Shown one piece after another: positions 1-64,000 of a stretch of DNA of 64,000 nt (the first letter of the stretch is position 1; each line of letters begins with the position of its first letter). The position numbers were made by a program, and so were the translations under genes. Origin of the DNA: Limisphaerales bacterium (GTDB lineage Bacteria > Verrucomicrobiota > Verrucomicrobiia > Limisphaerales > JAYTXL01). The notes under the pieces were generated by a model. It saw nothing but the letters and a program-made list of their open reading frames with translations. It did no database searches and had not been told where the DNA came from. The stretch is taken from the NCBI GenBank assembly GCA_046593035.1, contig JBKJSC010000201.1, forward strand, positions 2,273 to 66,272. The letters run 5' to 3'.

Positions 1-2
1 AA

Positions 3-806
3 GGCAAACAGCGTCGCGTGCTGTATCACAAGCTCTACGCCGAAGGCATCGTGAAGATCGAGGTGCCGGAAGCACTCACGGTGCCGCGCAGCGCGGTGCT
101 CTCGCCCGCTGGCCAGCCCGTGGTCTATGTGGACAAAGGCGGCGGCATTTTCGAGCAGCGCAAACTCAAGCTGGGGCGGGCGGGAGACGAGTTGTGGGAA
201 GTGCTCGACGGCTTGAAGGCGGGGGAATTTGTCGTGATGGCGGGCAATCTGCTCATCGACGCGCAGGCCCAGCTCAATTCCGGCACGGTCGTCGGCCACC
301 AGCACGGCGGCGAGACTAACGTGTCGGCTCCGTTGCTGAAGCCGGCGGTGGCGTTGACGGAAGCACAGCAAACAACCGCGAAGGATTTCATCGCCGTGGC
401 CGATGCACTTGAGGCCGCCCTGGCGAAATCATCCGTCGCGGAGTTCAACCAGGAGGCGGCGAAACTGCACGCCGTCGTTCCTGCGCTGACCAAGGCTTTC
501 GTGGACACGCCCGACTGGCAGCCGCTGGTTCAGCCAATCGAACGCATTGGTCATCTGGCGGCGGCTTCCGATATCAAAGCCGCGCGTAAGGCGTTCGTGC
601 CGTTCACGGCGGCGGCGGTGGATTTCGCCCGCAACCTGCGCATACACGATGCCAGGTTCAAGTCGTTGAAGATTTTCGAGTGTCCGATGGTAAACATGTC
701 ATTTCCGGGCGCGCCGAAAACCAGCCGGTGGCTGCAAATCCAGGGTCCGCTTCGCAACCCGTTCCTCGCCCCGGACATGATTGATTGCGGCACCGAGGTG
801 AAGTGA
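3..806 (+). CDS. cusB: Heavy-metal RND efflux periplasmic adaptor (CusB-like), 3' part, with C-terminal DUF3347-like domain; 5'-truncated by the window edge
   Basis: Frame is open from base 3. ALTVPRSAVL...GLKAGEFVVMAGNLLIDAQAQL matches an adaptor C-terminus; the tail has CPM...NPF...MIDCG; it lies directly upstream of cusA. Confidence 0.8.
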   Translation, partial: GKQRRVLYHKLYAEGIVKIEVPEALTVPRSAVLSPAGQPVVYVDKGGGIFEQRKLKLGRAGDELWEVLDGLKAGEFVVMAGNLLIDAQAQLNSGTVVGHQHGGETNVSAPLLKPAVALTEAQQTTAKDFIAVADALEAALAKSSVAEFNQEAAKLHAVVPALTKAFVDTPDWQPLVQPIERIGHLAAASDIKAARKAFVPFTAAAVDFARNLRIHDARFKSLKIFECPMVNMSFPGAPKTSRWLQIQGPLRNPFLAPDMIDCGTEVK

Positions 807-810
807 TTTT

Positions 811-3800
811 ATGATCAACCGCTTTATCGAATGGTCGTTGCGCAACCGCTTCCTCGTGTTGTGCGGTGCCCTGTTCATCCTCGCCGCGGGGGTGCGCGCC
901 ATTTACCGCACGCCGGTGGACGCCATCCCCGATCTCAGTGAGAACCAGGTCATCGTCTTCGCCGACTGGGCCGGTCGCAGTCCGCAGGAGGTCGAAGATC
1001 AGGTCACTTACCCGCTTTCGGTCAACCTTCAGGGACTCGCGGGCGTGAAGGCCGTGCGCGCGAACTCCATGTTCGGCTTCACACTCATCACGATCATCTT
1101 CGAGGAGAACATCGACAACTACTTCGCCCGCTCGCGCGTCCTGGAGCGGCTCAACCTCATCTCCAGCCAGATGCCGACAGGCGTGGTGCCGCAGCTTGGC
1201 CCCGATGCCACCGGCCTCGGATGGGTTTACCAATATTATCTGCACGTGGATCCCGCGCGCTCACCCGGAGGCGGCTATGACCTCGGCCAGTTGCGCGCGA
1301 TCCAGGACTGGTTCGTGCGTTACCAGCTCAACGCGGTCCAGGGTGTGGCGGAAGTCGGCAGCATCGGCGGCTTCGTGCGGCAGTACCAGATTGAAGTCTC
1401 CTCGATCAAAATGCGCTCGGCGCAGGTTTCGTTGCAGGACGTGATGAAGGCCGTCGGAGACAGCAACCTCAACGTCGGCGGAAAGGTGATCGAGGAAAAT
1501 GGCATGGAGTTCGTGGTGCGCGGCATCGGCCTGGTGAAGTCCACTACGGACCTGGAGCAGATCGTCCTTGTCGAACGCAACGGCACGCCGATCTATCTGC
1601 GTGACGTGGCGACAGTGCAGGTCGGCGGTGATTTCCGGCGCGGTGCGCTGGATGTGGACGGCCAGGAAGTTGTCGGGGGCACCGTCGTTATGCGCACCGG
1701 CGAGAATGGTCTGGCGGTCATCAATCGTGTGAAGGAAAAGATCAAGCAGATCAGCCCCAGCCTGCCGCCGGGCGTGAGCATCCGTCCATTTTACGACCGC
1801 AGCGAGCTGATTGACCGCACCATCGACACGCTCAAGCACGCGCTCGCCGAGGAGATGATCCTGGTGACGCTGGCGCATATCATTTTCCTGTTTCACTTTC
1901 GAAGCATCCTGATCGTGACGTTGCCGCTGCCGCTGTCGATTTTGATTTCGTTCATCCTGATGAAACAGTTCGGCATCACGTCGAACATCATGTCGCTGTC
2001 CGGCATCGCCATTGCCATTGGCGTGCTGGTGGACGCCGGCATCGTCATGACGGAGAATGTGATTCGCCACTGTGAGCAGGCCGAAGCAGAGAAAGGGAAA
2101 GTAATCAGTAGGTCAGTGAACAGTGAATCAGTGGGGAACTGTGCCGGCGCTAATACTGACCTACTGGTTACTGGTTCACTGATTACTAATTCTTCATGTC
2201 GCCTGACCGCAGCTGAAACCTGGCAGGTGACGCTGGCCGCTTCCAAGCAGGTCGGCCGCCCCATCTTCTTCGCCATGGTCATCATCATCCTCGCATTTGT
2301 CCCGGTGTTCGCGTTGACGGGGCAGGAGGGCAAGTTGTTTCATCCGCTCGCGTTCGCCAAGACGTTCGCCATGATTGGCTCGACGCTGCTGGCGGTCACC
2401 ATCGTGCCGGCCTTGTGCGCGGGGCTCGTGCGTGGGCCGTTTCACACCGAGGATCGCAACTGGGTCATGCGTGTCCTGCTCGCCATTTACGATCCGTTGC
2501 TCGACCTCGCCCTGCGCTTCCGCAAGACGGTGATCGCGGGCGCGGCCCTGCTGCTCGTGTCCGCTCTGGTGCTGGCGTTCGGTCTGCCCGGCCCGGTGCG
2601 GCATCAACTCGAAGCCTGGAACTTTAAGATCGCCCCGGATGCCCTGCACGGAATGGGCCGGGAATTCATGCCGCCGTTAAACGAGGGCAGCCTGCTGTTC
2701 ATGCCGGTAATGCTGCCCAGCACGTCGCTCTCCGAAGTGAAGCGCATCATGTCCTGGCAGGATCAAGTTATCCGCCAGGTGCCGGAGGTGGTGTCGGTCG
2801 CGGGCAAGTTGGGCCGCGCCGAAACCGCCACTGACCCCGCGCCAGTCGAGATGATCGAGACGACGATTATGCTCAAGCCGGAGTACCTTCCGACCAACCG
2901 CACCGTCTTCGGCTTTTTGAAAATCCCCACCACGATCCGCAACCCGGAGTGGCGGCCCGGCATGACGCCAGCGAAGCTCAAGGAGGAGTTGATGGAAAAA
3001 CTCACTTATGTGCCTGGTTACGTGCCGAGTTTTTTGCAGCCCATCGAGAACCGGATCCTCATGCTGAGCACTGGCATTCGCGCCCAGGTTGGCGTGAAGA
3101 TTCTCGGGGACGACCTTGAGGCGTTGCAGCAAAAAGCCTTCGATGTGGAGCGAATCATCAAGGAAATTCCCGGCGCCCTGGGGGTCACTCCCTCACGCGT
3201 GCAGGGCAAGCCGTATCTGGAGATCGAGGTGGATCGCGTGGCGATGGCGCGCTTCGGCTTGCGCGCGCAGGACGTACTCAATGTCGTCGAGGCCGGTCTG
3301 GGCGGGAAGAATGTGAGCACCACCATTGAGCGACGCGAGCGGTATCCGATCCAGGTCCGCCTCGAGCGGCACGAGCGTGATGACATTGAGCGTCTCGGCG
3401 AAGTCCTCGTGGCCACGCCGTCGGGCCGGCAGATCCCGCTCGGCCAGGTTGCGAAGATTCATCGCACCACCGGCCCCAGCGAGATTGCCAGCGAGAACGG
3501 CCGCCTGCGTGTCTACGTGCAGGCGAATGTGGAAGGCCGCGATCTCGGCGGCTTTGTGAATGAGATCAAGGCGCGTCTCGATCGCGAAATCGTCCCGACC
3601 CTGCCCAAGGGCATGACCATCGAATATTCCGGCGAATATGAAAATCTCGTCCGCGCCGCGCGCACGCTCACGCTGATTGTGCCGTCGGTGTTGCTCATCA
3701 TCTTCCTGCTGCTCTACGTCGTTTATCATTCGGCCAAGGAAGCGGCGCATGTGATCCTCGCCGTGCCGTTTGCGCTGACCGGCGGCGTGTTTCTGCAATA

Positions 3801-4209
3801 CCTTCTGGGCTACAACTTCAGCGTCGCGGTGTGGGTCGGCTACATCGCGCTGTTCGGCACCGCGATCCAGACCGGCGTGGTAATGGTGGTTTATCTGGAG
3901 GAAATGCTGGCGAAGAAAAAGGCCGAACGCGGGGACGCCTTTACGCGCGACGACTTGATTCAGGCCATCAAAGACGGCGCGCGTTTGCGGCTGCGTCCGA
4001 AAGTGATGACCGTGGCGACCATCGTGGCGAGTTTGTTGCCGATCATGTGGAGCAACCGCACCGGCGCGGAAGTGATGAAGCCACTGGCCACGCCCGTGAT
4101 CGGCGGCATGTTGAGCAGCCTGGTCCACATCCTCATCGTGACGCCGGTGATCTTTGCCTGGCTGCGCGAACGGGAATTGCGGAGCGAGTTGAGACGAAAA
4201 AAGGCTTAA
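811..4209 (+). CDS. cusA: CusA/CzcA family heavy-metal efflux RND permease
   Basis: 1132 aa with PVDAIPDLSENQVIV, LGPDATGLGWVYQY, ETATDPAPVEMIET and RLRPKVMT motifs. Confidence 0.95.
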   Translation: MINRFIEWSLRNRFLVLCGALFILAAGVRAIYRTPVDAIPDLSENQVIVFADWAGRSPQEVEDQVTYPLSVNLQGLAGVKAVRANSMFGFTLITIIFEENIDNYFARSRVLERLNLISSQMPTGVVPQLGPDATGLGWVYQYYLHVDPARSPGGGYDLGQLRAIQDWFVRYQLNAVQGVAEVGSIGGFVRQYQIEVSSIKMRSAQVSLQDVMKAVGDSNLNVGGKVIEENGMEFVVRGIGLVKSTTDLEQIVLVERNGTPIYLRDVATVQVGGDFRRGALDVDGQEVVGGTVVMRTGENGLAVINRVKEKIKQISPSLPPGVSIRPFYDRSELIDRTIDTLKHALAEEMILVTLAHIIFLFHFRSILIVTLPLPLSILISFILMKQFGITSNIMSLSGIAIAIGVLVDAGIVMTENVIRHCEQAEAEKGKVISRSVNSESVGNCAGANTDLLVTGSLITNSSCRLTAAETWQVTLAASKQVGRPIFFAMVIIILAFVPVFALTGQEGKLFHPLAFAKTFAMIGSTLLAVTIVPALCAGLVRGPFHTEDRNWVMRVLLAIYDPLLDLALRFRKTVIAGAALLLVSALVLAFGLPGPVRHQLEAWNFKIAPDALHGMGREFMPPLNEGSLLFMPVMLPSTSLSEVKRIMSWQDQVIRQVPEVVSVAGKLGRAETATDPAPVEMIETTIMLKPEYLPTNRTVFGFLKIPTTIRNPEWRPGMTPAKLKEELMEKLTYVPGYVPSFLQPIENRILMLSTGIRAQVGVKILGDDLEALQQKAFDVERIIKEIPGALGVTPSRVQGKPYLEIEVDRVAMARFGLRAQDVLNVVEAGLGGKNVSTTIERRERYPIQVRLERHERDDIERLGEVLVATPSGRQIPLGQVAKIHRTTGPSEIASENGRLRVYVQANVEGRDLGGFVNEIKARLDREIVPTLPKGMTIEYSGEYENLVRAARTLTLIVPSVLLIIFLLLYVVYHSAKEAAHVILAVPFALTGGVFLQYLLGYNFSVAVWVGYIALFGTAIQTGVVMVVYLEEMLAKKKAERGDAFTRDDLIQAIKDGARLRLRPKVMTVATIVASLLPIMWSNRTGAEVMKPLATPVIGGMLSSLVHILIVTPVIFAWLRERELRSELRRKKA
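2100..2187. repeat. In-frame inverted repeat built from alternating 7/8-nt units, inside cusA
   Basis: Left arm agtaatcagtaggtcagtgaacagtgaatcagt (2100-2132); right arm actgacctactggttactggttcactgattact (2155-2187); AT-rich relative to the gene. Confidence 0.85.
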
Positions 4210-4251
4210 CGGCCATCGCTCGCTTTCTGCCTCGAATGAATATGGCCCGTC

Positions 4252-6270
4252 GTGCGTCAGTTAAGGTGCAAGTCCATTTTGAACCGATTAACGGCCATCG
4301 CCATCGCGATCTTCGCCGGGAGCCTGACCGCGCCCGGGGCGGGGGATTTTGCGCGCACATCGGAGGAACGCGTGGCAACTCAACCATCGAAGCGCGAACC
4401 CAAAGAACACTGGGCCTTCAAAGCGCCCCGGCAGCCCGCCGTACCGGTCGTGATGAATCGGTCCTGGATTCGCAATCCCATCGATGCCTTTGTGCTCGCC
4501 CGATTGGAGCGGGAAAAAACCGTGCCGTCGCCGGAAGCGGATCGTCGCACTTTGCTGCGGCGGCTTAGTCTGGATTTGCTCGGTCTGCCGCCCACACCGG
4601 AACAACTGGACGCTTTTCTGCGCGACCCGCGACCTGATGCGTATGAGCGGCTGGTGGACACGCTACTGGCTTCGCCGCACTTCGGCGAACGCTGGGGGCG
4701 GCACTGGCTGGACCTCGCGCGCTACGCGGACAGCGACGGTTACCAGCTCGATCATGTTCGCCCGTGGGCTTACGTGTATCGAGATTGGGTCATCAGCGCT
4801 TTCAACCGCGATCTGCCCTTCGATCAATTTACTCTTGAGCAACTCGCCGGGGATTTGTTGCCGAATGCGACGGTCGAGCAGCGCGTCGCCACCGGTTTTC
4901 ACCGCCAAACCCTCGTGAACAACGAGGACGGGGTGGACAAAGCGGAGGATCGCAACAAGGCGAAGGTGGATCGGGTCGCCACGACGGGCACGGTCTGGCT
5001 CGGCCTTACGGTCGGTTGCGCGGAATGTCATTCGCACAAATATGATCCAATCAGCCAGCGTGAGTTTTACCAGCTCTACGCGTTTTTTAATCACGCGGAG
5101 GATGAAATCTTCAACGTGACACCGAACGTGCAGGCCTATGGCTTCCGCGCGGCGACTGCTCCGACGAAGACGTTCTTACATGTGCGCGGCGACTTCCAGC
5201 GGCACGGCGACGAAGTGCAACCAGGTTTGCTGAAAGTATTGAACTTAAATGCCGCATCGGCCCAAGCCAAAAAGCCTAGTGCCAAAGCGGGGCGAGACCA
5301 CAACCTCCCACTTGCGGTTTCCACGAATGGCCCCACGCGGCTCGACCTCGCGCGCTGGCTAGTGAACCCGGCGAATCCGCTCACCGCGCGCGTCGAAGTG
5401 AATCGTCTTTGGCAGCACCTGTTCGGACGTGGTTTGGTCGCGACTCCGAATGATTTTGGAACGCGGGGCCAGCCGCCCTCACATCCAGAATTGCTGGACT
5501 GGCTTGCGACGGAGTTCCAGCAGCGTGGGTGGAGCCGCAAAGAAATGATCCGGCTCATCGTGACTTCGGCGGCTTACCGACAGTCGTCGCACACTCGCTC
5601 GGAGTTAGTGGAACGCGATCCGCAAAATATTTTACTCGCGCGACAAAATCGATTTCGAGTCGAGGCCGAAGTTGTTCGCGACCTGCACCTCGCTGCGAGT
5701 GGGTTGTTGAATCCCACCGTGGGTGGACCGAGCATTTACCCGCCGATGCCGGCGGACCTCTACAAAATCGGCTACGTGGACCGCAGCATCCCGTGGGTCG
5801 AGTCCACCGGCGCGGCGCGATATCGGCGCGGCCTCTACGTGCAAACCCAGCGCACGGTGCAGTATCCCGTGTCCACCACGCTGGACGCCGCCAATCCCAG
5901 CGAGTCGATCCCGCTGCGTGATCGGTCGAACACACCGTTGCAGGCGCTGACGTTGCTGAACAATGTGGTTTTCTTCGAGTGCGCCCAGGCACTGGCCCGG
6001 CGGATGGACGCCGCTCATGGCAACACGCCGCGCGCATCGCTGGCGCAGGGCTTTGAACTTTGCCTCACCCGCCCGCCCTCGCCAGCGGAACTGGAGCGGT
6101 TGGAAGAATTGTTTGAACAGGAACGGCTTTTTGCTGAGGCGAATCCAGCGGGAGCGGCAAAGCTCATTCGTCAACCAGCCCCGACCAAGGAAGCTTTGGC
6201 GAAACAGGCCGCATTCGTGGTGGTGGCGCAAACCTTGATGAACCTGGATGAATTTCTAACGCGGGAATAA
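4252..6270 (+). CDS. DUF1549/DUF1553 (PSCyt2/PSD1) domain protein
   Basis: HWAFKAP, NPIDAFV, FGERWGRHWLDLARYADSDG, CAECH, NPLTARV and NTPLQALTLLN motifs; start uncertain. Confidence 0.9.
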   Translation: MRQLRCKSILNRLTAIAIAIFAGSLTAPGAGDFARTSEERVATQPSKREPKEHWAFKAPRQPAVPVVMNRSWIRNPIDAFVLARLEREKTVPSPEADRRTLLRRLSLDLLGLPPTPEQLDAFLRDPRPDAYERLVDTLLASPHFGERWGRHWLDLARYADSDGYQLDHVRPWAYVYRDWVISAFNRDLPFDQFTLEQLAGDLLPNATVEQRVATGFHRQTLVNNEDGVDKAEDRNKAKVDRVATTGTVWLGLTVGCAECHSHKYDPISQREFYQLYAFFNHAEDEIFNVTPNVQAYGFRAATAPTKTFLHVRGDFQRHGDEVQPGLLKVLNLNAASAQAKKPSAKAGRDHNLPLAVSTNGPTRLDLARWLVNPANPLTARVEVNRLWQHLFGRGLVATPNDFGTRGQPPSHPELLDWLATEFQQRGWSRKEMIRLIVTSAAYRQSSHTRSELVERDPQNILLARQNRFRVEAEVVRDLHLAASGLLNPTVGGPSIYPPMPADLYKIGYVDRSIPWVESTGAARYRRGLYVQTQRTVQYPVSTTLDAANPSESIPLRDRSNTPLQALTLLNNVVFFECAQALARRMDAAHGNTPRASLAQGFELCLTRPPSPAELERLEELFEQERLFAEANPAGAAKLIRQPAPTKEALAKQAAFVVVAQTLMNLDEFLTRE

Positions 6271-6284
6271 AATCACAATCACCC

Positions 6285-7757
6285 TTGACTGCCAACGAAA
6301 TCATTAATCTTACGCGCCGCGATTTTCTGTTCGGCGGCGCGCGTGGCTGCGGCGCGCTGGCCTTGGCCACGTTGCTGGGCCAGGATAATTTGTTAGCGAC
6401 GGGCGCGAAGCAGACTGTTTCCCCGGCTCATCCGCTTACGCCCCGGCTCCCGCACTTCGCGCCGAAGGCGAAGCGTTGCATTTTCATCTACATGGAAGGC
6501 GGCGTGAGCCAGATTGATTTGTTCGATCCCAAGCCGAAGCTCACGCAGTTGAACGGCCAGAAATTACCGGAATCTCTCACGAAGGGCGTCCGCTTCGCTT
6601 TCCTGGATAAAGCTGCGGCGACGCTGCTGGGCAGTCCCTACCAATTCCGCCGCGCTGGGAAGAGCGGCATGGAATTCTCCCGGCTCCTGCCGCATCTGAG
6701 CGAGTGTGTCGATGATCTCGCGCTCATTCGCTCGCTGCACACCGAAGCGTTCAACCACCATCCCGGCGAGCTGTTGATGTATTCCGGTTCTCAGGGTCCA
6801 GGCCGGCCGAGTGTCGGCGCGTGGGTGAATTACGCGCTGGGCAGTCCGTCACAGAATTTGCCTGGCTACGCCGTGCTCGCGTCCGGCCGCGCGCCCAGTG
6901 GTGGCACTTCGATGTTCACCAGCGGTTTCTTGCCCACGAATTTTCAAGGCGTAGTTTTCCGCAATCAGGGCGAGCCAGTGCAAGATTTGACCAACCCTCC
7001 CGGACTGACCGACGAGATGCGACACCACAGTCTTGGTGCGTTGCGGGACTTGAATCAACTGCGCCAAAAAACCGTCGGCGATCCGGACATCGCCGCGCGC
7101 ATCGCGTCGTATGAATTGGCCGCGCGGATGCAACTCGCAGCGCCCGCGCTGACGGATCTCAGCGGCGAATCGCCCGCCACGCTCGCAGCCTACGGCGTGA
7201 ACCGCGACGCGGGCGGCATGAACACGCAGCGGGGCGGCGGGCCGGAAAGTTTCAAGACGTTTGCCCGAAATTGCCTGTTGGCCCGGCGCATGGTCGAGCA
7301 GGGCGTGCGCTTCATCAATTTGCATCACGCCTCGTGGGATCATCACAACGACCTCGACAACGACCTCACGTTCAACTGCCGCGTCTGCGATCAACCCATC
7401 GCAGCGCTGCTGAAAGATTTGAAACAGCGCGGATTGTTGGACAGCACGCTGGTAGTGTGGGCGTCGGAGTTTGGCCGTACTCCGCTCGGCCAGAACGGCA
7501 CGGCGGGCCGCGACCATCATCCGTTTGTGTTTTCTACCTGGATGGCTGGCGGCGGCGTGAAGGGCGGGACGACGTACGGTGAGAGCGACGAGTTTGGCTG
7601 GGGCGTCGCGAAAGACGCCGTTCATGTGAACGATTTTCACGCGACGATTCTCCATCTCTTCGGTCTGAACCACGAGCAGCTCACCTATCGCTATCAAGGC
7701 CGCGATTTTCGGCTGACCGATGTGGCCGGCAAAGTCGTGCAAGGCATCCTGGCGTGA
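6285..7757 (+). CDS. DUF1501 family protein with Tat signal
   Basis: TRRDFL Tat motif; GGVSQIDLFDPKP, SEFGRTP, GRDHHP and GRDFRLTDV. Confidence 0.92.
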   Translation: MTANEIINLTRRDFLFGGARGCGALALATLLGQDNLLATGAKQTVSPAHPLTPRLPHFAPKAKRCIFIYMEGGVSQIDLFDPKPKLTQLNGQKLPESLTKGVRFAFLDKAAATLLGSPYQFRRAGKSGMEFSRLLPHLSECVDDLALIRSLHTEAFNHHPGELLMYSGSQGPGRPSVGAWVNYALGSPSQNLPGYAVLASGRAPSGGTSMFTSGFLPTNFQGVVFRNQGEPVQDLTNPPGLTDEMRHHSLGALRDLNQLRQKTVGDPDIAARIASYELAARMQLAAPALTDLSGESPATLAAYGVNRDAGGMNTQRGGGPESFKTFARNCLLARRMVEQGVRFINLHHASWDHHNDLDNDLTFNCRVCDQPIAALLKDLKQRGLLDSTLVVWASEFGRTPLGQNGTAGRDHHPFVFSTWMAGGGVKGGTTYGESDEFGWGVAKDAVHVNDFHATILHLFGLNHEQLTYRYQGRDFRLTDVAGKVVQGILA

Positions 7758-7825
7758 GGCAATTGTTGCGACGGGAAGATTCCGGGCATTGAACAAATCT
7801 CTCGGCTCGCTTAAAACCCTTTGGC

Positions 7826-9382
7826 ATGAAAATCATAGCCCTTCCTTGCCGCACTCTTGGCCACGCTTCCCCCCGTCTGTCTTCGACCACTTTCACTTTA
7901 CTCATGGCGGTGATCGCAATCTTCACGCTGGCCGCCGCCGACGCGGCGCAACTCAAGGCGGGTGTCGCGAAGATCGTCATCACCGACGCCACGGGACCAT
8001 CGAACGATCCTTTGTACGTCAAGGCGCTGGTGCTGGACGATGGAACAACCAGAGCGGTGATCATCACCGTGGACGCCGTCGCCATCGCGGAGATTGGCAC
8101 GATCAAGAATGACTATCTCGCCAAGGTGCGCGCGCAGTTACTGCAAGAACTGAACATCAAACCCGCGAACGTCTTGGTCAATGCCAGCCATTGTCACGGT
8201 CGGGTATGCGCCGATGTCGCGGAACGCACGGTTCAAGCGGTGAAGGAAGCAGCGCGGATTCTGGTGCCCGTTCGCGTCGGTGCCGGCACTGGACGCGAAG
8301 ACCGGATCATGGAAAACCGTCGGCTCAAATTGAAGAGCGGCAAGGAAGCGGATGTCCGCCATGCCTATTCGCTGCCCTCTGATGAAATGGTCGCCGAGGT
8401 GGGGCCGGTGGATCCGCAAATCGGCATCCTTCGGCTGGACAGGGAGGACGGAAAGACACTGGCGGTGGTTTACAATTTCGCGTGCCATCCCATCCAAGGC
8501 GTTCCGAACGGCGGCAATAGCGTGACCGCGGACATCGTCGGCTTTGCTTCCAAGGTGATTGAAGACAATTTGAGCGAAGGCACCATCGCCCTGTTTCTGC
8601 AAGGCTGCGCCGGGGACATCAATCCGGTTTTGTACAAGGATGTCGCCAATCCCCGGAACGCCGAGCCGTTGGGAAATATGCTCGGTCTGAGTACGCTGCA
8701 GGCTTTGAAAAAAATCCCCAGCCGGAGCAACGGAGAACTCAAGATCATCAACGAGACCCTCGAACTGCCGCGCGCCCGGCTCGCGGAACGCATCGAATCG
8801 CTACAGGCCGAACAGGCCAAGCTGGTGCAGTCCTTGACCGGCACGAGCCTCAACTTCAAAACGTTTCTGCCGCTCGTCGTGAAATACAATTTCTCTCCGG
8901 AGTTTCCCTCGTATTATTCCCACCGGTACTTGCACGAAAAAATATTAGGCCGAAGCGACTTGAAACTGCTGGATGCGGAAAACCGGGCGAACATGGACGC
9001 GTATGTCAAAAACATTTACACCATGGAAGAGTTGACTCGCCTTCAGACGAACCTGGCCTTGTTAAAAATGCATCACGCGCAAAATGTAGCCGCCGGAAAG
9101 AAAACGGTCGAAGTGGAAGTGGTGGGCCTTCGCATCGGCGATTTTGTGCTCGCCAGTTTTCCGGGAGAATTGACGGTGCAGATTGGGCTGAATCTCAAGA
9201 AGGCGTCACCTCACAAACTCACCTTCGTGGCAGGGTATTCCAACGGTTACATCTACTACGCGCCCACGGCGGAACAGCTTCGTAATGTGGGCGGCGCGCA
9301 GGAGGACAGCGATTGCATTTTGGCCCCGGAATGGCAGAAGCTGTATGAAACCAAGGCGCTGGAAATCTTGAAACGGCTGTGA
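7826..9382 (+). CDS. Secreted neutral/alkaline ceramidase-like hypothetical hydrolase
   Basis: AGVAKIVIT, DPLYVKALVL, NASHCH, NFACHP, QGCAGDINP, PGEL and GYSNGYIYYAP motifs. Confidence 0.6.
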   Translation: MKIIALPCRTLGHASPRLSSTTFTLLMAVIAIFTLAAADAAQLKAGVAKIVITDATGPSNDPLYVKALVLDDGTTRAVIITVDAVAIAEIGTIKNDYLAKVRAQLLQELNIKPANVLVNASHCHGRVCADVAERTVQAVKEAARILVPVRVGAGTGREDRIMENRRLKLKSGKEADVRHAYSLPSDEMVAEVGPVDPQIGILRLDREDGKTLAVVYNFACHPIQGVPNGGNSVTADIVGFASKVIEDNLSEGTIALFLQGCAGDINPVLYKDVANPRNAEPLGNMLGLSTLQALKKIPSRSNGELKIINETLELPRARLAERIESLQAEQAKLVQSLTGTSLNFKTFLPLVVKYNFSPEFPSYYSHRYLHEKILGRSDLKLLDAENRANMDAYVKNIYTMEELTRLQTNLALLKMHHAQNVAAGKKTVEVEVVGLRIGDFVLASFPGELTVQIGLNLKKASPHKLTFVAGYSNGYIYYAPTAEQLRNVGGAQEDSDCILAPEWQKLYETKALEILKRL

Positions 9383-9390
9383 GTCAGCGC

Positions 9391-9515
9391 GAGCAGCCCG
9401 TCGAAAAAGTAGGAGCCGACGTGAGGAGGCTCTGATCTGTTCGTAATCCTCCGAAGACATTTGAGCCTTGTTACCTCGGCTGCTACCAAAACGGAAGTTT
9501 TTCAACAGACTGCTA
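9391..9515. mobile_element. Composite miniature element: outer inverted repeats enclosing a GTAG REP doublet
   Basis: Outer agcagcccgtcgaaaaa / tttttcaacagactgct; inner gtaggagccgacgtgaggaggctc (from 9409) / gagccttgttacctcggctgctac (to 9486). Confidence 0.75.
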
Positions 9516-12500
9516 ACTCGCGGCGTGTTCCTTAACGGCGGTGACGCAGCGGGCGCAGAGCGTGGGATGCTCCGTGTTCGCACCGACATCGGTTTCCCAA
9601 TGCCAGCAACGCTCGCATTTCTGGCCGTCGGCACGCTCAACTGAACCCGCTTGAGTTTTAACATGGCCGTATGGGTTCGGCTCTGCGCCAAACTTCACCT
9701 CCAACTGAGAGACATTCAGCAGTTCCCGCAAAATGGACTGGTTCCTCCCGGCGACCTCAACGCTCAACATGTCACCTGAGAGAACAATCTTGGCATCTAA
9801 GCCTTTACCAATTATTTTTTCTTTACGCTTCTCCTCGAGCTTTGGGAGCACCAGCATCGCCCGAAGCCAGAGAAGTTCACGCCAATCTGTCTTCTCGCTT
9901 TCGGAGAACGAGAATCCCGCTGGTTGCCACGCAGCCAAGTGAACAGAAGCGCATGGCTTGCCGGGGATGAACTCCCACGCTTCTTCCGCCGTGTACGCAA
10001 GGATGGGCGCAAGCATCTGGCAAAGGCGCGTGACCATGCGATGCAGTGCGGTTTGCGTGCTGCGACGACGATGTGATTTGGCAGGGTCAGTATAGAGCCG
10101 ATCTTTCACCACATCGTGGTAGATCGAACTTAACTCCACAGCGGCGAACTGGCTGACCTTCTGATAGACGACGTGGAACTCGTAGGCATCGTAGGCCGCA
10201 ATGATTTCGGTTTCGAGTTTGGAGAACTCGCCGAGAATCCAGCGGTCGAGGCCAGTGAGCTGGTCGTCGGGCACGGTGTGCTTCGCGGGATCGAAGTCGT
10301 AGAGGTTCGAGAGTTGGTAGCGGAGCGTGTTGCGCAGTGCGCGGTAAGTCTCGGCGACTTTCGTGATGCGTTCCTCGCTCACGACGATGTCGTTGCGGTA
10401 ATCCTGCGAGGCGACCCAGAGACGCAGCACGTCCGCACCCCACTTCTTCACGTACGCGTCGGCGGTCTGCGGTTTCTCGTAACCGCCCTGGCCCTGCTTG
10501 CTCTTGGAAATCTTCTCACGATCGGCATCCACCATGAAGCCGTGGGTGAGCACGGTTTTGAACGGGGCCGCGCCATTGCCCGCGAGCGAAAGCAACAGTG
10601 AGGATTGGAACCATCCGCGATGCTGGTCGCTGCCTTCGAGATACACGTCGGCAACCCAATCGTGGGTAGGGACGCGCGGCTGCGCGTCCGGCAAAGTTGG
10701 GGACGTGGAGCACCACGTCCCTACCGTGGAATGTTGTAGCTCGCCGCGCTGCATGAGGACGGCGCGCGACGATGAACCGGAATCAATCCACACATCGAGG
10801 GTGTCGTTGGACTTGGCGACCGGTTCGGCGCCCTGCCAATCGGCGGGCTTCACGAGCTCCCACAACTCGCTCACGGATTTCTCGAACCAGACATTGGAGC
10901 CGTGCTGTTCAATGAGGGCGGCGGTGTTACGCACGATTGACGCGTTGAGCATGTCGTTGCCGTCTTTGTCGTAAAACGCCGGAATCGGCACGCCCCATGT
11001 GCGTTGACGCGAGATGCACCAGTCGGGACGCGATGCAATCGCGCTGCGAATTCGGTTGCTTCCCCAATCCGGAATCCAACGCATGTTTGGATTGTCACTG
11101 GATGCCAACGCACCAAGTCGAAGCGTTGCAGGAATGTCCTTAACATCTGAAGGAGCCGATGAGCCTCCTTTGATACAAGCTTCCGCAATGACGTTGAAAA
11201 ACTCGCGTGGCACAGGACTTGTAGCGCTAATAAACTGCTTCCAGACGTTCTCCCAAGTGTTCTGGATTGCTGGTTCAAAACTTTCACTCTTGTGATCAAT
11301 CTTGATGAACCATTGATCCATCGCGCGAAAGATGATGGGCGTTTTGCTGCGCCAGCAATGCGGATAGCTGTGGTCGTAATTCTCCTGGTGCAGCAGGGCA
11401 TTGCGGACACGCAACTCGTGCAGCACCGCCACATTGGCGTCGCTCTTGCCGTGCTTTTCTAAAATTGATTTGCCAATCAGCTCGGCGGGCATCTGTTGCT
11501 CGACGGGCAAATCATTCGTGTGCGCCAGACAGCCGTCGTCGTTTACGGGCGAGTAGATCGGAAGTCCATTTTGACGTCCAAGATGATAGTCCTCAAGGCC
11601 GTGACCGGGGGCGACGTGGACGAAACCAGTGCCGGTGTCGCTGGTAACAAAATCAGCAGAGAAAGCCTTACCAGTGCGGTTGCAGAATGGATGTCGGTAT
11701 TCGAGCGCAGCCAAGTCATCGGTGTCCAAATCGCAAATCACCTTGTAATTGTTCCATCCAGACTTCAATGCAACGTCGGGAAGCAGCGAGGCCAAAATAA
11801 TGAAGCGTTCCGTTCCGACTTCTACTTCCGAATAGGTGAGCTCTGGGTTGTACGCTACCGCGAGATTCGCCGGAAGCGTCCACGGCGTGGTCGTCCAGAT
11901 GACGAGTGAGATGTTAGGCTGCACAAGCGGGAATTTCACATAAACGCTCTGGCTGACGTGGTCTTGATACTCGACTTCGGCCTCGGCCAGCGCGGTGCGG
12001 CAGGGGATGCTCCAGTAAACGGGCTTTTTGCCACGATAGACAAAACCCTTTTCCACGATGTCGGCGAACAGCCGCAATTCATCGGCCTCGTATTCTTTGT
12101 TGAGGGTGAGGTAGGGATTGTCCCAGTCGCCGAAGACACCGAGCCGTTTGAACTGCGCCCGCTGGATGTCGATGTATTTCCGCGCGTATTCTTCGCAAGC
12201 GGTGCGGATCGTGGCTGGGTCGGCGGTGGTGTTCCCGGCCTTGCGCAACTCCTGCGAAACCTTGAACTCAATGGGCAGGCCGTGGCAATCCCAGCCGGGA
12301 ACATACGGCGCATCAAAGCCGCGGAGGGTTTTGTATTTGACGATGATGTCCTTGAGAATCTTGTTCAGCGCGGTGCCGATATGGACATCGCCGTTGGCAA
12401 ACGGCGGGCCGTCATGAAGAACAAACTTCGGTGCGCCTTTGCGGGCGGCCTGGATTTGCGCGTAGAGACCGGCGGCTTGCCAGCGTTCGAGACGTTGCGG

Positions 12501-12572
12501 TTCGCGCGCCACCAGATCGGCTTTCATCGGAAAGTCGGTCTTCGGCAGATTCAGCGTATTTTTATAGTCCAT
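9513..12572 (-). CDS. ileS: Isoleucine--tRNA ligase (type 1, C-terminal zinc finger)
   Basis: MDYKNTLNLPKTDFPMKA, LHDGPPFANGDVHIGT, WTTTPWTLPAN, DWCISRQRTWG, EGSDQHRGWF, KISKS and CERCW...CARC. Confidence 0.98.
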   Translation of the reverse strand: MDYKNTLNLPKTDFPMKADLVAREPQRLERWQAAGLYAQIQAARKGAPKFVLHDGPPFANGDVHIGTALNKILKDIIVKYKTLRGFDAPYVPGWDCHGLPIEFKVSQELRKAGNTTADPATIRTACEEYARKYIDIQRAQFKRLGVFGDWDNPYLTLNKEYEADELRLFADIVEKGFVYRGKKPVYWSIPCRTALAEAEVEYQDHVSQSVYVKFPLVQPNISLVIWTTTPWTLPANLAVAYNPELTYSEVEVGTERFIILASLLPDVALKSGWNNYKVICDLDTDDLAALEYRHPFCNRTGKAFSADFVTSDTGTGFVHVAPGHGLEDYHLGRQNGLPIYSPVNDDGCLAHTNDLPVEQQMPAELIGKSILEKHGKSDANVAVLHELRVRNALLHQENYDHSYPHCWRSKTPIIFRAMDQWFIKIDHKSESFEPAIQNTWENVWKQFISATSPVPREFFNVIAEACIKGGSSAPSDVKDIPATLRLGALASSDNPNMRWIPDWGSNRIRSAIASRPDWCISRQRTWGVPIPAFYDKDGNDMLNASIVRNTAALIEQHGSNVWFEKSVSELWELVKPADWQGAEPVAKSNDTLDVWIDSGSSSRAVLMQRGELQHSTVGTWCSTSPTLPDAQPRVPTHDWVADVYLEGSDQHRGWFQSSLLLSLAGNGAAPFKTVLTHGFMVDADREKISKSKQGQGGYEKPQTADAYVKKWGADVLRLWVASQDYRNDIVVSEERITKVAETYRALRNTLRYQLSNLYDFDPAKHTVPDDQLTGLDRWILGEFSKLETEIIAAYDAYEFHVVYQKVSQFAAVELSSIYHDVVKDRLYTDPAKSHRRRSTQTALHRMVTRLCQMLAPILAYTAEEAWEFIPGKPCASVHLAAWQPAGFSFSESEKTDWRELLWLRAMLVLPKLEEKRKEKIIGKGLDAKIVLSGDMLSVEVAGRNQSILRELLNVSQLEVKFGAEPNPYGHVKTQAGSVERADGQKCERCWHWETDVGANTEHPTLCARCVTAVKEHAAS
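10666..10724. repeat. GTAG-type REP doublet (REPIN-like), in frame inside ileS
   Basis: GTAG-GGACGCGC-ggct-GCGCGTCC ... GGACGTGG-agca-CCACGTCC-CTAC: two inverted GTAG + 8-bp hairpin units. Confidence 0.9.
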
Positions 12573-12693
12573 GCTCGCTTCCAAAAGAGTGCGAACGGTA
12601 GCAACGGCAGGGCTTGGGTGTCAATGAAGCGGCTTGTGGCGGGCCAATGCTTCTCCTAGCATGGCCAACAACAGGCAGTTGGTTTCAACCATT

Positions 12694-13443
12694 ATGTATC
12701 GGGGCCAAAAAATCATCGTCGTGATGCCGGCGTACAACGCGGCGAAAACCTTGCGCCAGACTTACGACGAAGTGATGGCGCAGGAATTGGTGGACCTGGT
12801 CATCCTCGTGGACGATTGCAGCAAGGACGACACGGTGGCGATCGCAAAGACGCTGCCGCACATGCAGGTTTACAGCCATCCGCAGAACCGTGGTTATGGT
12901 GGCAACCAGAAGACGTGTTACCGGCTCGCGCTGGAAGCCGGCGCGGACATCGTCATCATGATTCATCCCGATTACCAGTACACGCCCAAGCTCATCGCGG
13001 CGATGGTCTGCATCATCGGCAACGACCTGCATCCTTGCGTGCTGGGCAGCCGGATTCTTGGCGGGTACGCGTTGCGTGGTGGCATGCCGCTGTGGAAATA
13101 CGTCGCGAACCGTTTCCTCACGGCGGCGGAGAATATTTTGTTGGGCGCGAAGTTGTCGGAGTATCACACGGGCTACCGCGCCTTTTCGCGCGCGTTGCTG
13201 GAGCGGCTGCCGCTGGAGGTCAACTCGGATGACTTTGTGTTCGACAACCAGATGCTCGCGCAAATTCTCTGGTATGACTACACCATCGCGGAGGTGAGCT
13301 GCCCCACGAAGTATTTCGCGGAGGCGTCGTCGATCAATCTGCGCCGGAGCATCCAGTATGGCTTCGGCTGCCTCGGCACGGGGAGTGCGTTTCGCCTGGC
13401 GAAAATGGGGATGCTCAACTCACGGTTGTTTCCCAAGCCCTAA
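12694..13443 (+). CDS. Glycosyltransferase family 2 (DPM1-like)
   Basis: IIVVMPAYNAA, VDDCSKDDT, NRGYGGNQK, HPDYQY and SEYHTGYRAF. Confidence 0.92.
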   Translation: MYRGQKIIVVMPAYNAAKTLRQTYDEVMAQELVDLVILVDDCSKDDTVAIAKTLPHMQVYSHPQNRGYGGNQKTCYRLALEAGADIVIMIHPDYQYTPKLIAAMVCIIGNDLHPCVLGSRILGGYALRGGMPLWKYVANRFLTAAENILLGAKLSEYHTGYRAFSRALLERLPLEVNSDDFVFDNQMLAQILWYDYTIAEVSCPTKYFAEASSINLRRSIQYGFGCLGTGSAFRLAKMGMLNSRLFPKP

Positions 13444-13456
13444 AAGCGGAACGTTT

Positions 13457-13603
13457 TAACCACCGATGGACACGGATTAACACGGATGGGAATGAAATCG
13501 TGAGACGTGCGTGAGAAGCCACCCAATCACTAGGTTATCGCAGCCTTCCTCGGGACTCTGAATTCGGGCCTATCCGTGTGTATCTGTGTCTATCCGTGGT
13601 TGA
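13457..13603. repeat. Inverted repeat element with 10-nt tandem units (ACACGGAT-type)
   Basis: aaccaccgatggacacggattaacacggat ... atccgtgtgtatctgtgtctatccgtggtt. Confidence 0.8.
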
Positions 13604-13631
13604 AAATTCCTTCCTGACTCAGGCCTCCGGT

Positions 13632-13669
13632 AAAAACGAAACCGCCGCAACCTTGCGGTCGCGGCGGTT
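13632..13669 (-). terminator. Probable intrinsic terminator
   Basis: Hairpin aaccgccgc...gcggcggtt followed by a T-rich tail on the minus strand, just after the stop at 13691. Confidence 0.65.
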
Positions 13670-13690
13670 GTGAATGGATTTCGTCGGAGG

Positions 13691-14128
13691 TTACTTCAAC
13701 ACCGCCTGGTGGAATTCATACCAGTCGTCGAGGTTGTTGAGGTTGACGGCGTCCTTCGGTGAGCCGTCCGGCAGGCCGTTGGCGCTGAGGATGCCCTTGC
13801 GCGTGCCATCATCGTGAATGTAACCGGTGACGGCCGCGTTGTGTGCGGCGATGGCGGCGGCGTTGACGGAGGTGCCGTTGGCCTTGACCCACGCTTCAAA
13901 TTGCGGATAGGTGGGCTTGCTGGACTTGATGTAGTTCTTCACGGCGTCTTCCTTGAGGCCGAGCGCGGCGCAAGTCATCGCGTCGTAGCCTTTGCCGAGG
14001 CCGGGATACCCGGCGGCAAGTTTGCCGGCGGCTTCCAGGGAGACTTTCAGCCACAAGCGTGGCAGGTGGAGCACGCCGAGCGGGCCGGCGACGCCTGAAC
14101 TGATGAGGGGAACGTAGGTGTTTGACAT
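13691..14128 (-). CDS. Conserved hypothetical protein (DUF5069-like)
   Basis: 145 aa with host-like codon bias; GVLHLPRLWLK...YD...ALGL...FEAWV resembles DUF5069. Confidence 0.65.
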   Translation of the reverse strand: MSNTYVPLISSGVAGPLGVLHLPRLWLKVSLEAAGKLAAGYPGLGKGYDAMTCAALGLKEDAVKNYIKSSKPTYPQFEAWVKANGTSVNAAAIAAHNAAVTGYIHDDGTRKGILSANGLPDGSPKDAVNLNNLDDWYEFHQAVLK

Positions 14129-14412
14129 AGTTATTTGATGGTTATTACCGGATTAACAGCGACCAGCTTAGAGAAAAGTCGGGGCGCGGGTCAACGGCGA
14201 ATTTCAAAGCTGTTGAACAGCTTCCCGCCTTGACCCAAGAACAGCCCTTTCAAGCGCAACGCACTCGCTTTAACCCTGCTGCTATGGGTTTGTGGCGCAG
14301 CCGACGCGCAGGCCAGGATGTGGTTTCTGAAAGCGGCCAAGGCATGAGCAACCCGTTTTCGCGCGTGAAATGTGGTTGTCCGGGTTCTCCGCCTGTGCCA
14401 ATTTTTTCACCG

Positions 14413-16326
14413 ATGCGCGCGCTACGATTCATTACGGTTGTCTGCTGGGCGCTGGGATTATCCGTCCACGTCGGCGCGCAATCGCCAGTGTTGAGCCTTG
14501 ACCGTCAGGCGGGGCCGGTGCGCGTCAGTCTTCAGGGAGAAATCGGCCGCACCTACTCGCTGGAATCCGCCCCGGCGCTCGGCGGCTCCAATGGCTGGAC
14601 TTCTCTGCTCACTCTGACGCTGACGAACAGCCAGCAACAGTGGTTCGATGCTGCGGCCGCCCTCCCGCTGCAACGGTTTTACCGCGCCACCAAACTGAGC
14701 GGTCCCGCGCCCGTGGAAGAGGCGCTGAATTTCCGGCTCATCGACCACATCGGCCGGTCAAAGGAGCTGGCTTACCACACGGAGGCGCGCGCCGTCGTGC
14801 TCATTTTCACCGGCAACGGGAATGTAAAAATTCAGCAAATGCTCTCCACGATCAAATCGTTGCGGGATCAATTCGCAGGTCAGCAAGTGATCTTCTGGCT
14901 GGTGGATGCCAACGCGCCCGATACCCGTGACAGCATCGCCGCTGAAGCCGCGCGCCTCGGCATTGATCTGCCGATTCTCCACGATGACGCGCAACTCGTC
15001 GCCCGCACCTACGGAGTCGGCACGACCGCCGAGGCCATCGCCATCCGCACGACGGACTGGACTGTGTTTTATCACGGTGCCATCGACGACCGAGTTGACG
15101 CCAGCCCCGTGGGCACCACGCAGACGTATCTGGCCGACGCGCTGACGCAACTTCTAGGAAGCCAGGTCATTTCCCTCCAGCGCACTGTGGCTGCGGGTTC
15201 TCCCATCGTCCTGAACCCGCGGCTGGAGATTTCCTACGCCACGAACATCGCGCCTCTGCTGCTCGACCGCTGTGTGCGCTGTCACAGTCCGGGCAACATC
15301 GCGCCGTTTGCCATGACCAATTACAGCGTCGTTGCCGATTGGGCACCCTACATCAAGCGCCAGGTGCTCGCCGGGCAAATGCCGCCGTGGCACGCCGACC
15401 CGCGCTACGGCGTGTTCACCAACGATGGCGGGTTGACACCGGCGCAAAAGGCCCTGCTCGTCCAGTGGATCGACGACGGCACGCCGCGCGGACAGGGCAC
15501 GGATCCGCTGGTCACAAAACTCCCCACCACGGATTATCCCAATGCTTGGCCGAGTGAGTTGGGCCAGCCGGATTACATCGTCACGATTCCGTTGCAAAAT
15601 ATTCCGGCCACCGGCGAATTGCCTTATCAATATCCGTCCGTCGAATTAAGCAATACTTCCTCACTCTGGCTGCGCGCGGCGATCATACGTCCCGGCAACC
15701 CCCGCGTGGTGCATCATTGTCATGCGTTGAACGGTTCGGGATCCATCGCCAGTTACAATCCCGGGGCCAGACCTTTGGCTTACCCTTCCGGCACGGGCAC
15801 GCAATTGCCCCCCTTTTCCCTGATGAGGTTTGAGATTCACTATACCTCGACCGGCCTGCCGGAAACGGATCAAACTCAACTGGGCCTATATTTCGCGCCC
15901 GCGCCGCCAGCGACGGAATTGGTGGCCGCAGTGGTCAGCACCCATGACATCACTCTGCTCCCCGGCGTGTGGGAGTATGAACGGGAGGCGCAGATCAGTC
16001 CATCCGCCACCAAAGATGTCTGGCTCTACGAAATGAGGCCGCACATGCACTATCGCGGTGCCCGCTTCAAATACGAGGCGCTGTATCCCAACAACACCAC
16101 GGAAGTTCTCCTCTCGGTTCCCAAATACGACTTTCATTGGCAGATGACCTACCGCTTGGCGCAACCAAAACGACTGCCCGCCGGTACCATTCTTCGTGTT
16201 CGCGGCGCTTTTGATAACTCGCCGCAAAACTTGAACAATCCCGACCCTGCTGCCACGGTTCGACGCGGGGTGCGATCCTACGACGAAATGTTTAGCGGCC
16301 ATTTCTATTACTCGGTGATTCCGTAA
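14413..16326 (+). CDS. Secreted multidomain protein: redoxin-like + c-type heme + copper type II monooxygenase (PHM)-like
   Basis: Signal peptide; YHGAIDD thioredoxin-like region; CVRCH; MPPW; VVHHCH, PHMH and DEM candidate copper ligands; YDFHWQ. Start inferred. Confidence 0.8.
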   Translation: MRALRFITVVCWALGLSVHVGAQSPVLSLDRQAGPVRVSLQGEIGRTYSLESAPALGGSNGWTSLLTLTLTNSQQQWFDAAAALPLQRFYRATKLSGPAPVEEALNFRLIDHIGRSKELAYHTEARAVVLIFTGNGNVKIQQMLSTIKSLRDQFAGQQVIFWLVDANAPDTRDSIAAEAARLGIDLPILHDDAQLVARTYGVGTTAEAIAIRTTDWTVFYHGAIDDRVDASPVGTTQTYLADALTQLLGSQVISLQRTVAAGSPIVLNPRLEISYATNIAPLLLDRCVRCHSPGNIAPFAMTNYSVVADWAPYIKRQVLAGQMPPWHADPRYGVFTNDGGLTPAQKALLVQWIDDGTPRGQGTDPLVTKLPTTDYPNAWPSELGQPDYIVTIPLQNIPATGELPYQYPSVELSNTSSLWLRAAIIRPGNPRVVHHCHALNGSGSIASYNPGARPLAYPSGTGTQLPPFSLMRFEIHYTSTGLPETDQTQLGLYFAPAPPATELVAAVVSTHDITLLPGVWEYEREAQISPSATKDVWLYEMRPHMHYRGARFKYEALYPNNTTEVLLSVPKYDFHWQMTYRLAQPKRLPAGTILRVRGAFDNSPQNLNNPDPAATVRRGVRSYDEMFSGHFYYSVIP

Positions 16327-16413
16327 GTCGGGGATTCCTCGCCGGTTCGCGACCGCGTTTGAACCTTCATCGTCCTTTGCTGTCGAACTCTCATCAGTCA
16401 ACCAATTCAGCCT

Positions 16414-17130
16414 ATGAAAAATCCTCCAACGAAACGAACCGCCGACAGACCAACCCTGCGGAAATTCTGGCGCGAATGGGCCAAACCCCTGCTCGTCGTT
16501 TTGCTCGTCACCAGCGCCTTTCGATCCGCGCTGGCGGACTGGAATGACGTGCCCACCGGCTCCATGAAACCCACGATCATGGAAGGCGACCGAATCTTCG
16601 TGAACAAACTCGCCTACGACCTAAAGGTTCCGTTCACGACCTGGCATGTGGCCGAGTGGGCGGAGCCGAAGCGTGGCGACATTGTTGTCTTCTTCTCGCC
16701 CGCCGATGGCCAGCGGCTCGTCAAGCGCGTGGTCGGTTCGCCGGGTGACACCGTCGCGCTGCGGGACAACCAGCTTTATCTCAACGGGGAGCCGGCCAGT
16801 TATGAATCGCTTGATCAATCCGTCATCGAAGCCATTCCCGCAAAGCAACGAATGGATCATCAGTTTGCGAACGAAAACCTCACCGGGAAAAATCATCCGG
16901 TCATGATCACGCCGCTCAAGTCAGCATTGCGTTCCTTTGAAGCGGTCAAAGTTCCGGCGGGCCATTACTTCGTGATGGGCGACAACCGCGACAACAGTTT
17001 TGACTCCCGTTACTTTGGTTTCGTGGACCGCCAGCGCATTGTGGGCCGCGCGACGGCCGTGGTGCTTTCCCAGAATCCGGACAACCACCACCTTCCGCGT
17101 TGGAGCCGGTTTTTCACGAGTCTGCCTTGA
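16414..17130 (+). CDS. lepB: Signal peptidase I
   Basis: VPTGSMKPT (Ser), LVKRVVG (Lys) and MGDNRDNSFDSR. Confidence 0.95.
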   Translation: MKNPPTKRTADRPTLRKFWREWAKPLLVVLLVTSAFRSALADWNDVPTGSMKPTIMEGDRIFVNKLAYDLKVPFTTWHVAEWAEPKRGDIVVFFSPADGQRLVKRVVGSPGDTVALRDNQLYLNGEPASYESLDQSVIEAIPAKQRMDHQFANENLTGKNHPVMITPLKSALRSFEAVKVPAGHYFVMGDNRDNSFDSRYFGFVDRQRIVGRATAVVLSQNPDNHHLPRWSRFFTSLP

Positions 17131-17145
17131 ACCGGCACCGGAGGT

Positions 17146-18900
17146 TCAATTGCCGAATTCCATGACGCCGAATTTGTCTGGCGTGTGGAAGCTGCCATTG
17201 AGCACCGGACTCCAGGCAAGGAAGGCCTTGTTCGCCGAGTCGCACCGGTAGAAGTTGATACGCCACTTGGTGCCGGGAGCGGGCTTCACTTCGCCCAGCG
17301 AGGCGAGTGGGATTTTCATCACCGCCGTCCACACCTTGGCGCGCTCGCCAGCCTTCACCTTCGTTTCAAACTGGCTGCTCCACGCGAAATCCTTTTCCGG
17401 CAATCGCAAATCAAGCTTCTCGCCGTTCGGCGACAGTTCGTATTCGGTGTAACGCCTTAGATTGGTCGCGTCCGCATTGATGAACGCCTCCACCACGTCG
17501 CGATCCCAAAGCCCGATGCGTTCCTTGTTCAATTCCGCCGGCTCGAACGTCGTCAATTTTGTGAACGGACACGAGTAGCCGAGATAGAGAAACTTGTCGG
17601 ACCACAGCACGCGCACCGTGGTCGCCATTTCGGGCCGCGCGGTGTGATTGATGGAGGAGTATTCCAAACGGGCGGGCTGCGCCTTATTCCAGGCCGCGTT
17701 GCTCAAGTCACCGGTCACCTCAAAGTCATTTTCAATCCGCGCGGCTTTCACCGTCGGCAACGGCAGCGAGCGGGCAAGCAGCTTGCGCGCGTTGTCAAAA
17801 TAGATTTTTCGCAACACCTCCGCCGGCAGACCGATGCCGCTGATCGTCCAGTCGCCCTGAATCGGCGTCATGTGCGCGAAGTTTTTGTCATTCGTTTCGA
17901 GCCAGCGCCATTCCTTGTCGAAGAAGGTCTTAGCGTCCTCGTCGGTCGGCGGCGGTTCGTTGCCGCTGGAGCCGAGGATGAGCCGGTTGTAAACTTGAAA
18001 ATCCGTGGCGAAGAAAATCCGGTCCTGATGCTTTGTGAGCAGCCGCCGCACCTTCTCCGGATCGTGCCGGCCAATTTCCGGGATGCGCGCGGCGAGGTCG
18101 GCATGCATGTTCGGCAGCCGATCCAGCGATTGTTCGACCCACTCGAGTTCCTCCGCATTGTTCGCAAAATGGACACAGACAAACGTCGTCTTCGGATGCC
18201 GCTCGATGACGCGGTTGAGGGCCTCGAGTAATTCCATGCGCGGCGGGTAAAGTTTCGGATCGCCGAACCACCAGCTCCGGTGATCCTTCAATTCTTTCCA
18301 ACGCTCGTTTTGATCATTGTAGGGAAGCCAGAAGGCCTTCGGGTCGGCGACGTGAATCGAGACGGGCATGCCCAGTTCGCCGCAACGTTTCCAGACCGGA
18401 TCGAGCTTCGGATCGTCAATCTTGATGAGCTTGCTGGCCCCATCGCGTAGGTAAAGACCGAGGCGTTTGTATTCCTTCAATCCCGCCGCGCCGAGTCGAT
18501 GCCCTTCCTCGACCTGCTTCACGGCGCGCGTGGAAAAATCCTCCGCGTCCCAGCCCGTGTAATCGAGATTCATGTAATGGAGGAACCGTCCGGGAGCCAG
18601 TTTGTCGGAGAGGGCTTTGTTGCGCTCGAACTCGGAGGGCGCGTCGTCCTTGTGCGTGGTGTAGCCGCCGCTCAGGTTCACCGCGATGCCGACGCCGGAC
18701 GCGTCCATGATCCGCACCGCGCGGGCGATGCGTTCGGGCGCGTACTCGATATGCTGGTGCAAATCGAGGATGCGTTGTTCGGATCGCCAGCGGGCGGCGT
18801 CGGGGTTGGGCGTGAACTTCTCCGCGCCCAGACTGGAGAGAGCAGCCAGCGCATACAGCGGCAAGGCCAACGCGGTGGCGGTAAGACGGGCAGGCTTCAT
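17146..18900 (-). CDS. Secreted amidohydrolase fused to a C-terminal CBM9-like domain
   Basis: Metal motifs DLHQH, IHVADP, VHF and FATD; C-terminal DVVEAFI...WRINFYR...SFHTPDKFG. Confidence 0.8.
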   Translation of the reverse strand: MKPARLTATALALPLYALAALSSLGAEKFTPNPDAARWRSEQRILDLHQHIEYAPERIARAVRIMDASGVGIAVNLSGGYTTHKDDAPSEFERNKALSDKLAPGRFLHYMNLDYTGWDAEDFSTRAVKQVEEGHRLGAAGLKEYKRLGLYLRDGASKLIKIDDPKLDPVWKRCGELGMPVSIHVADPKAFWLPYNDQNERWKELKDHRSWWFGDPKLYPPRMELLEALNRVIERHPKTTFVCVHFANNAEELEWVEQSLDRLPNMHADLAARIPEIGRHDPEKVRRLLTKHQDRIFFATDFQVYNRLILGSSGNEPPPTDEDAKTFFDKEWRWLETNDKNFAHMTPIQGDWTISGIGLPAEVLRKIYFDNARKLLARSLPLPTVKAARIENDFEVTGDLSNAAWNKAQPARLEYSSINHTARPEMATTVRVLWSDKFLYLGYSCPFTKLTTFEPAELNKERIGLWDRDVVEAFINADATNLRRYTEYELSPNGEKLDLRLPEKDFAWSSQFETKVKAGERAKVWTAVMKIPLASLGEVKPAPGTKWRINFYRCDSANKAFLAWSPVLNGSFHTPDKFGVMEFGN

Positions 18901-18983
18901 GGCTTCACGTTGCCAAACCTTCGCGTCAAAAACCAGTCAAAGCTGCGCACGGGACAGGGTCTTTTGGCATAATCGGCGAAAGG

Positions 18984-19043
18984 GTTGGAGTTCAGCCTTT
19001 AGGCTGTCCCGGGCCGCAGACATGCTAAAGCATGAACTCCAAC
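18984..19043. repeat. TGGAG-type REP-like doublet
   Basis: gttggagttcagcctttaggctg ... catgctaaagcatgaactccaac; related copy at 35398. Confidence 0.75.
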
Positions 19044-19120
19044 AACTCGCATCTCCAAACGAAAAGACCCTGGCGCACGGGAAATTTGACGCCCGGCACT
19101 TCGCGCCCCTAAACTGCGCC

Positions 19121-20197
19121 GTGCATCTGGCTCATCTGCGGCTTCGCGACTTCCGCAACTACGCGCGGTTGGACGTGGATTTTTCGCCGGGGTTCCATCT
19201 GCTGCTCGGCGACAACGCGCAGGGCAAGACCAATGTTCTGGAGGCGATTTACCTGCTCGCCACGCTGCGCTCGTTTCGGGGCGTGGGTGGCGCACACATG
19301 ATCCGCCACGGTGCGAAGGGTTACTTCGTCGGGGCCAAAGTCGTCGGGCAGGGCGAGCGTGAAATCAAAATGTATTGGTCCGCGAGCGAACGGAAATTGA
19401 GCCTGGATGCGCAGCCGGTGCGCAAGCTCACCGATTATTTCGGCGCGCTGCGGGCCGTGGTATTTTGCACGGAGGATCTGCAGCTCGTCAAAGGCGCGGC
19501 GCGCATCCGGCGGCGTTTTCTGGACTTGCTGCTGGCACAGACGCACGCGCCGTACCTGCCGTTGCTGCAGCGTTACGCCTTGGCGCTCCGCTCGCGCAAT
19601 GCCCTGCTCAAGCACCGCACCATCGACGAGGCGGAACTGGAAAGTTTTTCGCACGAGGTCGTGCAGGTTGGCAATCAGCTCATCGCCCTGCGCCGTGAAT
19701 TGCTCCCGCGCCTCTCGCCGCTGGCGCGCCTCGCGTACCGGCGCATCTCCTGCGATGCCGAGGAACTACGGCTAGAATATCAGTCCAGCGTGAAGCAGGA
19801 TTTTGCGGTGGAACTGGCGCAATCGCGCGCGCGCGAACGGACGTATCGCTCCACGCTCATCGGGCCGCATCGCGACGACCTGGGGTTGCTGCTCAACGAC
19901 CGTTCCGCCGCGCAGTTCGCGAGCGAGGGACAAAAGCGCACGCTGGCCATTGCGCTCAAGCTGGCGCAGGCCGAATACCTCACCGGCATTCATGGCGCGC
20001 CGCCGGTGCTGTTGATCGACGACGTGATGGGCGAACTGGATGCGAAGCGCCGTGCCGGATTTCTGCCTCTGCTCGACCGCGCCCACCACGCGCGCGGGCA
20101 AGTCTTCATGACGTGCACGGAGCAGAACTGGCCGCAGGAACTGGGACGGAAATTACAACGCTGGGAAGTGAAGGCGGGAACGCTGAAGCAATTTTAG
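19121..20197 (+). CDS. recF: DNA replication/repair protein RecF
   Basis: GTG start HLAHLRLRDFRNY; GDNAQGKTN; GPHRDDL; ASEGQKR; LLIDDVMGELD. Confidence 0.95.
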   Translation: MHLAHLRLRDFRNYARLDVDFSPGFHLLLGDNAQGKTNVLEAIYLLATLRSFRGVGGAHMIRHGAKGYFVGAKVVGQGEREIKMYWSASERKLSLDAQPVRKLTDYFGALRAVVFCTEDLQLVKGAARIRRRFLDLLLAQTHAPYLPLLQRYALALRSRNALLKHRTIDEAELESFSHEVVQVGNQLIALRRELLPRLSPLARLAYRRISCDAEELRLEYQSSVKQDFAVELAQSRARERTYRSTLIGPHRDDLGLLLNDRSAAQFASEGQKRTLAIALKLAQAEYLTGIHGAPPVLLIDDVMGELDAKRRAGFLPLLDRAHHARGQVFMTCTEQNWPQELGRKLQRWEVKAGTLKQF

Positions 20198-20205
20198 CGG
20201 TTCAT

Positions 20206-20715
20206 TTACTTCTGCTCAACGATCTCCAAATACTTCGGATTTGGGTGCAATGTGTCTAGCCCTTCCGAATTCATCCGCGAATGAACTAGCCGGCCAAGGT
20301 CAACCGTGATTCCTGCAAAATTACCATCCAAAATCTCGGCTAAAAGTCTGTCGATTGTGGCAACAGAAATGTAATCGACCCTTTTCAGTTTAACACATCG
20401 CAACAAGGTGTCTTTCTTCACGAGGGTGTATTGGGGCCATTGCTTCGGATTCGCCTTGAAGGTTTCAATCCTCAGTATCTCATAGACGCCATCCGTGATC
20501 TCCACATGACCATCAGAATACAAAACATCACCATCTTTGACACCGCTCGAAATCATCAAATCTTGCTTCAGCTTTACCAGTTTGCCGGGTCCGAACTCAC
20601 CCCAAAGAACACCAGTCTTTGGAATCTCATAAGTCCGTGACTGTCTAAAAACAGGCCCTTGGCAACCTGTCCAGGTTAGCAAACACAAGCATGTCACCAG
20701 AAGACAATATCTCAT
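20206..20715 (-). CDS. Orphan lipoprotein, AT-rich
   Basis: MRYCLLVTCLCLLTWTG-C lipobox-like leader; two sampled lines about 38-45% GC. Confidence 0.65.
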   Translation of the reverse strand: MRYCLLVTCLCLLTWTGCQGPVFRQSRTYEIPKTGVLWGEFGPGKLVKLKQDLMISSGVKDGDVLYSDGHVEITDGVYEILRIETFKANPKQWPQYTLVKKDTLLRCVKLKRVDYISVATIDRLLAEILDGNFAGITVDLGRLVHSRMNSEGLDTLHPNPKYLEIVEQK

Positions 20716-20768
20716 ACGGACAAAGTTGGATGTTGCATGGTGAATGTTAGCTACGCTCACATGTTAAG

Positions 20769-21656
20769 TTAAACCAGCGCGAGATTCTTCAAGATGCGCG
20801 TGGCCGTGGCCGCTTTGTTCAGCGTGTAGAGGTGCAGGCCGGGCGCGCCGCCGCGCAGCAGTTCTTCACATTGGCGCGTGGCGTATTCGATGCCGAACTC
20901 CGCCGTCGCCGCGTCGTCGTGACCCAGTTGATCGAGCTTTTCCAGCAGCGGTTGCGGGATGCTCGCGCCGCAAATCGTGGTGAAGCGTTTGATCTGCGCC
21001 GCGCCGGAGATCGGCAGGATGCCGGGGAAAATCGGCACGTTCACGCCGAGCTTCGCCAGATGATCGCGCATGGCAAAGTAGTCGCGGTTGTCGAAGAAAA
21101 GCTGGGTGATCACGAAATCCGCGCCGCAATCAACCTTGGCCTTGAGCCGTTGCCAGTCCACCTGCCGGCCTTGGGTGCAGGCGATGTGGCCTTCGGGAAA
21201 GCCCGCCGTGCCGATGCAAAAGCCGCCGACTTCGCGGATGAATTCCACGAGCTGGTAGGAATACTCGAAGCCGCCGGGCACCGGTTTCCATTCACCTACA
21301 CCGCCAGGCGGATCACCACGCAACGCCAGAATGTTTTTGATGCCGAGCGCGCGGGCCTGTTCCAGCACCTCGCGCAGTTGCTCCTTCGTCGAGCCGACAC
21401 AGGTGAGGTGGGCCATGGCCGGCACGCCGTGTTCGCGCTGGATGCGGTCCACGATGCCGAGAGTTTTCTCACGCGTGCTGCCTCCCGCGCCGTAGGTGAC
21501 GGAGCAGTAGGCCGGCTTGAGCGCAAAGAGCGCGGGCAGCGTTTTCTCAAACAGTGCGCGGTCGCCTTCGCTTGTCTTGGGCGGAAAGAACTCGAACGAA
21601 ATGACCGGCTGGCCTGCCGCCATTTTCGCCGCGTTGATGTCTCGAATAAATTGCAT
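20769..21656 (-). CDS. metF: 5,10-methylenetetrahydrofolate reductase
   Basis: SFEFFPPK, SVTYGAGGS, AHLTC, LALRGDPP, ITQLFFDN and HLYTLN. Confidence 0.97.
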   Translation of the reverse strand: MQFIRDINAAKMAAGQPVISFEFFPPKTSEGDRALFEKTLPALFALKPAYCSVTYGAGGSTREKTLGIVDRIQREHGVPAMAHLTCVGSTKEQLREVLEQARALGIKNILALRGDPPGGVGEWKPVPGGFEYSYQLVEFIREVGGFCIGTAGFPEGHIACTQGRQVDWQRLKAKVDCGADFVITQLFFDNRDYFAMRDHLAKLGVNVPIFPGILPISGAAQIKRFTTICGASIPQPLLEKLDQLGHDDAATAEFGIEYATRQCEELLRGGAPGLHLYTLNKAATATRILKNLALV

Positions 21657-21732
21657 CGGCGTCAAGTGTTGCAGGATGGCGGGGAGGATTCAAGTGTTCG
21701 GCAAAATACCTGATCCGCCGGCTTCAGGTTTC

Positions 21733-21761
21733 TTTCCTGCTTTCCTGTCTTCCTGATTCAA
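21733..21761. repeat. Single arm of the 8-nt (TTCCTG) tandem element
   Basis: tttcctgc tttcctgt cttcctgattcaa; matches the element at 55134-55201. Confidence 0.6.
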
Positions 21762-21776
21762 GGTTACTGTCCGCCC

Positions 21777-22742
21777 ATGCGAATTTTGTCAGGCATCCAA
21801 CCGTCCGGCGCGCTGCATCTGGGCAATTATTTTGGGATGATGCAGCCGGCCATCGAACTGGAGAAACGCGGCGAGACGTTTTATTTCATCGCCAACTACC
21901 ATTCGATGACGTCGCTGTTCGATGCGGCCGAGCGTCGTAAAAACACGCTCGACGTGGCGCTGGATTTTCTCGCCTGCGGCCTCAACCCGCAGAAGTCCGT
22001 GTTTTTCCGCCAGTCGGATGTGCCGGAGGTTACGGAGTTGACCTGGTTGCTGAACACCGTGACGCCGATGGGGCTGCTGGAGCGTTGCCACAGCTACAAG
22101 GACAAAATCGCCCGTGGCGTTTCGCCGAACCACGGCTTGTTCGCTTACCCGGTGCTCATGGCGGCGGACATTTTGATTTATGACTCAAACGTCGTTCCCG
22201 TGGGCCGCGATCAGAAACAGCACGTCGAGGTCACGCGCGACATTGCCATCAAATTCAACGAGCTTTACGGCCAGACATTTGTAATTCCGGAGCCGCAGAT
22301 TCGCGACGAGGTCGCCGTGGTGCCCGGCACCGACGGACAGAAGATGAGCAAGAGCTACGGCAACACGATTGAGATTTTCGGCGAGGAAAAGGCGACGCGT
22401 AAAAAAATCATGTCACTCATCATGGACAGTCGCACGCCGCAGGAGCCGAAGCCCGACGCGGAGAAAAACCTCGCCATTCAACTGCTTAAACTTGTAGCGC
22501 CCGCCGACGTGGCGCGCGACTTTGAAGACCGCCTCCGCGCGGGCGGCCTGGGCTACGGCGATTTGAAGAAGGCGTTGTTTGAACACTACTGGAATCATTT
22601 CGCCGCCGCGCGGGCGAAGCGGGTAGAGCTAGCGGCCAATCTGGATTACGTTCGCCAAGTGCTGCGCGACGGTGCCGTGAAGGCGCAGACGCTGGCGCGA
22701 ACCGTGTTGAAGCGCGCCAAAGTGGCGAGCGGGCTGGATTAA
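21777..22742 (+). CDS. trpS: Tryptophan--tRNA ligase
   Basis: SGIQPSGALHLGNY, YPVLMAADIL, VPVGRDQKQH and KMSKS. Confidence 0.98.
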   Translation: MRILSGIQPSGALHLGNYFGMMQPAIELEKRGETFYFIANYHSMTSLFDAAERRKNTLDVALDFLACGLNPQKSVFFRQSDVPEVTELTWLLNTVTPMGLLERCHSYKDKIARGVSPNHGLFAYPVLMAADILIYDSNVVPVGRDQKQHVEVTRDIAIKFNELYGQTFVIPEPQIRDEVAVVPGTDGQKMSKSYGNTIEIFGEEKATRKKIMSLIMDSRTPQEPKPDAEKNLAIQLLKLVAPADVARDFEDRLRAGGLGYGDLKKALFEHYWNHFAAARAKRVELAANLDYVRQVLRDGAVKAQTLARTVLKRAKVASGLD

Positions 22743-22773
22743 GCCGGGGGGGCACCACGGCGGCTCGCGACAG

Positions 22774-23550
22774 CTACTTCGCCGACTTCCGTTCGTGCGC
22801 GAGAAACCACTCGTAGAGTTTCGGATTGTCGTAGGTTTCGGTCCACGAATCGTGTTGCGCTTCGGGATACACCGTCAGTTCCACCTCCTTGCAGCCGGCG
22901 CGTTTGGCGGCGTCCACCATCCGCTCGGACTCCGAGAGTTTCACCACCGGATCTTTCGCGCCGTGAAACGCCCAAATGGGCAGAGATTTCATGGCCGCCT
23001 GTTTCTTGGTGTCGGGAAGCAATGTCATGATTGGATCACCCCCGCCACAAATCGGCGCGATGGCCGCGAAACGCTCCGGATACGCGAGGCCGAGGCTCCA
23101 CGTCCCAAAACCGCCCATGCTCAAACCGGTCAAATAAACGCGGCTGGCATCCACTTTGTGATTGGCGATCACGTCGTCGAGCAGGCCGAGCAACACGTCA
23201 TTATCCCAACGCTGGCCCGACGGGCATTGCGGTGAAACGATGATGAACTCCATCTCTTTCTTGTTCTTCACCAGTTTGGGCGGGCCGTGGAAAGCCACCT
23301 TGGAAACGTCCGTGCCGCGTTCGCCCGCGCCGTGCAGGAACAGGATCAACGGCCATTTTTTTTTGCCCTTGGCCTCGTAGTCCTTCGGCAGATACAGCAG
23401 ATAATTCGCGCTGACGGCCTTGGTGATCTTGCCTTCGAAGGTAAGTTTCTTTTGCATGAGTTCCGGATCGGTTTCCTGGGCGGACAGAGTGGTGAGGCTC
23501 AACCAGGCGGCCGTTCCAACGGCTACCCAGATTAATTTAGACATTCGCAT
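22774..23550 (-). CDS. Secreted alpha/beta hydrolase (predicted peptidase/carboxylesterase)
   Basis: FLHGAGERG, GLSMGG nucleophile elbow, FHGAKD and HDSW. Confidence 0.88.
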   Translation of the reverse strand: MRMSKLIWVAVGTAAWLSLTTLSAQETDPELMQKKLTFEGKITKAVSANYLLYLPKDYEAKGKKKWPLILFLHGAGERGTDVSKVAFHGPPKLVKNKKEMEFIIVSPQCPSGQRWDNDVLLGLLDDVIANHKVDASRVYLTGLSMGGFGTWSLGLAYPERFAAIAPICGGGDPIMTLLPDTKKQAAMKSLPIWAFHGAKDPVVKLSESERMVDAAKRAGCKEVELTVYPEAQHDSWTETYDNPKLYEWFLAHERKSAK

Positions 23551-23600
23551 AATTCTTTCCTTCGTCAGCAATTTCGACACTCACCGAGCGTCGCTACAGT

Positions 23601-24572
23601 TCACATGAGTTTCAATTTCGGCAAATCCTGCGAGTCCACCAGACCGACGGGCTGGCGCTTCGCATTGACGACGATGAGATCGTCGATGTTCCGTTCATTG
23701 AAAATCTTCAGCGCCTCGGCGGCAAGCGCTTCCTCCCGGATGCTGATGGGATTCCGCGTCATCACCTCGGCCAGCGAGCGGGCGAGCAATTGATCATCCG
23801 CCGCCATTCGCCGGCGAAAATCGCCGTCCGTGAACACGCCGGCAAGTTTGCCGCGCCCGTCCACCACGCTCAAACTGCCGGACTTCGCCTGCGTCATCAC
23901 GAGCAACGCCTCTTTAACGGTGCGCGTTTGCGCGGCCATGGCGTTGCGCTCACCGGTGCGCATGATGTCGCGTACCCTGACGAGCAGCGCGCGACCAATC
24001 GCGCCGCTGGGATGGTGCCGGGCAAAATCTTTTTGCGTAAAGCCGCGCGCTTGCAGGACGGTCATCGCGAGAGCATCGCCCATCACCAGCATCGCCGTGG
24101 TGCTGGCCGTGGGCGCGAGGTTGAACGGGCAGGCTTCCTTGGGCACGCGCACGTTGAGCACCACGTCGCTGTGGCGTGCTACGGTGGATTTGAGCGCGCC
24201 GGTGAACGCAATGATTTTGACGGAGAAACGTTTCAAGGCCGGGAGCAAATTCACCAACTCCTCCGACTCGCCAGAGTAACTGAGCACGAGAATCACATCG
24301 CCGTCGTTGACGATTCCAAGGTCACCATGGAGAGCGTCCACGCTGTTGAGCACCACGCTCGTCGAGCCGGTGCTGGTGAGGGTGGCGGCAATTTTTCGGC
24401 CGATGTTGCCCGACTTGCCGATGCCCACGACCACAATTTTCGCGCGCTGCCCCAAGGCGGTGGTGATGGTTTCCACCGCGGAATCAAACGCCTCATCCAA
24501 CTGGGCGCGCACAGCTTTGAGCGCGGAAAGCTCCACGTCGAAAACCTGGCGCGCTTGGGCGAGATGACTCAT
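23601..24572 (-). CDS. kdsD: Arabinose-5-phosphate isomerase (KpsF/GutQ; SIS + CBS)
   Basis: GIGKSG, HGDLG, EACPFNLAPTAST, HPSGAIG and a CBS pair. Confidence 0.93.
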   Translation of the reverse strand: MSHLAQARQVFDVELSALKAVRAQLDEAFDSAVETITTALGQRAKIVVVGIGKSGNIGRKIAATLTSTGSTSVVLNSVDALHGDLGIVNDGDVILVLSYSGESEELVNLLPALKRFSVKIIAFTGALKSTVARHSDVVLNVRVPKEACPFNLAPTASTTAMLVMGDALAMTVLQARGFTQKDFARHHPSGAIGRALLVRVRDIMRTGERNAMAAQTRTVKEALLVMTQAKSGSLSVVDGRGKLAGVFTDGDFRRRMAADDQLLARSLAEVMTRNPISIREEALAAEALKIFNERNIDDLIVVNAKRQPVGLVDSQDLPKLKLM

Positions 24573-24631
24573 GCGCGCGAGCATGGCAGCAGCCCGGAGG
24601 AGTTTCAACGCTGAATGCCGGGGGACAACTT

Positions 24632-24792
24632 TTTGCCACGGATGGAACACGGACGGAACACGGATAATAAAACTCCGCAGCGCGTCTGCCTTCCGAGTGT
24701 AACTCATCAACTGGCAACTCGAACTCACGCTTCAAAACCAAACTGATGACTCGTCTTGTCGGTGTTTCGTCCGTGTTCCATCCTTGGCGAAA
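24632..24792. repeat. Inverted repeat element with 11-nt tandem units
   Basis: ttgccacggatggaacacggacggaacacggat ... tcggtgtttcgtccgtgttccatccttggcgaa. Confidence 0.8.
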
Positions 24793-24804
24793 GATCGATC
24801 TCGG

Positions 24805-26715
24805 CTAAGGCTGCATGGCGCCGCAGCGAACGTCACCGGCGGCTTCAAGGTAAGCGAGTAGGTCGAGGATTTGATCCTTGGTCAGCAGATTCAGCAGGCC
24901 CAGTGGCATCAAGGACGAGTTTTGCAACTCGCGTTTTTTTATGTCCGATTTCTTCACCGACCGGATCAACGCGTCCGAGGGACCGGTATGAACCGTCAGT
25001 GTTTCCCCTTCCTCCTTCATGATCATGCCGGGAAATTCGTCGCCGTCCTTCAGCTCGAATTGATAATTGCGGTAACGGTCCGCGATGACTAGCGACGGTT
25101 CGAGTATCTGGCGCAAGACTTCGGCGCGATCATTTTTGTATCGCTTGAGCACGTCTCCCAACTCCGGCCCGTACGCATAGCCTTCCTTGCCGAGTTTGTG
25201 ACATTGCACACACGCGAGTTTTTGAAAGCTCTCCTTGCCGCCGGCGAGGTTGCGACCGGCGCCAACCTTCGGCAAATCGGGCAGCAAATCATCCAGCTTC
25301 CATTCGGTCATCACCGGCTCCGGCGTGACCGCGCGTTTGGCCAGGTAGGCTTCGACATCCTGTACGACGGCGAGCGTGCCCACCATGCGGCGCCAGTGGC
25401 CGGGAAACGTGCAGACATACTGGTAATCGCCCGGCTCCGTCGGCGCGGTGAAGCTGAGTTTAACCTGCTGGCCGGGTTCCGCCATTTTTGTCGCGTGTAG
25501 AACCTTGAGCGAATTGGGCACGTGAATGCGACCTAGGGCATCCGGTTCCGGGGCCATCGTTTCGGCGGCTCCGCCGACCTCTTCCAGTGCGCCGGGCGCG
25601 ATGACGACGAGATTGTGCGGCATGGCGTCCTCGTTGATGAGAATGATCTGCACGGGCTTGCCGGCTTCCACGACGATGAGCGATTTGTCATAAAGCATCT
25701 GCTCGGTGATGGTGCGAACGACGAAGACGCTGACGCCCATGGCGCGGAGAGTTTTGCCGGCCGCCTTGGCCTCCTCCGGCGGGAGAAGCGTGGCAAGATC
25801 TGTGGCGAACTGAAACGCGCTGATCACGTCCGGCTCGGTGCGCTGTTCCACGGGCACCTTCTGTAAAAAGGCAACGAGACTTTCAATCAACGCCGCCGCC
25901 TGTTCTTTCGGCCAGGCCCTGCGCGGAAGGCGCTGGAGGCTGGCAACGGCGGCGTTGCGTTCCGTCCCGGATTTCACGAGCGTGGCGAGCGTGTTGAACG
26001 TTTCCGCATCGTGACCGGGCAGGGCGGCGATGGCCGTGATGGCTGCGCGGCGCACCTCCGCCGGATCGGCCTGGTGCAGGAGCGGTTCGACTTTCGGATA
26101 AAGTGCGGCGCGCAGGTTCGCGTCGCGGAGCAGCGGAATGGCGAGGAGCAAATCCGCCCGCTTGGCGGCGTCGGCTTCGGTTTGTTGCCAGCACTTGTCG
26201 GCCGATCCATCGGCGGTCATCAGCGCGGCGTAGCCAATCTGACGGCCCAACGGCGATTGTGAATCACTCGCGAGCTTTTCCAAGCCGTCGCGTTTTGGGG
26301 TGAGATCGGCGGCTTTATTCTGGAGCAGCAGCGCGGCAAGTTCACGGAGAACCGATTCCGCTTCTTCGCCTTTCTTGTCGAGTTCACCGAGGCCGCCGAT
26401 CAGTTCGGTGAGTGGATCGGTGGTGCGAGCCTTCGCCAGACCGGCCAGCGCTTCGAGCCGGAATTTTTTATCAAGGCCTTTGCGCTGGAGCAACGCGACA
26501 TAGACGAACTCGCTGCGTGGCGCTTCGCTCAGTTCCTTGTTCGAGAGACGGCCGAGGACGTAAGCCGCAGCCGTCGCGCTTTTGGGCAGGAACAGGGTTT
26601 TCTTCGGCGGCTCATCGGCGGCGCGTACCGGCGAAAATGCCAGCAGGACAGCCAGCAGAGTGCGAAGCAGGGCCGCCGATGCCCAGGTGTTAGGCGTCCA
26701 GACCGGCCAACTCAT
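24805..26715 (-). CDS. HEAT-repeat + azurin/plastocyanin + c-type cytochrome protein (PVC-type)
   Basis: Type-1 copper ligands MPHN...CTFPGHWRRM; CVQCH; GPEL...ILEPS...SLMPLGL heme-binding domain. Start inferred. Confidence 0.85.
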   Translation of the reverse strand: MSWPVWTPNTWASAALLRTLLAVLLAFSPVRAADEPPKKTLFLPKSATAAAYVLGRLSNKELSEAPRSEFVYVALLQRKGLDKKFRLEALAGLAKARTTDPLTELIGGLGELDKKGEEAESVLRELAALLLQNKAADLTPKRDGLEKLASDSQSPLGRQIGYAALMTADGSADKCWQQTEADAAKRADLLLAIPLLRDANLRAALYPKVEPLLHQADPAEVRRAAITAIAALPGHDAETFNTLATLVKSGTERNAAVASLQRLPRRAWPKEQAAALIESLVAFLQKVPVEQRTEPDVISAFQFATDLATLLPPEEAKAAGKTLRAMGVSVFVVRTITEQMLYDKSLIVVEAGKPVQIILINEDAMPHNLVVIAPGALEEVGGAAETMAPEPDALGRIHVPNSLKVLHATKMAEPGQQVKLSFTAPTEPGDYQYVCTFPGHWRRMVGTLAVVQDVEAYLAKRAVTPEPVMTEWKLDDLLPDLPKVGAGRNLAGGKESFQKLACVQCHKLGKEGYAYGPELGDVLKRYKNDRAEVLRQILEPSLVIADRYRNYQFELKDGDEFPGMIMKEEGETLTVHTGPSDALIRSVKKSDIKKRELQNSSLMPLGLLNLLTKDQILDLLAYLEAAGDVRCGAMQP

Positions 26716-27019
26716 TTCTGTGCTCCTCCAAATAACGGAGAATCTTTGGTCGTGAGCGATCGTAAACTCGATTAAAGAAAATCTGTAGGCCGACCATTTC
26801 TGCGAACACGGAAAAAATGATGGGGCCAACCCAAGAATCATTCGTAATGCATCTGCCGATCCAGAGACTAAAAACTTGGACCATCGGAAGGACAAAATAC
26901 AGAAACCAACGATTTAGAGACAAAACGTCTGCGATACAAGCGTCGTAAACGATCCGAATCTGCTTGTCCGATAATTCACTTAACTCCGGGATCTGCCTTA
27001 GTGACCAATAGATTTTCAT
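26690..27019 (-). CDS. Small orphan membrane protein, AT-rich
   Basis: 109 aa starting MKIYWSLRQIPELSEL, two hydrophobic segments; low GC against its flanks. Confidence 0.6.
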   Translation of the reverse strand: MKIYWSLRQIPELSELSDKQIRIVYDACIADVLSLNRWFLYFVLPMVQVFSLWIGRCITNDSWVGPIIFSVFAEMVGLQIFFNRVYDRSRPKILRYLEEHRNELAGLDA

Positions 27020-27068
27020 AGGTGCAGCGCGCTTAATTCAGAAACGTCCCGCGATACAAGTTCACCGG

Positions 27069-29755
27069 CTACTTCATATACTTGTCCAATGCCTTCATAG
27101 TTTCGTCGAGGCAATACTTGATGTAGTAATCCGGCTTGGCCGGATCCTTTTCCTTTTCGAGCACTTGCAGGGCGACTTCCGCTGCCTTGGCAGTCTTGAA
27201 GAAGCTGCAGGCGCGCACGGCTTCGAGGCGGACGCGCGGATGCTCGTCGTTGGCCTGCACACTCAGCAACGCCAGCGGATCGGTGACGCGGTCGCGCCAG
27301 TAGCAGAGCACGCGCGTGGCGGCGGCGCGGGCATGGTAATTAGGGGAGCGCAGCATCTGCTTGAGCAATGCTTCGTCCACGACGTTGTGCCATTGATGCA
27401 CCCAGAGCGCTTCCGTCAGGTGGTGCTCGTAGTCTTTGTCGGTCTTGTCGAGTTTCGCGGTCCATTTCTTCACCGCCGCGACGACCTTCGCGCTGTCGTG
27501 CTTGCCCAGTTCGATTTTCGCGCGCGTGCGGACATCATTCTCCGGTTCCTTGAGCGCATTGAGCAGCGCCTCGATGGGCTGGCCGTCAATTTTCACCGGC
27601 TTGAGCAACGGCCGGCCTTCGTAAGTGATGCGATAAATGCGGCCATGAGATTTGTCGCGATGCGGATCGCGAATGTGGTGTTGCATGTGGCCAATGATCT
27701 CCTTGGCCCAGTCGCAAAAATAGATCGAACCATCGGGGGCAACCGTGAGGCAGATCGGCCGGAAATTGGGAATCTTGTCGTTGTCTCCCTTGATAAAATC
27801 TTCCACGGTTTCACCCTTGAGGCCGGAGCCTTCCTCCGAGAACTTGGCCTGGAAAATCCCCTGGAATCCAATGACGTTGGCATTGAGGAAATTGCCCTGG
27901 AACTGTTCGGGGAAATGGCGGCTGCTCAGGATGGCGGTGCCGGGGCACGGACGGGACGGGCGCGCCCAGAATTCTTTCATGGTGGCGTGCTTGAGCGGTT
28001 CGGGAATGAAACCGCTGAAAGCCGGGGCGAAGTAGTTCGCGTTGCCGGTGGCGTCGGTGATGATGTCGTTGCCCCAGTAATCAAACACGCGTCCGTGCGG
28101 GTTGGCAAAACCGTAGGGGACGTAACGCTCGAATTTTCCCGTGCGCGGTTCAAAACGATAGATGCAACCGTCGCTGTTCCGCACCGGTCCAGCCGCCGTC
28201 TCCACCTGGGTGCGGTGGAAACGCCATCGCTCAGATACGTCGCGCCACCGGGATCGAGCACCATGGCGTTGGCCGTGTGGTGCGAGTCCGCGGAGTCCAT
28301 GCCCATGAGCACGCGCTCTTTCCAGTCGGCCTTGCCATCGCCATTGGTGTCGCGCACGAACCAGAGATCCGGGGCCTGCATGACGAGCACGCCGTCCTTG
28401 TAAAATTGAAAACCGGTCGGGCAATTCAAGCCGTCGAGGAACGTCGTGACCTTTGTCGGTTTGCCATCGGGGCCGAGGTCAAACACCAGCAGTTTGTCGA
28501 AGACCTTGTCGGTGGGGCGGAGTTCCGGATAGCTCGGCCACGCGGCGACCCAAAGCCGGCCTTTCGTGTCGAAATTCATTTGCACCGGGCTGACCAATTC
28601 CGGGTGGGTCTCTTCGCTCGCGACGAGCGTTACTTTGAAACCCTTCGGCACAGTCATGTATTTGATCGCTTCTTCGCCGCTGAGGAACGGTTTGATGTCG
28701 GGCTTGTTGGATTCAACCTTCGTCACTTCCGGTAGGTTGGAGTCATCCACCTTCAAATCGCCACCTTTGGCCACGGCCCAGACGCGTTGATCGCGATTGG
28801 CGGTCTTCACGTCGCGCTGCGACATTTCCTCCTGCATCACTTTGTAATTGGAAATGTAGGGCGGTTGTGCGTCGCGGGTGTCGCTCTTGAACGCGCCCAC
28901 ACCGGGCGCAAAGGCCAGCTTCGAACGGCCACCATAGACATTGTAGCCGTCCACGGTGCGGTAACGCGCATGCCACTCGGCATTTTTCTCGTTGATGGCG
29001 GCACGAAGTTTGGCGAAGTTGCCGGTCGGCGCGGTTTCGCCGAATAGAGCGCGGAAAATTTCAGGTGCAACGGTCTTGTCGCCCGCCTCGGTCAGGTGAA
29101 TTCCGTTGAAGGTGAGGGCTTGTTTTTTCTTGGCGGCTTGCGTGTAAAGTTCTTGGGACATCGGGAACAAATCCACGAGGGGCACGTCGTTGGCTTTGGC
29201 CACTTCGGCCATGGCGGCGGCGTATTTCTGCAGGTTGTCGTTGTTCACCTTCGGGTCGGCCCGGTTCGGATCGGTGAGCTTTTCGGCGGCGACCGGCGAG
29301 AACAGCACCACGCGCGGCGCGCCTTTGCCGTTGTAATTCTTCGTCTTGGAATCTTTGAGAAACTTGTCGAGGTCCTGCTTGAACTTGGCGAGGCCGGTGT
29401 CGCCACCGAAAGATTCATTGAAACCAAAGCAGGCGAAAATCACATCCGCCTTGGCCTTGGTCAGCCATTCGTCGCGCGTGCCGAAGTTCTCGGAACGATG
29501 CCAGGTGGCGACTTCGTCACCGGAGGCGGAGAGGTTGCGGAAAACAAGGTCATGCTTGGGAAAACGCGCGACGGTCAGCGTTTCGAGCCAGCCATGGTGT
29601 TGCATCCGGTCGCCGAACGCATTTCCGATAATTGCGATGTGATCGCCCGGGTTGAGGGCGAGAGGCTGGGCGGCGATGGCCGGGGCTGATCCCAGAATCA
29701 CCACGGCGAGGACGGCGGGCAAAAGTGTTCTCACGGACAAGAGGACGCGATTCAT
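27069..29755 (-). pseudogene. PVC-type GDSL/SGNH + beta-propeller dehydrogenase-like + HEAT protein, frameshifted near 28220 (real mutation or sequencing error)
   Basis: ORFs 27977-29755 and 27069-28424 join as ...YLSDGV|FHRTQVET... if one T is added to the GTTTC run. Confidence 0.85.
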
Positions 29756-29905
29756 AGTTGTTTTGTTCGATGTTTTCCAAGTTGCCGGGAGCGCGCCGCA
29801 AAAACGACGGGCCTTTCCTCGTGGGTTCCGGAGGCCATGGCCGTCCGCTCCGCTTCGCTGGTGTGGTTCGATTCTGATCCACCAACCGGGTTTGCAACGC
29901 CTGTT

Positions 29906-31297
29906 TTAGTATTCGCGCTTTTTCTTGCCCGGTTCGGGGATCGGATACATGCCGTTGGCGTCGGCCTGGACCGGTGCGGGGCTGTTGAAAGTAAATTTAT
30001 CCGCGCCGGGCGCGAATTCGTGATCCGAGTTGAGCATGTCCTCGAACGTGATTTCCTGCGCGGTATGCGCGGCCATGCGGCCCATGGACGTGACCAGGCT
30101 GGCTTCGACGCCGCGCTTGGCTTCGTTGTGCGGCTTGTCATTGCGAATGGCATCGGTGAGGGCCTTCCACTCGTTGTTGTAAGGATCCGCCTCACCCGGG
30201 GGAACCTGGGAGATCCAAAGCTGGCTGTCTTTGTGGGGAGCCTGAGTCTTGTAAGTGCTGGAAGGCAGGCCGCAGTCGCCGTTCTTGGAAACAATCGCCA
30301 TGCCTTTGCTGCCATGGACAAAACTGTGGTAGTAGGGCGCGGCCCCGATCATGCAACGTCCGTCCATGTACATTTTCGCGCCGTCCTCGAACGTGTACTC
30401 GACGGAATACGAATCGAAATTTTGATCCACGTTATTGCCGCGATAATGGCGGCCACCGATGCCCTGGCATTTCACCGGCCAGGCATTCTTCATCATGCAG
30501 AGGTGGTCAATATGGTGGATGTTGAAGTCGCTGAAACCGCCGCCGCTCGCCCAGAGGAAGCTGTGGAAGCGGGAAATCTGCCACATCAATTCACTCGGCT
30601 TGCCGGGCAGATTGTTGTCCGGGCCGGGATACTTTTCCGAGAAGGCCGAACCCAGCGGGCCTTGCATGCGATAGCCGCGGAGCAGATTGAGTTCGCCGAT
30701 CTCGCCGTCCTGGATGCGCTTCTGCAATTCCTGGAGCGCGCGGCTGTGGCGCGACATCAAGCCGACGCCCACCTTGAGATTCTTTTTCACCGATTCCTCG
30801 GCGAGCGCGAGCATGCGGCGCGAGGTCGGGCCGTCGGCGGTGACGGGCTTCTCCATGAAGACGTTGAGGCCCTTCTCGATGGCGTATTTGAAATGCACCC
30901 AGCGGAACGCGAGCGGCGTGGTGAAGATGGCGATGTCGCCCTTCTTGAGGCAGTCCATCGCGCCCTTGTAGCCGTCGAAGCCGATGAACTTGCGGTCTTC
31001 AGGCACGTCCATGCGATCCTTAAAATTATTTTTGAGCGTGTCGTAGCTGCCGGCGAGCCGGTGCTCAAACACATCCGCCATCGCGACGAGCTTCGGCGGG
31101 CCGCTCTGTTGCATCGCGTTGGCAGCGGCGCCGGTGCCACGGCCACCACAGCCGACGAGGGCGATCCGGATCTGGTCACTCCCTTGCGCATGAACGTGCG
31201 GGAGGGTCATTCCTGCGAGCGCGGAGACGGCAGTGATCTGGCCAGTGGTTTTCAAAAATTCACGACGAGTCGTGGGGGTAATAATGTTTGCTTTCAT
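29906..31297 (-). CDS. Gfo/Idh/MocA oxidoreductase with Tat signal
   Basis: TRREFLK, IALVGCGGRGTGAA, FMEKPV and IHHID. Confidence 0.92.
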   Translation of the reverse strand: MKANIITPTTRREFLKTTGQITAVSALAGMTLPHVHAQGSDQIRIALVGCGGRGTGAAANAMQQSGPPKLVAMADVFEHRLAGSYDTLKNNFKDRMDVPEDRKFIGFDGYKGAMDCLKKGDIAIFTTPLAFRWVHFKYAIEKGLNVFMEKPVTADGPTSRRMLALAEESVKKNLKVGVGLMSRHSRALQELQKRIQDGEIGELNLLRGYRMQGPLGSAFSEKYPGPDNNLPGKPSELMWQISRFHSFLWASGGGFSDFNIHHIDHLCMMKNAWPVKCQGIGGRHYRGNNVDQNFDSYSVEYTFEDGAKMYMDGRCMIGAAPYYHSFVHGSKGMAIVSKNGDCGLPSSTYKTQAPHKDSQLWISQVPPGEADPYNNEWKALTDAIRNDKPHNEAKRGVEASLVTSMGRMAAHTAQEITFEDMLNSDHEFAPGADKFTFNSPAPVQADANGMYPIPEPGKKKREY

Positions 31298-31449
31298 GCG
31301 CGCCATCCTCATCAGAAGTGGAATGGGTGTCAACTTTAGAGATTGCGGAAAAATTATTTTACCCGTGCAAAGAACGGTGGGACTACCTTTGTCCGTGATT
31401 TTGGCTTTCAACTTTTTAATGGGCCGGGTGTTTGCCATACTGCGTGCCG

Positions 31450-32025
31450 ATGGAACTGACTGACGCGGAGATCATCGCCGCGGTGTTGCAGGGGGACACC
31501 GCGCGCTTTGAACTGCTCGTGACCAAATACCAATCGCGCATCTTCGCCACCGCCCGCCGTTATGCGCGGCGCGACAGCGAGGTGGAGGACATCGTGCAGG
31601 AGGTGTTCATCAAGGCGTTTCAGAAGCTGGGCAGCTACCGGGCGGAAGCGCCGTTCGAGCACTGGCTCATGCGCCTGGCGGTGCGGACTTGCTACGATTT
31701 CTTGCGCGTCCACCAGCGGAACCGCGAGCACACCTTCACGGAGATCACCGACCAGGAGTCCGACTGGCTGGAGCGGTTTGTCGCCGAGCCAAAGGACGGA
31801 AGTGAGGCGGCCAATGCGGCCCGCGCGCTGGTGGAGCGGGTGTTGGAGCAGCTCCCGCCCCCGGCCCGGCTCATCATCACACTGCTGGAAATCGAAGAGC
31901 GTTCGGTGAAGGAAATCGCGCAACTGACCGGTTGGTCGGTGCCGCTGGTGAAAGTCCGCGCGTTCCGGGCGCGGGCGGCGATGAAAAAATGTTTGGAAAA
32001 AATGACGAAGGAAAAGTACCTGTAA
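31450..32025 (+). CDS. ECF sigma-70 factor
   Basis: EDIVQEVFIKAF, WLMRLAVRTCYD, SVKEIAQLTGWS and VKVRAFRAR. Confidence 0.93.
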   Translation: MELTDAEIIAAVLQGDTARFELLVTKYQSRIFATARRYARRDSEVEDIVQEVFIKAFQKLGSYRAEAPFEHWLMRLAVRTCYDFLRVHQRNREHTFTEITDQESDWLERFVAEPKDGSEAANAARALVERVLEQLPPPARLIITLLEIEERSVKEIAQLTGWSVPLVKVRAFRARAAMKKCLEKMTKEKYL

Positions 32026-32063
32026 CCAAGCGGTGCGCCACCGCGTCTGGCGGGATGAGATTT

Positions 32064-32369
32064 ATGAAAATCCCTGAGTTGCAGTCCAAAATAATCGCCG
32101 CCGCCCGCGCCCTGCCGTCAAGCGACCGGGTGCCGTATGCCTTTGAGAAACGGATCATGGCGCACCTGGCCGCGCTGCCGAAACCGGACGGCTGGTCGCT
32201 GTGGGGTCACGCCCTGTGGCGTGCCGCCGCGCCCTGCGTGGCGGTGATGCTACTGCTCGGCGTGTGGACTTTCTACGCCGACAATCTGGGAGGAACCAAC
32301 CGCCCGCTGGCCCACGATTTTGAGGACATCGTGCTCGCCGGGGACGATAATCTGGAAGAAAATCTGTGA
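32064..32369 (+). CDS. Putative single-pass membrane anti-sigma factor
   Basis: Follows the ECF gene; VPYAFEKRIMA plus one hydrophobic helix. Confidence 0.6.
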   Translation: MKIPELQSKIIAAARALPSSDRVPYAFEKRIMAHLAALPKPDGWSLWGHALWRAAAPCVAVMLLLGVWTFYADNLGGTNRPLAHDFEDIVLAGDDNLEENL

Positions 32370-32866
32370 GGTTTTGGAAAGTCATTCTGGCGACGTTGGT
32401 GATTTTTGGCGCGGGGGTCATTACCGGTGCCTTGGTGGGCAACCTGCTTTATCCGGAGGAAGCCCGCCCGCTTTCGGTCAAAGCGTCCGCCACCACCGCG
32501 CCGCCGCTCCAGATCCAGCGCAAGGAATTTTTCCAGCGGATGAAACGCGAGTTGAAGCTCCGCGCGGAACAGCAGCAGCACATCGAGCAGATCATCCACG
32601 AAAGCCAGCAGCGGACGCAGCCGCTGTGGGACCAGGTTGCTCCCCAGATGCGGGATGAACTGCGCGGGACGAAGGAGAAAATCCGCGGCGAACTGGACCC
32701 GGCACAGCAAGCGAAATTTGACGAACTGTTCAAGCCGCGCAATCCACGCAAGCCCGAGGAACTGCGCAAAATCGAAGATCGCCGCGAACGCGCGCCCCTG
32801 CGCGGGAAGTTGGACAAAAATCCGACCAAGGGTTCGCCGTCGGGCACGCCGCCCGAAAATCCGTAA
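32366..32866 (+). CDS. Membrane-anchored helical periplasmic protein (Spy/CpxP-like)
   Basis: N-terminal anchor IFGAGVITG; ELKLRAEQQ...ELDPAQQAKFDE repeats; GTGA overlap with the previous gene. Confidence 0.65.
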   Translation: MRFWKVILATLVIFGAGVITGALVGNLLYPEEARPLSVKASATTAPPLQIQRKEFFQRMKRELKLRAEQQQHIEQIIHESQQRTQPLWDQVAPQMRDELRGTKEKIRGELDPAQQAKFDELFKPRNPRKPEELRKIEDRRERAPLRGKLDKNPTKGSPSGTPPENP

Positions 32867-32948
32867 CGCTGGATTTGGTTTCTGGAAGGAGTTTTCTTTG
32901 CGGCTTCACGATCCGTAGTGGCACGGACGTACTGCGTGGCCACACGCT

Positions 32949-33192
32949 ATGAGCGGATTAAACAGAACTATGGCCGCTCGGCACCAGCGAAGCGTTCTCC
33001 CTCACCCTCTCCCGCTGGGAGAGGGAACAGCCGTTGGAAGTTTTCTTGAAATTCGCGCGCAACCGCCCAGCAGTCAGCGCCAGATTTGCCCAAGCGCGGC
33101 GAGCGTTTCTCCCTCTCCCAGCGGGAGAGGGCCGGGGAGAGGGAGAACGTCGCCACCTGCATAACGGCCACATTTTTATTGAAACCGCTCAT
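32949..33192. mobile_element. Composite miniature element: outer 14-bp inverted repeats enclosing a CCCTCTCCC/GGGAGAGGG REP doublet
   Basis: atgagcggattaaa / ttgaaaccgctcat (12 of 14 match); inner palindromes span 32993-33149. Confidence 0.8.
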
Positions 33193-33443
33193 TCCCTCGT
33201 AATGCCGAAGGTCTTCTCGAATTCGTCGGAGAACTGGCGGATTTGATTCGAAATCTTTTGCGGGGCCGCAGCGAGCGTGGTGAGCATGCGCGGCGTTGTT
33301 TCGGGTTTGCACCGGATCAACTCGGCCGCGCCCACCACGAGGGAGAGCTGGTTGTTCACGTCATGCCGCAGTTCGGAAAGCTTTTGGTTCAACGTCAAGA
33401 CTTGCGCGGCGGTCAAAGTCACGGATTCAGCGGGCAAAGACAT
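33189..33443 (-). CDS. Stand-alone HisKA-like (DHp) small protein
   Basis: 84 aa; LRHDVNNQLSLVVGAAELI resembles an H-box; no ATPase domain. Confidence 0.65.
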   Translation of the reverse strand: MSLPAESVTLTAAQVLTLNQKLSELRHDVNNQLSLVVGAAELIRCKPETTPRMLTTLAAAPQKISNQIRQFSDEFEKTFGITRE

Positions 33444-33583
33444 GCGGGATTGTTGGCCGTGAAACCGGGGAATAGCAAGCCGGTTTCACCAGCGGTCCCA
33501 GAATAAAAGGCGATCAAGTCAGGAGGAGGATGGTATTGGCACCAAGGTGGTTTTACGCTCTCCCGTCGCTCCGTTGACCAAAG

Positions 33584-33871
33584 CTATCTTTGTTTGGCCA
33601 TGTGGTCATTGAATCGCTTCCGTGCCAAACTATACCTGATAATTGAGATCACAAAACCAGCCAAAATAAGAGCAACGCTCGGTAAAATGGTGTAAAGAGC
33701 CATGATGGCGAAGGGTACGAAGAAGTTCGTTTGATATTCGGTCCATCCCCTTTTGTCCAGCAGCATGAAGGCGAGCAACGGGCCACAGCCCACAGCAAAG
33801 ATGACAACTCCAATCCAGAAGAGTTTGGAGAATCGAAATCTTGGTGGTTGTTCGTTACTTGCTTCGTTCAT
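33584..33871 (-). CDS. Small two-helix membrane protein, copy 1
   Basis: 95 aa MNEASNEQPP...HMAKQR; paralogue of 33921-34208. Confidence 0.75.
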   Translation of the reverse strand: MNEASNEQPPRFRFSKLFWIGVVIFAVGCGPLLAFMLLDKRGWTEYQTNFFVPFAIMALYTILPSVALILAGFVISIIRYSLARKRFNDHMAKQR

Positions 33872-33920
33872 GATTAGAGGCAAGGCCATTTACGCTCCCC
33901 CGTCGCTCCGTTGGCCAAAG

Positions 33921-34208
33921 CTATCTTTGTTTGGCCATGTGGTGATTGAATCGCTTCCGTGCCAAACTATACCTGATAATTGAGATCACAAAACCAGCCA
34001 AAATAAAAGCAACGCTCGGTAAAAAGGTGAACATAGCCAGGAGGAGGAAGACGACTGGATTAGGGTTTGGATCTTTGGTCAATCCCAAGGTGGCCAGCAG
34101 ACCGGTGGCGAGCAACGGGCCACAGCCCACAGCAAAGATGACAACTCCAATCCAGAAGAGTTTGGAGAATCGAAATCTTGGTGGTTGTTCGTTACTTGCT
34201 TCGTTCAT
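33921..34208 (-). CDS. Small two-helix membrane protein, copy 2
   Basis: 95 aa; same termini as copy 1, different central segment (TKDPNPNPV). Confidence 0.75.
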   Translation of the reverse strand: MNEASNEQPPRFRFSKLFWIGVVIFAVGCGPLLATGLLATLGLTKDPNPNPVVFLLLAMFTFLPSVAFILAGFVISIIRYSLARKRFNHHMAKQR

Positions 34209-34227
34209 GATTAGTCCTTTGGTCCAG

Positions 34228-34380
34228 TCACCATAGTTTTTGGTGTAGGCGACAGGCCGCGTCATGAATCTCGCCGCCGAAGGCGACGTTGCGCCAAGCC
34301 AGCGCGACCACCAGGGCGATGGTGAATCGGGGAAATGGGGAGTGGCGAAGACGGTTAATGTGAGGGTGAATATTATTCAT
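34228..34380 (-). pseudogene. Truncated paralogue of the ankyrin gene (leader and first helix only)
   Basis: Translates MNNIHPH...LVVALAWRNVAFGGEIHDAACRLHQKLW*, versus LVALAWTNLAYCGEIHDAA in 34431-35303. Confidence 0.7.
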
Positions 34381-34430
34381 GGTCGCTCCGATTGGCTGAG
34401 TGCGAAAAGCATCGCTTGGTTTCGTGCAGT

Positions 34431-35303
34431 CTATTCGTGGCCGCCATGCTGGCGCAGCAATTCCGCTATGTCCTTGCGGCCAAATGCCACCGCGTGCTGC
34501 AAAGGCGTCAGGCCGTCGTTGGTCTTGGCGTTGACATCGGCTTTGTTGGCCAGCAGCAATTCCGCAAAGTCCTTGCGGCCTTCGGCAGCCGCAGCGTGCA
34601 AAGGCGTCCTGCCGTCGTTGGTCTTAGCGTTGACATCGGCTTTGTCGGCCAGCAGCAATGCCGCAAAGTCCTTGTGGCCTTTAAACGCCGCCGAGTGCAA
34701 AGGCGTCGCGCCGCTGTTGTCCTTGGCATTGACATTGGCCTTGTTGGCCAGCAGCAATACCACCACGGCCTTTTGGCCATAATTCGCCGCCCAGTGCAAA
34801 GGCGTGCTGCCGTCGTTGGTCTTGGCATTGACCTCGGCTTTGTTGGCCAGCAGCAATTCAGCCACGTCCTTGCGGCCAAGCATAGCCGCGAAGTGCAAAG
34901 GCGTGCTGCCGTCGTTGGTGGTCTTGGCATTGACATCGGCCTTGTTGGCCAGCAGCAATGCCGCCACTTCCTTGCGGCCATTCTCCGCCGCATAGTGCAA
35001 AGGTGCCCGGCCGAAAATGGCCTTGGCATTGACCTCGGCTTTGCTAGCCAGCAGCAATACCGCCACGTCCTTGTGGCCATTCTCCGCCGCATAGTGCAAA
35101 GGCGTTAGGTCGTCGGTGCCTTTGCTGGAAATCAAATCTGGATTGGCTTTCAGCAGGGCCTTGACCTTTTGCAAGTCGCCACTCTTGGCCGCGTCATGAA
35201 TCTCCCCGCAGTAGGCGAGGTTGGTCCAAGCCAGCGCGACCAGCGTGACGGCAGCGAGGCGTGGAATGAGGGAGAGAATGGGACGGCTAACGAACGGGTG
35301 CAT
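34431..35303 (-). CDS. Secreted ankyrin-repeat protein (cap + 7 repeats)
   Basis: Signal peptide; repeated TPLHxAAxxGxKDVAxLLLANKADVNAK in about 99-bp near-identical units. Confidence 0.93.
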   Translation of the reverse strand: MHPFVSRPILSLIPRLAAVTLVALAWTNLAYCGEIHDAAKSGDLQKVKALLKANPDLISSKGTDDLTPLHYAAENGHKDVAVLLLASKAEVNAKAIFGRAPLHYAAENGRKEVAALLLANKADVNAKTTNDGSTPLHFAAMLGRKDVAELLLANKAEVNAKTNDGSTPLHWAANYGQKAVVVLLLANKANVNAKDNSGATPLHSAAFKGHKDFAALLLADKADVNAKTNDGRTPLHAAAAEGRKDFAELLLANKADVNAKTNDGLTPLQHAVAFGRKDIAELLRQHGGHE

Positions 35304-35397
35304 GCCCTTCTGTTTGCTCCGATTGACGCGCTGAGTCAAGCCGCAACGAACGCCGAATGGGGCAGGGGCAGGCTCTTTCGGTGTGTGAGCGTTGGGC

Positions 35398-35457
35398 GTT
35401 GGAGTTCAAGCTTCAGCTTGTTCTCGGCGGGAATCAAACTGAAGGTTGGACTCCAAC
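35398..35457. repeat. TGGAG-type REP-like doublet
   Basis: gttggagttcaagcttcagcttg ... caaactgaaggttggactccaac. Confidence 0.7.
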
Positions 35458-35597
35458 AAGTTGAGCCACCAGATCAAAAGGCCTGCGGCAGGTGCGCGAG
35501 TTTGGCCGTTGACGCGCGCGCTGGTTTCGGGCAGTTGTACCCGCGTGCCTGAACCCGGTTTTCATTTCGCTCCGCATTGTTTAGTCCGGTAATTCCC

Positions 35598-37337
35598 ATG
35601 AAGCCACTCCGCCTCCCCGTATTCGTGCTGTTGACCGCCGTGTTCGCCCTGCCGTTGGCGGCCCAGCAAGTTCCCGTCATCGAAAAAACCCTGGCCAATG
35701 GCATGCGCCTGCTGCTCGTCCAGCGCAATGACGAGCCGACCATTGCCAGCGGCTGGGTGGCGCATGTCGGCAGCTCAAATGAGCGTCCTGGCATCACGGG
35801 CATCGCGCATCTCTTTGAGCACATGATGTTCAAGGGCACGCCCACCATCGGGACGAAGAATTACGCGAAGGATTTGGAGATCATCGCCGCGCAGGAAAAG
35901 GTGCGCGACGAAATCCGCAAGGAAGAGGCGAAGATGCGCGTCGCCTATCGTCGCGGGGAAATCACCGACATGCTGAAGCCGGAGAGCAAGACCGAGCGCT
36001 ATCGGGAACTGGAAAAACAATTCAACGAACTCATCGTCCAGCAGCGCGAAATTCTGGTGAAGAATGAATTCGACCGCATCTACACCACCGGCGGCGCGTC
36101 CGGCATGAACGCATTCACGAGCGAGGATATGACCGGTTATTTCATCACCGTGCCGGCGAACAAGATTGAGCTGTGGATGTGGATGGAGTCGGAGCGCCTG
36201 TTGCATCCGGTCTTTCGCGAGTTTTATGCGGAACGCGACGTGGTCTTCGAAGAGCGCCGGATGCGGACGGAATCCACGCCGCTGGGCAAATTTGCCGAGT
36301 CGTTCGAGTCGCTGTTCTGGGAATCACATCCCTACGGCTGGCCCGTGATCGGTTGGCCGTCGGACATCCCGGCGATTTCCAAGGCGCAGGCGGATGAGTT
36401 TTACGGCATCTATTACGCGCCGCAAAACCTCACGCTGATTTTGGTCGGCGACTTCGACGCCGCCAAGGCCGGACAACTGGCGGAAAAATATTTCAACCGA
36501 ATTCCCCGGGGCAAGACCGAGCCGCCCGACGTGGTGACGCTCGAAGTCAAGCAGGTCGCCGAGAAGCGCATGTATGCCGAGGCGGAGACCAATCCGCAGG
36601 TGGATATTTACTGGCACACGGTGGCCTTCGGGCATCGCGATTCCTACGCGCTGCAAGTCCTGGCGCAATTGCTCTCCACGCGCACTGGCCGGTTTTACAA
36701 GGGTTTGGTGCTCGGTTCCGAAGTCGCCACGGAGGCGTTCGCCAGGCAGGAGTCCCGCAAATGGGCGGGCGTGTTCAACGCTGGCGGCGAGGCCAAGGAA
36801 GGCAAGACTCCGGAGGAAGTCGAACAGGGGATTTACGCCGAGCTGGAGAAACTAAAGACAACCGAAGTGCCTGCCGAGGAATTGCAGAAGGTGAAGAACA
36901 ATTTCGCCGCTGGCGAGTATCGCAAGCTCGCTTCCAACATGCCGATCCTGATGCAGTTGATCCAGCACGACGGCCACGGCCGCTGGCAGGAGATCAACGA
37001 AGCCGGGGCGAGGTTGCAAGCCGTCACCGCTGCGGACGTGAAGCGCGTAGCCGGCGAATACTTCACGAAGGAAAACCGCGCCGTCGGGATCTACACCCGC
37101 AAAGGCGGGAAAGCGGCGGCGGAAGACGCGGATCTCGCCGCATTACCGGCGGAGATGCGCGGGTCGGCCAAGCAAATCGCCGAGCGCCTGAAGCGAGAGA
37201 AGAATCTCGAACAGTTGAAGCAGCGTTTCCAGCAGATGGAGGCCCAGGCCGCGCAGGCGGATGAAAAGAGCAAACCGTTTTTCAATTTCATGCGGAAAAG
37301 GGCCGCCGAGCGGATCGCTGAACTGGAGAAAAAATAA
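35598..37337 (+). CDS. M16 (pitrilysin) metallopeptidase, catalytic subunit
   Basis: [13 protein letters not shown] (HxxEH), NAFTS and [10 protein letters not shown]; signal peptide. Confidence 0.93.
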
Positions 37338-37342
37338 CTGAC

Positions 37343-38854
37343 ATGAAAGCGTATCTTCACTTGAAGCGTCTGAATTCAATCGCGCTGGCTGCCAGCGTCC
37401 TGCTCTCGGCACCGTTCGCCAGCACTGCGGCGGACATTCCCGACCGGCCGGAGAAACTTACGTTCCCGCCGCTCAATTACGAACCGCCGACCGCCGCGAA
37501 ATTTCGCGTCGCGCTCAAAAGCGGGCCGGTGGCCTACGTCGTGCCCGACCGCGAACTGCCGCTCGTGAACATTGCGATCATGGTTCGCACCGGCGATTAC
37601 GCCGTGCCGAAGGGCAAGGAAGGGCTGGCGGGCTTGACCGGTTATTTGCTGGCGCGCGGCGGCACCAAATCCAAGACCGCCGAGGCGCTGGAGGAGCGGC
37701 TGGCGTTTCTCGCTGCGAATCTTGGATCTGGCGTGGGTGACTTGCAGGGCAGCGTCACGCTGAATTTATTGTCCAAGGATTTGGACGAAGGGCTGGGCAT
37801 TCTGCGCGAAGTGCTGACCGCGCCGCGTTTTCAGGACGACAAGACGGCGTTGCGCAAACAGCAATTCCTGCAATCCATCAAGGAACGCAACGACGATTCC
37901 GCGAACATTGAGCGGCGCGAACGCAACTTCCTGGCCTTCGGTGAAAACTTCTGGGTGAACCGGCACGTCACGGCTGCGTCGCTCGACTCGATCACGCGCG
38001 GCGACATCGAAGGATTCCATCAGAAGTGGTTTCATCCGGGCAATTTTATCGTGGCAGTGAACGGCGACTTTGATCGCAATGCGATGGTGGACAAACTGGA
38101 AAAGTTATTTGCCAACTGGCCGTTCAAAGGTGAAATCGCGCCACCCGTTCCCACGGACAAAGCGTTCGCGGCACCGGGGGTTTATCTGGTGGACAAGGAC
38201 GTGAATCAGGGGCGTGTGTCGCTGATGCTGCCCGGCATCAAGCGGGACGATCCAGACTTCATCGCGACGCAGGTGATGAATGACATTCTGGGTGGTGGCG
38301 GTTTCACCTCACGCATCATGAACCGCGTCCGCTCCGATGAAGGTTTGGCGTATTCGGCGGGATCGGGCTTTCCGGGCGGGGTGTATTATCCGCTGACCTT
38401 CATGGCGGGCTTCCAATCGAAGTCGCGCACGGTCGCTTACGCCGCGTCGATAGTGCTGGAAGAAATGAACAAGATGTTTGCCGAGCCGGTGAAGGATGAG
38501 GAATTGAACACCGCCAAGAAATCATTCATCGAAACCTTCCCGCGCACGTTTGCCACCAAGGGACAAGTGGCCAATGTTTTTGCCGGGGACGAATTCACCG
38601 GACGCTTTGCGAAGGATCCGGACTATTGGAAAAACTACCGTGCGAAAGTAAACGCCGTGACCAAGGAAGAAGTGCAGCGCGTGGCCAAAAAATATCTCAC
38701 GCCCGAAAAGCTGGTGATCCTGGTCGTTGGCCAGAAGAAGGAAATCCTCCTCGGTCATCCGGATCATCCCGCCAACTTGGAATCGCTCACCGGCCGCAAA
38801 ATCACCGACGTGCCGCTACGCGATCCGCTGACGATGAAACCGGTGGTGAAGTAG
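37343..38854 (+). CDS. M16 peptidase family, non-catalytic partner subunit
   Basis: ELPLV, GLAGLT (no HxxEH) and [23 protein letters not shown]. Confidence 0.9.
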
Positions 38855-38870
38855 ATCCCATTCCGCCTTG

Positions 38871-38894
38871 GTAGGGCGGTGCTGCCGCACCGCC
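38871..38894 (+). repeat. Single GTAG REP
   Basis: GTAG-GGCGGTGC-tgcc-GCACCGCC, the same architecture as the ileS REPs, between convergent genes. Confidence 0.75.
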
Positions 38895-38899
38895 AAGTT

Positions 38900-39253
38900 C
38901 TACTTTTTGCGTTTTGGTTCCTGGCCGGCAGCGACCGTTACGCCCAGCCGGATGGAGACGGCCGTCAGCTTGTCCGCCAGCGTCACGGTGCTCACTTTGG
39001 CCTCAATGCCGACCGGGATGGCGTCCAGACCGACAAGCCGCCCGGACTTGAAGATTTCCGTGGTGGAATCGACGATCACCGTCTTGCCCGCGATGGTGAT
39101 GGTCTTGGCCGCGCGATCCACCTCGGTGATCTTGCCTTGAATGCTGGTGTCTTTGGGCGCGCCTTTCTTCTGGGCCTGGGCTTCAACGGTCGTGACGCAC
39201 ACGAGCGCGGCGAACAACCCCGCCGTGAACAGTTGGAAAATAAATTTACGCAT
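38900..39253 (-). CDS. Small secreted beta-barrel protein (DUF5666-like)
   Basis: Signal peptide; QGKITEVDRAAKTITIAGKTVIVDSTT. Confidence 0.65.
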   Translation of the reverse strand: MRKFIFQLFTAGLFAALVCVTTVEAQAQKKGAPKDTSIQGKITEVDRAAKTITIAGKTVIVDSTTEIFKSGRLVGLDAIPVGIEAKVSTVTLADKLTAVSIRLGVTVAAGQEPKRKK

Positions 39254-39570
39254 AGAGTTTTGGACTTTGAATTTTTGGGATCGCGAGAATGCTTATCCCG
39301 CAGGTCGGCCTTGGAAAGCACCAATTTTGCCCGCGTGCCGCTTTCGATTGGCAAGTTCTTCCTTGTGTAACCTATTTCCCGAAGATGACGTCTGTCAGCA
39401 AACAGAATCGGCGTCACTATCTGGCGCGAACGGACCCGTGAAAATTGCGGCTTGTGTCCCGGCTTAATTGCGCTAGAGCTTAGGTGGATCACCTCGACAA
39501 GCAAGCGTACCGGCTTGCTGCGGTAAAAATGCAGATGAAAAACGCTGGCCCGAATGCCGGCAACACGACT

Positions 39571-40977
39571 ATGAATCAAAAAGAACATCAACCTCAGTTA
39601 ACCGACTATTTTTCCACCCGCCGCCAGTTCCTTCAACGCTTCGGCATGGGCTTCGGCGCGCTGGGCCTGGCGACCCTGATCGAGCCGGAAATTTTTTCCG
39701 GATTGAGCGCCCAGGCCGCTACCAGTCTTTCCCCGCTGGCACCCCGGCCGTCGCATTTTCCCGGCAAAGCCAAGCGCGTCATCCATATTTTCTCCCAGGG
39801 CGGCCCCTCCCATCTCGACACGTGGGATCCGAAACCTGAGCTGGCCAAACACGCGGACAAAAACGTCCCGCTCATCGGCGGGATTCCACTCGCGTCGCCG
39901 TTCAAATTCACCAAGACCGGCAAGTCTGGCGTGGAGGTCAGCGAAGTTTTTCCGCGCATCGGCGAGTGCATCGACGACATCGCCGTCATTCGCTCGATGC
40001 ACACCGACATTCCGTCGCATGAGTTTGCCACCGTGTTGATGAACACCGGGTCCGGTCGTCTCGTGAAGCCGTCGGTCGGCTCGTGGGTGCTGTATGGATT
40101 GGGATCAGAGAACCAGAACCTGCCCGGCTTCGTCGCGCTGGGCGGCGGCTTGGGCGGCTCGCAAAACTGGCGCTCGGCATTTTTGCCGGGGGCCTTTCAA
40201 GGCACGCTTGTCAGCAACGTCAGCACCAGCCCGGAGAAAATTATCGAGAACATCAAGAGCCATCATGCGTCGCTGCCGGAGCAACGTGAGCAACTGGACT
40301 TGCTGAAACAGCTCAACGAAAAGCACAGCGAAAACCTCAAGCGCGAAGCGCCGCTCGAAGCGCGCATCCAATCGTTTGAGCTGGCGTTCAAGATGCAGAC
40401 CGAAGCCACCGACGCGTTTGACAGCAGCAAGGAGCCGAAAAACATTCGCGACTCGTACGGTGACACCGACATGGGCCGGCGGATGCTCGTGGCCCGGCGA
40501 TTGGTGGAACGCGGCGTCCGCTTCGTGCAAGTCTGGGCCGGCGGCTGGGATCATCACAGCAACTTGGAAACCGCACTGCGCCGCCAGGCGACCGCTGTTG
40601 ACCAACCGATCGGCGCGCTGCTCAAAGACCTCAAAGCACGCGGCATGTTGGAAGACACGCTGGTGCTCTGGGGCGGAGAATTCGGGCGCACCCCGCGCTA
40701 CGACCGTGGCGGCAAGGGCGATCCCGGTCGCGACCATCACCACAAAGGTTTTTGCGCCTGGATGGCTGGCGGCGGCGTCAAGGGCGGCCAAGCTTATGGC
40801 GCGACCGACGAGTTCGGCTACAACGCCGTCGAGAACAAGGTGCATATTCACGATCTGCACGCGACGATTCTCAACCAGCTTGGCTTCGACCATGAAAAGC
40901 TGACCTATCGCTATAATGGCCGCGATTTCCGCCTCACGGACGTGTACGGAAACGTGGTCAAAGGTCTCATTGCTTGA
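39571..40977 (+). CDS. DUF1501 family protein with Tat signal
   Basis: TRRQFL, GGPSHLDTWDPKP, GEFGRTP, GRDHH and GRDFRLTDV. Confidence 0.92.
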   Translation: MNQKEHQPQLTDYFSTRRQFLQRFGMGFGALGLATLIEPEIFSGLSAQAATSLSPLAPRPSHFPGKAKRVIHIFSQGGPSHLDTWDPKPELAKHADKNVPLIGGIPLASPFKFTKTGKSGVEVSEVFPRIGECIDDIAVIRSMHTDIPSHEFATVLMNTGSGRLVKPSVGSWVLYGLGSENQNLPGFVALGGGLGGSQNWRSAFLPGAFQGTLVSNVSTSPEKIIENIKSHHASLPEQREQLDLLKQLNEKHSENLKREAPLEARIQSFELAFKMQTEATDAFDSSKEPKNIRDSYGDTDMGRRMLVARRLVERGVRFVQVWAGGWDHHSNLETALRRQATAVDQPIGALLKDLKARGMLEDTLVLWGGEFGRTPRYDRGGKGDPGRDHHHKGFCAWMAGGGVKGGQAYGATDEFGYNAVENKVHIHDLHATILNQLGFDHEKLTYRYNGRDFRLTDVYGNVVKGLIA

Positions 40978-41055
40978 GGCGCGATTGTTTCGGCGATTGA
41001 TCCCAACTGCGCAACCTGCTCGAACCAGCGCCTGTCCCAGCACGCATTGATACGA

Positions 41056-44000
41056 ATGAAACCTACGCAATCAAATCGACGCAGCGTTTTTCTGGCGCTC
41101 ATCTTGAGCGCGTTCACCGCATCGGCCTCGGCGGCAGCCACGAAGCTGTCGCCGGAACAGTCCGAGTTTTTCGAGAAGAAAATCCGCCCCGTGCTGGTGG
41201 CCAGTTGTTATCAATGTCACAGTGCCGAAACGAACAAAGTCAAAGGTGGCCTTTACCTGGATTCACGGGAAGCCCTGCTGAAAGGCGGAGACAGCGGGCC
41301 GGCCTTTGTGTCGGGCAAGCCGGACAAAAGTCTTTTGATTAAAGCGATTCGCGGCACGGATCCGGACATGGTCATGCCGCCCAAAGGCGACAAGCTCACG
41401 CCGGGGCAGATCGCGGATTTCGAGAAATGGATCGTGATGGGCGCGCCCGATCCGCGCGAAGCCACCACGGGAGCCAAAGGCCTGGCGGTGGACATGGCCA
41501 AAGCCAAAGCGCACTGGGCATTTCAACCCATTGCCAATCCGGCGACACCTAAAGTGAAAGATTCCAAGGGCTGGGTGCAGACACCGATCGACGCCTTTGT
41601 GCTCGCCAAGCTCCAGGAAAAAGGTCTGACGCCGTCGCCCAAGGCGGACAAGCGGACGCTCATTCGCCGCGCCACTTTTGATCTCACCGGCCTGCCGCCC
41701 ACGCCGGATGAAGTAAGCGCCTTTCTCGCGGACAACTCCAAGGATGCCTTCGCCAAAGTGGTGGATCGCCTGCTCGCCTCCGCGCGCTATGGCGAACGTT
41801 GGGGGCGTCACTGGCTGGATGTCGCGCGTTATGCCGACAGCAGTGGCGACCGTGCCGGCGGCAAACGAATTGATCCCCGCTATCCGTACGCCTGGACGTA
41901 TCGCGACTACGTCATCAACGCCTTCAACCAGGATTTGCCGTACGACAAGTTCATCCTCCAGCAAATCGCGGCGGACAAACTTTCCTCCGGTGAAGGCCGC
42001 GATGTATTGGCCGCGATGGGATTTCTGACGGTCGGCAAACGGTTCATGGGCAATGAAAACGAGGTGATCGACGACCGCATCGACGTGGTGATGCAAGGCT
42101 TGATGGGCCTGACCGCCGCTTGCGCCCGCTGCCACGACCACAAGTTCGACCCCATTCCGACGAAGGATTATTATTCTCTGCACGGCGTGTTCGCCAGTTC
42201 AATGGAACCGTCCGAGGAGCCGATCATTGCGGAACCGAAATCGAAGGAGGCCTATGAGGATTTTCTGAAGCAGATGGCGGTGATTGAAGATGAGGTCAAG
42301 GCGTTCCACAAAACCGAGTCGGCCAAACTTCTGAGCGGCATGCGCGAAAAGGCCGCAAGCTATCTGCTCGTAGCGCATACTCTGACGCAAGACAGCGGCA
42401 AAGCCAACCGCAACACGCTCGCCCGAAAATACAATCTGGAGTTCGCCGTTTTGGAAAACTGGGAAGCAAGCATGAAACGCTGGGCCAAGAATCCGGACGC
42501 GGTGCTGAACCCGTGGTTTGCCTTCGCCGCGCTCGCCGAGAGTAATTTTGCCGAGGAAGCGAAGAAAGTTTGCGCGGAGCTGGGCAAGTCCGACAAACCC
42601 GCGAACGCCCTGCTTGTGCAGGCCTTTTCCGCCACGCCGCCCGCGTCGATGGATGACGTGTCCAAAGTCTATGGCCGCGTGTTTGCCGACGTGAACAAGG
42701 CATGGAATGACGCGTTGGCCTCGGCGAAAAACTCCGAGCCGCCCCGTTGCCTGGAAGACCCGAACCAGGAGGCCGTCCGCCAGCTTCTCTACGGCGACCA
42801 ATCACCGGTGCAGATGAACGAGCGCGTGTTGCGGCGTCTGCTCGGCAATCAATTCCAGAACCGCGAGAACGCCATCCGTGCCAAAGCGGTGGGCCTGCGC
42901 ATGACTCATCCCGGTTCACCGGCTCATGCGATGGTGTTGGAGGACTCGCCGAAGCCTCGGAATTCGCGTGTCTTCGTTCGGGGCGAACCGTCGAACGTCG
43001 GCCCCGTGGTGCCGCGGCAGTTTCTGGAAATTCTGGCCGGCGACAAGCGCGAACCGTTCAAGAACGGCAGCGGACGTCTTGAACTGGCCGAAGCCATCGT
43101 CCGCCGCGACAACCCGCTCACCGCCCGCGTGCTCGTGAACCGCGTGTGGCAGCGCCATTTCGGCGAGGCCATCGTGCGCACGCCGAGCGATTTCGGCCTG
43201 CGTTCCGAGCCGCCCACGCACCCGCAATTGCTCGATCATCTTGCGACCTGGTTCATGGATCACGGCTGGTCGCTCAAAAAATTGCACCGGCAGATCATGC
43301 TTTCCAGCGTGTATCAGCAGGACAGCAAGGGGAATGAGAAAGGCCTCGTGGTGGATCCAGCCAATCAATGGCTCTGGCGGATGAACCTGCAGCGGCTGGA
43401 TTTTGAGGAGGTTCGCGACTCACTGCTCTTCGTCGGCGGCACCCTTGATTACACGATGGGTGGCCCGTCCGTCAGCGTGGCTGAGAGCGCGGCGTATCGC
43501 GGCAAAGGAAATCCAGAAAAACGCAAAGGCATGGACACGGGTGCCGATGACGCCACGCTCGCCGCCCGGCGCACGGTGTACGCCTTGATCGACCGCGACC
43601 GGCTCCCGGAATTGTTCCGCATCTTTGATTTCGCCAATCCCGACATGACTTCCGGGCAGCGCTTCATGACGACGGTGCCGCAGCAAGCCCTGTTCATGAT
43701 GAACAGCCCGTTGGTGGCCGATCAGGCCAAGGCACTGCTGCGGCGGCCGGAGTTCCAATCGCTCGACGGCGAGGCGCGCGTCAAAATGCTTTACCGGATT
43801 CTCTTCCAGCGCACGCCGGGCGCGGACGATGTAAAGGTCGGCCTGCAATTCGTAAAAGCGCATGGCGGGCTGTCCCCGCAGAAGGCACCCAACCCGTCGT
43901 GGAAATACGGGATCGGTGTTTACAACCCGGAGGTGAGGCGACTGAAAAACTTTACCGAGTTCAACGATTTTACCGACGAAACGTGGAAGCTCAAGGGCAA

Positions 44001-44490
44001 GGCGGCGGTTTTGAAACTGGATGCCCACGGTGGTCAGACCGGGCCGGATCAACGAACCTTGGCCGTCCGCCGCTGGGTTTCGCCCGTCGATGGTTTTGTG
44101 TCCATCGAAGGGACACTGGCCCATCAAGAACCGAAGGACGGCGCGGGCGTGCAAGCCGCCATCCTCTCCAGCCGGTCGGGCGAGTTGGGCCGCTGGACGG
44201 CGCGCGCGGGCGAGAGCACGGTCGCGGTGGCGCGGGTGGAAGTGAAGAAAGGCGACACGATTGATTTCCTCACCGGCCCGCAGGGCAAATCGGATGGCGA
44301 GCGGTTCACCTGGGTGCCGACGATCAACCTGCTGGATGTGAATCCCAACGACCAGCCCGACGAGATTCACGAGTGGGATGCCCTGGCACAGTTTCACGGC
44401 CCGCTCGAAGCCGGGCCGAAGGGTCTGAACGCCTGGGAGAAATTCGCGCAAGTGCTGCTGCTCACCAACGAATTCATTTTCTTAAACTGA
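41056..44490 (+). CDS. Planctomycete cytochrome c + DUF1549 + DUF1553 protein
   Basis: FFEKKIRPVL..CYQCH, CARCHDHKFDP, NPLTARV and VPQQALFMMN. Confidence 0.92.
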   Translation: MKPTQSNRRSVFLALILSAFTASASAAATKLSPEQSEFFEKKIRPVLVASCYQCHSAETNKVKGGLYLDSREALLKGGDSGPAFVSGKPDKSLLIKAIRGTDPDMVMPPKGDKLTPGQIADFEKWIVMGAPDPREATTGAKGLAVDMAKAKAHWAFQPIANPATPKVKDSKGWVQTPIDAFVLAKLQEKGLTPSPKADKRTLIRRATFDLTGLPPTPDEVSAFLADNSKDAFAKVVDRLLASARYGERWGRHWLDVARYADSSGDRAGGKRIDPRYPYAWTYRDYVINAFNQDLPYDKFILQQIAADKLSSGEGRDVLAAMGFLTVGKRFMGNENEVIDDRIDVVMQGLMGLTAACARCHDHKFDPIPTKDYYSLHGVFASSMEPSEEPIIAEPKSKEAYEDFLKQMAVIEDEVKAFHKTESAKLLSGMREKAASYLLVAHTLTQDSGKANRNTLARKYNLEFAVLENWEASMKRWAKNPDAVLNPWFAFAALAESNFAEEAKKVCAELGKSDKPANALLVQAFSATPPASMDDVSKVYGRVFADVNKAWNDALASAKNSEPPRCLEDPNQEAVRQLLYGDQSPVQMNERVLRRLLGNQFQNRENAIRAKAVGLRMTHPGSPAHAMVLEDSPKPRNSRVFVRGEPSNVGPVVPRQFLEILAGDKREPFKNGSGRLELAEAIVRRDNPLTARVLVNRVWQRHFGEAIVRTPSDFGLRSEPPTHPQLLDHLATWFMDHGWSLKKLHRQIMLSSVYQQDSKGNEKGLVVDPANQWLWRMNLQRLDFEEVRDSLLFVGGTLDYTMGGPSVSVAESAAYRGKGNPEKRKGMDTGADDATLAARRTVYALIDRDRLPELFRIFDFANPDMTSGQRFMTTVPQQALFMMNSPLVADQAKALLRRPEFQSLDGEARVKMLYRILFQRTPGADDVKVGLQFVKAHGGLSPQKAPNPSWKYGIGVYNPEVRRLKNFTEFNDFTDETWKLKGKAAVLKLDAHGGQTGPDQRTLAVRRWVSPVDGFVSIEGTLAHQEPKDGAGVQAAILSSRSGELGRWTARAGESTVAVARVEVKKGDTIDFLTGPQGKSDGERFTWVPTINLLDVNPNDQPDEIHEWDALAQFHGPLEAGPKGLNAWEKFAQVLLLTNEFIFLN

Positions 44491-44514
44491 GCGGGCGCTT
44501 TCTTCACCTTACCC

Positions 44515-45012
44515 ATGATCACCTGCAGGTTCACCCTTCTGTTGGCAGTGTGCTGGGGCATATCTTCGAATGCCCAAGAAGTCAAATTGATGAGCGGATT
44601 GTCCCCGAAGCTCAGAATATTTCTGATGGAGCATCCTCCGGCCCGAACGGTGCTAACCAATGCCATTGTTGAGACATATTCGAAGAAAACAGTTTCACTG
44701 TATTATTTCTATTCTGATGACGTAAGCGTGCCGAGAGCTGGGCATTTCTACCCTAATACCGTCGCTATGCCAAACGTGGTCATCTACATTCGTGAAAATC
44801 AATCCCCTGCGGACGAATATGTGTGTGTGCTTTTTGAAGTAATTAATTCACAAGCAGAAAAGCGCTTTCTACAATTGGTGCAGGATGCAAAAGATGGAAC
44901 CGTCACAAAATCACAATTTGCTCGAGAGATCTTGAAGGCTGAGTTCGATGCAGCAAAGCGTGTCCGTGACATTGTGAGGTTGCCCCGATTTGACGGACAG
45001 AGAATTGGGTGA
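44515..45012 (+). CDS. Orphan secreted protein, probably 3'-truncated by the miniature IS
   Basis: AT-rich with a signal peptide; the last codons (RLPRFDGQRIG*) are read from the element at 44975. Confidence 0.6.
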   Translation: MITCRFTLLLAVCWGISSNAQEVKLMSGLSPKLRIFLMEHPPARTVLTNAIVETYSKKTVSLYYFYSDDVSVPRAGHFYPNTVAMPNVVIYIRENQSPADEYVCVLFEVINSQAEKRFLQLVQDAKDGTVTKSQFAREILKAEFDAAKRVRDIVRLPRFDGQRIG

Positions 45013-45070
45013 ACAATTGCAGATCGAAACTATGAAACCAACCTCTGTCCGTCAAATCGGGGCAACCTCA
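44975..45070. mobile_element. 96-bp MITE / internally deleted IS3-like element
   Basis: Perfect 28-bp inverted repeats tgaggttgccccgatttgacggacagag / ctctgtccgtcaaatcggggcaacctca, TG...CA ends, 40-bp interior. Confidence 0.8.
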
Positions 45071-45111
45071 ATGGGGTCCAAACGGACATCCACCAACACC
45101 TTGACAATCAA

Positions 45112-45609
45112 ATGAAAAGAGTGCTTCGACTGTTACTTGGGTGTCACGTGTTGGTTCTCCTATCGTGCGACCCACCAATGGGTTCACAACGTGTTGATGT
45201 AAAATGGCTTAATAATACCAGTGAAGACGTGGTGATATACAGTGGAGGTTTTCGCCACTATTGGAGCAAAGCAACCGTCCCAGCTGGCTCTTGGTGCGTG
45301 GGTGCTCCTGCTGGCGAAATGGAAATACGAGGCAAGCATCATGCTTGGCATTACCATGATTTTATTTTATCTCGTGATCTTGCCAGAAAAGAGGGCCCTC
45401 TATCGGTTGTGACCGTTCAGATTGAAACCAACGGTGCATTGCATTACTTACTCCCAGGCACGAGTAGTATTCAAAGTCGTCTGCCTGCACAACCGTCTGG
45501 ATTCCCGCATGTACCGAGATATCGCTTGGATCTCAGTACGAATTCATTGTCAGCGGGCAGTCAAAACCAGCCAGGAGTGGGCAGTTCAAAACCAGCCGCT
45601 TTGAGGTGA
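45112..45609 (+). CDS. Orphan lipoprotein, AT-rich
   Basis: MKRVLRLLLGCHVLVLLS-C lipobox-like leader. Confidence 0.6.
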   Translation: MKRVLRLLLGCHVLVLLSCDPPMGSQRVDVKWLNNTSEDVVIYSGGFRHYWSKATVPAGSWCVGAPAGEMEIRGKHHAWHYHDFILSRDLARKEGPLSVVTVQIETNGALHYLLPGTSSIQSRLPAQPSGFPHVPRYRLDLSTNSLSAGSQNQPGVGSSKPAALR

Positions 45610-46055
45610 ACATTGCGTCGGGTGCGGCCAATGCCGCACAAGAACGCAATTGTTACGAACTTATTTGACGTCGTAAGAATGACCGATTTGGCGTCGTAAG
45701 GTTTTTTGGGTGTTGGCCGCACTGCCGTCGTACTTCGTGGCCAAATAGCCACGCTCCGATCGTAAGGTTGGGACACGGTTGGACATTTTCTGATCTTCAA
45801 GGGAGTTCCGGACTTTTCACCGCACTGGCATCGCCAGCCGGGTTTTTTGACTCAGCTCCAGTTTTTGGCCCCCATTGGCATCGTAAGATTGCGACGCCAG
45901 CGGTTTGTTTATGTTTCCGTGATCTGGCGCATGGCATCATGGAAGGATTGAATCCTTCCGCCCCTCCCCCTACAATGCAGGTGTTATGTAACCGCCGGAA
46001 GGCCGTCCGTTCGGCGGGCGACGGTGAATCCACATTCCGCTGGGCGAGTTGAGTT

Positions 46056-46955
46056 ATGCTAGACTTTATTTCGGACTTGATCAGTGGTTTGAGATCAGTG
46101 GCGGATTATCCGCTGGTCACCGTGGGCGAAAGCCACCTGACACTCACCGGGATTTTTACCTTAACCCTGCTGTTCGCCGTGGTGATTTTTGGTGAACATC
46201 TGCTGCGCCGCTACTTCATCCTGCGGTTGCTCAAGCGAACCCATCTGGAACCGTCGCTGCAATTCGCCGTCGGCCGCATCATCGGCTACGCCATCATGGC
46301 GATGGGTTTCTACATCGCCTTCCTCACGGTGGGGATCAACCTGAGTTCGCTCGCCGTGCTGGCGGGCGCGGTGGGCGTGGGCCTGGGCTTCGGGCTGCAA
46401 AACATCATCAGCAATTTCATCAGCGGCCTGATCATCCTGGCCGAGCGACCGATCGCGATTGGCGACCGCATCGTGGTCGGCGGCGTGGCGGGGCAGGTGC
46501 AGAAGATCAGCCTGCGCAGCACCACGGTGCTGACCAACGACAACATTTCCATCATCGTCCCGAACGCGGATTTCATCACGCACGCCGTCACCAACTGGAG
46601 CCATAAAGATCCGCGAGTCCGCTTCCACATCCCCGTCGGCGTGGCGTATGGAACGGACATGGACAAGTTACGTCGGCTGATGCTGGAGGTCGCGGCGGAA
46701 CACCCCAAGGCGCTCAAAGACCCGGCCCCGGAAGTGTTCCTGGCCAGTTTCGGCGACCACGCGCTCAACGTGGAACTGATCATTTGGTCCGAGGAAATGA
46801 CCTTCAGCCCAGACACATTTCGGAGCGATCTCAATTTCGCGCTCGAGAGAAAATTCCGGGAAAACAAAATTGAAATTCCCTTTCCGCAGCACGACTTGCA
46901 CCTGCGAACGGGCAGTTTCGTAACCAACCCCACGCCACCGAAGACCGCGCCTTAA
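46056..46955 (+). CDS. mscS: Small-conductance mechanosensitive channel
   Basis: GVGLGFGLQNIISNFISGLIIL, ISLRST, IIVPN and IEIPFPQ. Confidence 0.93.
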   Translation: MLDFISDLISGLRSVADYPLVTVGESHLTLTGIFTLTLLFAVVIFGEHLLRRYFILRLLKRTHLEPSLQFAVGRIIGYAIMAMGFYIAFLTVGINLSSLAVLAGAVGVGLGFGLQNIISNFISGLIILAERPIAIGDRIVVGGVAGQVQKISLRSTTVLTNDNISIIVPNADFITHAVTNWSHKDPRVRFHIPVGVAYGTDMDKLRRLMLEVAAEHPKALKDPAPEVFLASFGDHALNVELIIWSEEMTFSPDTFRSDLNFALERKFRENKIEIPFPQHDLHLRTGSFVTNPTPPKTAP

Positions 46956-46963
46956 GTGGCGCG

Positions 46964-47944
46964 TTAGATCACGAACGCCAGCGCGCCGAGCGCCGCCGCG
47001 AGCAGCCAGATCAACAACACCGCCGTCGATTTGCTCAGACTCTGACGCACGAGGCGATGCGAGAGGTGATTCGTGTCGCCGATGTAAAACGGCTGGCCCA
47101 GCCGCCAGCGCAGCAGGACCACCCAGACGAGATCGCCCAGCGGCACGGCGAGAATCAACAGGGGACTGAACACCGCGAGTTTGTGCGGGCTTTGCGCCGT
47201 GTAAAAATGCGGCAGAATGGCCAGCACCGCGAGGAGATAACCGACCAAGTGACTGCCGGCGTCGCCGAGAAAAGCACTCGCGGCGGGGAAATTATACGGG
47301 AGGAAACCCAACAACGCACCGCACGCCAGCAGCGCGAGCAGCGCGACCAGATATTGTCCGTGCGCCATGGCGATCAAGGCGAAGCACGCGCTGCCAATCA
47401 CCCCCAGCCCGGCACAGAGGCCGTTCATGTTGTCCATGAAATTGAAGGCGTTGGTCACGGTGAGAATCCACAAGATCGTCACGACGTAGCTGAACAGGAC
47501 GCTCGGCACGAACAAGGTGATCCGCACGCCAGCGACCGCCACCAAAGCGGCGATGCACAATTGCCCAGAGAATTTCCTGGCCGCACTCAACTCATGTTTG
47601 TCATCCAGCCAGCCGAGCAGCACCATGCCGAGAGCCCCGAACAGAATCACACCCAGTTCTATTGAGCGACGGTCCAGGCCGTGTCCTACCGGCGCAGTGA
47701 CCGGAGCGGATAGCCATTGGAATTTGACCGCCGCTACACCGAGCAGGGTCGGAACAACCAGCCCCGTCATCACCGCCAGCCCACCGGCCAAGGCTACCGG
47801 TGTTTGATGAATCTTGCGGTGACCAGGATCATCCACATGGCCGACGCGCACGCACCAGCGACGCCACAGCGGCAGGCTGGCCAGCGTGGTGAAGAACGCG
47901 CCCAGCAGCGCCAGCAAATAAACGTTGAACGGAAAGCTGGTCAT
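46964..47944 (-). CDS. MraY/WecA-like undecaprenyl-phosphate sugar-1-phosphate transferase
   Basis: RKIH..P..GG, GWLDD, NAFNFMDNMNGL, FLGDAGS and HLSHRL. Confidence 0.9.
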   Translation of the reverse strand: MTSFPFNVYLLALLGAFFTTLASLPLWRRWCVRVGHVDDPGHRKIHQTPVALAGGLAVMTGLVVPTLLGVAAVKFQWLSAPVTAPVGHGLDRRSIELGVILFGALGMVLLGWLDDKHELSAARKFSGQLCIAALVAVAGVRITLFVPSVLFSYVVTILWILTVTNAFNFMDNMNGLCAGLGVIGSACFALIAMAHGQYLVALLALLACGALLGFLPYNFPAASAFLGDAGSHLVGYLLAVLAILPHFYTAQSPHKLAVFSPLLILAVPLGDLVWVVLLRWRLGQPFYIGDTNHLSHRLVRQSLSKSTAVLLIWLLAAALGALAFVI

Positions 47945-49128
47945 TCCGTCGGCGGGTTGTAATTCACGAAATCCAGCGGCCGGCTCAAAATTTGATAGAG
48001 CTTGTGCAGCTCGTCCACCATCCGCTCCACGGGGAATAATTCCTTTACGAGTTCTTGTCCGTGGCGGCCGAGGCGCTCGCGCAACGCCGCGTCGTCGGCC
48101 AGTTGCAGGAGGCGATCCACCAGTCGTTCGGCATCGCCGGGGAGAATCAGGAAACCGGTTTCATTCTCGAAGCACACTTCCCGCGCGCCATCGACATCAC
48201 AGGCCACCACGGGTTTGGCGGCGGCCAGCGCCTGCGGCAAGGCGCGCGGCAGGCCTTCGCGCACCGACAAATGCACCAGCGCGTCCATGACGCCGACATG
48301 ACGCGCCACGTCGCCCGGCGGAATCAGGCCGGTGAAAATAAAATGTTTTTCCAGGCCGAGAATTTTCGCCTGCAATTCAAAGCGGCTGCGCAACGGGCCG
48401 TCGCCCACGAGCAGAAATTTCATCCGGGGACAGCGTTTCACCAGCGCGGGCGCGGCGGCGAACAGATCATCATGTCCCTTGAGATCGAAGAGTCGGGCGA
48501 TCTTGCCGACGACGAAATCGCCGGGCGCAAGGCCCAGCTTCGCGCGCAAGGCCGGGTCGTTGGTGGCGGACAAAAACGGTTCCAGCGGAAAGCCGCTGAA
48601 GATGCGGCTGAACTGCCGCCGCCGGCCAATGCCGGCCGCGAGATATTGTTTGGCCATGGCGTCGGCCACGGTGACGAAGTGCGAGGTGTACTGCGCGACA
48701 TGACGTTCAGCGCGGGTGAACGTCCAGTTGGCGAGCGTCCCTTGAAAGCGCCCGAACGACGGCCCGTGAATGGTGTGAACGATGAGTGGCACGCCCGCGC
48801 GATGCGCGGCCATCCGACCGAGCACGCCCGCCTTGCCGCTGTGCGTGTGAACGATGTCCGGGCGTTGCGCGCGAAAAATATCCGTGAGGCGGCGCAGCGC
48901 GCACCAGTCCAGCCACGGATTTACCGGGCGCACAAGTTCGGGCACAATGGTCAGGAGTTGCGGCACGGACGCGAAGCTGGATTCGAGCGAGCCTTCCGGG
49001 CCGGTCGTGGGACCGGAGATGAGGTTTACTTCCATGTCCGGCTTGGCGCGCAGACCCAGCACGGACGCCACGGTGTTTTCCTGGGCACCGCCGACGATCA
49101 ACCGCGTGATGACGTGGGTGACGCGCAT
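47941..49128 (-). CDS. Glycosyltransferase family 4
   Basis: ITRLIVGGAQEN, HTHSGKAG, KGHDD and EGLPRALPQA. Confidence 0.92.
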   Translation of the reverse strand: MRVTHVITRLIVGGAQENTVASVLGLRAKPDMEVNLISGPTTGPEGSLESSFASVPQLLTIVPELVRPVNPWLDWCALRRLTDIFRAQRPDIVHTHSGKAGVLGRMAAHRAGVPLIVHTIHGPSFGRFQGTLANWTFTRAERHVAQYTSHFVTVADAMAKQYLAAGIGRRRQFSRIFSGFPLEPFLSATNDPALRAKLGLAPGDFVVGKIARLFDLKGHDDLFAAAPALVKRCPRMKFLLVGDGPLRSRFELQAKILGLEKHFIFTGLIPPGDVARHVGVMDALVHLSVREGLPRALPQALAAAKPVVACDVDGAREVCFENETGFLILPGDAERLVDRLLQLADDAALRERLGRHGQELVKELFPVERMVDELHKLYQILSRPLDFVNYNPPTE

Positions 49129-49134
49129 GGTTTT

Positions 49135-51972
49135 CTATTTGTCCCCGACCTTCAACTGCCGCAGCCGTTCGCCGGCCCACTTCGCGTCGGGCGAGGTCGG
49201 TGGCGCGAATTTGAGTCCTTGTTCATAAAGGCGAGTTGCTTCAGTTGGTTGCTTCCGCAGATTGGCGACTTCCGCCAAACCGAACAATGCCTTGTAGGAA
49301 TCGGCCGAGGGCAACCGCTGCCGCAACGTCTCGTAATCGCGTTGAGCCGCGTCCAACTGGCCGAGGTTGAAATGGGTGATGGCGCGGTTCAACAGCGCGG
49401 CCAGGTGATTCGGGTCCAGTTTCAAGAGAGCTTCCAACGGGGCGAGGGCTTCTTTATGCCGCTTGAGCTGAATAAGAATGCCACCGTGATTAAGCAAAGC
49501 CCGGGCATTCTGAGGAGAAACCCGCAACTGATTCTCGATCACAGCCAGGGCGTTGGTGAATCGCCCGGACATCAGGTAAACTTCCGCGAGGGATTGCAGC
49601 ACCGCTTCGTCGTTGGGGATTTTTTGACGAGCGTCGAGGAGCAGCTTTTCCGCGAGGGCGAAGTTGGTCTTCTGCAAATACGCGCCGGCCTCCAGACGGA
49701 GCAGCGCGGTCTGGCTGACCAGATTGGTGGCGAGCGACGCGGTCGAGGTTCGGAGTTCCGCCACGGTTTGCAGGGTTCGGTCCGTTGCCCGGCCGGCGAG
49801 AAACATTTCGGCGAGGGCGAAGCGGTAGGCGAAATTGTCCGGCTCGAGCGTCTGCGCGCGGGTGAACTGCACCGCCGCCTGCCGCACGAGATTGAACCGC
49901 GCGAAGACCCGGCCTATTTGATAACAAAATTCCGGTTCGTCAAACGGCCCGTCGGCACCGAGCAATTCAGCCCACGTCCGATACTGGTACATTTTTTTTG
50001 CCAGCGATTCGTCGATGGACGTGGCGCGCGGCTCTCCCCGGCGCAGGTGTTGGTTGAAGTCTAGGTTGACCATCGCCGCCAGGTTTTCGCGGTTCAGATC
50101 CAGCGCGAGTTGAAAGGATTGTCCCGCCTCCGCCAGCTTCCGGTGGGTCTGTTGCTCGACGCCCCAATGGTTCGCAGCCCGCGAATACAGGCCGCCCACG
50201 ACGACGGCGTCGCCAATTTTATTTTCGATGTTGCGGCGCAACGCGGGCAGTTCCGCTTGCACGCTGGCCCAGAAGGATTCATTGGCCGTCATTTCCTCCG
50301 CGCTCAAGGTGGGCGCGCTGACGGTGGCGGGCGGGTATGCTTTCAATTCATAAACCAATCCGTGCGGCAACAAGTAGAACGCCTCCAAATACTCGTGGCC
50401 GTAACTCGGATGCAGGTAATAGACTTCCCGCGTCGCCGCCAAGCCGGAGATCCACCGGGAAACCGTCGCCGCATTGAGCGGTGCGGGCACTTCTTTGCCG
50501 GCCAGCGCATCCGGCCAGCGCTGTGGAAAACGCGCCACGAGCGCGCGGTGATACGAGGGAAACGGCAGGGATCGCACGTCGATCAGGAGATGTTGATGCG
50601 GCGAATTCTCCGCGTGATGATGGGCCGACACGAGCAGGAGCAGAACCGGGTTGTCGCTCAAGACCGTCGCGCCTTTGACGGGCAGCGCCTGCGCAGTTCG
50701 CGCGGCGAACTGCCGCAGCGCCGTTCCGTTGGCGGCCTGGAGGCGTGGCAAATTCCGCCAGGTCAAAGCCACCGGCACCGCAAGCAACGCCACCCAGACG
50801 GCAGCGGTGAGCAGCCCGTTCAGCGAGCGTTCCCATAACGATGGATGCTCCCACGCATGGCCGGTTCCTTCGCCGAAGACGAGCAGGAAGTAGCCGCTAC
50901 AATAACCGATACACAACGCGCCCAAATAATAGAACGTCAAAAACGGAATCCCCAACCCCAGCGCGCGCGGGCTGAACGGCGGATCAAATGCCGCCCAGAG
51001 ACAGATCACGAGGAACACGCCGTGAACCGCGCGGAACATGAAGTTCGTCACGGCCGCGCCAATGGCACTGGTGTCGGCAAAACTCGACGGCCAGCGAATG
51101 CAAATGGTGACGACGGGAACAAGGGAGGTCATGGAGAGGATCAACACGACCCAGTTGGGAACGGCCAGCAGGCTGTTTTTCTGCAAGCCCAGTTGCATCT
51201 GGAGCAGTTGTGTGAAACCCAAAGGGGCGTCGTCGGCCAGTGATCCAACCAGCGGCAACAAAAGATAGAGTGACAGCCCGGCCAGGCCAAGGCCCGCCAT
51301 TTTTAGAAGAAAACGGACTTTGAAAAAGTCGCGTCCTTTCACCCAGATCAGCGCCGCGAGAAAGAGCGGCAGAAAACCAGCCATCGCCCAGTTGTTCGTC
51401 GTGGCCAGCCCGTAGGCGAAGGCGAAGCGCCACAGCCACGATGCGCGTTGGCTCCAGCGATATTCGAGGAGGCAGCGGATCACGTAGGCGAACAGCAGCA
51501 GGTTCAACGCTTCACCCGTGGCCGCGGTGGCGTTTTCCCAGAAGGTCGCTTGCAGCCCGCAGACGAGTACGGCGAGCAGCGGCGGCAGCCAGTTGGCGCG
51601 GAGGGAAAGGAGGGAATCTTCGCTCCGTTCGCGCTGGCGCTGCTCGCGGGTGCGGTCGTGGGGCAGCAGGGCCACCGAACGGGCCAGCAGGCCGAGGGTC
51701 AACGCCGCGCAGACGGCGGAAAATAAATTCAGCACCAGCAGTTGCACGCCCGTGGGCAGGAAACGCACCGGATACGTCAGCAGCAAATAAAGTGGCGACT
51801 GAATTGTTGGCGTCCACCAGTCCCAGCCGGTGACTTTGGCCGCGACCGGCAGACTGGCGAGCGTGACCCAGTGATTGAGCGTGAAAAAATAAAGCGCCAG
51901 CGCGCCAGCGGCCGCGCCCCACGGCAGCGCCGACCGCGCGGAGTTAAACGATTTTGTTTCCCTAGTTTCCAT
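49135..51972 (-). CDS. Multi-pass membrane protein (DUF2723/TMEM260-like) with C-terminal TPRs
   Basis: About 11 hydrophobic segments, FWENAT and LYLLLP motifs, TPR-like C-terminus. Confidence 0.72.
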   Translation of the reverse strand: METRETKSFNSARSALPWGAAAGALALYFFTLNHWVTLASLPVAAKVTGWDWWTPTIQSPLYLLLTYPVRFLPTGVQLLVLNLFSAVCAALTLGLLARSVALLPHDRTREQRQRERSEDSLLSLRANWLPPLLAVLVCGLQATFWENATAATGEALNLLLFAYVIRCLLEYRWSQRASWLWRFAFAYGLATTNNWAMAGFLPLFLAALIWVKGRDFFKVRFLLKMAGLGLAGLSLYLLLPLVGSLADDAPLGFTQLLQMQLGLQKNSLLAVPNWVVLILSMTSLVPVVTICIRWPSSFADTSAIGAAVTNFMFRAVHGVFLVICLWAAFDPPFSPRALGLGIPFLTFYYLGALCIGYCSGYFLLVFGEGTGHAWEHPSLWERSLNGLLTAAVWVALLAVPVALTWRNLPRLQAANGTALRQFAARTAQALPVKGATVLSDNPVLLLLVSAHHHAENSPHQHLLIDVRSLPFPSYHRALVARFPQRWPDALAGKEVPAPLNAATVSRWISGLAATREVYYLHPSYGHEYLEAFYLLPHGLVYELKAYPPATVSAPTLSAEEMTANESFWASVQAELPALRRNIENKIGDAVVVGGLYSRAANHWGVEQQTHRKLAEAGQSFQLALDLNRENLAAMVNLDFNQHLRRGEPRATSIDESLAKKMYQYRTWAELLGADGPFDEPEFCYQIGRVFARFNLVRQAAVQFTRAQTLEPDNFAYRFALAEMFLAGRATDRTLQTVAELRTSTASLATNLVSQTALLRLEAGAYLQKTNFALAEKLLLDARQKIPNDEAVLQSLAEVYLMSGRFTNALAVIENQLRVSPQNARALLNHGGILIQLKRHKEALAPLEALLKLDPNHLAALLNRAITHFNLGQLDAAQRDYETLRQRLPSADSYKALFGLAEVANLRKQPTEATRLYEQGLKFAPPTSPDAKWAGERLRQLKVGDK

Positions 51973-52011
51973 AGCGGCGACCCGACCGAGTTGAAATCAT
52001 GCGCGCCCGCT

Positions 52012-53199
52012 TCACAAGCCCGAAGGTGTTTCCGGCGGCGGGGAAGGCGCGGGGTTGAGGCGCAGGTCGGCCACGCATTCAACGTGCTGCGTTTGAGGAA
52101 ACATATCCAGCGGGACGACTTTCACCAACTCATAGACCGCGCTGGCACACAGGGCGTTCAAGTCCCGCGCCAGCGTGGCCGGATGGCAGGAGACATAAAT
52201 GATCTGCCGGGGCCGGACCTCGCGCAGCAATTGCAAACTTTCCGGCGGACAACCCGTGCGCGGGGGATCGATGATGACGCTGGTCAGCTCCGGGGAGAAT
52301 TTCGCCAGCAGGCCGGGCAGCACCTCCTCCACGCGGCCCGTGATGAATTCGCCGTTCGCCCGCTGGCGCGCCGCGGCATTGAGCCGCGCGGCTTTGATGG
52401 CGGGGACATCGAGTTCCACGCCCACGAACGAATCCACGAGGTCGGCCAGTTCGATACCGAAGAAGCCCACGCCGCAATAGGCGTCCACCAGATGTCGCGC
52501 GCCGCTGTCGCGCAACCGTTCACGCACCGTTTCCACGAGTTTGGGCAGCAGGAAAAAATTATTCTGAAAAAAAGAATCGCGCGGCACTTCCCAGCCTTCG
52601 GGCGCGACGCGCAAGACCACTTTGATTCCACCCTTCGGCGGCGGATGGGCGCGGACGTGTTTGATTTGCTCGTTCAACGCCGGTTCCGCGATGGCGCATT
52701 CCTCGATGTCCACCACCCAGCGGTTTTCGGCGCGGATGAACCCGATCTCCAACCCCTGCTTCACCTTGTTCCACTGGCTACGGATCATGATACGGTTGCG
52801 ATAGCCATATGGCTGCGGACAAGGAACCACCGGGTCAATGACCGCCGCCGCAAACCCGCCAATGCGCTGAAACAGATCGGTGATCTGCTTTTGTTTGAGC
52901 CGCAGTTGCGCCGGGTAATCGATGTGCTGATACTGGCAGCCGCCGCATTCGCCGAAATAACGGCACTTCGGCGCGACCCGTTCCGGCGCGGGCTTGAGCA
53001 CTTTCACCAAGCGGGCGCGGGCGAAGCGTTTCTTCACTTCGATCAACTGCACTTCCACCTCCTCGCCGACCAGCACGAAGGGAACAAAAATCACGAACTC
53101 ATCCACGCGCGCCACGCCCTCGCCGCCGAAGGCGATGTCGTGAATCGTGACAGTGAGCTGGGTGCCGGGCGTCAAGCCGGCGGCGTGTTCCGCAATCAT
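52012..53199 (-). CDS. rlmD: TRAM-domain RNA (uracil-5)-methyltransferase, RlmD/RumA family
   Basis: CRYFGECGGCQYQH, DAYCGVG, DPPRTG, YVSCHPATLARD and DMFPQTQHVE. Confidence 0.85.
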   Translation of the reverse strand: MIAEHAAGLTPGTQLTVTIHDIAFGGEGVARVDEFVIFVPFVLVGEEVEVQLIEVKKRFARARLVKVLKPAPERVAPKCRYFGECGGCQYQHIDYPAQLRLKQKQITDLFQRIGGFAAAVIDPVVPCPQPYGYRNRIMIRSQWNKVKQGLEIGFIRAENRWVVDIEECAIAEPALNEQIKHVRAHPPPKGGIKVVLRVAPEGWEVPRDSFFQNNFFLLPKLVETVRERLRDSGARHLVDAYCGVGFFGIELADLVDSFVGVELDVPAIKAARLNAAARQRANGEFITGRVEEVLPGLLAKFSPELTSVIIDPPRTGCPPESLQLLREVRPRQIIYVSCHPATLARDLNALCASAVYELVKVVPLDMFPQTQHVECVADLRLNPAPSPPPETPSGL

Positions 53200-53259
53200 C
53201 GCCGGGATGATGCCGCGACGGTTGCGCCCGCCGCAAGCCCGGAGGTGGAGTTTTCCAGC

Positions 53260-54303
53260 TTACTTCCCGTGTGGCGCTTGCTCGTAGTGTTTGCGCAGGA
53301 TGTCTTCGCCGAAATCATTTTCAAAATCGCGCCACACCGCGTGAACGTGATTGTTGTTGTTTTGCGTGTTGTCGTATTCGAGCAGGAACGTCGGGCCTTG
53401 GACCCGGTAATAATCTCCGTTGCCCGGCTCGATGCTGCCCGCCCACGCAAAATAAATCTTGTCCATCCCCGCCTTCTGAATCTTTTCCAAATCCTTGCCG
53501 GCAACTTCGGGCCGGACGCGATGGATGTATTCCTTGATCAACTCCACGAGCAGTTTGTTTTGTTCCTTCGTCATTTGCGCGGAAATCAAGCCATCATTGG
53601 CCAGCGGCTTCACCCGGCGCTCGGCGGCGGTGATGACGTCCTTGGGCGCGACGTTCGCGTAGATGGCGATCTTCCGTTGGTCGGCGTTGAGCGACTTCAC
53701 CAATTGCCGTCCCAAGTCATCCTCGCCCGCCAGCACCCGCAGGCCCTTGCGCTGGCCTTCGCGGACTTCGGCGGGATTCGTGCCCATGAAATTCGGCGTG
53801 GCCGAAATCTCCTTGCCACCCGCGAGAGTGAAATTCACCGAAAGATGATGGCCTTCGACGCGCCAGCCCCACGTTCCTTTCGCGCCCGGCTCGCCGAAGA
53901 TGGAAACGTAATAACGGTCCACGTCACGGATGTTGCCGGGCTTGGCCTTCTCCATCTCATGCAGAATTTCCTCCAGGCTCATGATCGTGACCGCCTTGCC
54001 GTAACCGCGCTGGCTCAAACCCGAGGACAACAACGCGTGGGCCAGATTGCGTTGCGCGGGCGTCATATCTTTCATCTGAAGCCCTTTCCGGTCGTTCTTC
54101 GGGATGAAATGCCAGTTCTGGCGTTCCTCGCTTTTCAACTCCATCACCGCCGTCGCCTTTTGCTCCGGCGTCAATGCGGCGAGAAAATGATTGGCGGCAG
54201 CGGCCATCTCCTCCGCCGGCGTGGCCGCGCGCGCGGTCGCGGCGGTAAATTCAAGACAGGCGAGGAGCATCAAAATCGAACGCAGGATCGGCAAGGTTTT
54301 CAT
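53260..54303 (-). CDS. DUF3500 domain protein
   Basis: WHFIP, WGWRVEGHHLS and NHVHAVWRD..NDFG. Confidence 0.88.
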   Translation of the reverse strand: MKTLPILRSILMLLACLEFTAATARAATPAEEMAAAANHFLAALTPEQKATAVMELKSEERQNWHFIPKNDRKGLQMKDMTPAQRNLAHALLSSGLSQRGYGKAVTIMSLEEILHEMEKAKPGNIRDVDRYYVSIFGEPGAKGTWGWRVEGHHLSVNFTLAGGKEISATPNFMGTNPAEVREGQRKGLRVLAGEDDLGRQLVKSLNADQRKIAIYANVAPKDVITAAERRVKPLANDGLISAQMTKEQNKLLVELIKEYIHRVRPEVAGKDLEKIQKAGMDKIYFAWAGSIEPGNGDYYRVQGPTFLLEYDNTQNNNNHVHAVWRDFENDFGEDILRKHYEQAPHGK

Positions 54304-54362
54304 GCCGCCAAGTCAAGACATCCCGCCGGGAAAGGCAACTGCAAAATGGGGAACGGAATATA

Positions 54363-54527
54363 TAGTGAAACATCCCAGTCGTCGGATCCCGCAACTCCTA
54401 GGACGTGTTCCCTCTCACCCTTTCCCTCTCCGCAGGGGAGCGGGCCGGGGTTAACCCGGCTCGCCGCACCGGACCGGAAAACCCGCCGAGTGCATTCTGC
54501 TGTTCCACACTGCGGGTTGGTATCACT
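54363..54527. repeat. Degenerate composite element with a CCCTCTCC core
   Basis: Core ttccctctcaccctttccctctccgcaggggagcggg; weak outer match agtgaaacatcc / ggttggtatcact. Confidence 0.45.
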
Positions 54528-54561
54528 CGACAATTCTTCCCGCACCTTGTTCTAATCAGAC

Positions 54562-55137
54562 ATGCGCATCATTGGCGGCACTGCGGCGGGACTCATCTTA
54601 AAAGCGCCCAAAGGCTTCGACGTGCGGCCCACACCTGACCTCGTCCGGCAGGCGGTTTTTAACAGTCTCGGCGCGCGTGTCGAAGGCGCGCGCGTGCTGG
54701 AACTTTTTGCCGGCACCGGCGCGCTCAGTCTCGAATGCCTCAGCCGGGGCGCGGCGAACGCGCTCTGCGTGGAGCTATCACCGAAACACGCGCGGTTCAT
54801 TCAAGAGAACTTCACGAGCGCGAATCTCCCCGCTGGCTCGCTCCAAATCCGTATCCAAAATGTCGCCACCGCCGTGCCGCCACTCGCCGCCAACGGGCAG
54901 CAATTTGATTTGATCCTGGCCGATCCGCCCTACGGAGAAAAAAATGTGGGCCGCCGTTCAACCTCGTTCGCCCAGCGCCTGCTCGACGACACGGACCTGC
55001 CCAAACTCCTCGCTCCCGATGGCCGATTCATTCTCGGTCACACCAAACGCGACACGCTCGAATTGCCCGCCGCGTGGGAAGAAGTGAAGGTGCTCAAGCA
55101 CGGCGATTCCTGGATGCGCTTTCTGAAGAAGAGTTGA
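54562..55137 (+). CDS. rsmD: 16S rRNA (guanine966-N2)-methyltransferase
   Basis: MRIIGG, RPT, ELFAGTGAL, SRGA and ADPPY. Confidence 0.9.
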   Translation: MRIIGGTAAGLILKAPKGFDVRPTPDLVRQAVFNSLGARVEGARVLELFAGTGALSLECLSRGAANALCVELSPKHARFIQENFTSANLPAGSLQIRIQNVATAVPPLAANGQQFDLILADPPYGEKNVGRRSTSFAQRLLDDTDLPKLLAPDGRFILGHTKRDTLELPAAWEEVKVLKHGDSWMRFLKKS

Positions 55138-55201
55138 ATCAGGAACGCAGGAAGGCAGGAATGAGAAGGCGCAGCTTGTTATTCCTGCTTTCCTGATTGA
55201 A
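55134..55201. repeat. Inverted element with 8-nt CAGGAA units
   Basis: ttgaatcaggaacgcaggaaggcaggaa ... ttcctgctttcctgattgaa; the left end overlaps the rsmD TGA. Confidence 0.75.
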
Positions 55202-55226
55202 ATCGTTCCCTCCCCCCATTTTCTAA

Positions 55227-55260
55227 ATCAGTGTTCCATTCGTGTTTCATCCGTGGCTAA
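55227..55260. repeat. Single arm of the 11-nt ATCCGTG element
   Basis: atcagtgttccattcgtgtttcatccgtggctaa; related to 24632-24792. Confidence 0.65.
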
Positions 55261-55273
55261 ATCCAGTCTCAAC

Positions 55274-56215
55274 ATGAACCCCTCATTCCGCGCTCCACTT
55301 TTCGCCGCCGCTTTGCTACTGGTTTTGCCTGTGTCGCCCGTCACCGCTCAAACCAGCACGCCCTTTGCCGCGCCCTCGCCACGGTTGCAAGGCATCGTGG
55401 AGCAGGCCGTCGCCGACACACGCACGCAGTTCCCCAAGCTCCAGACCAATCAAATCGCCGTCACGCTCGTGAACCTGCGCGATGCGGCGAAACCGGAGCG
55501 CGCCAGTTATCGCAGCACCGAGCCGATTTACCCGGCCAGCGTCATCAAACTGTTTTACCTCGCCGCCGCGCATCGCTGGCTGGAGGACGGCAAATTGCAA
55601 GACACGCCGGAGCTACGCCGCGCGATGAGCGACATGATCGTGCATTCCTACAACGAGGCGACGCATTACGTCATTGATCTGCTCACCGGCACAACCAGCG
55701 GGCCGGAGTTGCCGGAAGACGAATTGAAAACGTGGTTTGAAAAGCGCAACGCCGTAAATCGCTTTTTCTCCTCACTTGGGTACACGAACATCAACGCGAA
55801 CAAGAAGCCGTGGGGCGAAGGCCCGTATGGCCGCGAAACGCAGGCGATCAAGCTGTTCGAGCCGAAACGCAATCTGCTGACGACGGATGCCACCGCGCGC
55901 CTCATGACTGAAATCGGCACCGGCAAATGCATCAGTCCGAAACGCAGCGCGGAGATGATGACGTTGTTGAAGCGCGATCCGTTCGGCGAAAGCAAAGACC
56001 CGGACAACCAGGCGAAGTTCACCGGCCCCGCGTTACCACCCGGCGCGAAACTGTGGTCCAAAGCCGGCTGGACCAGCGAGACGCGTCACGACGCGACCTA
56101 TATCGAACTGCCCGGCGGCAATAAATTCGTGCTCGTCATCTTCACCGTTGGCCACGCCGGCGAACACGGCGTCATCCACGCCGTCGCGCGCAAGGTGGTG
56201 GAAGAAATCAAGTAG
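55274..56215 (+). CDS. Serine hydrolase, class A beta-lactamase-like
   Basis: ASVIK (SxxK), SYN and KAG; signal peptide. Beta-lactamase activity is not implied. Confidence 0.85.
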   Translation: MNPSFRAPLFAAALLLVLPVSPVTAQTSTPFAAPSPRLQGIVEQAVADTRTQFPKLQTNQIAVTLVNLRDAAKPERASYRSTEPIYPASVIKLFYLAAAHRWLEDGKLQDTPELRRAMSDMIVHSYNEATHYVIDLLTGTTSGPELPEDELKTWFEKRNAVNRFFSSLGYTNINANKKPWGEGPYGRETQAIKLFEPKRNLLTTDATARLMTEIGTGKCISPKRSAEMMTLLKRDPFGESKDPDNQAKFTGPALPPGAKLWSKAGWTSETRHDATYIELPGGNKFVLVIFTVGHAGEHGVIHAVARKVVEEIK

Positions 56216-56219
56216 TTCG

Positions 56220-58076
56220 TTACGCCCCGGGTATCTCCAAGCGCGTCACCGCCTCCAGTGCGGCGACGGTGAAGATATGTGGGTAAAGTTTTTCGTAATA
56301 CCAGAGCTTGGCGAAGTAGAAACCGATGGGCGCGGGTTGAGTCCAGGAGCCATCTTCGACACGCCGGACGAGCCAATCAACGCCGCGCGCCAGAGCCAAC
56401 GGAGCTTCGGCCACACTCGACTTGTCCACGACCGCTAGCGCCTCCACCGTGAGCGCCGTTTCCTCCACCGAGGACGGCGCGCCGGGACAGCCTCCCCAGC
56501 CGCCATCGGGATTTTGCGCCGAGGCCAACCATTGAACCGCGCGTTTTTTGGGTTCGAGCACTTCCGGGTATTCGCCCTCATCCAGGCACGCCAATGCGTG
56601 CAGCACGCGAGCCGTGCCGTAGATCGGATTACTTTCATCCGTTGCGTGTTGATTGCCAAACCAGAGCGGAATCCACGAACCGTCGCTCAGTTGATTCACC
56701 CACAAATGGCCGAGGGCGTTTTCGACTGGAACCCGCAAACGCGCTTGCATCTTCCCCGGCAAAAAGGGCAAACACGTCAGCCATGCGCGAAGCGCGTGCG
56801 CCGTGAGGTCGGAGCCGCTGCGATCGAACGGCAGGTTCGTCCAGCCGCGGCAGAAGGTCGGGATGCCAAGGTCGCGATTTTGCAAGTCCAGCAGCCACTT
56901 CACTCCCGCGATGGCCGCCTCGCGAACGCGCGCACTCTCATCGTCGAGTTGCTTCAACGCGAGCAACGCGCCCGCTGTGTCATCAGCGTCCGGCACGCCG
57001 CCGGGCAAATCGGTCCACGCCCAACCGCCGGGCGCGGCGTTGGTGTAGGGATGCACGGTGCGGTATTGTTGCGCGAGCAGCCAGTCGAGGATGTGCTGTC
57101 GCTCTCCGGCACTCATCACTTCGTGGATGCTGGGGCCAAGCGCATTGACGGCAAGCGTCGTCACCCAGGTGGCAAGATTGGTGTCAATCGGCCAACTGCC
57201 GTCGGGGCGAACGGACTTGAGCAGAAACTCCACTCCTTTGAGCGCGACGGGATGATCCGCATTGCCACTGCCCGCAAGACTCATCGTGACGAAGCTCGTC
57301 AGTGGCGTGGCTTCGAGAAAGCCACCACTGGACGGCTGGATGTTGCTTAGAACGCGCAGCGTTTTCGCCCGCGCCAAATTCCGCGTCAGTCGTGTGATTG
57401 GATTGCGCGTGGGCAAGTGATGATGCCGCACTTGCCCAATCGCAATCAAAGCCGGCAGCGCGTAGCTCACCACCGGCAGGCGCAGCGCGGCGAAGACTTT
57501 TGGGGGAAACGCCGCCAGCTCGAAGGGCAATTGAATAACGCGCCGCCAAGCCTCCTTGCCTTCGCCGAGACGGCCGGACAACGCGCACATCGTCAGAATC
57601 GGGACGGAAAAAGTGCGATCCTTGCCATAGCGCGCGATGATGGCGTCGGCGAGTTTGTCCGTGGTGGAGCCACCGGCGTGTTGATGCAGCCATTGCCCGG
57701 CCTTTTTCACGGTGGTTTCGTGCTGCTCAGCTGCGCCAGGCACCGCACCGAATGCCGCCCAGCAGAGCGCGGCGGTGCTGATGTTGCTCCGACTAAGCAC
57801 CGTGTCGCCCCAGCCGCCGTCGGCGTTGGCGTGCTCGGCGAGCCATTGAAGGCCAGCGGCGATTGCGGGTTGTGGATTGCGGATTGCGGATTGGTTGTCG
57901 GGCTTCGCGTGGCGATGCCAGAGTTCGAGTGCGGTCACGGCGGTCGCCGTGGACAGCGCGCTGCTCGACAACTCACCTTCCCAATGTCCGGCAGGCGTGC
58001 GGGCGTCCAGCAGGGCTTGCCGTGCTTTGGCGAGCGCAGCCTGGAGCCGGAGTGGATCAATGGTCGGGGCGGACAT
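56220..58076 (-). CDS. shc: Squalene--hopene cyclase family protein
   Basis: GHWEGELSSSALST, PDADDTAG (DxDD), QW motifs (QNPDGGWG) and GFYFAKLWYYE. Confidence 0.88.
   Translation of the reverse strand: MSAPTIDPLRLQAALAKARQALLDARTPAGHWEGELSSSALSTATAVTALELWHRHAKPDNQSAIRNPQPAIAAGLQWLAEHANADGGWGDTVLSRSNISTAALCWAAFGAVPGAAEQHETTVKKAGQWLHQHAGGSTTDKLADAIIARYGKDRTFSVPILTMCALSGRLGEGKEAWRRVIQLPFELAAFPPKVFAALRLPVVSYALPALIAIGQVRHHHLPTRNPITRLTRNLARAKTLRVLSNIQPSSGGFLEATPLTSFVTMSLAGSGNADHPVALKGVEFLLKSVRPDGSWPIDTNLATWVTTLAVNALGPSIHEVMSAGERQHILDWLLAQQYRTVHPYTNAAPGGWAWTDLPGGVPDADDTAGALLALKQLDDESARVREAAIAGVKWLLDLQNRDLGIPTFCRGWTNLPFDRSGSDLTAHALRAWLTCLPFLPGKMQARLRVPVENALGHLWVNQLSDGSWIPLWFGNQHATDESNPIYGTARVLHALACLDEGEYPEVLEPKKRAVQWLASAQNPDGGWGGCPGAPSSVEETALTVEALAVVDKSSVAEAPLALARGVDWLVRRVEDGSWTQPAPIGFYFAKLWYYEKLYPHIFTVAALEAVTRLEIPGA
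57861..57895. repeat. Heptamer tandem repeat in frame within shc
   Basis: gattgcg ggttgtg gattgcg gattgcg gattggt; encodes NQSAIRNPQPAI. Confidence 0.8.
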
Positions 58077-58140
58077 TCGTTCAGTTTGATGAATATGTTG
58101 CGCTCGTGACCGAACAATAGGCCGAATGGCCTACCGACGG

Positions 58141-58156
58141 TGGTATGTGTCCTGCT
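58141..58156 (+). promoter_or_regulatory. Candidate sigma-54 (-24/-12) promoter
   Basis: TGGTATgtgtcCTGCT has GG-N10-GC spacing, about 70 bp upstream of 58229. Confidence 0.45.
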
Positions 58157-58228
58157 GATTTACGCTTGTCGCACTGATGGGCCGAAAGTAGTCCGGCCCA
58201 GCGATGCGAAAAAGACTATTTCGACATT

Positions 58229-58546
58229 ATGTATCTGGACAATTCATTCTCGACCGGCGTTCTGAAACGCCCTGTCGCCAAGAAAATGGTCAAGCCGGTG
58301 TCGTTCATCCTGATGGCACCGGAGGCCCGCAGCGTTTCCGTGGTCGGGGATTTCAATCAATGGGATTCCTCGGCAAACCCCCTGACACGCCGTATTGACG
58401 GGGGTTGGAGCGCGCTGGTCGAGTTGCCGCATGGTCATCATCGCTACCAGTTTCTGGTGGATGGTCAGCCCGTGCTCGATCCGCGCGGGCAGGGTGTTTC
58501 CCGCCTGAACAAGAACGAGCGGGCCTCGCTGATCGCCGTCAGTTGA
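58229..58546 (+). CDS. Glycogen-binding / isoamylase early-set (CBM48-like) protein
   Basis: APEARSVSVVGDFNQW, GHHRYQFLVDG and LDP. Confidence 0.85.
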   Translation: MYLDNSFSTGVLKRPVAKKMVKPVSFILMAPEARSVSVVGDFNQWDSSANPLTRRIDGGWSALVELPHGHHRYQFLVDGQPVLDPRGQGVSRLNKNERASLIAVS

Positions 58547-58577
58547 GTGCGCGAAAATTTACGCGGCGGCGCGAAAA

Positions 58578-59075
58578 TCACGCATCGGCTGGCTTGGCCT
58601 TCGCCCGTTGTTCCGCAAAAAAGGATTTCAACAGCGCGCGGCATTCCTCTTCCCGGATGCCCCCCAAGATTTCGCAGCGATGGTTCAAGCCGGGGAACTG
58701 CAAGAGATTCAACGCCCCGCCCGCCGCGCCACCCTTCGGATCGCTGACACCGAAAACCACCCGTGCCACCCGCACATGCACCAGTGCGCCAGCACACATG
58801 GGACAAGGTTCCTTCGTTACGTAGAGCGTGCAATCCGTCAGCCGCCAGTCGCCCATGGCCTCCTCGGCCTGCGTCACGGCCAGCATTTCGGCGTGCGCGG
58901 TGGCATCTTTCAAGGTCTCCACTTGGTTGAAGGCGCGGGCGATGATGCGACCTTCGCGCACGACCACCGCCCCGACGGGCACTTCCTCGGCCTCGTACGC
59001 GCGCACTGCCTGACGCAAGGCTTCGCCCATGAAATACTGGTCGCTATATAAATCGATGATCGGTTCGTCAGACAT
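58578..59075 (-). CDS. tadA: tRNA adenosine(34) deaminase
   Basis: EVPVGAV, ATAHAEM, EPCPMCAGA and DPKGGA. Confidence 0.93.
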   Translation of the reverse strand: MSDEPIIDLYSDQYFMGEALRQAVRAYEAEEVPVGAVVVREGRIIARAFNQVETLKDATAHAEMLAVTQAEEAMGDWRLTDCTLYVTKEPCPMCAGALVHVRVARVVFGVSDPKGGAAGGALNLLQFPGLNHRCEILGGIREEECRALLKSFFAEQRAKAKPADA

Positions 59076-59586
59076 GATTTCCTATTCGTGGCGGGGAGCC
59101 GGTCTCCTCCATTGTCCATTCATTTCGCCTGTCGGGAAAACAATGGCAATGCGCCGCGAAAAATCCACCACGATAACGCCAGAACAACGGCCAGACTTGC
59201 TCGCGGTCAGTCTGCGGCAGGGACAGTGTCGCCAGCACTGCTCTCGGAAAAAACTGGAACGAACCTTCGCTGATCGGCGGCGGCCGTGTGGTGAGTTTCG
59301 GTTTGATCTCGAATAAAAACATCAACCAATGCGCCTGTCCTTCGTAACCGTGTTCGCTGATAATGCCGTTGAGATGCAAGTCGGACGGCTGAAGCACGAG
59401 GCCGATTTCCTCGTGCGCCTCACGGATGGCGCAGGCGTACGGCGATTCGCCCAGTTCCGTTTTCAACTTGCCGCCGCACGGACTCCACAGGCCGCGGTTC
59501 GGCTCTTGCGCCCGGTGCAACAGCAGCACTTCATCCGCCGCGTTGAAAGCGTAGAGCAGCGTCGCGATTTTATAGGGCAGCGCCAT
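59068..59586 (-). CDS. NUDIX hydrolase
   Basis: Nudix box GGKLKTELGESPYACAIREAHEEIG. Confidence 0.9.
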   Translation of the reverse strand: MALPYKIATLLYAFNAADEVLLLHRAQEPNRGLWSPCGGKLKTELGESPYACAIREAHEEIGLVLQPSDLHLNGIISEHGYEGQAHWLMFLFEIKPKLTTRPPPISEGSFQFFPRAVLATLSLPQTDREQVWPLFWRYRGGFFAAHCHCFPDRRNEWTMEETGSPPRIGNHV

Positions 59587-59698
59587 CACCGGGAGTGAAA
59601 CAGGGAACTGCGTTCGGGGCAAGCAGCGGGTCGTAGAAGGAGCGGGCGGCTAAATTTCCGCTTGCTTCTCGGCGTCCAAGACGGAGAAATCTCTTGTT

Positions 59699-60778
59699 AT
59701 GAAACAACGCCTTCTCTTCCTGCTCACGCTCGGCTGCTCGCTCGCGCTGTCCGCCGCCGAGCCGGCCAAGAAACCGACCATCGTCCTCATCAGCGGCGAG
59801 TTTGAATACAAATCGTCGGAGTCGCTGCCCGCCTTCAAAAAATTCCTCGAGGCAAAATACCCGGTTAACTGCATTTACCTCGAACGCAAAGGCGGCACCA
59901 ACGCCAACGACATCCCCGGTCTCGAAGCCTTGGAGCACGCCGACCTCGCGGTCATTTTCATCCGGCGCATGACGCTGCCGGAGGAGCAGCTCAACCGATT
60001 CAAAAAATATCTTAATGCCGGCAAACCCATCGTCGGCATTCGCACCGCCAGTCACGCATTTGAAAACTGGAAGGAATGGGATCGTGACGTTCTCGGCGGC
60101 AACTATCACATGCACTACGGCCAGGAATTGCTCCCGGTGATCCGCGCCGCGCCTGATGCCGCGCGCCATCCGATTCTCCACGGGCTACCGACAGAGTTCG
60201 TGGCCAACGGTGGACTTTACAAGAACGCTCCGCTGCCGAAGGACTCCACGCCGTTGTTGCTCGGCACGATTCCCGACCAGCCCGTCGAACCGGTCGCGTG
60301 GACGCACAGCTACAAGGGCGCGCGCATTTTTTACACCTCGCTCGGCCATCCGAAGGATTTTGAAACCGAGCCGTTCAAACAACTCGTCGTGAACGCGATT
60401 TACTGGGCGCTCAACCAACCGGTTCCGGTCGCGGTTCCGGCGGCCTCCACGAAGGCGGCCGTCAACAAGCGCATCGGCGTGGAGGAATTTGAAAAGCTGT
60501 GGCGGGACAAAAAGAACATGGTGCTCGACGTGCGCACAGCGGGCGAATTCGCGGACGGACACATTCCGGGCGCGATCAACATCGATGTGAACTCGTCCGA
60601 CTTTGCGAAAAAAGTGGCCTCCTTGGACAAGAGCAAAACGTATCTCGTGCATTGCGCCGCCGGCGTGCGCAGCGCCAAAGCCGGCAGCCAGCTTGCGCCG
60701 CTGGGTTTCACTTCACTCTACGATCTCGCGCCCGGCTTCAAGGGCTGGGAAAAAGCGGGCAAGCCGACGGAGAAATAA
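59699..60778 (+). CDS. ThuA-like domain fused to a rhodanese domain
   Basis: GIRTASHAF and RIFYTSLGH; DVRTAGEFADGHIPGA and CAAGVRS. Confidence 0.85.
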   Translation: MKQRLLFLLTLGCSLALSAAEPAKKPTIVLISGEFEYKSSESLPAFKKFLEAKYPVNCIYLERKGGTNANDIPGLEALEHADLAVIFIRRMTLPEEQLNRFKKYLNAGKPIVGIRTASHAFENWKEWDRDVLGGNYHMHYGQELLPVIRAAPDAARHPILHGLPTEFVANGGLYKNAPLPKDSTPLLLGTIPDQPVEPVAWTHSYKGARIFYTSLGHPKDFETEPFKQLVVNAIYWALNQPVPVAVPAASTKAAVNKRIGVEEFEKLWRDKKNMVLDVRTAGEFADGHIPGAINIDVNSSDFAKKVASLDKSKTYLVHCAAGVRSAKAGSQLAPLGFTSLYDLAPGFKGWEKAGKPTEK

Positions 60779-60795
60779 AATGAAGCCAGCCGCCC

Positions 60796-61716
60796 TTAAA
60801 TCTGAAAGTCGCCCTTGCCCTTTTCGCGGTCGCGTTTGCTTAACACCTTCACGTTGACTTCCTCACTTAACACCAGCGAGTGCGGCGGGACGCTGCTGGT
60901 CAAAAAGACATTCGCCCCGATCGTGCTGCCCGCGCCCACCACCGTGTCGCCGCCCATGATGGTGGCGTTGGCGTAAATCGTCACATGATCCTCGATGGTC
61001 GGATGCCGTTTCTGCCCGCGCAACTGCTGGCCACCCGACAGCGAACGCGCCACCAGGCCGACGCCTTGATACATCTTGACGTGATGGCCGATGATGCACG
61101 TCTCCCCCACGACCGTGCCGGTGCAATGATCGACAAAAAAGTGCGAACCGATTTGCGCGCCCGGATGCAAGTCCATCCCGGTGCGGCCGTGCGCCCATTC
61201 GGTCATGATGCGCGGGATGAGCGCGATCTGTTTGCGGTAAAGCTCGTGCGCGAGCCGTTGCACGGCGATGGCCTCGACGAACGGATAGGCGACGATGACT
61301 TCATCCCGGCTCAACGCCGCCGGGTCGCCATTGAAGGCCGCTTCGGTGTCGGTCTGCAATAATTCACGGACGGGCGGCAGGCTGCCGAGAAACTCCATGG
61401 TCACGGTGTGCGCGGTTGCACGCAGATGTTTCTTGGAGATGCCGTCGGGCGGGCGGTATTCGAGACTTTTGTAAATTTCATCCTCCAGTCGTCCCTGCAC
61501 GGAGTCCATGAGCGTGGCGGTTTCCACCTTCAACTCGGACGAGTGGATGGGCTTCACGTCGAAAAATCCAGGGAACAGCAGCCGCAGTAAATCAATCGTG
61601 ATCTGCGTGGTGGAACTCTTGGAGGGCAGATTGCGGCCATCCAGATGATTGATGCCACCGACGCGCGCGTAGGAAGCGATGAGCTGGTCGGTGAGCTGCG
61701 TAACCGTGACGTTCAC
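60796..61716 (-). CDS. cysE: Serine O-acetyltransferase (EpsC/CysE type)
   Basis: GDPAA, DLHPGAQIG, FVDHCTG and KRHPTIED; start inferred. Confidence 0.9.
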   Translation of the reverse strand: MNVTVTQLTDQLIASYARVGGINHLDGRNLPSKSSTTQITIDLLRLLFPGFFDVKPIHSSELKVETATLMDSVQGRLEDEIYKSLEYRPPDGISKKHLRATAHTVTMEFLGSLPPVRELLQTDTEAAFNGDPAALSRDEVIVAYPFVEAIAVQRLAHELYRKQIALIPRIMTEWAHGRTGMDLHPGAQIGSHFFVDHCTGTVVGETCIIGHHVKMYQGVGLVARSLSGGQQLRGQKRHPTIEDHVTIYANATIMGGDTVVGAGSTIGANVFLTSSVPPHSLVLSEEVNVKVLSKRDREKGKGDFQI

Positions 61717-61752
61717 GCGGGCAGTATTCAACACGCGGCGGAGAAAGGCAAG

Positions 61753-63999
61753 CTAGGCGCGCAGCCGCACCAACAGATCCTTGCTCTGGACGGTGTCGCC
61801 CACCTGCGCCGGGAGTTCCACCACCACGCCGTCGCCAGGCGCGTAAATCGTGGTCTGCATTTTCATCGCCTCGAGCGTCACGAGCTTGTCGCCCTTTGCC
61901 ACTTTCGCGCCGACACCCACAGCGAGCGCGGTGATGATGCCAGGGATGGGCGCGCCAACCTGCAACGGATCGGCGAGGTCGGCCTTCGCGCGACTGCGCA
62001 CCGTCGTCTGGATCGATTTGTCGAGGATGGCCGCTTCGCGCGTCATGCCGTTGAGTTCGAACGTCACCGAGCGCCGGCCGTCTTTGTCAGGCGTGCCGAC
62101 GTTGATTAATTTGATGAACAGGGTTTTTCCCTCCTCAATGTTCACGGAAATTTCCTCGCCGGTTTTCAATCCGTAAAAGAACGCGGGCGTGGGTAGGGCG
62201 GTGACGCCGCCAAAGTTGCGCTCAAACTTGGCGAACTCGGCATGCACTTCCGGATACATCAAGTGGCTGAACAAATCGTCGTCGCTGGGATCGCGCTTCA
62301 ATTTGGCGGCCAGCTCCTCCTTGGTTTTCTTCAAATTCAGCGGCGGCAAACCGGCACCGGGACGCCCGCGCAGGGGTTTCCGGTCGCCGAGCACCACCCG
62401 CTGCACCGCTTTGGGCCAGCCGCCCACGGGCTGGCCAAGGCCGCCGGCAAGCATGTCGATGACTGATTCAGGAAACGGCGTGGCGCCGGGTTCGAGATTG
62501 ACCACGTCCGCCGGTTTGATGCCGCGCGTGATGAGAAACATGGTCATGTCGCCAACGACTTTGCTGCTCGGCGTGACCTTGACGATGTCGCCAAAGAGCT
62601 GGTTCACCTCGGCATACGTGCGGGCGATTTCCGGCCAGCGGCCGCCCAAACCCATGCTAGCAGCCTGTTCTTTGAGGTTCGTGTACTGGCCGCCGGGCAT
62701 CTCGTGCAGATACACATCCGCGCTCCCGCTGCGCGGCGCGGTGTCGAACGGCGCGTAAAACGTGCGCACCTGTTCCCAGTAACTGGAAAATTCGTTGAGC
62801 GCTTCCAAATCCAGCCCGGTGTCGCGCGGCGTGTGTTGCAACGCGGCGACGAGCGAATTCAAATTCGGCTGGCTCGTCGAACCCGACATCGCGGCGAGCG
62901 CGAGATCGACGACGTCCACGCCCGCATCGCTGGCGCGCAAAATGGACGAGGCATTGATGCCGCTGGAATCGTGCGTGTGAAAATGCACGGGAATCCCAAT
63001 CGCCTCCTTCAACGCCTTCACGAGCTTGAACGCCGCGTAGGGCCGGCACAGCCCGGCCATGTCCTTGATGGCGAGAAAATGTGCGCCCATGCGTTCCAGT
63101 TCCTTCGCCAGCTTCACATAATACTTTAACGAATATTTGTCGCGCTTCGGATCGAGGATGTCGCCGGTGTAGCAGATCGCGGCTTCGCACACGGCGTGCG
63201 TTTCCTGTACTGCTTCTATCGCCACCTTGAGATTGGGCGTGTAGTTGAGCGAATCGAAGACGCGGAAAATGTCCATGCCGGACGCGGCGGCGTGTTTCAC
63301 AAAACCAGCGACGACGTTGTCAGGGTAATTCGAATAGCCGACCGCGTTCGAGCCGCGGAACAGCATTTGAAAACAAATGTTCGGAATCCGTTCGCGTAGC
63401 AGACGCAAGCGATGCCAAGGATCCTCGTGCAGAAAACGCATGGCGGTATCGAACGTCGCGCCGCCCCACATTTCGAGACTGAACAATTGCGGTATGCGGC
63501 GCGCCACGGCATCGGCTGTAGCAAGCATGTCGTAGGTGCGTACGCGCGTGGCGAGCAGGGATTGATGGGCGTCGCGAAAAGTCGTGTCGGTGATGAGCAA
63601 CTGCTTTTGCTTGAGCGTCCACTCCGCGAATTTCTTGGGGCCAAGCTCCAGTAACAACTGCCGCGTCCCGGCCGGCGGCACCTGCTTGTGGTCATACGCC
63701 GGCGGCAGCGCGGCGGGCAGCGGCCCCTTCGGCGCGTGGCCTTTGGCCTGCGGATTGCCGTTGATGACGACGTCGCCGAGGAAGGCGAGCAGCTTGGACG
63801 CGCGGTCGCGGCGCGGTTTGTAGGCAAACAGCTCGGGCGTGGTGTCGATCAACGTCGTTGCCGCCTGGCCTGATCGGAAAGTTTCGTTGGCGATGAGATT
63901 TTCGAGGAACGGAATGTTCGTCTTCACGCCGCGGATGCGGAATTCGCGCAGCGCACGATCCATGCGCAGCAACGCCTGCCGAAAGGTCCGGTCCGACGC
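61753..63999 (-). CDS. pyc: Pyruvate carboxylase, 3' part (5' end outside the window)
   Basis: RIRGVKTNIPFL, RDAHQSLLATR, WGGATFD, IKDMAG, HEMPGGQYTNL, VTPSSKVVGD and the EAMKM biotin site. Confidence 0.97.
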   Translation of the reverse strand, partial: ASDRTFRQALLRMDRALREFRIRGVKTNIPFLENLIANETFRSGQAATTLIDTTPELFAYKPRRDRASKLLAFLGDVVINGNPQAKGHAPKGPLPAALPPAYDHKQVPPAGTRQLLLELGPKKFAEWTLKQKQLLITDTTFRDAHQSLLATRVRTYDMLATADAVARRIPQLFSLEMWGGATFDTAMRFLHEDPWHRLRLLRERIPNICFQMLFRGSNAVGYSNYPDNVVAGFVKHAAASGMDIFRVFDSLNYTPNLKVAIEAVQETHAVCEAAICYTGDILDPKRDKYSLKYYVKLAKELERMGAHFLAIKDMAGLCRPYAAFKLVKALKEAIGIPVHFHTHDSSGINASSILRASDAGVDVVDLALAAMSGSTSQPNLNSLVAALQHTPRDTGLDLEALNEFSSYWEQVRTFYAPFDTAPRSGSADVYLHEMPGGQYTNLKEQAASMGLGGRWPEIARTYAEVNQLFGDIVKVTPSSKVVGDMTMFLITRGIKPADVVNLEPGATPFPESVIDMLAGGLGQPVGGWPKAVQRVVLGDRKPLRGRPGAGLPPLNLKKTKEELAAKLKRDPSDDDLFSHLMYPEVHAEFAKFERNFGGVTALPTPAFFYGLKTGEEISVNIEEGKTLFIKLINVGTPDKDGRRSVTFELNGMTREAAILDKSIQTTVRSRAKADLADPLQVGAPIPGIITALAVGVGAKVAKGDKLVTLEAMKMQTTIYAPGDGVVVELPAQVGDTVQSKDLLVRLRA

Positions 64000-64000
64000 C

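Follow-up and report, generated by a model that had tools for sequence, protein, structure and literature searches.

A tandem pair of small hairpin membrane-protein genes with near-identical flanks and a divergent loop core, most likely shaped by homologous exchange between paralogues

Duplicated or fused small membrane proteins can work as pairs, as in the paired small multidrug-resistance genes, and class II holins have two transmembrane helices, both termini on the inner side (N-in/C-in) and a basic C-terminal tail. Recombination requires about 20–30 bp of identity to start. A mosaic pattern of divergence between tandem paralogues subject to interlocus gene conversion has been described for HMA4 of Arabidopsis halleri, which has three copies in tandem (bioRxiv 10.1101/2025.10.29.685298), and concerted evolution in prokaryotes has been treated in PMC6053082.

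The locus examined here comprises two small tandem genes, A and B, within a 64,000-nt stretch of a Limisphaerales genome, hereafter the window. As in the HMA4 case, the copies are in tandem, some stretches are far closer between paralogues than to orthologues, the divergent block has sharp borders, and synonymous divergence appears to be unequal between blocks. Unlike in that case, the unit here is tiny (337 bp), and the island that would have escaped exchange is the conserved motif of the family, lost in one copy. The genes also resemble paired small membrane proteins, being a short hairpin that occurs as a singleton, as a tandem pair and fused, with one half drifting from the consensus; unlike those, they have no sequence or profile relation to a named family, and the same N-in/C-in topology is predicted for both copies. 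Likewise, their size, two helices, basic cytoplasmic tail and two possible copy A starts six codons apart recall class II holins, but they had no PHROGs match and no relative of the family was found in viral contigs. There were no phage or lysis genes nearby, either in the window or at the loci L016–L019. The features of the region are as follows.

33584–33871, minus strand: gene A, 95 codons; two-helix membrane hairpin; its core is divergent and the loop motif of the family is absent from it
33889, minus strand: ATG, possible alternative start of gene A, giving 101 aa, with GGGGGAG five nt upstream of that ATG
33921–34208, minus strand: gene B, 95 codons, AAAGGAC ahead of the ATG; canonical family member
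33686–33769, minus strand: core of A, codons 35–62, FMLLDKRGWTEYQTNFFVPFAIMALYTI; end of helix 1, loop and start of helix 2
34023–34106, minus strand: core of B, codons 35–62, TGLLATLGLTKDPNPNPVVFLLLAMFTF
33552–33877: tandem repeat unit 1, 326 nt common to both units
33889–34214: tandem repeat unit 2, 326 nt common to both units
33848–33974: unit junction, bridged by one contig of metagenome run X1 at a depth of 18.4
33551–33611: partial copy of a dispersed, roughly 90-nt element, overlapping the final codons of gene A, its stop and its 3' flank
33889–33933: second partial copy of the same element, behind gene B
34228–34380, minus strand: 50-codon ORF directly upstream of gene B; a remnant, the 5' end of an ankyrin-repeat gene
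34431–35339: intact ankyrin gene, containing 35187–35336, the match to 34255–34401

A sequence-only reading had placed two 95-aa genes, 337 bp apart, in the span 33552–34214, and this was borne out, with the span corresponding to the two repeat units. The genes, one per unit of a 337-bp tandem repeat, are 337 bp apart from start to start, and an 11-bp spacer (33878–33888) separates the units. The repeat extends 32 nt beyond the stop codon and just 6 nt upstream of the ATG. Gene A sits 49 nt behind B and is therefore presumably co-transcribed with it; its 101-aa version is the P0001 gene call in our protein search. The remnant upstream of B is part of a stretch (34255–34401) that shares 71.5% identity over 151 aligned positions with 35187–35336. 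Neighboring genes, in the window and at L016–L019, encode ankyrin, ECF sigma, M16 peptidase, Kelch and ClpC proteins, among others. The G+C content of genes A and B is 46–47%, versus 59% for the genome. An Rfam search of 33000–34700 returned a sub-threshold miRNA-like match alone, over an unrelated hairpin, and a scan of 33100–34700 for promoters and terminators found signals no more frequently than in shuffled sequences.

Script comparison of the two coding sequences identified 38 nucleotide differences in total, reproducing exactly the counts of frozen ends and a divergent 28-codon core made by hand in the sequence-only reading, whose peptides were likewise correct. Codons 1–34 show 0 differences, codons 35–62 show 36 (14, 14 and 8 at codon positions 1, 2 and 3, respectively), and codons 63–95 show 2, at codons 68 (L/F) and 89 (D/H), both in position 1. 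In all, 22 residues differ, 20 of them among the 28 residues of the core, where only one codon difference is purely synonymous (codon 52, GTA/GTC) and where 4 codons are triple-hit and 5 double-hit. At both flank coding differences (L68F and D89H) it is B that holds the derived state, as judged against P0003 and P0007, two of the closest relatives.

Over the whole 326-nt shared unit there are 40 differences, 36 of which fall inside 33688–33769 (82 nt). Such clustering, with at least 36 differences within an 84-nt span, was obtained in 0 of 100,000 random placements. Variants toward the 3' end lie at 33561, 33577 and 33607 in unit 1 and correspondingly at 33898, 33914 and 33944 in unit 2. The divergent block has sharp borders at both edges, with divergence of 0–3% in the flanks versus 43% in the core; it is flanked by 107 nt of perfect identity on one side and by about 97% identity on the other. 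The cores are nevertheless homologous in register, with 48 of 84 nt identical (57%) versus a mean of 23.9 (sd 4.2) in codon shuffles, none of which reached 48 in 10,000 trials, and a gapped alignment is barely better than the ungapped one. Inside the core, uninterrupted identity extends over 7 nt at most, and at one point 11 mismatches follow one another without a break (p = 0.002 if differences were evenly scattered). At the protein level, 11 of the 13 loop residues 39–51 are replaced in A, and the changes in helix 2 are mostly hydrophobic-for-hydrophobic. The frame of copy A is open and its hydropathy profile is still hairpin-like; gene A still looks functional and shows no random decay.

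For A and B, there was no match above cut-off in Pfam, NCBIfam, PADLOC or PHROGs, which returned chance sub-threshold matches only, and a literature search found no occurrence of the DPNPNP string. We define the family here as proteins of about 90 residues with a first helix containing GxGPLL, a near-invariant loop motif, G-(L/W)-T-x-D-P-N-P-N-P-(V/I)-G-x-G, a second helix with (W/Y/L)P(S/G), and a basic tail. Copy B shows every one of these features except the GxG: it retains GLTKDPNPNPV, and the usual GxG after the motif is missing. Copy A shows the helix-1, helix-2 and tail features, with the loop motif absent. A word-indexed search of 5.8 billion clustered proteins recovered just five relatives beyond the window's own two, and an exhaustive phmmer search of 1.84 billion representatives recovered 33 proteins at E ≤ 0.001, with E-values to family members as low as 1e-23. 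We used 31 of these 33 matches, leaving out P0031 and P0032, both of which are long and matched in part only. A further six metagenome loci came from pattern scans, as did four MAG loci, two from Verrucomicrobia, one from Pseudolabrys and one from Acidobacteriota.

The sequence-only reading had taken the core to be hypervariable, and the family contradicts this. DPxPNP is present in 38 of the 47 family rows, and exactly as DPNPNP in 35 of them; this count is not circular, because the queries that gathered the rows were copy A or a helix-1 pattern, never the loop motif. Of the nine rows in which DPxPNP is absent, five still show a recognisable portion of the motif. It is wholly lost in only four rows, namely copy A, P0008a, P0016a and P0016b, the latter three being halves of fused double hairpins. 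In an alignment of 38 sequences, 8 of the 15 columns that are invariant or at least 90% conserved fall in the core (G42, D46, P47, P49, N50, P51, G55 and A58). Copy B keeps seven of these eight, lacking G55, and copy A keeps only two (G42 and A58), being the sole outlier in the genome. Within the family, the core bears the best-conserved motif and is not a variable part.

P0008 and P0016 are proteins with two hairpins naturally fused. The fusion in P0008 is not a sequencing error, since its cluster has 4 members on at least 6 contigs. In these fused relatives, too, one loop or both have diverged. Duplication of the hairpin with remodelling of one loop is a recurrent pattern, seen in A and in the fused P0008 and P0016.

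The family is rare and scattered among MAGs of Verrucomicrobia, Acidobacteriota and Alphaproteobacteria. In most genomes its member is a singleton; here it forms a tandem pair, and in P0008 and P0016 a fused double hairpin. We found no true homologue in 60 relatives, comprising two genomes of the same genus (78% and 87% complete) and 58 of the same order, nor did we find the family in 400 further genomes of the phylum. It thus seems to be newly arrived in this lineage, and horizontal traffic would be consistent with its low G+C and its patchy occurrence across taxa. No conserved gene neighborhood was found across the window, L016, L017, L018 and L019. When homologue P0009 was used to query the ESM Atlas, the nearest clusters were annotated as 'hypothetical protein' and shared no Pfam family. 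No other organism yielded an A-like core, among either the 5.8 billion clustered proteins or the 1.84 billion representatives. We also considered whether A and the divergent half of P0008 share a core type of old origin, and rejected this, since BLASTP gave no specific core likeness, and B came no less close than A to that half.

To compare divergence along the gene, we used four orthologous loci. In the N-terminal flank, A and B differ at 0 of 102 nt, versus 24–25 of 102 to L016, L017, L010 and L011; in the C-terminal flank they differ at 2 of 90 nt, versus 28–36 of 90 to the same loci. The flanks of A and B are therefore more alike than either is to orthologues, in support of the earlier proposal that they are homogenised. 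Divergence between orthologues is even along the gene: L016 and L017 show 21/102, 18/84 and 19/90 nt differences in the three segments, and L017 and L010 show 4, 0 and 4 residue changes. Uniform divergence of homologues is what the sequence-only reading had named beforehand as speaking against its own proposal of targeted diversification. At third positions, B differs from its orthologue in another MAG at 10/28 sites in the core and at 14/34 and 12/30 in the flanks. The 8/28 obtained when the A and B cores are compared is of a similar size to that core value of 10/28.

Between A and B, Nei-Gojobori estimates for the core were dN 0.74 and dS 0.37, and flank dS was 0 on both sides. Third positions differ at 8 of 28 sites in the core versus 0 of 67 in the flanks (p = 3e-5), and NG86 synonymous differences, which in multi-hit codons are averages over paths, amount to 5.8 of 20 sites in the core versus 0 of 45 in the flanks (Fisher p = 0.0005). 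Among codons for the same residue, which are strictly synonymous and give small counts, 1 of 8 differs in the core versus 0 of 65 in the flanks (p = 0.11). Neutral-like flank sites differ at 2 of 83. The core contains 30.2 nonsynonymous versus 5.8 synonymous NG86 differences, and its dN/dS of about 2.0 is not significantly above 1 (Fisher p = 0.21); the diversifying selection suggested earlier may have acted on copy A.

The arrangement of the genes was examined in Logan contigs of run X1, a soil metagenome that contains 90% of the sampled words, is the only run found to include the locus and is probably the source sample; no RNA run with it was listed. Depth was 10.8 and 10.7 in the two unique flanks, 18.3 in core A, 13.8 in core B, and 32 and 26.6 in the shared segments. 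Junction depth is thus 1.7 times that of the flanks, and the two cores sum to three times flank depth. The junction contig includes 11 junction-specific bases together with B-type 3' variants, and the tandem junction is real. These contig depths from a single run, probably the source sample, suggest about 2.7–3 units per genome on average, versus the two assembled. The excess could mean that a third unit was collapsed, that array size varies within the population, or both, and the assembly probably collapses a three-unit array. The ratio of A to B core depth is near 1.3:1, a non-integer. Each core was recovered as one clean 160-nt contig with no variant letters, and no within-sample variation of the core was seen in the X1 contigs, which drop rare variants. 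Runs X2–X4 cover just 33300–33497 and 34255–34336, at about 85–95% identity, and are unlike the window beyond these stretches.

We searched for machinery that might diversify the core in the corresponding assembly, a fragmented MAG of 4.5 Mb in 292 contigs (93% complete, 3.6% contamination). Neither a tblastn-type search nor blastn with a word size of 7 found a further copy or a template of either core in the 4.5 Mb. The sole RVT_1 match (C143) carries GIIM and is followed by an Intron_gpII RNA, indicating that it is a group II intron maturase; no DGR-type reverse transcriptase was found in the 93%-complete assembly. The locus is like those of DGR variable proteins in that two repeats of about 84 nt differ in a localised way and mostly by nonsynonymous changes. 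Unlike in a DGR, there is no DGR-type reverse transcriptase and no variation within the sample in the X1 contigs, both repeats lie in full-length genes, and the differences show no adenine specificity, with 13 of 36 differing core sites at A if copy A is taken as template and 7 of 36 if copy B is. A DGR is thereby rejected, as the sequence-only reading had already anticipated in denying that the two copies are a simple template/variable pair. Inversion of the core was also rejected, since the reverse complement reaches at best 27 matches at any offset versus 48 in direct register, as was a compensated frameshift, since no other frame of B yields the A peptide. Silent cassettes or an invertible segment found no support either, with no other core copies in the genome and no match to the reverse complement. 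As far as the assembled sequence tells, dedicated diversification machinery is not involved.

We regard as moderately probable an origin of the mosaic in which the flanks stay identical through homologous exchange between tandem units, the cores being much older and too different to recombine. The locus would be a small inner-membrane gene of a rare, unnamed family repeated in a short tandem array, with B as its canonical copy and A as a paralogue whose loop and helix 2 start would have been replaced residue by residue, in register, while hairpin hydropathy was retained. Gene conversion or unequal crossing-over between units 337 bp apart would homogenise the flanks. The cores would have a far older coalescence than the flanks and would by now have escaped from recombination, being too different for it because their longest identical run falls below the threshold of about 20–30 bp; selection for two loop types may also hold them apart. 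A core older than its flanks is favoured because, without exchange, about 36 substitutions in 84 bases would have to be set against about two in the flanks, and core evolution would be about 20-fold or more faster than neutral. The variation in array size that contig depth suggests would fit such exchange. Several observations weigh against exchange. The strictly synonymous evidence is thin (1/8 core versus 0/65 flank codons); no A-like core was found elsewhere in the databases, hence there is no independent sign of an old A lineage; and a recent arrival of the family leaves little time for divergence, unless the pair arrived together. Besides, the run of 11 mismatches suggests at least one complex event and not point changes only, and, with a core dN/dS of about 2, even if this is not significant, selection may have been the main driver.

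Selection would take the leading part if the duplication were recent and had been followed by an adaptive or relaxed burst in the loop and helix 2 start of A, with a few changes in B; the flanks would then be young and no conversion would be needed. This is an unlikely explanation in our view, with arguments on both sides. The ratio of 30.2 nonsynonymous to 5.8 synonymous core differences and their 14/14/8 distribution over codon positions agree with it, as do the uniqueness of the A-type core among all homologues found, the nonsynonymous nature of both flank coding differences (with the derived state in B), the loss by B of the GxG after the motif, and the seemingly new arrival of the family in the lineage. 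However, it requires some 36 fixed changes in 84 nt, including the 4 triple-hit and 5 double-hit codons, versus 2 in 83 neutral-like flank sites, that is, an omega of at least 20 over the segment. Nor does it account for the excess in the core of third-position and path-averaged synonymous differences (p = 3e-5 and 5e-4), and the dN/dS above 1 on which it draws is not significant (p = 0.21). We consider it distinctly improbable that the A core was instead replaced in a single event, either by homologous recombination with a strongly diverged allele of another lineage or by a template-switch or error-prone repair patch, in an otherwise young pair. In its favour are the sharp edges on both sides of the block and the 11 consecutive mismatches, unlikely under even divergence (p = 0.002), and horizontal traffic would fit the family's low G+C and scattered occurrence. 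Yet no donor was found in the assembly (blastn, word size 7), no A-like core protein was found among the 5.8 billion clustered or 1.84 billion representative proteins, and inversion of the block and a compensated frameshift are both excluded. Any such patch would be a homologue and not foreign sequence, because the cores align in register at 57% identity.

The targeted diversification proposed from the sequence only, whether by DGR-like mutagenesis, silent-cassette exchange or shufflon-like inversion acting on the core, now appears very improbable. Just the clustering of differences and the nonsynonymous excess speak for it; against it stand the differences not specific to adenines (13/36 or 7/36), a group II intron maturase as the only reverse transcriptase in the assembly, the lack of template, cassette or extra core copies and of a match to the reverse complement, the single clean contig per core in X1, the conservation of the core across the family and the even divergence of orthologues. 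We give equally little credence to an assembly artefact in which two strain alleles of a single-copy gene were set in tandem by the assembler, which had been named at the outset as an objection. The MAG is fragmented (292 contigs, 3.6% contamination) and the flanks exceed common k-mer sizes, but a separate X1 assembly, not fully independent in that X1 is probably the source sample, bridges the junction at 1.7 times flank depth. Moreover, the junction contig carries the 11 junction-specific bases and the B-type 3' variants, and the two cores sum to 3x flank depth, not 1x.

An AF2 model of B, built from 38 sequences, places helices at residues 16–40 and 52–94 and a loop at 41–51, with a mean pLDDT of 78. 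The divergent stretch had been assigned to the loop between the two helices; on this model it takes in not only the loop but also the last part of helix 1 and the first part of helix 2. A Foldseek search of the B model against the PDB returned nothing at E ≤ 0.001. Since the N-terminus and the tail are basic, the positive-inside rule predicts cytoplasmic termini and a periplasmic loop, and both A and B would thus be N-in/C-in helical hairpins with a loop of about 11 residues in the periplasm. For the fused P0008, the AF2 model has four helices but a pTM of 0.48, and is therefore uninformative on the packing of the two hairpins. Because only duplicated or fused forms have lost the motif completely, the protomers probably oligomerise, and A and B would form mixed assemblies with two different periplasmic faces. 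The same distribution suggests that, after duplication, one canonical loop per assembly may be enough, leaving the other free to change.

A further reading, which we put forward as doubtful, is that the array serves as a recombinational dosage and isoform switch, in which unequal crossing-over within the perfectly identical flanks continually alters the numbers of A and B units per cell and the A loop is positively selected. The contig depths lean this way, with about 3 units on average and an A:B ratio near 1.3:1. If so, switching would tune a mixed hairpin oligomer with differing periplasmic loops, the A loop could be a surface-exposed receptor or immunity determinant, and P0008 and P0016 would have taken the path of duplicating and then remodelling one loop independently.

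Most likely, tiny tandem paralogues of a rare, unnamed family have undergone ordinary homologous exchange at this locus, and no diversity generator is at work. The locus can accordingly be struck off as a candidate for diversity generation, its pattern being most likely the product of exchange between very short tandem paralogues. What is new is the family, a rare and unnamed group of membrane proteins with two helices, about 90 residues and a DPNPNP loop that is nearly invariant, and the confinement of motif loss to duplicated or fused halves may offer a lead to its function.

Both of the tandem membrane-protein genes, A (33584-33871, minus strand) and B (33921-34208, minus strand), end in copies of an element of roughly 90 nt, dispersed in the genome and bearing terminal inverted repeats of 10 bp (GATAGCTTTG ... 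CAAAGCTATC). Its two full copies agree at 88% of 90 aligned positions; with three partial copies, they are spread over the window and other contigs of the genome as follows:

C115, 7560-7660: full copy
C177, 1475-1563: full copy
C178, 2334-2384: partial copy
window, 33551-33611: partial copy
window, 33889-33933: partial copy

In A and B alike, the partial copies in the window contribute the terminal KQR codons together with the stop codon and the 3' flank, and the C-terminal ends of the close homologues P0003 and P0007 fall just before the element-derived part. An element copy also supplies the GGGGGAG and ATG behind gene B, and this ATG, at 33889, is a possible start codon for gene A.

On one side, the array of both repeat units is adjoined by the following genes:

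31432-32866, plus strand: ECF-type sigma factor, putative anti-sigma protein (no match in Pfam) and LTXXQ-like periplasmic protein
33189-33443, minus strand: protein of 84 residues whose HisKA-like match is weak and sub-threshold

Together, these four proteins may constitute an envelope-stress module, which in other genomes is not kept beside membrane proteins of the A/B family. Between the LTXXQ-like and the small HisKA-like genes lies a long imperfect inverted repeat (32996-33140), rich in CTCCC/GGGAG, with 31-nt arms that are 90% complementary and 83 nt apart; its sub-threshold Rfam match to a miRNA precursor (scoring 25 bits where the gathering threshold is 94) is most likely due to chance. 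Elsewhere in the assembly, the 2.9-kb contig C143 contains a group II intron (715-2172), in which an ORF encodes RVT_1 and GIIM domains and is followed, at 2098-2172, by a match to the Rfam model Intron_gpII.

The array occupies a stretch of low G+C content (33498-34254), with 46-47% in the genes as compared with 59% in the genome. Contigs of related organisms from metagenome runs X2-X4 match positions 33300-33497 and 34255-34336 with approximately 85-95% identity and, beyond these, are unlike the window. The array may be a lineage-specific insertion. Alternatively, the matches at 34255-34336 could correspond to other ankyrin paralogues. Upstream of gene B lie an ankyrin-gene remnant and an intact ankyrin gene:

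34228-34380, minus strand: 50-codon remnant of the 5' end of an ankyrin-repeat gene (signal-peptide region), directly upstream of gene B
34431-35339: intact ankyrin gene with seven repeats

The DNA at 34255-34401 aligns with the beginning of the intact gene (35187-35336) over 151 positions, with 71.5% identity. The small-gene array seems to have replaced most of the length of a second ankyrin paralogue.
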